Positions 1 to 24,000 of a stretch of DNA of 24,000 nt are shown here, in pieces. Numbering within the stretch: position 1 is the first letter of the stretch; each line of letters starts with the position of its first letter. The notes below the pieces were generated by a model. It was not told the DNA's origin. It did no database searches and saw only the letters and a list, made by a program, of their open reading frames with translations. Position numbers and translations under genes: made by a program. Source of the DNA: Ruminiclostridium sp. (GTDB lineage: Bacteria; Bacillota; Clostridia; Oscillospirales; Ruminococcaceae). The DNA is taken from assembly GCA_017942025.1 (NCBI GenBank), contig JAGAVH010000039.1, forward strand, positions 2,290 through 26,289. The letters run 5' to 3'.

Positions 1-2
1 AC

Positions 3-974
3 GCTCACGTTGACTGCCCCGGCCACGCTGACTACATCAAGAACATGATCACTGGTGCTGCTCAGATGGACGGCGCTATCCTCGTAGTTGCTGGTACAGA
101 CGGCCCTATGGCTCAGACTAAGGAGCACATCCTTCTCGCTCACCAGGTAGGCGTTCCTGCTATGGTAGTATTTATCAACAAGTGCGACGACGTTGATGAC
201 AGCGAACTTCTCGACCTCGTTGAAATGGACATCCGTGATGTTCTTTCTCAGAACGACTTCCCCGGCGATGATATCCCCGTAATACGTGGTTCTGCTAAGG
301 TTGCTCTTGACAGCACAAGCCAGGATCCTAACGCTCCTGAATATGCTTGCATCAAGGAACTTATGGATGCAGTAGACAGCTACATTCCTACTCCTGACCG
401 TAAGGCTGATATGCCCTTCCTTATGCCTGTCGAAGATACAATGACAATCACAGGTCGTGGTACAGTTGCTACAGGTAGAGTAGAACGTGGTATTCTCAAG
501 CTCAACGATACAGTTGAAATCACAGGTCTTACAGACGAACCTAAGCAGACAGTTGTTACAGGTATCGAAATGTTCCGTAAGCTCCTCGACTACGCTGAAG
601 CAGGCGATAACATCGGTGCTCTTCTCCGTGGTGTTCAGAGAAGCGAAATCGAACGTGGTCAGGTACTCTGCAAGCCCGGCTCTATTCACCCCCACAAGAA
701 GTTCTCTGGTCAGGTTTACGTATTAAAGAAGGAAGAAGGCGGTCGTCACACACCTTTCTTCTCTAACTACAGACCCCAGTTCTTCTTCAGAACAACAGAC
801 GTTACAGGCGTTATCACACTTCCTGCTGATAAGGAAATGTGCATCCCTGGCGATAACGTAACAATGGACGTTGAACTCATCACTCCTATCGCTATCGAAG
901 AAGGTCTTCGTTTCGCTATCCGTGAAGGTGGTAGAACAGTAGGTTCCGGCGTTGTAACAAAGGTTAATGACTAA
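3..974 (+). CDS. tuf: Elongation factor Tu, 5'-truncated by the window edge (about 323 codons present)
   Basis: Frame 3 is open from the window start and reads [29 protein letters not shown]. It carries the DCPGH and NKCD GTPase motifs and ends [14 protein letters not shown]. Stop TAA at 972-974. Confidence 0.97.
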
Positions 975-997
975 TTATTAACACCTTTATATAAGGC

Positions 998-1037
998 AAT
1001 ATCCGCTTTAACGAGCGGATATTGTTTTTATATTTTT
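998..1037 (+). terminator. Rho-independent terminator of tuf
   Basis: Perfect 10-bp stem AATATCCGCT (998-1007) / AGCGGATATT (1014-1023) with a 6-nt loop, followed by GTTTTTATATTTTT. Confidence 0.85.
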
Positions 1038-1053
1038 CGAAAGGAGATACGGT

Positions 1054-2379
1054 ATGCATTTACCTGAAAATATAGTGTATATAACAAATAAGCTGACAGA
1101 AAACGGCTATGAAGCTTTTGTTGTGGGTGGATGCGTGCGTGATTATCTTCTGGGGCAATGTCCCAAGGACTATGATGTTACCACATCGGCATTGCCCGAG
1201 CAGATAATAGAATGCTTCAAGGGTGAAAGACTGCTCACAAATGGTCTTAAACACGGCACAGTTACAGTTATAAGGGATGATATTCCTATTGAGATAACCA
1301 CCTATCGTATAGACGGCGATTATAAGGACCACCGTCACCCGGAAAAGGTTGAGTTTACTTCTTCCTTAAAAGAGGACTTATCACGCAGAGATTTCACAAT
1401 CAATGCGATGGCTTATTCCGAAAAAACGGGAGTAGTCGATTATTTCGGTGGCAAAGAAGACCTTGAAAACGGCATTATCAGAGCGGTAGGCAATCCCTAT
1501 AAACGTTTTGATGAGGATGCTTTAAGAATTTTAAGGGCGCTCCGATTTTCTTCCCGTTTCGGATTTGAAATAGAGAGAAATACCTCTGATGCTATTCACA
1601 GACTCAGATATCTTCTTGAAAGAATATCGGTAGAAAGAATACAGACAGAGCTTTGCGGTATTTTACTCGGGAACTGCTATGATGTTCTTTATAACTATCC
1701 TGATGTTATCTGTGAGATAATACCTGAGCTTCGTCCGTCTATAGGCTTTTTACAGCACACAAAGTATCATAACAGAACGGTATATCGTCATACTATTACT
1801 GCAACAGCCGAAAGTGACTGTGATATTATAAGCCGACTCACTATGCTGCTTCATGATATCGGAAAGCCTGACAGCTTTTATATGGAAAACGGAACGGGAC
1901 ATTTCAAGGGACACGCCCTTGTCAGCAGGGTAATCTCTGAAAAGGTGCTGAAACGCCTCAGATTCAGCAATAAAATTACCGAAGAAGTGTTATTCCTGAT
2001 AGAAAATCACAGCATAAAAATGGCGGATACGGAGAAATATATAAAAAAAGCTCTGGTAAGATATGGCGAAGAAAGATTTCTGAAGCTCATCAATATTCAT
2101 ATTTTTGATAATCTTGGCAAAGCGGAAATGTGCCTTTGGGAGAATGACTTTTTCCGCAGTATCGCACAGCATACAAAGGAATACCTTGACAGTCAGCCTG
2201 CCCTCACATTGAAATCTCTTGCCGTTAACGGCAATGACATGATGGCGCTGGGCTTTGCAGGCGCAGAGGTCGGCAAGGCTCTTCATTTTCTTATGGATGC
2301 GGTGATTGACGAGCATTGCAGGAATGAAAAAGATAAGCTTATTGAATATTTAAAAAAGAACAGAAAGAACATAAAGTAA
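1054..2379 (+). CDS. cca: CCA-adding tRNA nucleotidyltransferase with HD domain
   Basis: 441-aa ORF. The N-terminus has GGCVRDYLLG, DYDV and RRDFTINAMAY polymerase-beta-type nucleotidyltransferase motifs, and an HD motif LLHDIGKP follows. RBS GGAG lies upstream of the ATG. Confidence 0.93.
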   Translation: MHLPENIVYITNKLTENGYEAFVVGGCVRDYLLGQCPKDYDVTTSALPEQIIECFKGERLLTNGLKHGTVTVIRDDIPIEITTYRIDGDYKDHRHPEKVEFTSSLKEDLSRRDFTINAMAYSEKTGVVDYFGGKEDLENGIIRAVGNPYKRFDEDALRILRALRFSSRFGFEIERNTSDAIHRLRYLLERISVERIQTELCGILLGNCYDVLYNYPDVICEIIPELRPSIGFLQHTKYHNRTVYRHTITATAESDCDIISRLTMLLHDIGKPDSFYMENGTGHFKGHALVSRVISEKVLKRLRFSNKITEEVLFLIENHSIKMADTEKYIKKALVRYGEERFLKLINIHIFDNLGKAEMCLWENDFFRSIAQHTKEYLDSQPALTLKSLAVNGNDMMALGFAGAEVGKALHFLMDAVIDEHCRNEKDKLIEYLKKNRKNIK

Positions 2380-2395
2380 GGAAAGGTGACTAAAT

Positions 2396-3412
2396 ATGGC
2401 ATCAACAGATATAGGAATTGATTTAGGTACAGCTAATATTATCATTACACTTGGCAACAAGGGCATTGTTGTTAATGAACCCTCTGTGGTAGCTTATGAT
2501 AAGAAAAAGCAGTGTGTACTTGCAGTAGGTGACGAAGCATATAAAATGCTGGGAAGAACTCCGGAATATATAGTTGCGGTAAAGCCTTTAAAGGATGGCG
2601 TAGTTTCGGATAACGAAATGACTGAAGCGATGCTTATCGCCTTTATCAAAAAGGTTATCGGCAGAATAGTAAAACCCCGTATTATTCTTTGTGTTCCTTC
2701 CTCTGTAACGGACGTAGAAAAAAGAGCCGTTGTAGAAGCTGCTTTATCAGCAGGCGCAAGAAAGGTATATCTTATTGAAGAGCCTATAGCGGCGCTTATC
2801 GGTGCAGGTATTGATATTTCAAAGCCTAACGGCACAATGGTCGTTGATATCGGCGGCGGTACCGTTGATATTGCGGTGGTTTCCTTCAACGGTATTGTAA
2901 AGAGCGCTTCTTTGAAGCTGGCAGGCAACAGATTCGACTCTGCTATAGTAAAGGGTGTTACCCAGAAGTATAAAATACTTATCGGCGATAAGACAGCAGA
3001 AAACGCAAAGAAGGAAATAGCTACAGTTTATAATCCTACCGGCAAGAATAAGATAACCGTAAAAGGCAGACATCTTATCAAGGGACTTCCTGAGAGCATT
3101 GAGATAAGCGACAAGGATATCTATGAGTTCCTGATTGATGAGGTTACAGAAATCGTTGATAAAATAAAGGGAGTATTCGAACAGACTCCCCCTGAGCTTG
3201 TGGGTGATATTCTTACAAGCGGTATTATTCTGACCGGCGGCGGTGCGTTGTTAAAGGGACTCCCCGAGCTTATATCAAAGACGTTAGGTGCACCCTGCTA
3301 TGTTGCAGACGATCCTATCGAATGTGTAGCCAAGGGTGTACAGAAGGCATTCAAGCACGCCGACGAGCTTTTAGACGGTTTTGAGAAGATCTCACTTTAC
3401 AGATATAAATAA
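2396..3412 (+). CDS. mreB: MreB/Mbl-family actin-like rod-shape protein
   Basis: 338-aa ORF with IGIDLGTANIII, NEPSVVAY and DIGGGTVDIAV actin-fold phosphate motifs. No mreC or mreD follows, so which paralog this is remains uncertain. Confidence 0.9.
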   Translation: MASTDIGIDLGTANIIITLGNKGIVVNEPSVVAYDKKKQCVLAVGDEAYKMLGRTPEYIVAVKPLKDGVVSDNEMTEAMLIAFIKKVIGRIVKPRIILCVPSSVTDVEKRAVVEAALSAGARKVYLIEEPIAALIGAGIDISKPNGTMVVDIGGGTVDIAVVSFNGIVKSASLKLAGNRFDSAIVKGVTQKYKILIGDKTAENAKKEIATVYNPTGKNKITVKGRHLIKGLPESIEISDKDIYEFLIDEVTEIVDKIKGVFEQTPPELVGDILTSGIILTGGGALLKGLPELISKTLGAPCYVADDPIECVAKGVQKAFKHADELLDGFEKISLYRYK

Positions 3413-3450
3413 AAAATTGCGATTTGTCGCTCCGCTTAGGGTTATTGTAG

Positions 3451-3477
3451 CCCCAATCCCCCTAACCCCCTTTCCCC
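3451..3477 (-). other. Canonical four-tract G-quadruplex motif (i-motif on the + strand)
   Basis: + strand reads CCCC AAT CCCCC TAA CCCCC TTT CCCC. - strand reads GGGG AAA GGGGG TTA GGGGG ATT GGGG, i.e. four G-runs of at least 4 with 3-nt loops. Confidence 0.7.
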
Positions 3478-3486
3478 TGATGGAAA

Positions 3487-3867
3487 TATATTTCGGCAAA
3501 ATAGGATTTTGCCGAAATGGTCGCAGTTCTGCGAACTGCTGGGGCTGGGAGCAGTCCGATAGGACTGCGTAACTTTCTGAAAATGCAATTTTCGGAAAGT
3601 ATGGGCTCGCCGCCCCTGCAGCAGTCTGAAAGACTGCGACGGTCTTTAGACCAATGACCTCTGCTTGGGGCTTCGCCCCAGCTGTCCAACGGACAGCGAC
3701 GCCCTTCAGGGCAATGAAACATCCCGTTTATATCGGCGTTTGTGGGCAATTTATCGCAATGTTTTAAATCATCAACTGTAGGGGGCGACCTCCCGGACGC
3801 CCCGCCGCCGAAAACAGTGGTCCGCATGACTGCGACCATTTTTGAAATCTTTGATTTCAAAAATATA
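3487..3867. repeat. GC-rich hairpin-dense element with structured terminal inverted repeats (MITE/BOX-like, or a large structured ncRNA)
   Basis: The two ends are inverted copies. Each has TATATTT, a 12-13-bp AT-rich hairpin (3490-3518 and 3838-3864), and an identical 13-nt core AAATGGTCGCAGT (3515-3527; reverse complement at 3829-3841). About 10 further local hairpins lie between them. The region is visibly more GC-rich than the flanking genes. Confidence 0.6.
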
Positions 3868-3928
3868 GGAATCTGCCCACGGGTGCAAACCGCCGTCAAA
3901 CCGTAAGTTATCGTTCTTTAAACAAAAA

Positions 3929-3958
3929 AGCTGAAATGCAGATGCATTTCAGCTTTTT
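3929..3958. terminator. Bidirectional rho-independent terminator (ends the HTH gene on the - strand and mreB read-through on the + strand)
   Basis: 11-bp stem AGCTGAAATGC (3929-3939) / GCATTTCAGCT (3944-3954) with loop AGAT. An A-run lies upstream (a T-run on the - strand) and TTTT lies downstream. Confidence 0.8.
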
Positions 3959-4199
3959 AATATATCTCTTGTTCAAGATTTTTAAACAGGTCACAATCGA
4001 AAAATTCTATGACTGTCATCTGTAGCCCGTCACATAATTTTTTAATGGTGACGATACCTATATTTTTTGCTTTTTTATTTACTATATCATTAACGGTTGA
4101 CTGGGTTACTGCGGATATGGTGCATAGCTTGTTTACTGTTATATCACGTTCCTTGCAAAGCTCTAAAATGCGTTCTGCAACTGCCTCGGAAATATACAT
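3957..4199 (-). CDS. Small XRE/Cro-C1-type helix-turn-helix transcriptional regulator (80 aa)
   Basis: ITVNKLCTISAVTQSTVNDIVNKKAKNIGIVTIKKLCDGLQMTVIEFF matches the HTH_3-type pattern seen in small clostridial regulators. RBS AAAGGA lies 9 nt upstream of the ATG. The gene is divergent from a promoter bearing palindromic operators. Confidence 0.85.
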   Translation of the reverse strand: MYISEAVAERILELCKERDITVNKLCTISAVTQSTVNDIVNKKAKNIGIVTIKKLCDGLQMTVIEFFDCDLFKNLEQEIY

Positions 4200-4248
4200 A
4201 TCATCAAATCCTTTCTAATTAGATGATAGCATAATTTTATGCAATTTA

Positions 4249-4313
4249 TTAACGGTTAACCGTTGACATTTGAATATTTTTGTGATATAATCAACTTAAC
4301 GGTAAACCGTTAA
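4249..4313 (+). promoter_or_regulatory. Consensus sigma-A promoter flanked by two 18-bp palindromic operators (likely XRE repressor sites)
   Basis: -35 TTGACA (4263-4268), 17-nt spacer, extended -10 TGATATAAT (4283-4291). O1 TTAACGG-TTAA-CCGTTGA (4249-4266) overlaps the -35. O2 TTAACGG-TAAA-CCGTTAA (4296-4313) covers the expected transcription start. Confidence 0.75.
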
Positions 4314-4353
4314 TAAAATTTAGTGATTACGTGAGTAATCGGGAGGTAAAATT

Positions 4354-4815
4354 ATGGAAAAATCAAGATCTGCAAATTCAATCCGCAGCTTTGGAGCATC
4401 GTTATTGGTAGTAGGATTTATTATTACAGCGATAGTTGCTGTATCTTTCTGGATAACAGGCGCTTCAATCGAGTATTCGATAAGAAATATATTTCAGCCA
4501 ATGTTTGTCGGAATGGGCATCGGCACACTTGTAATCGGTGGTACCGTATCTGTATTTTTGTATTTTTTATTTGTTTCGTTGTCCGAAATCGTAAAAAATA
4601 CTGAAATTACCCAGCAGTATGCAAAGAAAATTTATGAATCAGGTAACGATGATGATAGTAGTAAAAATTCTGCTACAGCTTTACATAGCAATAATTCTGG
4701 TAGCTTCAGACAGCAGGCTTTATCAGCGAACAACAATCGTTGGACTTGTCAGAAGTGTAATTCACAAAATTCTTATGCAGATATGTTCTGCCAGAATTGT
4801 GGCGCAAACAAGTAA
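4354..4815 (+). CDS. Hypothetical membrane protein with C-terminal zinc ribbon (153 aa)
   Basis: RBS GGGAGG at 4341-4346. Two hydrophobic segments (ASLLVVGFIITAIVAVSFWI and MFVGMGIGTLVIGGTVSVFLYFLFVSL), a low-complexity N/S/D-rich linker, then WTCQKCNSQNSYADMFCQNCG (CxxC-x11-CxxC). Confidence 0.8.
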   Translation: MEKSRSANSIRSFGASLLVVGFIITAIVAVSFWITGASIEYSIRNIFQPMFVGMGIGTLVIGGTVSVFLYFLFVSLSEIVKNTEITQQYAKKIYESGNDDDSSKNSATALHSNNSGSFRQQALSANNNRWTCQKCNSQNSYADMFCQNCGANK

Positions 4816-4819
4816 CACA

Positions 4820-4848
4820 AAAGCTCAGATGCGGTGCATCTGAGCTTT
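4820..4848 (+). terminator. Hairpin terminator of the membrane/zinc-ribbon gene
   Basis: 13-bp stem AAAGCTCAGATGC (4820-4832) / GCATCTGAGCTTT (4836-4848) with loop GGT. The trailing T-tract is weak (TTTAAACTTTATAAT). Confidence 0.6.
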
Positions 4849-4862
4849 AAACTTTATAATCC

Positions 4863-5005
4863 ATCCGCTGAAAGCGGATACCTCAACTTCGTGCGAAGCA
4901 CGAAATATCACTTTTGCCGTAGGCAAAAATATCACACTATGCGAAGCATAGTATATCACCGAAGCCGCAGGCTTCGATATAACTGCGGCGAAGCCGCTTA
5001 ATATC
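4863..5005. repeat. Phased 24-nt array of six 7-bp/GNA-triloop mini-hairpins separated by ATATCAC linkers
   Basis: Stems start at 4863, 4888, 4912, 4936, 4960 and 4984. Loops are GAA, GAA, GTA, GAA, GCA, GAA. Linkers are ACCTCAAC, ATATCAC x3, ATATAAC, then AATATCC overlapping the LUD gene stop codon. Confidence 0.85.
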
Positions 5006-5636
5006 CCAGTTCCTCCGCAATAAAGATAACTTTTATTCTGTCCTTATCTCTCTGATGTGCCATAATTACGTAGTCATTGCAGATTCTGTCACTGCTGTTA
5101 CAATGACCACAGCGTCCTGTCATAGCGCAGGGCGTTTTTTTATTCAGTCTTATGCAGTTTGCAGGGGAGGCTATTGTTTCAAGTCTGTCTACTGCGGCGT
5201 GAAGGTCAGTTACAATTTTATTGAGGCCTGCCACAACTATAACCTGCTTGGGACCGAATATCATAGCGGCTACTCTGTTGCCGTTTCCGTCAACATTGTA
5301 AAGCTCGCCGAATTCTGTTACTGCGTTGGTACTTGTAAAGTAAGTATCGGCTGTGAACGCCTTTCTCATAAGAACGCCTACTTCACTTGCCGGAACATTG
5401 TCACGGTCAAGATAGATACCCTTGTAGTTTTCGTTAAGCCATTCCTGAATGCCTGTATCACGGAGAGTCATAGAGCCGCCTGATAAAATCATTTTATCGT
5501 CCTTTATAAGCTCCTTTATGATTTCCTTTGCCTCATCAGCGGTATCTACAAGATAGCCCTTCATATTGTTTTTTTCAAGTGCGGCGATAACCTTGCCTGC
5601 ACGCTTTTTTAATGATTCCTTTACAATTGCATCCAT
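4998..5636 (-). CDS. LUD-domain (LutC/YkgG-like, DUF162) protein
   Basis: 212-aa ORF with the typical LUD pattern (SGGSMTLRDTGI, TSTNAVTEFGELYNVDGNGNR, VIVVAGLNKIV) and a C-terminal Cys cluster CAMTGRCGHCNSSDRIC. RBS AGGAAG lies 8 nt upstream. Confidence 0.8.
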   Translation of the reverse strand: MDAIVKESLKKRAGKVIAALEKNNMKGYLVDTADEAKEIIKELIKDDKMILSGGSMTLRDTGIQEWLNENYKGIYLDRDNVPASEVGVLMRKAFTADTYFTSTNAVTEFGELYNVDGNGNRVAAMIFGPKQVIVVAGLNKIVTDLHAAVDRLETIASPANCIRLNKKTPCAMTGRCGHCNSSDRICNDYVIMAHQRDKDRIKVIFIAEELGY

Positions 5637-5675
5637 TTTTATAGCTTCCTTTCTGTCTTTGATTCCTTTAAAATA

Positions 5676-5704
5676 AATATAGCATATTTTTTTAAAAAAG
5701 TCTA
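5676..5704 (-). promoter_or_regulatory. Putative promoter of the LUD-domain gene
   Basis: On the - strand: -35 TAGACT (5699-5704), 17-nt spacer, extended -10 TGCTATATT (-10 hexamer at 5676-5681). AT-rich context, so moderate support only. Confidence 0.4.
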
Positions 5705-5712
5705 TATAGTAA

Positions 5713-5741
5713 TGGACATTTTTTTAAAAATATGTTACAAT
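5713..5741 (+). promoter_or_regulatory. Putative promoter of manA-glcK
   Basis: -35 TGGACA (5713-5718), 17-nt spacer, extended -10 TGTTACAAT (-10 hexamer at 5736-5741). Confidence 0.55.
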
Positions 5742-5791
5742 AGAAAAGAGTATAATTTGAAGAGAATACAAATTTTATATAACCGAAAGGA

Positions 5792-6751
5792 ATGACCAAA
5801 ATGGAAATTTTAAAGCTTACAGCACCCTGCAAGGACTATTTATGGGGTGGTAACAGATTAAGAGAAGAATACGGCAAGAAGTCAGAAGCCGATAAGATAG
5901 CGGAGAGCTGGGAGCTTTCCTGCCATAAGGACGGCGAAAGTGTTATCGCAAACGGTAAGGATAAGGGAAAGACTCTTACACAGTACATAGCTGAAAACAA
6001 ATCCGCACTCGGAACAAACTGTGACAGATTTGAATATTTTCCTATACTAATAAAGCTTATTGACGCAAAGGATAACCTTTCTGTTCAGGTTCATCCCGAT
6101 AATGACTATGCAATGCGCGTCGAGGGCGAATACGGTAAGACAGAAATGTGGTATATAGTAGACTGCAATGACGACGCAAAGCTCATTTACGGCTTTGACA
6201 AGGAAATTTCAAGAGAAGAATTTGCAAAGCGCATCGAGGAAAACACTCTTCTTGAAGTAACAAACAACGTGCCCGTACATAAAGGAGATGTATTCTATAT
6301 CACAGCAGGTACACTTCACGCTATCGGTAGCGGAATACTGATTGCTGAAATCCAGCAGAATTCCAATACCACCTACAGAGTATATGATTACGGTAGAGTA
6401 GGTGCTGACGGAAAACCCAGACAGCTCCATGTTGAAAAGGCTGTAGAGGTAACAGAGCTTTGCCAGCCGAAATATGATACAAAGCCTGAAGGAAAGCCCG
6501 AAAAGATTGAGGGCGGTGAAAAGACTCTGCTCCGCTCCTGCGAATATTTCAATGTAAATAAAATAAAGGTAAGCGGTGAAGTAATGCTTTCCGCTACAGA
6601 AAAATCCTTCAACAGTATTTTAGTGCTGGATGGTAAGGGCGAAATAAACGGACAGGAAGCAAATAAGGGCGACAGCTTCTTTATTCCCGCTTCTTTCGGA
6701 GAATATAAAGTAAGCGGCGACCTTGAAATAATCGTTACAGACATAATTTAA
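5792..6751 (+). CDS. manA: Class I mannose-6-phosphate isomerase
   Basis: YLWGG, LSVQVHPDNDYA and GKTEMWYIV motifs of Firmicute type I PMI. The ATG at 5801 has better RBS spacing (GAAAGGA, 9 nt) than the track start at 5792. Confidence 0.9.
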   Translation: MTKMEILKLTAPCKDYLWGGNRLREEYGKKSEADKIAESWELSCHKDGESVIANGKDKGKTLTQYIAENKSALGTNCDRFEYFPILIKLIDAKDNLSVQVHPDNDYAMRVEGEYGKTEMWYIVDCNDDAKLIYGFDKEISREEFAKRIEENTLLEVTNNVPVHKGDVFYITAGTLHAIGSGILIAEIQQNSNTTYRVYDYGRVGADGKPRQLHVEKAVEVTELCQPKYDTKPEGKPEKIEGGEKTLLRSCEYFNVNKIKVSGEVMLSATEKSFNSILVLDGKGEINGQEANKGDSFFIPASFGEYKVSGDLEIIVTDII

Positions 6752-6780
6752 ATTTCTTTTTCTGAAAGGATGGTAGGATT

Positions 6781-7731
6781 ATGAAGTATTACATCGGTGT
6801 TGATATCGGCGGTACAAACATCAAGGCAGGAGTAGTTGATGATGAATATAATCTTCTTTCTTCTGTATCAGTAAAGACTAATTCGGTAAATGGTTACGAA
6901 AGTGTTACAGAGGCTATATATGAAGCTATAGAAAAGGCAGTAGCTCAGTCTTTGGTAGCAATGGACGATATAATTTCTATAGGTGTTGGTTGTCCCGGTA
7001 CAATGGATAGCGAAAACGGTGTAGTTCTTTATGCGAATAATCTTCATTGGGAAAACGTGCCTTTGGCAAAGGATATAGAAAAGAAATTCGGCAAAAGAGT
7101 AATACTTGAAAACGACGCCAACGTAGCGGCGTACGGTGAGTTCCTGGCAGGTGCGGCAAAGGGTGCAAGAAACGCAGTCGTGCTGACGCTCGGAACGGGA
7201 GTCGGAGCGGGTATAATCATAAACGGAGAGATATACAGCGGCTCTAATAACGCAGGTGGCGAGATAGGACATACCGTAATAGAGGTTGACGGCTGCCAGT
7301 GTACCTGCGGCAGAAAGGGATGCTTTGAAACCTACGCATCTGCTACAGGTCTTATCCGTATGACAAGAGAAATGATTGAAGAAAGACCTCAGAGCAAAAT
7401 GCGCGAGATGGTAGAACGTGACGGAAAGGTTTCCGCCCGTACCTCCTTCAATGCGGCAAAGCTTGGCGATACCGAGGCAGTTGAAGTAGTCAACAAGTAC
7501 ATAAAGTATCTTGCGGCGGGAATTGCAAATGTTATAAACGTGTTCCAGCCTGATATACTCTGTATCGGCGGTGGTGTATGTAACGAGGGTGATAATCTTC
7601 TTATACCGCTCAAAAAACAGATTGCAGAGCAGATTTACAGCAAAAACAGCAGTAAGAATACCGAAATCGTCATCTGCTCACTTGGTAACAAGGCAGGTAT
7701 GATAGGCAGTGCAATGCTGGGCAGAAAATAA
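6781..7731 (+). CDS. glcK: ROK-family glucokinase
   Basis: GVDIGGTNIK, ENDANVAAYGE and GEIGH motifs plus the ROK zinc motif CTCGRKGCFETYAS. Confidence 0.9.
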   Translation: MKYYIGVDIGGTNIKAGVVDDEYNLLSSVSVKTNSVNGYESVTEAIYEAIEKAVAQSLVAMDDIISIGVGCPGTMDSENGVVLYANNLHWENVPLAKDIEKKFGKRVILENDANVAAYGEFLAGAAKGARNAVVLTLGTGVGAGIIINGEIYSGSNNAGGEIGHTVIEVDGCQCTCGRKGCFETYASATGLIRMTREMIEERPQSKMREMVERDGKVSARTSFNAAKLGDTEAVEVVNKYIKYLAAGIANVINVFQPDILCIGGGVCNEGDNLLIPLKKQIAEQIYSKNSSKNTEIVICSLGNKAGMIGSAMLGRK

Positions 7732-7741
7732 AATGTCCGAT

Positions 7742-7760
7742 GGGCGAACGTTGTTCGCCC
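7742..7760 (+). terminator. GC-rich hairpin after glcK (possible terminator lacking a U-tract; also a LexA-box-like palindrome)
   Basis: GGGCGAAC (7742-7749) GTT GTTCGCCC (7753-7760). There is no clear T-run downstream. Confidence 0.4.
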
Positions 7761-7791
7761 GTCTGTAATTATTGAAAGGAGACGGCTGTAA

Positions 7792-8553
7792 TTGAGTAAC
7801 AAAAAGAATGTACATGAAGGACACAGAAACAGAATGGTAAGCCGTCTCAGAAAAGATGGCGGAGAGCATTTTGAAACCCACGAAATACTCGAAATGCTGT
7901 TATACAACAGCAGTAAAAGATGTAATACAAATCCGACAGCACACAATCTTTTAGATGAATTCGGCTCGCTCACGGGAGTGCTTACAGCCTCTGCCGAGGA
8001 GCTTACAAAGGTTCAGGGAGTAGGCGAAGCAACCGCAAATCTTATACTTACCGTGGGAGAGGTGCTGAGAAGATCACTTCAGGAAAGTGTGATGGTAGGC
8101 GAATGTCTGCGTATTTCAGAGGATGCAAAGAATTTCTGTGCTTCGGTTTTCCATGCGGAACGAAGTGAGCACGTAAGAATGATATTCCTTGACAGTAAAT
8201 ATAATTACGTTTCCCAGGAAATAATATGCAAGGGAAGTATTGAACAGGTAAAGCCTGATATGATGGAGCTTATCGAAAAGGCTATAAGAATGCATTGCCC
8301 GATAGTTATGCTCACTCACAATCATCCTACAGGTAGTGAGATTCCCTCAAAAGAGGACAGAAATCTGACACGAAGTCTTTATAATCTGCTTTTTGGTGCG
8401 GATATATATCTTGCCGACCATATAATCGTAGGAAAATACGGAACACTATCAATGCGTGAGAACAACGCTCTTCCTGATTTGTGGAACGAATTCAGAACAA
8501 AGCGCGAGGAAGAGGAAAAAAAGGAAGAAACAAACAGAAACGAAATGTCTTAA
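7792..8553 (+). CDS. radC: RadC-like JAB/MPN-domain protein (UPF0758)
   Basis: TTG start 10 nt after AGGAG. HhH segment LTKVQGVGEATANLI and JAMM motif HNHPTGSEIPSKED. Confidence 0.88.
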   Translation: MSNKKNVHEGHRNRMVSRLRKDGGEHFETHEILEMLLYNSSKRCNTNPTAHNLLDEFGSLTGVLTASAEELTKVQGVGEATANLILTVGEVLRRSLQESVMVGECLRISEDAKNFCASVFHAERSEHVRMIFLDSKYNYVSQEIICKGSIEQVKPDMMELIEKAIRMHCPIVMLTHNHPTGSEIPSKEDRNLTRSLYNLLFGADIYLADHIIVGKYGTLSMRENNALPDLWNEFRTKREEEEKKEETNRNEMS

Positions 8554-8568
8554 AAAATCGGAGAATTT

Positions 8569-10527
8569 ATGGACAAATTCATTTTACATTCAGATTACAA
8601 GCCTATGGGTGATCAGCCGCAGGCTATAGAAAGTCTTGCAAGAGGCGTGCTTGACGGAAAAAATGAGCAGGTACTCCTCGGCGTCACAGGCTCGGGTAAG
8701 ACCTTCACGATGGCGAATATCATAGAAAAGGTGAATAAGCCTACCCTTATACTCGCCCATAATAAGACTCTGGCGGCACAGCTTTGTACCGAGTTCAAAG
8801 AGTTTTTCCCTGAAAATGCGGTAGAATATTTCGTGTCCTACTATGACTATTACCAGCCTGAAGCCTATATTCCTTCAACTGACGCCTATATAGAAAAGGA
8901 CAGCGCAATAAACGATGAGATAGACAGACTCAGGCATAGCGCAACTGCGGCACTTACAGAGCGCAGGGATGTCATTATAGTAGCCAGCGTTTCCTGTATA
9001 TACAGCCTTGGCAGTCCTGAGGACTACCGTGAAAATATGCTTTCTATCAGAGTAGGGCAGGAATACGGCAGAGACGATATTATAAAAAAGCTTGTAGATA
9101 TACAGTATGAGCGAAATGATATGAACTTTGTCAGAAACAAGTTTAGGGTAAGGGGCGACGTGCTTGAGATATTCCCTGCAGGCGCAACCTCAGACAGAGC
9201 AGTAAGAATAGAATTTTTCGGAGATGAGGTAGACAGAATTTCCGAAATAGATATAGTCACGGGCGAAGTGAAGAATCGTTTTTCTCATGTGGCTATTTTC
9301 CCTGCGTCCCATTATATTGTCGGAAAGGACAGACTCGACAAGGCGTTATCCGATATCTATGACGAGATGGAGGAAAGAGTACAGTATTTTACAGAAAACA
9401 AAAAGCTTATTGAAGCCCAGAGAATAGAACAGCGCACAAAATATGATATGGAAATGCTTCGTGAGATAGGCACCTGTAAGGGTGTTGAAAACTATTCAAG
9501 AGTGCTTTCAGGCAGAGCGCCCGGCAGCTCTCCCATAACTCTTCTGCACCATTTCCCGAAGGATTTTCTGATGTTCATAGATGAAAGCCACGTAACGTTA
9601 CCTCAGGTGAGAGGTATGTTCGGCGGTGACTATGCAAGAAAGAAGAATCTTGTGGACTACGGCTTCCGTCTGCCCTCAGCATATGACAACAGACCGATGA
9701 ATTTCGATGAATTCACATCTCATATAAATCAGGTTATCTACGTTTCCGCAACTCCTGCCGCCTATGAAAGCGAAAGAGCCGAAAACGTAGCGGAGCAGGT
9801 AATAAGACCTACAGGACTGCTTGATCCTATTGTAGAAGTAAAGCCTGTAGAAGGTCAGATAGAGGACTTATATTCCGAGATAAACGAGAGAACCGCCAAG
9901 GGCGAATGTGTGCTTATCACCACCCTTACAAAGAAGATGGCGGAGGACCTTACAAGCTACTATGAAAAAATGGGCGTAAAGATACGCTATATGCACCATG
10001 ATATAGATTCCATCGAAAGAATGGAGATAATAAGAGATTTAAGAATGCACGTATTCGACGTGCTTGTAGGTATCAACCTTTTAAGAGAAGGTCTTGACCT
10101 GCCTGAGGTATCACTTGTTGCAATTCTTGACGCAGATAAGGAGGGCTTTTTAAGAAGCGAGACCTCACTTATCCAGACAATAGGCAGAGCGGCAAGAAAC
10201 GCAGAGGGCAAGGTAATAATGTATGCTGATACTGTGACAGACAGTATGGAAAGGGCGATAACCGAAACCGCAAGACGTCGTGAGATACAGATGCAGTATA
10301 ATGAAGAACACGGCATAGTACCTAAAACAATAGTCAAGGAAGTAAGAGCGGTACTTGAAATCTCATCGGGTAAGGATAGTAACAAGCCCAGAAAGATGAC
10401 AAAGGCACAAAGAGAAGCGCTTATAAAGCAATATACGGCAGAAATGAAGAATGCCGCAAAGCTTCTTGACTTTGAGCATGCCGCATATTTAAGAGATAAG
10501 ATTAAGGAGCTTTCGGAAGAAAAATAA
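8569..10527 (+). CDS. uvrB: Excinuclease ABC subunit B
   Basis: 652 aa. GDQPQAI, Walker [10 protein letters not shown], the beta-hairpin region [10 protein letters not shown], and the C-terminal UVR domain [14 protein letters not shown]. Confidence 0.97.
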
Positions 10528-10545
10528 AGAAAAGGAGAAACGAAA

Positions 10546-13398
10546 GTGAGCAGGGACAAAATAGTTATAAAGGGAGCAAGAGAACACAATTTAAAGAATG
10601 TAGATATAGAACTGCCCCGTGATAAGCTTATTGTAATGACCGGACTTTCAGGCTCGGGAAAATCCTCTCTTGCCTTTGATACCATATATGCTGACGGTCA
10701 GAGAAGATATATAGAAAGCCTCTCTTCCTATGCAAGAATGTTTTTAGGACAGATGGAAAAGCCTGACGTTGACAGTATAGAGGGCTTATCTCCCGCTATC
10801 TCTATAGACCAGAAGACTACCTCAAAAAACCCCCGTTCAACGGTTGGTACGGTAACCGAGATATATGACTATCTTCGTCTGCTCTACGCAAGAGTAGGCG
10901 TACCCCATTGTCCTGTCTGCGGTAAGGAGATAAAACAGCAGACGGTAGACCAGATAGTTGATAAGATAATGGCTCTCCCTGAAAGAACAAAGTTTCAGGT
11001 TATGTCACCCATTGTAAGAGGCAGAAAGGGTGAATATAAAAAAGAATTTGAGGACCTTATAAAGCAGGGCTATGCAAGAGTCAGAGTTGATGGTATAATC
11101 TACGATTTATCCGAACAGATACCTCTTGATAAAAACAAAAAGCATAACATTGAGGTGGTTGTTGACCGCCTTATACTGAAGGAGGATATCAGAACAAGAC
11201 TTACTGACAGCATAGAGGTTGCAGGAAAGCTTTCTGAGGGACTTATCCTGATAGACGTAATAGACGGTGAAGAAATGCTCTTTTCTCAGAATTACGCCTG
11301 CCCCGAACACGGTGTAAGCATAGAAGAGCTGGTACCCCGTATGTTTTCCTTCAATAATCCCTTCGGTGCTTGTCCTACCTGTACAGGCCTTGGAATACAC
11401 AAGACTATAGATGAAAATCTTATAATTCCGAATATGGAGCTTTCGGTAAAGGAAAATGCCATAAGAGCCAGCGGCTGGAAATATGCCGACGGAACAATAG
11501 CACAGATGTATTTTGAAGCTGTTGCAAGAGAATATGGATTTTCTGTTGAAACTCCCTTAAAGGACCTTGAAAGAAATCAGATAGAGGCTCTGCTTTACGG
11601 TACGGGCGATAAGAAGATAAAGGTAGTAAGAAGCAGCGAGCAGGGCGGCGGTGAATATATGACCGTCTTTGAGGGTGTAATAAATAATCTTGAACGCCGC
11701 TACAGAGAAACCCAGAGTAGCTATTCAAGAGAAGATATAGCGCAGTATATGGGTGATACCACCTGTCCCGATTGTCACGGACAAAGACTCAGAAAAGAGG
11801 CGCTTTGCGTTACCGTTGCTGATAAGAATATCAATGATTTCTGTAATATGAGTATTTCTGATGCTCTGGATTTTGTAAACTCAGTTGAGCTTTCAGAACG
11901 TGATATGATGATAGCAAAGCAGATTTTAAAGGAGATAAGGGAAAGACTCGGCTTTTTACAGAGTGTAGGACTTGAATATCTCACTTTATCACGTAGTGCA
12001 GGCACCTTATCAGGCGGCGAAAGCCAGAGAATAAGACTTGCCACCCAGATAGGCAGTTACCTTATGGGAGTGCTTTATATCCTTGACGAGCCGAGTATCG
12101 GACTGCATCAGAGAGATAACGACAAGCTGATTGCTACACTCCGCCATCTGCGTGATTTAGGTAATACCCTCATTGTCGTAGAACATGACGAGGACACTAT
12201 GAGAGCCGCAGACTACGTGGTGGATATAGGTCCGGGTGCAGGTGTACACGGCGGTGAAATAATCTGTGCAGGTAGCCTTCAGGACATTATGGACTGTGAG
12301 CGTTCTATAACAGGACAGTATTTAAGCGGCAGACTGAAAATAGAAATACCCGAAAAGAGAAGAGAGCTTACCGGTAAATGGCTTACTGTAAAGGGCGCAA
12401 GAGAGAACAATCTTAAAGATATTACGGTAAAGATACCACTCGGTATATTTACCTGCATAACGGGTGTATCGGGTAGCGGCAAAAGCTCACTTATAAACGA
12501 GATTGTGTATAAGCACCTTGTGGCAAAGCTCAATCGTGCAAGAGTAAGAGCAGGGGACTTTGACAGTATAAGCGGTGTAAGTCACCTTGATAAGGTGATT
12601 GCAATAGATCAGTCCCCCATAGGCAGAACTCCCCGTTCTAACCCCGCTACCTATACAGGCGTATTCAGCGATATAAGAGACCTTTTTGCTCAGACCAACG
12701 ACGCAAAAATGCGCGGCTATACCCAGGGACGCTTCTCCTTCAATATCAAGGGCGGCAGATGCGAAGCCTGCGAGGGCGACGGTATCAAGAAGATAGAGAT
12801 GCACTTCTTACCCGATATATACGTACCCTGCGAGGTCTGCAAGGGACACCGCTACAACAGAGAAACCCTTGAAGTAAAGTACAAGGGTAAAAACATCTAT
12901 GATGTGCTTGAAATGACGGTAGAGGACGGACTTGCCTTTTTCGAAAATCACGAAAAGATACGCCGCAAGCTCCAGACTCTTTACGATGTGGGACTGGGCT
13001 ATGTCAAGATAGGACAGCCGGCAACCACTCTTTCAGGCGGTGAGGCACAGAGAGTAAAGCTTGCTACAGAGCTTTCGAAGAGAGCTACGGGAAAGACGGT
13101 ATATATCCTTGACGAGCCTACAACGGGACTTCACACAGCGGATGTACACAAGCTGATTGAAGTACTTCAGAAGCTGACTGACGGTGGAAATACCGTGCTT
13201 GTCATAGAGCATAACCTTGATGTTATCAAGACTGCCGATTATATCATTGATATGGGACCCGAGGGCGGCGACAAGGGCGGTATAGTGATAGCAAGCGGTA
13301 CCCCCGAAGAAGTAGCGGCAACGGATATTTCTTATACAGGAAAATATCTGGCGCCTCTTCTCGGCATTAAAAGGGATGAACAGCAATTCTTAGAATAG
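10546..13398 (+). CDS. uvrA: Excinuclease ABC subunit A
   Basis: 950 aa with a GTG start after GGAG. Two ABC modules ([17 protein letters not shown] and [13 protein letters not shown]), LSGGE signatures and zinc-finger Cys clusters. Confidence 0.97.
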
Positions 13399-13424
13399 AA
13401 ATTTCAAAAAGCTGAAAAAAACTC

Positions 13425-13453
13425 TTGTAACTTCGGGCAAAATATGATATACT
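13425..13453 (+). promoter_or_regulatory. Putative promoter of hom
   Basis: -35 TTGTAA (13425-13430), 17-nt spacer, extended -10 TGATATACT (-10 hexamer at 13448-13453). Confidence 0.55.
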
Positions 13454-13492
13454 TTAATGTGAATATAAATTGAGCGAGAGCAAAAGAAAGGA

Positions 13493-14734
13493 ATGGTCAC
13501 AGATATGGCTAAAATAGCAGTTCTGGGCTACGGCGTTGTCGGTTCGGGAACAGTCGAAGTAATTTATAAAAATCAGCAGGGACTTGAAAAGAAGGCAGGT
13601 CAGGGTATAGAGGTTAAATATATCCTTGATTTAAGAGATTTTCCCGATAGTCCCTACGCAGATAAATTCACAAAGGATTTTAATGTAATAGTAAACGACC
13701 CTGAAATAGATGTGGTTGTAGAAGTGCTTGGCGGTGTAAAGTTTGCATATCCTTATGTAAAAGCGTCGCTTGAAGCAGGAAAGAGTGTAGTTACATCAAA
13801 TAAGGAGCTGGTTGCTACCTACGGTGCAGAGCTTCTCTCAATAGCAAAGGAAAAGAATATAAACTTCTTCTTTGAAGCAAGTGTAGGCGGTGGTATTCCT
13901 ATCATCAGACCTTTACACCAGTGCCTTTCCGCAAACCGCATCGAAGAGATTGCAGGTATCTTAAACGGCACTACAAACTTTATCCTTACAAAGATGATAA
14001 GAGATAATATGGGCTTTGACGAGGCTCTTAAAATAGCGCAGGAGCTTGGCTATGCCGAGCGTGATCCTTCCGCTGACGTTGACGGTATCGACGCTTGCAG
14101 AAAGATATGCATACTCGCATCCCTTTCCTTCGGCAGACACGTATATCCCGATAACATCCACACAGAGGGTATCACAAAGATAACACCTGAGGACGTTGCC
14201 TACTGTGAAAACTTCGGCGGTGCTATAAAGCTTATCGGCTGGGCGGCAAGACAGGAAGATGACAAAATTGCAATTATGGTATGTCCCGCCTTCATTCACG
14301 AGGATAGCCAGCTTGCAGGCGTAAACGACGTATTCAATGCCATTCTTGTAAGAGGCGACTCTACGGGTGACGTAGTATTCTACGGCAAGGGCGCAGGTAA
14401 GCTCCCCACGGCAAGTGCTGTAGTTGCTGACGTTGTTGACGTGGTAAAGGCTACAGGTACTTCAAAGTCACTTCGCTGGGAGGACAGCGAGCAGGATTTC
14501 ATCGAAGCTACAGAAAATATTGTATGCGAAAATTACATAAGAGTAAGCGGCACAGATAAGTCCCTTATCGAATATCTTTTCGGTGAGGTAGCATATCTTT
14601 CAAGAAAGGGCGCGCCTGCTGACGAGCTTGCATTCACAACCACAGCTATAAGCGAAAAGGAATGCGGCGAAAAGCTCATCGAGCTTCAGAAGAAGGCAAC
14701 CCTTCTGGGACGTATCAGAATACTCAATTATTAA
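13493..14734 (+). CDS. hom: Homoserine dehydrogenase with C-terminal ACT-like region
   Basis: VLGYGVVGSG NAD-binding motif, SNKELVA and GGGIPIIRPL. An alternative start at ATG 13505 (MAKIAVLG) is possible. Confidence 0.92.
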   Translation: MVTDMAKIAVLGYGVVGSGTVEVIYKNQQGLEKKAGQGIEVKYILDLRDFPDSPYADKFTKDFNVIVNDPEIDVVVEVLGGVKFAYPYVKASLEAGKSVVTSNKELVATYGAELLSIAKEKNINFFFEASVGGGIPIIRPLHQCLSANRIEEIAGILNGTTNFILTKMIRDNMGFDEALKIAQELGYAERDPSADVDGIDACRKICILASLSFGRHVYPDNIHTEGITKITPEDVAYCENFGGAIKLIGWAARQEDDKIAIMVCPAFIHEDSQLAGVNDVFNAILVRGDSTGDVVFYGKGAGKLPTASAVVADVVDVVKATGTSKSLRWEDSEQDFIEATENIVCENYIRVSGTDKSLIEYLFGEVAYLSRKGAPADELAFTTTAISEKECGEKLIELQKKATLLGRIRILNY

Positions 14735-14775
14735 AAAGCATAACTTTATCTTAACTTGCGAAAGGAAACATCCTG

Positions 14776-15486
14776 ATGGAAAAACAGCTTAAATACAAGA
14801 GAATACTTTTAAAGCTCAGCGGCGAGGCACTTGCCGGTGAAAAGAAGATGGGACTTGATATCCCCACAATAACAGAAATCTGCAAAAGCATAAAGAAGTG
14901 CTCCGACGCAGGCGCACAGATAGGTATTGTAGTAGGCGGCGGCAACTACTGGAGAGGTCGCTCCAGCGATACAATGGACAGAGTAAGAGCAGACCACATA
15001 GGTATGCTGGCAACAGCTATGAACGCACTTGCGGTAGCTGACGTTCTTGAAGGACTCGGCTGTGAGGTAAGAGTTCAGACTGCCATTGATATGAAGCAGA
15101 TTGCAGAGCCTTACATCAGACAGAAGACATTAAGACACTTTGAAAAGGGCAGAATCGTAATCTTCGGCTGCGGTACCGGTAGCCCCTTCTTCTCAACAGA
15201 CAGTGCGGCGGCTTTAAGAGCGGCTGAGATAAACGCAGATATACTGCTCAAGGCTACAATGGTTGACGGTATCTATGATAAGGACCCTCACAAGTATGCA
15301 GACGCAGTAAAGTACGATACACTTTCCCACCACGAGATACTTGTTCACAGCTTAAAGGTTATGGACAGTGCGGCGGCGGCAATGTGCAGTGATAACAAGA
15401 CACCTATTTTAGTATTCGATTTAAGCAGACCTGACAACATCTATGACGCGGTTATGGGTGAAAAGGTAGGTACAGTAGTAAGCTAA
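14776..15486 (+). CDS. pyrH: UMP kinase
   Basis: [22 protein letters not shown] and [20 protein letters not shown]. Confidence 0.96.
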
Positions 15487-15545
15487 GTAACAAAGGCGAT
15501 GGATATCGCATAAATAAACGGATTAACTGAAAGGAATAAAAAATT

Positions 15546-16100
15546 ATGAAGGCTACAATCAACACAGCAAAAGAAAAAATGGAAAAGTGCGTTGCAGCTC
15601 TTGAAAATGAATTTGCAACCATCCGTGCAGGAAGAGCAAATCCCGCTGTTCTTGACAAGATTACAGTAGATTATTACGGAGTGCCCACACAGATCAACGC
15701 TATGGCGGCTGTATCTGTTGCAGAAGCAAGAATCCTTGTTATCACCCCCTGGGACGCTTCGACATTAAAATCCATAGAAAAAGCAATTCTTGCAAGCGAT
15801 ATCGGTATAACACCTACAAATGACGGCAAAGCTATCCGTATAGTATTCCCCCAGCTTACAGAAGAAAGAAGAAAGGAACTCTGCAAGCAGATAAAGAAGA
15901 TGGGTGAGGACAGCAAGGTAGCAATAAGAAACGTTCGTCGTGACGCTATGGATAAGCTGAAGGCTATGAAGAAGAATTCTGAAATCACAGAGGATGATTT
16001 AAAGGACTGCGAAAAGAAGGTTCAGGATCACACAGACAAGTTCTGCGATAAGATCGACAGTGTTTGCGCAGATAAAGAAAAGGAAATAATGACGGTATAA
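15546..16100 (+). CDS. frr: Ribosome recycling factor
   Basis: 184 aa. FATIRAGRANPAVLDKI, LTEERRKEL and IRNVRRDA. Confidence 0.96.
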   Translation: MKATINTAKEKMEKCVAALENEFATIRAGRANPAVLDKITVDYYGVPTQINAMAAVSVAEARILVITPWDASTLKSIEKAILASDIGITPTNDGKAIRIVFPQLTEERRKELCKQIKKMGEDSKVAIRNVRRDAMDKLKAMKKNSEITEDDLKDCEKKVQDHTDKFCDKIDSVCADKEKEIMTV

Positions 16101-16102
16101 AA

Positions 16103-16822
16103 TTGGCAGAGAAAGTTTTACCTAAGGAGCAGATGCCCTTACACGTGGGCATAATAATGGATGGTAACGGCAGGTGGGCTAAAAAAAGAGGCTTGCCACG
16201 TACCGCAGGTCATGCTCAGGGTGCAAAGGTTTTTAAGAAAACTGTGGAATGGTGCAGAGAGCTTGGTATAAAATATGCCACCTTCTATGCCTTTTCAACA
16301 GAGAACTGGAAGCGCCCCAAAGAAGAAGTTGACGCCATTATGGACCTGCTTAACAAATACCTTGATGACATAAGAAAAATGTCCCAGAAGAATACGAGAA
16401 TAATTTTTCTCGGTGATAAGGGAGCATTTTCTGACGAGGTGGCGGCACGTCTTACCGAAATAGAAGAGGTGTCGGCCGCAAATGACGGTCTTTATGTCCT
16501 TGTTGCGCTCAATTATGGCGGCAGAGATGAAATAGTATCAGCCGCAAAGCGCATTGCCGAGGAATATAAGAGCGGAAAAATAAGTATAGATGATATAGAC
16601 GAGATATCCTTTGAAAATTATCTGTACACGAAGGGGATACCTCCTGCTGATCTTATTATAAGACCCAGCGGAGAACAGCGAACATCCAATTTCCTTGTAT
16701 GGCAGGCGGCTTATGCCGAGCTTGTGTTTATGGATGTCCTCTGGCCCGATTTTTCAAAAAAGGATCTTACAGCGGCGTGTGAAGAATATATGTTGCGCAA
16801 CCGCAGATTCGGTGGAGTCTGA
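16103..16822 (+). CDS. uppS: Undecaprenyl-diphosphate synthase (isoprenyl transferase)
   Basis: GIIMDGNGRWA, FSTENWKRP and IRPSGEQRTSNFLVWQ. The TTG start is 2 nt after the frr stop, and the exact start is uncertain. Confidence 0.93.
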   Translation: MAEKVLPKEQMPLHVGIIMDGNGRWAKKRGLPRTAGHAQGAKVFKKTVEWCRELGIKYATFYAFSTENWKRPKEEVDAIMDLLNKYLDDIRKMSQKNTRIIFLGDKGAFSDEVAARLTEIEEVSAANDGLYVLVALNYGGRDEIVSAAKRIAEEYKSGKISIDDIDEISFENYLYTKGIPPADLIIRPSGEQRTSNFLVWQAAYAELVFMDVLWPDFSKKDLTAACEEYMLRNRRFGGV

Positions 16823-16843
16823 TCCTTTTGGAAAGGAATATGA

Positions 16844-17695
16844 ATGGCAAAAAGACTATTATCAGCGGCTATAGCGATACCAATCGGACTTGTCGTTGTA
16901 ATTCTCAATAATGAGCTTGTTTATTATATAGCTATGACATTGCTTTCGGTAATGGCAGTGTATGAGCTTTTAATGGCGACCAAGTATCTGAAAAACAAGC
17001 TTTTATCAGCACTCAGCCTTGTTTTCGTGGCGATAATACCCTTTGTTTACTGGATAGATGCATTAAGACAGCATGTAAAGCTTTTTTATCTGTGTTTTAT
17101 AATTCTGCTTGCATTTACGATGATAATAAAGCACGAAAGAGTAAAATTTGAGCAGGTGGCTTTAGTCTCCTTTGTATCTCTTGCAATACCGCTGGCTCTT
17201 AACACTCTTTCTTTTATAAGAACGAATTTTCCCCAGCACGCAATGTTTTATATTGTTTATATAATGCTCAGCGTATGGGTAGGAGATGCAGGCGCCTACT
17301 TTGTAGGAACCTTCCTCGGTAAGCATAAGATGTGCCCCAAGATAAGTCCCAAAAAGACCTGGGAGGGATTTGTCGGCGGCATTGTGACAACCGGTGTAGT
17401 TGCATTTATCAGTTGCTTTGTATATGAGCTTATTGATTCTGCTATAAACAACGGTGTTCATACATTCAGCGTAAATTATCCGTATCTTGTGGGACTTTCC
17501 CTTGTGCTTTCTGTACTGGGTGTGCTTGGCGACCTTTCTGCGTCTCTTATCAAGAGAGAATGCTCGGTAAAGGATTTCGGCAATATTCTCCCCGGACACG
17601 GAGGCGTGCTGGACAGATTTGACAGCGTACTTTTTGCGGCACCCTTTGCATATATGTTATTCCAGATGTTTGCGCCTATTACCCAGATAATCTAA
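16844..17695 (+). CDS. cdsA: Phosphatidate cytidylyltransferase
   Basis: Multi-TM protein with the CTP_transf_1 signature SLIKRECSVKDFGNILPGHGGVLDRFDS. Confidence 0.93.
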   Translation: MAKRLLSAAIAIPIGLVVVILNNELVYYIAMTLLSVMAVYELLMATKYLKNKLLSALSLVFVAIIPFVYWIDALRQHVKLFYLCFIILLAFTMIIKHERVKFEQVALVSFVSLAIPLALNTLSFIRTNFPQHAMFYIVYIMLSVWVGDAGAYFVGTFLGKHKMCPKISPKKTWEGFVGGIVTTGVVAFISCFVYELIDSAINNGVHTFSVNYPYLVGLSLVLSVLGVLGDLSASLIKRECSVKDFGNILPGHGGVLDRFDSVLFAAPFAYMLFQMFAPITQII

Positions 17696-17719
17696 GTTAG
17701 AACTATTAAGTAAAGACTC

Positions 17720-17755
17720 AATGCCGAAGTAAAACACCTTCGGCATTGTTTGTCA
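17720..17755 (+). terminator. Probable terminator after cdsA
   Basis: 10-bp stem AATGCCGAAG (17720-17729) / CTTCGGCATT (17738-17747) with an 8-nt loop, followed by GTTTGT. Confidence 0.6.
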
Positions 17756-17825
17756 TATTGATTACTTCGTTTCAGTAATATGTTAGTATGTTGCTGTTTT
17801 AAATCCCTGAAATGAGGAGATAAAA

Positions 17826-18974
17826 ATGAGTATTCCACGTGATATAACGCTGCTTGGCAGTACAGGCTCAATAGGCACGCAGACTCTTGATGTGTGCAGA
17901 AAGCATAACATAAAGGTGACTGCGCTGACTTGTCACAGCAACGGAGAGCTTCTTTGCAGTCAGGCGAGGGAGTTTAATCCCGAATATGTCTGCGTCACAG
18001 ATGATAAGTGTTATAATTATGTAAAAACGGAGCTTGCCGATACCAATATAAAAATTCTTTATGGTATGGATGGTCTTTGCGAAACCGCCTCTGTAAAGAC
18101 TGATATGACAGTAAATGCCGTAGTAGGTATGGTAGGACTACGCCCCACTCTGGCGGCTCTCGACTACGGAAATAAGGTAGCTCTTGCCAACAAGGAAACT
18201 CTTGTTACAGGCGGCGAGCTTGTTATGAAAAAGGCGGCGGAAAAGAATCTGCCGATAATTCCCATAGACAGCGAGCACAGCGCTATTTTTCAGTCCCTTA
18301 TGGGCAACGAAAAAAATAAGATAGACAAAATTCTGCTTACAGCCTCAGGCGGACCCTTTTACGGATACAGCTACGAACAGCTTAAAGCAGTTACAAAGGC
18401 TCAGGCATTAAAGCATCCAAACTGGGCAATGGGACAAAAAATAACCATTGATTCTGCTACACTTATGAATAAGGGCTTAGAGCTTATAGAAGCAGTATGG
18501 CTTTTTGATACTGCTCCCGATGATATAGAGATACTTGTACACCGTCAGAGCATACTCCATTCTGCGGTGCAGTACGCGGATGGCTCGATAATCGGTCAGC
18601 TTGGCGTACCTGATATGAAGATACCGATACAGCTTGCTCTCACATATCCCGAGAGATTCGATTGCGACGTAAAAAGACTTTCCCTTGCAGATGTAGGTAC
18701 TCTTACTTTTGCAAGAGCGGATGAAGAAACCTTCCTTTGTCTTGCCTGCGCAAAAAAGGCGATAAAGCGAAGAGGTACAGCCTGCACGGTACTCAACAGC
18801 GCAAATGAAACGGCGGTAGCCTTATTCCTTCAGGATAAGATACCCTTTTACCGTATAGGAGAGCTTGTAGCCGATGCGCTGAATGATGTAAAGCCAAGCG
18901 ATAAGGTTACACTTGAAACAGTTCTTGAAACAGAGATTGCTGCCAGAGAATATGTTCTCAGTAAGGCAGTATAG
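17826..18974 (+). CDS. dxr: 1-deoxy-D-xylulose-5-phosphate reductoisomerase
   Basis: LGSTGSIGTQTLDV, LANKETLV, PIDSEHSAIFQ and HPNWAMG. Confidence 0.96.
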   Translation: MSIPRDITLLGSTGSIGTQTLDVCRKHNIKVTALTCHSNGELLCSQAREFNPEYVCVTDDKCYNYVKTELADTNIKILYGMDGLCETASVKTDMTVNAVVGMVGLRPTLAALDYGNKVALANKETLVTGGELVMKKAAEKNLPIIPIDSEHSAIFQSLMGNEKNKIDKILLTASGGPFYGYSYEQLKAVTKAQALKHPNWAMGQKITIDSATLMNKGLELIEAVWLFDTAPDDIEILVHRQSILHSAVQYADGSIIGQLGVPDMKIPIQLALTYPERFDCDVKRLSLADVGTLTFARADEETFLCLACAKKAIKRRGTACTVLNSANETAVALFLQDKIPFYRIGELVADALNDVKPSDKVTLETVLETEIAAREYVLSKAV

Positions 18975-19006
18975 AATAATTACAGATTTGATATAAGGAG
19001 ATAGTT

Positions 19007-20239
19007 TTGGATATCTTTGGTATAATTATAGGAATTCTGATGTTCCTGCTTATAATTCTGATTCACGAGTTCGGTCATTTTACAGTAGCAAAGCTGTGCA
19101 AAATGAAGGTCAATGAATTCTCGATAGGTATGGGACCTGCCATATTAAAAAAGCAGAAGGGTGAAACGCTTTATTCGTTAAGACTTCTGCCTATAGGCGG
19201 CTTTGTATCGCTGGATGAGGATGTTGAAAACGACGATCCTGACAGCTTCCGCAATAAGCCCGTGTGGATGAGAATACTTGTTATAGCCGCAGGTGCGTTT
19301 ATGAATTTTGTGCTGGGCTTTATCTTCTGTATTGTATCGGTGCTGTGCAACGATAACATCTCCACCACAACAGTAGCTAAATTTTATGATGGTGCTGTAA
19401 GCTCACAACAGCTTATGGCAGGAGACAGAATAGATAGCATAAACGGTATGAAGATATTCACTACTATGGATATTTCCTTCCAGCTTACAAACTCAGACTC
19501 CAGGGAGGAAGGCTCAGGCTTCTACAAATACGACTTTGTGGTTATCCGTGACGGCAAGGAGGTAGAGCTGAAGGAGGTCAGATTTGCTTCAAAGGCATAC
19601 GCCCAGTTCCTTGCGGATTATACAAGCCTTGTGGGAGAAAGCGAAAAATACGCAAAGCTCCCGACAGAATATTTTGATATCAGCGACAACAGCTATACAG
19701 AGGCTTTTGTATCGTTGGAAAAATCCGACAGCGACTTTGCCGTAAAGTTCAAGGAGATTGCAGATAAATACAAGGCAGGTTATGAAACAGAAACAAACAA
19801 CCTATTCCTTGACTTTATCGTATATGGCGTAAAAAAGGATTTTGTTTCAGTTATCACAGCTGCCTGCAAAACCTTTGTATCCGATGCAAGACTTATCTGG
19901 ATATCTCTTATAAATCTGCTTACGGGTACCTACGGACTAAATGAAATGTCAGGCCCTGTAGGTGTTGTACAGAGCGTGGGAACAGTTGCCTCGTTCGGCA
20001 TCGGTTCACTTCTTACTCTGGCGGCGCTTATTGCGATAAACGTAGGTATAGTAAATCTGCTTCCTATCCCTGCTATGGACGGCGGTAGACTGGTATTCCT
20101 TATAATCGAAGCGATAAGGAGAAAACCTATCAAGGCGGAGCACGAAGGTCTTGTTCATTTTATCGGTATTGTGGCTCTTATGCTTCTTATGGTGATAGTG
20201 ACCTTCAATGATATAGCGAGAATTTTTACAGGTGGATAA
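19007..20239 (+). CDS. rseP: RIP zinc metalloprotease (site-2 protease, RseP/RasP family)
   Basis: TTG start after AAGGAG. HEFGH motif at the N-terminus, a central PDZ-like region, and NLLPIPAMDGG near the C-terminus. Confidence 0.92.
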   Translation: MDIFGIIIGILMFLLIILIHEFGHFTVAKLCKMKVNEFSIGMGPAILKKQKGETLYSLRLLPIGGFVSLDEDVENDDPDSFRNKPVWMRILVIAAGAFMNFVLGFIFCIVSVLCNDNISTTTVAKFYDGAVSSQQLMAGDRIDSINGMKIFTTMDISFQLTNSDSREEGSGFYKYDFVVIRDGKEVELKEVRFASKAYAQFLADYTSLVGESEKYAKLPTEYFDISDNSYTEAFVSLEKSDSDFAVKFKEIADKYKAGYETETNNLFLDFIVYGVKKDFVSVITAACKTFVSDARLIWISLINLLTGTYGLNEMSGPVGVVQSVGTVASFGIGSLLTLAALIAINVGIVNLLPIPAMDGGRLVFLIIEAIRRKPIKAEHEGLVHFIGIVALMLLMVIVTFNDIARIFTGG

Positions 20240-20251
20240 CAGGAGAATAAT

Positions 20252-21289
20252 ATGAGTGAAAAAAAGGTAAGGCTCGGCAATCTGTTGCTTGGCGGTGAAA
20301 AAATATATATCCAGTCTATGCTGAGCGTACCTGCTCACGATGTAAAGGGAAATGTGGAGCAGGCAATAGCTCTCGAAAAGGCAGGTTGCGAAATTATCCG
20401 TACTGCTGTACCTACCATCAAGGACGCAGAGCTTATAACAGCGCTCAAGAATGCGGTTAATATTCCTGTTGTTGCCGATATCCATTTTGACTATAGAATA
20501 GCTCTGCGATGCGCTGAGCTTGGCGTAGACAAGATAAGAATAAATCCCGGAAACATCGGCGGAGAGGACAGAGTAAAGGCGGTAGCCGATATCTGTAAAA
20601 GTAAGAATATCCCTATAAGAATAGGGGTAAACAGCGGTTCACTTGAAAAGGAGCTTTTACAGAAATACGGCAGTCCTACCCCCGAGGCGCTTTGCGAAAG
20701 TGCAGAAAGACATATTGCATTACTCAGAAAGTTTGATTTTGACGATATCGTTCTGTCGGTCAAATCCTCTGATGTAAGACTTATGATAAACAGCTACAGA
20801 GCTATACACGAAAAATATCCCTATCCGCTTCATTTAGGCGTTACCGAAGCGGGTACACAGCATATGGGTATTTTAAAATCCGCTGTGGGTATAGGCTCTC
20901 TTTTATCGGACGGAATAGGTGATACCATAAGAGTGTCTCTTACTGCTGATCCCGTAAACGAGGTGTATGCTGCAAAGGATATTTTAAAGGCTGTAGGAAT
21001 GGGCGAGGGTGTAGAGATAGTATCCTGTCCCACCTGCGGCAGAACCTCAATCGACCTTATCGGACTTGCCGAAAAGGTTGAAAATGCCACAAGAGATATA
21101 AAGAAGAATATAAAGATTGCCGTTATGGGCTGTGTTGTAAACGGACCGGGTGAAGCAAGAGAGGCGGATATCGGTGTTGCAGGCGGCAATGGCGAGGGAA
21201 TTATATTCAAAAAAGGCGAGATAATAAAAAAGGTAAGAGAAGAAGAACTGCTTTGCGAGCTTCTGAAGGAAGTTGAAAAGATTGTATAA
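20252..21289 (+). CDS. ispG: 4-hydroxy-3-methylbut-2-enyl diphosphate synthase
   Basis: IQSMLSVP, VADIHFDYR, RINPGNIG and the Fe-S Cys motifs CPTCGR and GCVVNGPGE. Confidence 0.95.
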   Translation: MSEKKVRLGNLLLGGEKIYIQSMLSVPAHDVKGNVEQAIALEKAGCEIIRTAVPTIKDAELITALKNAVNIPVVADIHFDYRIALRCAELGVDKIRINPGNIGGEDRVKAVADICKSKNIPIRIGVNSGSLEKELLQKYGSPTPEALCESAERHIALLRKFDFDDIVLSVKSSDVRLMINSYRAIHEKYPYPLHLGVTEAGTQHMGILKSAVGIGSLLSDGIGDTIRVSLTADPVNEVYAAKDILKAVGMGEGVEIVSCPTCGRTSIDLIGLAEKVENATRDIKKNIKIAVMGCVVNGPGEAREADIGVAGGNGEGIIFKKGEIIKKVREEELLCELLKEVEKIV

Positions 21290-21304
21290 AGGATGGTAGT
21301 AAAA

Positions 21305-24000
21305 ATGGCAAAGCTGAAAGAAATTCTGAATAGTGTAGAACTGACCGATAGGGTAGGCGAGGGCAGATTGTTATCAATTCTTTGTGATGATAGCGATAAA
21401 AGTCTTATCCTCCAGCTTGGTGCGGACGAGCTTATTCCTGCGTCGCTTCTTATAGAAAATGCAGAGGTGATAAGAAAATATCTCGGTGTACCCTCGGTGA
21501 AGATTTACCCTAAGTATGACGAGAGTCTTTTCGATTCTGCATATCTTCGTGATATTGTGGATATCATGAAGGGTACTTACGGTATGATAAACGGCTATCT
21601 TGATGACGCGGAGATAAACGACGACGGCGATACCTTTGAGTTTTCGCTTATGCACGGCGGTTATGACCTGCTTATAAGTGAAAAGATAGACAAGGAAATA
21701 GAAAAGTTTATAAAGGGCGTTTTCGGCAAGAGTGTACATATATCCTTTGATGAAGTAAAAACTGTTGACTTTGAGGAAATGGACAGAATGTACTATGAGG
21801 AGCTTGCCTCCCAGCCTCTGCCCGATTTTGACGCAATAAACAAGAGAGCCGCAGAAAAGGCGGCAGAAAAAAGCTCAGGCGGCAAAAGAAAGAGCCGTCC
21901 CACTCCCTACGAGAATCCCAAGAACAAGAGCTTTTCCTATGAAAGTGAAAAATATGAGCAGAATGCTCTTTTATATCTGGGCGATATGATAGAAGAGCAG
22001 CCTACCGATATTTCTGCTTTAAACGGTGAATATAACAATGTGGCTGTATGGGGCGAGCTTTCCGATGTAGAGCGCAGAGATACAAGAAACGGCGTTTATA
22101 CCATCATTTCAGCAAATCTGTATGACGGTACCGGAAAAATTCCCGTAAAGATGTTTGCACAGACTGCGGAAATTGATAAATACAGCTTCTTTGACGACTA
22201 TGTGACAGTTGTTATGAGCGGTAGCTATAAGCTGGATACATATACAAATCAGAACAGCTTTTTAGCTGAAAATATCATTCAGGTACAGATGAAGGAAGGC
22301 TTTACAATGGCAAAGCCTAAGAACGATTTTTCTGCACCCTCCTTTGGTGCGCCGCCTGCACAGAGCGGTGGCTTCGGCGGTCGCCTTAATGTCCTTGATA
22401 ACCCTGAAGAAATGGAGCTTATGTTTGAAACAAAGCTATTCAACAGCACAGCAACCCTTGTTATGGGCAGACCGATAAACGACCACCCGGTTACTATGGC
22501 GTCTGTCACAAATGAACGTGACGAGGTAACTGTCTGGGGCGAGATTTTTGATGTTGAAAAGAAGGAAACGAAGTCAGGCAAATCTGTGATTGTCACCGCC
22601 GCCTTCAGCGACAGAACAAACTCGATGATGTTAAAGCTCTTTGTTCCTTCAAACAAAATGGATAGCATAGGCTTTATCTCAAAGGGTACAAAGATACTTG
22701 CGACAGGTAGCTTCAAGGCTGACGAGTTTATGAAGTGCAACGTATTCAATCCCTCTTCTGTTATGACAGTTACAACAACGGTAAAGAAGGATAACGCCGA
22801 AGTGAAGAGAGTAGAGCTTCACCTTCATACCACTATGTCGGATATGGACGCCGTGACAGCGCCTGCCGACCTTATAAAGCAGGCTCATAAATGGGGACAC
22901 AGAGCAATAGCTATAACTGACCACGGCAACGCTCAGGCATACCCCGAGGCTATGAATACGGTAGAAAAGATAAACAAGGACGATCCTGATTTCAAGGTCA
23001 TCTACGGACTTGAAGCCTACTTTGTAAACGACGGCAGTACAATAGTAGAGGGCTGTGACAACATCGATATAAATGATGATATAGTTATTTTCGATATAGA
23101 AACCACAGGACTTCATCCTGCCAGCGAAAGAATAACCGAAATAGGCGCTGTAAAGCTCAGAGGATTAGAGGTTGTCGAGGAATTCTCCACCTTTGTAAAT
23201 CCTATGATGCCTATCCCGATGAATATTCAGCAGCTTACGGGAATCACTGATGATATGGTAAAGGACGCACCCACAGAAGATAAGGCAGTTGCAGACTTTA
23301 TGGCGTTTGTGGGAACAGCTCCCGTAGCGGCACATAACGCAAAGTTCGATGTTTCATTTATAAAGAGCGTGTTATCCCGTATGGGCAGAGAGTTTACAAA
23401 TCCCGTTGTTGATACTCTTGCAATAAGCAAGGCGTCCTTAAAGGGACTGAAAAACCACAAGCTTGATACTATTGCGAAATATTACAAGCTGGGCGAATTT
23501 GATCATCACAGAGCGGTAGCGGATGCCAGGATGCTCTGCGATATCTATCTGCACATCATAAACGATACAAAGAAGATTGCAAAGCTTGAAAAGATAGGCG
23601 ATTTCAACAGAGCCTTCGGCGAGGTGGATATAAAGAAGCTTCCTTATTATCACCAGATAATCCTTGTGCAGAATAAGACAGGTCTTAAAAATCTCTACAG
23701 ACTTATTTCTGCATCCAATCTTGATTATTTCTATAAAAAACCGAGAATACCCAAGTCGCTTCTTGAAAAGTACAGAGAGGGACTTATTATTGGTAGCGCC
23801 TGCGAGGCTGGTGAATTATTCAGAGCAATTTTAGAGAATGCTCCCCAGGATAAGATAGACGAGATAGCGTCCTTCTATGATTACCTCGAAATCCAGCCTA
23901 CCGGTAACAATATGTTCTTATACCGCAAGGGCGATGTGCAGAGCATAGAAGAGCTTGAAAACCTGAACAGAAAAATAGTAGAGCTTGGCGACAGACTCGG
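21305..24000 (+). CDS. polC: DNA polymerase III PolC-type, N-terminal ~898 codons (3'-truncated by the window edge)
   Basis: I translated it by hand from ATG 21305 (RBS AGGA about 10 nt upstream) and found no stop before the window end. PHP motif VELHLHTTMSDMDAV, DEDDh exonuclease motifs IVIFDIETTGL, AAHNAKFDVSF and HHRAVADA, then the PHP continuation YHQIILVQNKTGLKNLY. It is absent from the ORF track only because no stop falls inside the window. Confidence 0.95.
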   Translation, partial: MAKLKEILNSVELTDRVGEGRLLSILCDDSDKSLILQLGADELIPASLLIENAEVIRKYLGVPSVKIYPKYDESLFDSAYLRDIVDIMKGTYGMINGYLDDAEINDDGDTFEFSLMHGGYDLLISEKIDKEIEKFIKGVFGKSVHISFDEVKTVDFEEMDRMYYEELASQPLPDFDAINKRAAEKAAEKSSGGKRKSRPTPYENPKNKSFSYESEKYEQNALLYLGDMIEEQPTDISALNGEYNNVAVWGELSDVERRDTRNGVYTIISANLYDGTGKIPVKMFAQTAEIDKYSFFDDYVTVVMSGSYKLDTYTNQNSFLAENIIQVQMKEGFTMAKPKNDFSAPSFGAPPAQSGGFGGRLNVLDNPEEMELMFETKLFNSTATLVMGRPINDHPVTMASVTNERDEVTVWGEIFDVEKKETKSGKSVIVTAAFSDRTNSMMLKLFVPSNKMDSIGFISKGTKILATGSFKADEFMKCNVFNPSSVMTVTTTVKKDNAEVKRVELHLHTTMSDMDAVTAPADLIKQAHKWGHRAIAITDHGNAQAYPEAMNTVEKINKDDPDFKVIYGLEAYFVNDGSTIVEGCDNIDINDDIVIFDIETTGLHPASERITEIGAVKLRGLEVVEEFSTFVNPMMPIPMNIQQLTGITDDMVKDAPTEDKAVADFMAFVGTAPVAAHNAKFDVSFIKSVLSRMGREFTNPVVDTLAISKASLKGLKNHKLDTIAKYYKLGEFDHHRAVADARMLCDIYLHIINDTKKIAKLEKIGDFNRAFGEVDIKKLPYYHQIILVQNKTGLKNLYRLISASNLDYFYKKPRIPKSLLEKYREGLIIGSACEAGELFRAILENAPQDKIDEIASFYDYLEIQPTGNNMFLYRKGDVQSIEELENLNRKIVELGDRL

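Follow-up and report, generated by a model that had tools for sequence, protein, structure and literature searches.

A modular REP/BIME-type repeat element downstream of mreB in an uncultured Oscillospiraceae genome, and its possible mobilisation by RAYT-like transposases

The region downstream of the cell-shape gene mreB was analyzed in a window of 24,000 nucleotides (the window designates the whole stretch of DNA considered here). This window belongs to a MAG of 2.53 Mb, distributed over 80 contigs and 83 % complete, which we call G000; the host is an uncultured Oscillospiraceae bacterium, for which MAG records from animal guts are labelled "Ruminiclostridium sp.". The stop codon of mreB occupies positions 3410-3412 and repeat coverage begins one base later, at 3414. 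Boundaries were obtained by using the whole spacer as BLAST query against the genome of the window, completed by an alignment of the right ends of the copies. An initial annotation, made from the window alone, had placed the ends of a hairpin-dense unit at 3487 and 3867; these limits do not hold, repeat coverage spanning 3414-3909 instead (Table 1). The structures described inside this segment are real. The terminal hairpins at 3490-3518 and 3838-3864 have fully complementary arms (100 %) of 13 and 12 nt. An inverted pair, 3515-3541 / 3815-3841, extends over 27 nt at 81 %, the 13-nt core within it being exact, and the internal hairpins that had been listed are found in the sequence and also in the MFE fold. 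A direct repeat with a spacing of 60 nt (3619-3657 / 3679-3717) is also observed. The element is GC-rich, as had been noted (G+C of 0.51, compared to 0.42 for the genome), and the fold of the 496-nt region has a z-score, relative to dinucleotide shuffles, of -9.2 (+ strand) and -7.5 (- strand). Two ORFs of 145 and 63 aa called across it had been suspected to be spurious, rightly so: they are made of repeat sequence and have no Pfam match.

Table 1. Position, strand and supporting evidence of the features identified at the mreB locus (coordinates of the window)
Feature	Positions	Strand	Evidence or remark
mreB gene, 338 aa	2396..3412	+	Pfam MreB_Mbl (PF06723), E 1.7e-125
Full mosaic repeat element, 496 nt	3414..3909	+	Per-base repeat coverage; paralogues; empty sites in loci L031-L035
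Left end motif AAATTGCGATTTGTCG (family consensus AAATTGWARTTTGWCG)	3414..3429	+	Motif matches, bounded copies
Family head, including the C-tract and the 5' half of the split hairpin	3414..3486	+	26-43 BLAST matches per base; simple-copy alignment
C-tract in head, G-quadruplex-capable on the - strand	3451..3477
Doublet of two-hairpin units, head-to-head	3487..3604	unstranded	About 11-15 copies; head contiguous in all but two
Unit a ("left TIR" of the initial annotation)	3487-3541	inverted
Unit b	3551-3604	direct
Unit c: GCAGTCT-GAA-AGACTGC, GAC, GGTCT-TT-AGACC, AATGA	3621..3657	+	Present or absent among paralogues
Unit d	3681..3717	+	Stems compared to unit c: compensatory changes only
Family tail	3723..3812	+	31-40 matches per base; always co-oriented with the head
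GTAG-tagged REP, imperfect GC hairpin	3778..3803	+	Pattern search in G000; same sequence in RAYT-like genes
Unit e ("right TIR" of the initial annotation), first hairpin decayed	3813..3866	+	Compared with C66:68088 and C69:2641; several of its about 6 copies solitary
Degenerate right end motif CGTCAAACCGTAAGTT (family consensus CGWCAAAYTWCAATTT)	3894..3909	+	Alignment of the right ends of 30+ copies
Terminator hairpin, bidirectional, with perfect arms of 16 bp	3925..3958	both	Inverted-repeat detection; directly 3' of the mreB stop in L031-L035

To the right of the element lies a terminator hairpin, and mreB had been described as a gene without a terminator of its own. The comparison with relatives leads to the opposite view. 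The same hairpin sits 2-14 nt past the mreB stop codon in 4/4 closest species (G041-G044), whose MreB orthologues show 95-98 % aa identity, and in more distant relatives, taken as outgroups, a terminator also comes directly after mreB. The hairpin is therefore the original mreB terminator, which an insertion has displaced here by about 500 nt. The mreB site is without the element in all four sister species (loci L031-L035), though the family is present elsewhere in their genomes. The emptiness of the site in the sister species and in the outgroups shows that the 496 nt are an insertion, which took place between the mreB stop codon and the terminator, in the lineage of the window species. The search for empty sites in relatives, in which mreB is followed directly by the terminator, had been proposed as a check, and its outcome supports the reading as a mobile element. 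The only candidate for a target-site duplication here is an ambiguous TAAA within A-rich sequence. Relatives have nothing equivalent to the 14 nt at 3910-3923.

Because the element lies 5' of the terminator, it would be co-transcribed with mreB as a structured 3' UTR of about 500 nt. Transcripts of mreB would then cross this length of stable hairpins ahead of the original terminator; one of these hairpins, at 3817-3843 inside the element, resembles a terminator and has a T-run. Any effect of the element on mRNA stability would probably be a by-product, with no dedicated function. A core cell-shape gene would in this manner have gained a 500-nt structured 3' UTR in one species only.

The internal anatomy of the element was deduced from its paralogues. 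Head and tail are found in constant order and orientation, the interior being variable. Simple copies of the family measure about 220-300 nt, and the copy of the window is enlarged by five nested two-hairpin units of 37-55 nt, which sit in or beside the loops of other hairpins. A hairpin of the head is thus interrupted by the module that follows, units a and b being placed as a doublet (3487-3604) in the loop of CCCCCTTTCC/GGAAAGGGGG. Unit d corresponds to a clean 37-nt indel relative to simple copies, and unit e is inserted in the loop of a CCGCCG-AAGG-CGG hairpin. In other family copies a unit splits the REP hairpin itself, and two-hairpin units are also present inside a RAYT-like gene of the sister genome G044. 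All these units share one form: a 7-bp hairpin GCWGTNN-loop-NNACWGC, GRC (or GTR), a second hairpin, and WATR. We counted about 65-70 of them in G000. Their first stem exists in five variants, all perfectly complementary; their second hairpins are diverse, free in sequence and in length, yet always paired. An assignment of the units to the CGTC-tagged REPs was considered and rejected: the tag (C/G)G(T/C)C fits loosely, and the published families have stems of 8-9 bp starting with A-T and loops of 4-5 nt.

The existence of these units changes the meaning of the two inverted arms that had been taken for terminal inverted repeats (TIR) of the element. The arms are not its ends: they are separate copies (units a and e) of the two-hairpin module, about 50 nt long in this case, which other loci carry independently. 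For the left arm there are about 12 matches in G000, all but two (C76 and C66:58658) contiguous with a family head; for the right arm there are about 6, several of them solitary (contigs C11, C47, C69 and C72). Among the G000 copies both arms occur together in the copy of the window only, so that no conserved closing helix is formed. The 13-bp long-range helix is an accident, brought about by two paralogous modules lying in opposite orientation, and not a conserved closing stem.

The tail carries a REP. Here the tetranucleotide GTAG (3778-3781), preceded by a T, directly abuts a stem starting at 3782, and the signature of GTAG-tagged REPs is precisely a GTAG abutting an imperfect GC hairpin (Di Nocera 2013, PMC3733652). 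The hairpin covers 22 nt (3782-3803) and consists of 6 bp, a conserved A.A mismatch, 2 bp and the loop TCCC; its basal stem of 6 bp is 1 bp short of the 7-bp search rule of Quentin 2018 (PMC6006769). The stem occurs in the variants CC/GG and CG/CG, a compensatory change. Allowing 1 mismatch at most, we found 35 copies of the REP in G000, compared to 0 for a reversed-pattern control, and all of them are located in intergenic arrays, except 2 inside RAYT-like ORFs. Several defining features of GTAG REPs are therefore present: a tag (GTAG or GTGG) 0-2 nt 5' of a hairpin, a short (20-40 nt) imperfect GC-rich palindrome, many and mostly extragenic copies, and a RAYT-like gene associated with the same REP. 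The mosaic character of BIMEs is found as well, since head, tail, end motifs and units are assembled in variable combinations. The element of the window contains one REP only and no inverted REP doublet. Such doublets exist in G000 at two loci only (C34:26003-26147 and C55:2708-2852); the doublet at 3487-3604 consists of two-hairpin units that lack the tag, and contains no GTAG REP.

The distribution of the family was then considered at the scale of the genome. BLAST yields 117 matches in G000, and a search with a library of 14 copies gives at least 73 arrays (14.9 kb, 0.59 % of the assembly). Their count is a lower bound, since 29 of the 73 arrays are located at contig ends, of which G000 has 160. 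More generally, repeats are under-assembled in MAGs, to which G000 and its relatives belong, and the counts are lower bounds; the repeat family itself breaks MAG assemblies. The initial annotation had predicted that a mobile element would show dispersed copies with target-site duplications in the source genome: many copies are indeed found, but without a consistent duplication. The paralogue C34:21428-21821 is 88-92 % identical to the element of the window, and indicates that composites of at least 400 nt are copied whole.

The genomic context of the arrays was judged from crude gene calls (ORFs of at least 90 aa, with repeats masked). In 26/34 cases the gene next to the head is co-oriented and presents its 3' end to it; convergence of the downstream gene is observed in 22/31 cases, and a single array among the 20 that are fully flanked (1/20) lies between divergent genes. 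Several other copies are, like that of mreB, located just upstream of a terminator hairpin, and the space between stop codon and terminator is apparently preferred. No link was observed between orientation and either GC skew (19/30) or the local majority gene strand (17/33). Outside G000, the four sister genomes G041-G044 carry the family, with 38-60+ matches each. No match was found in a fifth, more distant relative (G045), and the element had no match in 24 other genomes of the genus, in 16 genomes from other families of the order, or in plasmid and phage collections. Two further sites of the family were compared between species. The site C35:60210-60545 (locus L014) is occupied in G041 too, with an identical right junction and a different internal content; for another one (locus L005), the flanks are on separate contigs in relatives.

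REPs are associated elsewhere with RAYT transposases, and candidates exist in this genus. A search of G000 with Pfam Y1_Tnp found nothing. In the sister genome G044, a 243-aa ORF matches Pfam Y1_Tnp, its best match being the NCBIfam model REP_Tyr_transpos (REP-associated tyrosine transposase; E 3.8e-16, 59 bits). With this protein as query we located in G000 two N-terminal parts of RAYT-like genes, 94 % identical to each other and situated at ends of the contigs C32 and C52, as well as a C-terminal part on C58, again at the contig end. The assembly does not contain these genes in full: the middle part, with the HUH motif, is missing. The ORFs of C32 and C52 hold, in frame, a REP identical to that of the family tail. 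Full-length homologues of the genus measure 170-243 aa and match the NCBIfam model with E values of about 1e-16 and 58-60 bits, below the curated cut-off of 80 bits. They possess an HIH/HVH motif, a C-terminal Y motif and in-frame REPs, G000 having only the N- and C-terminal parts.

Of four homologues examined, three are flanked by the REP of their own genome, and those of G015, G052 and G044 also contain it in frame. The gene of G015 has its REP on both sides and two copies inside; that of G052 has one REP in frame and one just downstream; that of G044 has two inside and one downstream; that of G010 has three upstream and none inside. The RAYT-like genes are themselves carriers of inserted modules. 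G044 shares with G000 the head and the units of the family; the stem of its tail REP differs, and matches the REP found inside its own RAYT-like gene.

REPs and RAYT-like genes were also compared across a sample of 61 genomes of the genus. The tail REP is amplified there only in G000 (35 copies), G077 (25) and G052 (12), and it is these three that possess the closest RAYT-like genes. Amplification of a second REP type is seen in G046 (107), G049 (16) and G015 (5), all of them RAYT-like-positive; a third type is amplified in G010 (27), also positive, as well as in G048 and G017, which are negative with the N-terminal query. Altogether, a REP type is amplified in 7/10 RAYT-like-positive genomes and in 2/51 negative ones, these counts being taken from genomes of one genus that are phylogenetically non-independent. 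REP amplification in the genus thus follows the presence of RAYT-like genes.

The region 3414-3909 is, on these grounds, one copy of a lineage-specific, non-coding and modular family of the REP/BIME type, inserted 3' of mreB; taken as a whole, with a presumed mobilisation by a RAYT, this explanation seems to us quite probable. For the mechanism itself our preference is less firm. We lean towards a spread in trans by the genome's RAYT-like Y1/HUH transposase, which would act on the single-stranded GTAG hairpin, as TnpA-REP of E. coli does; recombination between hairpin modules would subsequently shuffle the copies into mosaics. Several observations go against a RAYT mobilisation. The RAYT-like genes of G000 are incomplete, and the NCBIfam scores lie below the cut-off; there is a single REP per element, compared to the inverted doublet of REPINs and classical BIMEs; another enzyme, recognising TIRs, is hinted at by the conservation of the 16-nt end motifs; known RAYT models do not explain the copying of whole composites; and no link with the strand is seen, though insertion of the IS200/IS605 type on the lagging strand might predict one. 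The five species of the clade, which differ by insertions, could serve to study how RAYTs move DNA.

The end motifs are the starting point of another explanation, in which the element is a classical TIR-bounded MITE with its ends at 3414-3429 and 3894-3909, moved by a transposase of the DDE type with AAATTGWARTTTGWCG as its recognition sequence; the REP would then be a passenger, as would the other hairpins. The right-end consensus CGWCAAAYTWCAATTT is indeed the inverted complement of the left-end one; the 16-nt motif has, with at most 1 mismatch, 90 matches in G000 compared to 7 in a shuffled genome, and pairs of motifs bound 12 complete copies of 212-669 nt, all ORF-free. The copying of whole composites and the empty orthologous site in relatives are also expected from a MITE. 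However, no target-site duplication is consistent across 17 copies, no motif pair within 3 kb encloses an ORF or a gene in G000 (83 % complete), and the exact motif is rare in G044 (5 matches) despite the 60+ family matches of this genome. Moreover, some family copies have a further repeated module outside the supposed ends, and the right end of the window copy is degenerate. We regard this explanation as unlikely; the features of the family appear to match the REP/BIME-RAYT systems best, rather than a DDE-type MITE. The initial proposal of a non-autonomous, MITE- or BOX-like mobile element is consequently retained in part: the element is dispersed, modular and ORF-free, and its site is empty in relatives, but neither the limits, nor the TIRs, nor the target duplication of that proposal are confirmed. 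It is also unlikely, slightly more so than a MITE, that no dedicated enzyme is involved, the modules spreading and being shuffled by replication slippage, template switching and gene conversion between hairpins, with the RAYT-like genes as a mere target. The mosaic copies, the modules inserted in the RAYT-like genes themselves and the C35 site, filled in G041 with the same right junction and another content, would all agree with such a process, which nevertheless accounts neither for the de novo arrival of the element at an empty and unrelated site, the 3' end of mreB, nor for the co-variation between species of the REP and of the REP internal to the RAYT-like gene.

The other reading offered initially was that of one large and structured ncRNA, or of a regulatory mreB 3' UTR, in which 3515-3527 would pair with 3829-3841 as the closing stem. 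The strong predicted fold on the + strand, whose MFE structure includes the long-range helix, and the orientation bias relative to the upstream gene speak for it. Yet the - strand folds almost equally well, as expected for DNA palindromes; the two arms are found together in the window copy alone; and the locus is absent from all sister species, so that there is no conservation of synteny. The proposed search for structural-RNA support in Rfam gave nothing real: Rfam 15 at gathering score has no match over the whole window, and with E values up to 1 the region 3000-4400 gives chance-level matches only. We consider an ncRNA highly improbable. The hairpin-rich "structured" region is accounted for as selfish repeat DNA, and the two ORFs called in it can be flagged as spurious.

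Modular, hairpin-rich, non-coding intergenic repeats are known in other bacteria, such as BOX in Streptococcus pneumoniae and Correia/NEMIS in Neisseria. Like the mreB family, these elements have no transposase of their own; they are co-transcribed with neighbouring genes, as the element after mreB would be. BOX elements have the order A-Bn-C, and Correia elements have 26-bp TIRs and a TA duplication; the sequences of both are unrelated to the mreB family, and neither BOX nor Correia/NEMIS is known to carry a GTAG REP. A different relationship concerns the Gut-1 RNA motif (Rfam RF01706). Many paralogues run 3' into a mini-hairpin array with a sub-threshold Gut-1 match (29 bits, E 0.002), the element of the window being without the Gut-1 part. 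One could imagine that the two-hairpin units are very small mobile modules and constitute a class by themselves, with an HUH-type enzyme that moves them by reading a minimal left-hairpin/right-hairpin pair, and that the attached Gut-1 arrays belong to the same repeat ecosystem and are no RNA genes; we find this idea rather doubtful. The nested units and their link to Gut-1-like arrays are nonetheless the parts of this work that could lead to something new.

The closest resemblance is with the GTAG REPs and BIMEs associated with RAYT/TnpA-REP in E. coli, Pseudomonas and Stenotrophomonas (PMC3733652; Bertels & Rainey 2011, PMC3116915). Both have the tag and the GC-rich imperfect hairpin; tens of extragenic copies, located mostly after gene 3' ends and between convergent genes; mosaics with other conserved motifs; and a Y1/HUH gene associated with the same REP. 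The mreB family differs by its one REP per element, without inverted doublets, by the embedding of this REP in a scaffold of at least 220 nt (head, weak inverted end motifs, nested units), and by its host, an uncultured Oscillospiraceae lineage. Di Nocera 2013 (PMC3733652) and Bertels 2017 do not mention Firmicutes, and refer to Clostridia in passing only. Among RAYTs, in-frame REPs in tnpA-REP genes are a unique feature of subclass 2.4 of TnpA-Y1, i.e. RAYT group 4 (Quentin et al. 2018, PMC6006769, where Cyanobacteria and Bacteroidetes are given as the groups in which the subclass is abundant). The RAYT-like genes described here share with this subclass the in-frame and flanking REPs, a REP stem whose foot consists of consecutive G-C pairs, and a variable insertion region in the protein; this likeness is one of features, membership in the subclass being putative, and the genes of G000 are only partly assembled. 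In-frame REPs in such genes are thus an already known property, and the mreB family is a mosaic of the REP/BIME type, a kind of selfish bacterial repeat that is itself known.

The relation between the GTAG-REP family and its presumed mobiliser, a RAYT-like gene (a Y1/HUH REP-associated transposase homologue), was analyzed. The genome carrying the window contains at least two such genes, interrupted at contig ends and all located outside the window; the assembly lacks their HUH-containing middle part. The GTAG REP of the family lies in frame within this coding sequence, where it encodes an NVGGDVLDAP segment. In the sister species G044, the RAYT-like gene includes two in-frame REPs, in opposite orientation to each other. 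It also holds, in frame, a complete two-hairpin unit, which contains the 13-nt core AAATGGTCGCAGT described in the initial annotation and lies between the two copies of a duplicated DYE(Y/H)KNNLVGA segment. Different GTAG REPs are amplified in other species of the genus sample (G046, G049, G010, G017 and G048): GTAGGGGCGAACTGCGTTCGCCC is present in 107 copies in G046, and GTAGGGGAGGGGCTTGCCCCTCCC in 27 copies in G010. The latter REP is also possessed by G017 and G048, two genomes in which a RAYT-like N-terminal query gave no match.

Location of RAYT-like genes and of modules beyond the family ends (G000, genome of the window; C, contig; L, extracted locus)
Feature	Location	Remark
RAYT-like gene	L126:1243-1974 (G044 C25)	with in-frame REPs and two-hairpin unit
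RAYT-like gene part	G000 C32:12775-13109	outside window; C32, C52 and C58 parts covered by L132-L134 and L130
RAYT-like gene part	G000 C52:13184-13518	outside window
RAYT-like gene part	G000 C58:31624-31813	outside window
3' extension with mini-hairpin array	L002:1906-1991 (G000 C34)	example; many other right ends alike
Extra module CACATTGRTTGTATGTC at flanks of copies	G000 C66:27813, C37:12267, C69:2439, C35:60545, C12:28012, C47:4784-4995	

Within the window copy, the C-tract at 3451-3477 presents four G-runs on the - strand and is G-quadruplex-capable. Being a conserved piece of the family head, it has about 40 genomic occurrences; it is not an mreB-specific feature. Also inside the element, at 3817-3843, the first hairpin of unit e, in decayed form, resembles a terminator and precedes a T-run; it could stop some mreB transcripts ahead of the original terminator.

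Downstream of that terminator, an XRE-type repressor/zinc-ribbon membrane protein module occupies window positions 3957-4856 (comparison with locus L034). This module is a variable islet adjoining mreB: among the sister species it is present in G041 and G042, partial in G044, and replaced by a family fragment in G043.

The "ends" of the family are not always terminal, since an additional repeated module, of consensus about CACATTGRTTGTATGTC, flanks some copies on either side, immediately beyond their 16-nt end motif. About 12 family copies run on 3' into AAAATCCATCAATTGCC, then into an array of mini-hairpins with CATCAC linkers. This array gave a sub-threshold match to Gut-1 (RF01706; 29 bits, E 0.002), and Gut-1-like arrays and the family may belong to a single repeat ecosystem.

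Follow-up and report, generated by a model that had tools for sequence, protein, structure and literature searches.

The question raised by this locus is what a regular row of six small hairpins represents at positions 4863-5005 of the 24,000-nt stretch of Ruminiclostridium sp. DNA analyzed here (the window), and whether it is read as RNA or as DNA. The row lies between two genes. One, on the minus strand (4998-5636), encodes a LUD-domain (lactate-utilisation-like) protein (Pfam LUD_dom, 4.2e-52) whose homologues are named 'lactate utilization protein', and its stop codon (5000-4998) abuts the array; the other, a plus-strand zinc-ribbon ORF (4354-4815), converges with it on the array. The coordinates bear out the convergent 3' ends given in a preliminary description of this DNA.

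A check of the sequence placed perfect 7-bp stems with 3-nt loops at 4863-4879, 4888-4904, 4912-4928, 4936-4952 and 4960-4976, and a sixth hairpin with a 5-bp stem at 4985-4997, where the outer position is a T/T. The starts of units two to six are spaced by exactly 24 nt, ATATCAC linkers begin at 4905, 4929 and 4953 and an ATATAAC linker at 4977, and the first linker (4880-4887) is degenerate, reading ACCTCAAC. The loops of the six hairpins are, in order, GAA, GAA, GTA, GAA, GCA and GAA, GCGAAGC occurs three times, and all stems within the array differ in sequence. Hairpins, linkers, loops, spacing and GCGAAGC heptamers all lie where the preliminary description had placed them. Over the whole 24-kb window, perfect hairpins of this type (7-bp stem, 3-nt loop) numbered 14 against ~1.6 expected, five of them within 114 nt, and ATATCAC was seen 11 times against 3.2 expected. 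The real array also folded far better than its shuffled versions on both strands, with z-scores of -8.4 (plus) and -6.4 (minus) under RNA parameters and of -8.4 and -7.4 on the two strands under DNA parameters, and under neither set did any shuffle equal the real fold. An artefact is excluded as well, since 8 independent public contigs carry the identical array sequence. We conclude that the six hairpins form a real array that did not arise by chance.

Beyond the array on the minus strand lies a bidirectional intrinsic terminator (4820-4848) made of a 13-bp stem with an A-run before it and a T-run after it, the order on that strand being LUD stop codon, array, and terminator with its U-run. 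It is the only strong terminator near the array and, from its geometry, ends both the zinc-ribbon transcript and the array-bearing LUD transcript. Because the array sits between the LUD stop codon and this terminator, we infer, on a purely geometric argument from gene and terminator, that it is transcribed from the minus strand as the 3' UTR of the LUD gene, with linkers reading GUGAUAU. On that strand the stems can be extended to 10 bp through G·U pairs (linker UAU with GUG). The terminator and the G·U extension were both missing from the preliminary description. The array hairpins themselves were rejected as intrinsic terminators, each being followed by GUGAUAU and none by a U-tract; only 4820-4848 qualifies.

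The array had been held to correspond to no named non-coding RNA, a claim that must be withdrawn, as it belongs to the Gut-1 family (Rfam RF01706) by its score and by the matching lead and linkers of the published alignment. The RF01706 model matched the minus strand at 4900-4985 over its full length (model positions 1-77) with 47.7 bits and an E-value of 1.2e-8; the gathering cut-off of the model is 50 bits, so that the window copy falls below it, and the match was found with an E-value threshold. A scan of the whole window against Rfam at gathering threshold gave no match, and a tRNA scan of the window found none. Among the arrays listed, 19 related ones of the same anatomy pass the cut-off, with 52-79.5 bits. 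The model consensus consists of three hairpins with GUGAAAU between them, and the window array has at least three tandem covarying hairpins split by GUGAUAU, one of the two linkers (GUGAAAU/GUGAUAU) by which Gut-1 is recognized. It also has the 5' lead of the family, CA(A/G)U(G/U)A(A/U)AU, in the form CAGUUAUAU (4977-4985, minus strand), identical to the leads of BAAZ01025322 and BAAZ01000095 in the published alignment. That alignment already includes GUGAUAU-linked members beginning with CAGUUAUAU, and Gut-1 was reported there from human-gut sequence and in no sequenced organism, and rated a likely non-coding RNA (Weinberg et al. 2010, PMC2864571). A literature search on Gut-1 found no paper on its function and no later work. 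Judged by its sequence, the array is a one-sided, slightly sub-threshold copy of a known, functionally unexplained family.

Followed along the minus strand from the LUD stop codon, the array opens with a 5-bp hairpin, GCGGC-UUC-GCCGC (4984-4998), which in comparison with the family holds the place taken by a terminator hairpin in most other members. The lead linker GUUAUAU (4977-4983), contained in CAGUUAUAU, is the 5' signature of GUGAUAU-type members. The Gut-1 core (4900-4985) comprises the hairpins at 4960-4976, 4936-4952 and 4912-4928 with GUGAUAU linkers at 4953-4959, 4929-4935 and 4905-4911, and is followed by a fourth linked hairpin, UUCGUGC-UUC-GCACGAA (4888-4904), by a tail motif, GUUGAGGU (4880-4887), and by a terminal hairpin, AUCCGCU-UUC-AGCGGAU (4863-4879), which spans the right-hand edge of the segment that relatives have exchanged or lack. 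The tail is the counterpart of the GU(U/G)(U/A)AGG(A/U) tail that closes one-sided arrays and corresponds as well to GUUUUGGAGG at the centre of two-sided ones. A small ORF after the SD-like tail was considered and dismissed, being only 5 codons long and carrying a non-synonymous change between strains. Within the window, our model of the unit (R1) matched only at the array. A link to the hairpin-dense region at 3430-3900 was likewise rejected: the linker module of that region is absent from all other loci, and a metagenome scan yielded one chance match.

To place the array within its family, one genome per GTDB species was scanned for three GTGAWAT heptamers 15-19 nt apart, ordinary tandem repeats being removed. 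This search, of a kind suggested in the preliminary description, yielded at least 106 true arrays (an approximate count) in which the stems keep covarying. Nearly all of the arrays listed belong to metagenome-assembled genomes (MAGs) of Oscillospiraceae, Acutalibacteraceae, Ruminococcaceae, Christensenellaceae and unclassified Clostridia/Eubacteriales, and the array-bearing MAGs come from human, ruminant, deer and horse guts. Among 120 matches listed on viral contigs, ~5 were true arrays, situated beside tRNA genes at contig ends, and a phage origin was rejected on this ground. Gut-1 is thus a family of modular hairpin arrays in the intergenic DNA of gut and rumen Clostridia, the unit being a short perfect hairpin plus the single-stranded heptamer GTGAWAT. 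Any stem sequence is allowed provided that it pairs, and adjacent stems are unlike.

About 60% of the arrays listed are two-sided. In these copies, a terminator-like hairpin is followed by 3-4 GTGATAT-linked hairpins, a centre, 3-4 ATATCAC-linked hairpins and a bidirectional terminator, and the Rfam model covers the second half of the copy on the opposite strand. The centre of the GTGATAT-type reads TATATTCGCC..CCAAAACT and its ATATCAC half ends with GGCGAATATAACTG; a second subtype has GTGAAAT/ATTTCAC linkers, the centre GAAATAAATCC and the end GGATTTATTTC. The Gut-1-proper half is enclosed, in either subtype, by an inverted repeat of 10-11 nt. A one-sided copy closes with a purine-rich tail (GUGAAGGAAG, GUUUAGGAGU; GUUGAGGU in the window) and then a hairpin or terminator.

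The preliminary description had attributed the conserved linker and geometry, combined with unrelated but paired stems, to selection on structure and not on sequence, and the family as a whole upholds this view. Among the arrays listed, 238 different segments lie between linkers, and 152 of them are palindromic without a mismatch as far as the loop; on the GTGAWAT strand, 1588 stem positions hold 1434 Watson-Crick pairs, 21 G·U, 38 A·C and 95 other combinations. In an alignment of 65 distinct 17-nt units, 92.5% of cells pair as against 47.5% in shuffles, double-sided changes number 216, and the covariation score is 1.055 (shuffles 0.205, slid controls 0.10-0.20). Among close relatives, some differences are compensatory substitutions inside one hairpin and others exchange a hairpin as a whole. 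The combination reflects selection on structure.

The nature of that structure bears on the choice between RNA and DNA. Pairs of the G·U type fill 4 of 455 cells in the 65 units (~1% of pairs), the loop-closing pair is C-G in 53 of the 65, and the commonest loops on the GTGAWAT strand (TTC, TGC, TTT, TAC, TTGC and TTAC) are GNA or GNNA on the ATWTCAC strand. Hairpins of the d(C-GNA-G) type are far more stable as DNA than as RNA and are found in single-stranded DNA priming sites and N4 hairpin promoters. The scarcity of G·U and the C-GNA-G loops follow DNA mini-hairpin rules and are atypical of structured RNAs, and the relevance of single-stranded DNA raised in the preliminary description is a reasonable proposition given the almost exclusively Watson-Crick stems and the loops and closing pairs of the d(C-GNA-G) rule. 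Alternatively, stems limited to Watson-Crick pairs may mean that both strands must fold. The period of the unit, 24 nt in the window, varies between 20 and 26 nt among family members; helical phasing is therefore not conserved, which argues against phased binding to double-stranded DNA, and the same range led us to reject iterons and heptad operator arrays. Minimum-free-energy folds predict a junction ladder in which left GTGAWAT linkers pair with right ATWTCAC ones; this does not explain the conservation of the linker, because one-sided arrays keep it without a partner and because right linkers are often degenerate (ATATAAC, ATACCAC) opposite exact left ones. The linkers also bear resemblances, each fitting only one subtype, to omega-protein heptads (WATCACW), half-parS (GTGAAAC) and phiX-type nick sites (TTGATAT).

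Comparison of orthologous loci revealed how readily the array is exchanged. It is invariant across 8 contigs of the strain cluster to which the window belongs, in which synteny breaks just beyond the terminator. In a Ruminiclostridium sp. MAG with 95% LUD identity the flanks are identical, and the array gives way to another series of hairpins, ~190 nt long, joined by GTGAAGT/GTGAAGC and scoring only 21 bits with the Gut-1 model; the right flank kept there consists of GGATGGATTATAAAG and the terminator. At 92% LUD identity the array is absent and the stop codon leads directly to a terminator, and at 82% and 81% it is absent next to ordinary terminators. Being replaced or missing in relatives, the array is an insertion or replacement unit of roughly 4876-4997 and not a conserved part of the LUD locus, and the suggestion that its role is tied to the LUD/zinc-ribbon gene pair does not survive this comparison. 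Filled, replaced and empty sites gave no convincing target-site duplication. Across the family, 34 of the 106 arrays listed lie within 300 nt of a contig end, and the MAG SGB_6406 carries at least 6 copies, and its contigs stop after about one assembler k-mer of the element. Four loci among the arrays listed have two copies inside 8 kb, and the apparent copy number in most MAGs is 1-3.

The position of the arrays follows a rule on one side only. Among the two-sided arrays listed, 52 could be scored for what borders the Gut-1-proper half on its outer side; in 47 it was a gene or tRNA of the same orientation followed by a terminator, and 22 of these 47 flanks are tRNAs of 13 identities that end 0-4 nt from the terminator. 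Because an identical terminator sequence stands next to different tRNAs (Tyr in locus L024 and Gln in L053, Thr in L028 and Cys in L094, Gln in L096 and Arg in L110), the terminator is part of the element. On the other flank no orientation prevails: among the arrays listed, 43 neighbours are divergent and 42 co-oriented. Some one-sided copies lie in operons in sense orientation, directly before the SD of rbfA (L073) or before rlmH (L086), five of those listed are antisense to both neighbours, and some have their own downstream terminator in the manner of small RNA genes (L011, L055). Pfam assigned the 150 neighbouring ORFs to 154 families, and there is no transposase, integrase, HUH or reverse transcriptase gene among them. 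The only recurrent family, the four-helix-bundle PF05635 (7 genes), was rejected as a linked protein, as its genes possess a promoter of their own and show no second array on their far side. A best-match scan for sigma-A promoters upstream of 100 arrays found no consistent position or score; some two-sided copies of the GTGATAT-type have a good TTGAAA-17-TGnTATTAT match in their centre, which was discounted, since it is not general and is absent from the GTGAAAT-type.

We tentatively favor, with a probability of roughly 0.4, the reading that a Gut-1 array is a dispersed, structure-constrained palindromic repeat of the REP/BOX kind, here situated in the LUD 3' UTR. This reading is based on the position of the arrays behind terminators and tRNA operon ends, their turnover at the locus, their multicopy state in some genomes and the lack of a dedicated neighbour gene, and also on the invariant heptamer, the paired but mutually different stems, the DNA-type loop and pair statistics, and the assembly breaks. 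The unit of hairpin and heptamer would be read in single-stranded form by a putative trans-acting factor that spreads or maintains the element, a candidate mobile sequence. In the LUD 3' UTR, the most plausible consequence of six stable clamps upstream of the terminator would be a 3'-exonuclease barrier or a read-through buffer; such an RNA-level effect would be a side effect and not LUD-specific regulation. Several considerations temper the repeat reading: no transposase, integrase, HUH or reverse transcriptase gene is enriched near the arrays, the compared sites define no target-site duplication, most MAGs appear to hold few copies, some one-sided copies bring a downstream terminator as small RNA genes do, the heptamer and architecture kept across several families could equally reflect a conserved host RNA-binding factor, and, as far as the analogy goes, classical REP/BOX copies share a stem sequence whereas the stems here all differ within the element.

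Such a factor is central to a second explanation, possible but somewhat unlikely in our estimate, in which Gut-1 would be a non-coding RNA scaffold or sponge whose 3-6 GUGAWAU motifs, exposed between clamp hairpins, titrate an RNA-binding protein, or assemble it, as CsrB/RsmZ do, the RNA being either an sRNA made on its own or a piece released from 3' UTRs. The strong covariation and the invariant single-stranded heptamer are what it would require, a tail and terminator follow one-sided copies on the GUGAWAU strand (twice in L011, also in L055, L021 and the window), sense copies occur in operons upstream of rbfA and rlmH, the G·U extension of the stems is possible on the GUGAWAU strand only, and Weinberg et al. 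(PMC2864571) rated the motif as likely RNA. It is difficult to reconcile, however, with G·U pairs that make up ~1% of the total and are rarer than A·C on the annotated strand (21 vs 38), or with loops that are UNC on that strand and GNA/GNRA-like on the opposite one; the 100 arrays scanned had no consistently placed promoter, orientation relative to neighbour genes is mixed, relatives have another array or none at the orthologous locus, and assembly breaks coincide with many of the copies.

Stems restricted to Watson-Crick pairs would also be expected if the function were needed on both transcribed strands, as in a transcription backstop or insulator placed just behind primary terminators, which would halt or buffer transcription running past them from either direction where units converge or tRNA operons end. 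Arrays do lie immediately behind terminators, and two-sided copies face both incoming directions; yet the array hairpins lack U-tracts, most copies are already flanked by strong terminators, close relatives manage without an array at the same site, and the conserved heptamer and loop asymmetry are left unexplained, so that we hold this explanation to be highly doubtful. Alternatively, the arrays would be single-stranded DNA signals for a DNA enzyme such as an HUH/Y1 transposase, an ssi-like primase or an N4-like hairpin-promoter polymerase, two-sided copies then showing the signal on both strands. The C-G-closed GNA triloops (53/65) and the GNNA tetraloops on the ATWTCAC strand, the Watson-Crick-only stems, the far greater stability of such hairpins as DNA, the existence of natural single-stranded DNA examples and the repeat-like dispersal of the family all point this way, and the opposed arrays recall the ssiA/ssiB pair on opposite strands of RSF1010. 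Against this stand the 150 neighbouring ORFs, among which no candidate enzyme gene is linked to the arrays, the chromosomal context devoid of replication or transfer genes, the low copy number, and the fact that GNRA-type loops are good RNA loops too; we consider a signal of this type quite improbable. A related proposal, which we regard as unlikely, is that Gut-1 arrays may be no small RNAs but DNA-level elements of a new kind, in which hyperstable single-strand mini-hairpins and the heptamer would form structure-addressed recombination or transposition sites read by a putative DNA enzyme. This enzyme would insert or exchange arrays, perhaps together with adjacent variable genes, at terminators and tRNA operon ends, and the stems may deliberately differ from one another. 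Of the three roles put forward in the preliminary description (protein sponge, bidirectional insulator, HUH recognition array), the insulator would agree with a place behind terminators and the HUH array with DNA-like hairpin rules, yet no HUH, transposase or integrase gene is enriched near the arrays.

Gut-1 has been in Rfam since 2010 with a one-line description ('human gut only') and without host or function. The array in the window does not define a new class and offers no insight particular to the LUD gene. What is added concerns the family: its hosts, uncultured Oscillospirales/Christensenellales of human and ruminant guts; its full anatomy, often two-sided with a closing inverted repeat; its position behind terminators and tRNA operon ends; and its repeat-like turnover and DNA-type hairpin rules. 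Family membership, anatomy, covariation, distribution, locus turnover and position rules are matters of observation. With these additions, the RNA-versus-DNA question and the search for a reader of GTGAWAT become directly testable.

Several known systems resemble these arrays in part. CRISPR arrays, with their identical 23-50-nt repeats and unique spacers, were rejected: here no more than 7 nt are constant, the variable stretch pairs with itself, and the window has no cas genes. The RNA arrays of type III toxin-antitoxin systems (~36-nt identical repeats) were rejected as well, there being no tandem repeat at the array and no adjacent toxin gene. STAXI is a tandem small structure for which a single-stranded DNA role was considered, with a pseudoknot, UUCG loops and a location near DNA-handling genes (Weinberg et al. 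2010, PMC2864571). Its UUCG loops confer RNA-type stability, whereas Gut-1 has the opposite loop chemistry and lacks DNA-handling neighbours. Mini-hairpins of the d(GCGNAGC) type occur in the single-stranded DNA signals of the G4 origin, RSF1010 ssiA and N4 early promoters; they share with the Gut-1 units C-GNA-G triloops on 5-7-bp stems, and the known ones work as folded single strands, but they are single sites in phage or plasmid origins, in contrast to chromosomal intergenic arrays without such genes nearby.

CsrB/RsmZ RNAs are series of hairpins showing many copies of the short motif GGA, mainly in loops, and have a known partner protein, their own promoter and a fixed locus; the likeness to Gut-1 is in the many short single-stranded motif copies displayed by a hairpin series. 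REP/BIME elements of enterobacteria and pseudomonads are short intergenic palindromes behind genes, in arrays of often alternating orientation and strain-variable presence, which are transcribed in 3' UTRs, block exonucleases and carry a conserved single-stranded GTAG beside the hairpin. REP sequences use one or few stem sequences per genome in hundreds of copies, accompanied by a RAYT transposase gene. Gut-1 arrays are similar as intergenic palindromic units behind genes with a conserved single-stranded motif by the hairpin and strain variability; they differ in that, in place of many copies of a shared palindrome, the stems all differ and most MAGs hold 1-3 copies, and no RAYT (Y1 HUH) transposase was found among the 150 ORFs neighbouring the arrays. 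BOX of Streptococcus pneumoniae is a modular Firmicute intergenic repeat in which the end modules pair and the middle module is repeated variably; it is strongly structured as RNA, its modules are sequence repeats of 45-59 nt, and no BOX transposase is known. In Gut-1, the counterparts of the BOX end modules are UAUAUUCGCC/GGCGAAUAUA or GAAAUAAAUCC/GGAUUUAUUUC flanking 3-4 hairpins, whereas the units are 20-26 nt long and have only linker and geometry in common.

The identity, finally, is with Gut-1 itself (Weinberg et al. 2010, Genome Biol 11:R31): short hairpins in tandem whose stems covary, GUGAAAU/GUGAUAU linkers, a CAGUUAUAU/CAAUGAAAU lead and an origin in gut bacteria. The window copy departs from the model in having 5-6 hairpins where 3 are modelled, in its 47.7 bits (<50) and in its 3' UTR site. 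To a published description without taxon, function, two-sided architecture or position rule, the taxon, the architecture and the position rule are added here.

The HTH_26 gene and the zinc-ribbon membrane gene form a two-gene module lying between two similar terminators, at window positions 3921-3956 and 4820-4848, and this module is a strain-variable islet with palindromic terminators at its borders. Two of the compared loci from other public contigs, L007 and L251, are devoid of the module, and in two others, L003 and L008, the allele of the zinc-ribbon gene is divergent. In the LUD-sense direction the 4820-4848 terminator has an ACC loop, seen as GGT on the + strand of the window. This is the reverse complement of the loop found in L003 and L008, and the corresponding loop of L249, a relative with 95% LUD identity, is GAT.

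Between mreB and the HTH gene lies a hairpin-dense, non-coding stretch of ~470 nt (window 3430-3900) harboring many different perfect hairpins, with RNA fold z-scores of -8.9 and -10.4. Two copies of a module, TCATT-GNNC-loop-GNNC-GTC-GCWGTCN-loop, were recognized within it, their stems differing from one another. The stretch had no match in Rfam, and a metagenome pattern scan returned a chance match only. It is missing from L249, adjoins other genes at locus L002 than in the window, and has its start placed directly against the terminator in both L007 and L251.

At the site of the array, L249 carries a different hairpin run (L249:3140-3330), in which the linkers are GTGAAGT/GTGAAGC and after which come two longer hairpins; this run is possibly an example of a third linker subtype in the Gut-1 family. 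At L011 (~3500-3900, minus strand), two tandem Gut-1 copies each lie behind a hairpin run of a second kind, whose linkers are of CATCAT type and whose loops, on that same strand, are GNRA/GNA.

A further Gut-1 subtype, in which a 13-15-bp AT-rich hairpin (AAATTATAGTTTA...TAAACTATAATTT) precedes the array, is present in at least six copies in MAG JAZTZP01, SGB_6406 (loci L082, L089, L091, L099 and L127). Copies were found on both sides of the thi operon and upstream of argC, and contig ends of this MAG fall ~141 nt inside a copy of the subtype. A group II intron (L127:3822-5576; Rfam matches to D1-D4 and domain V/VI) was seen a few kb from the Gut-1 copy of L127, a proximity that is probably incidental. 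Separately, the 3.9-kb contig of L056 yielded three Gut-1 matches, two of them identical and located one at each contig end, which suggests either that repeats bound this segment or that the assembly is circular.

Elsewhere, seven arrays (L012, L018, L039, L040 and L076 among them) are adjoined by genes, each with its own promoter, for four-helix-bundle proteins of PF05635, the 23S rRNA intervening-sequence protein family.
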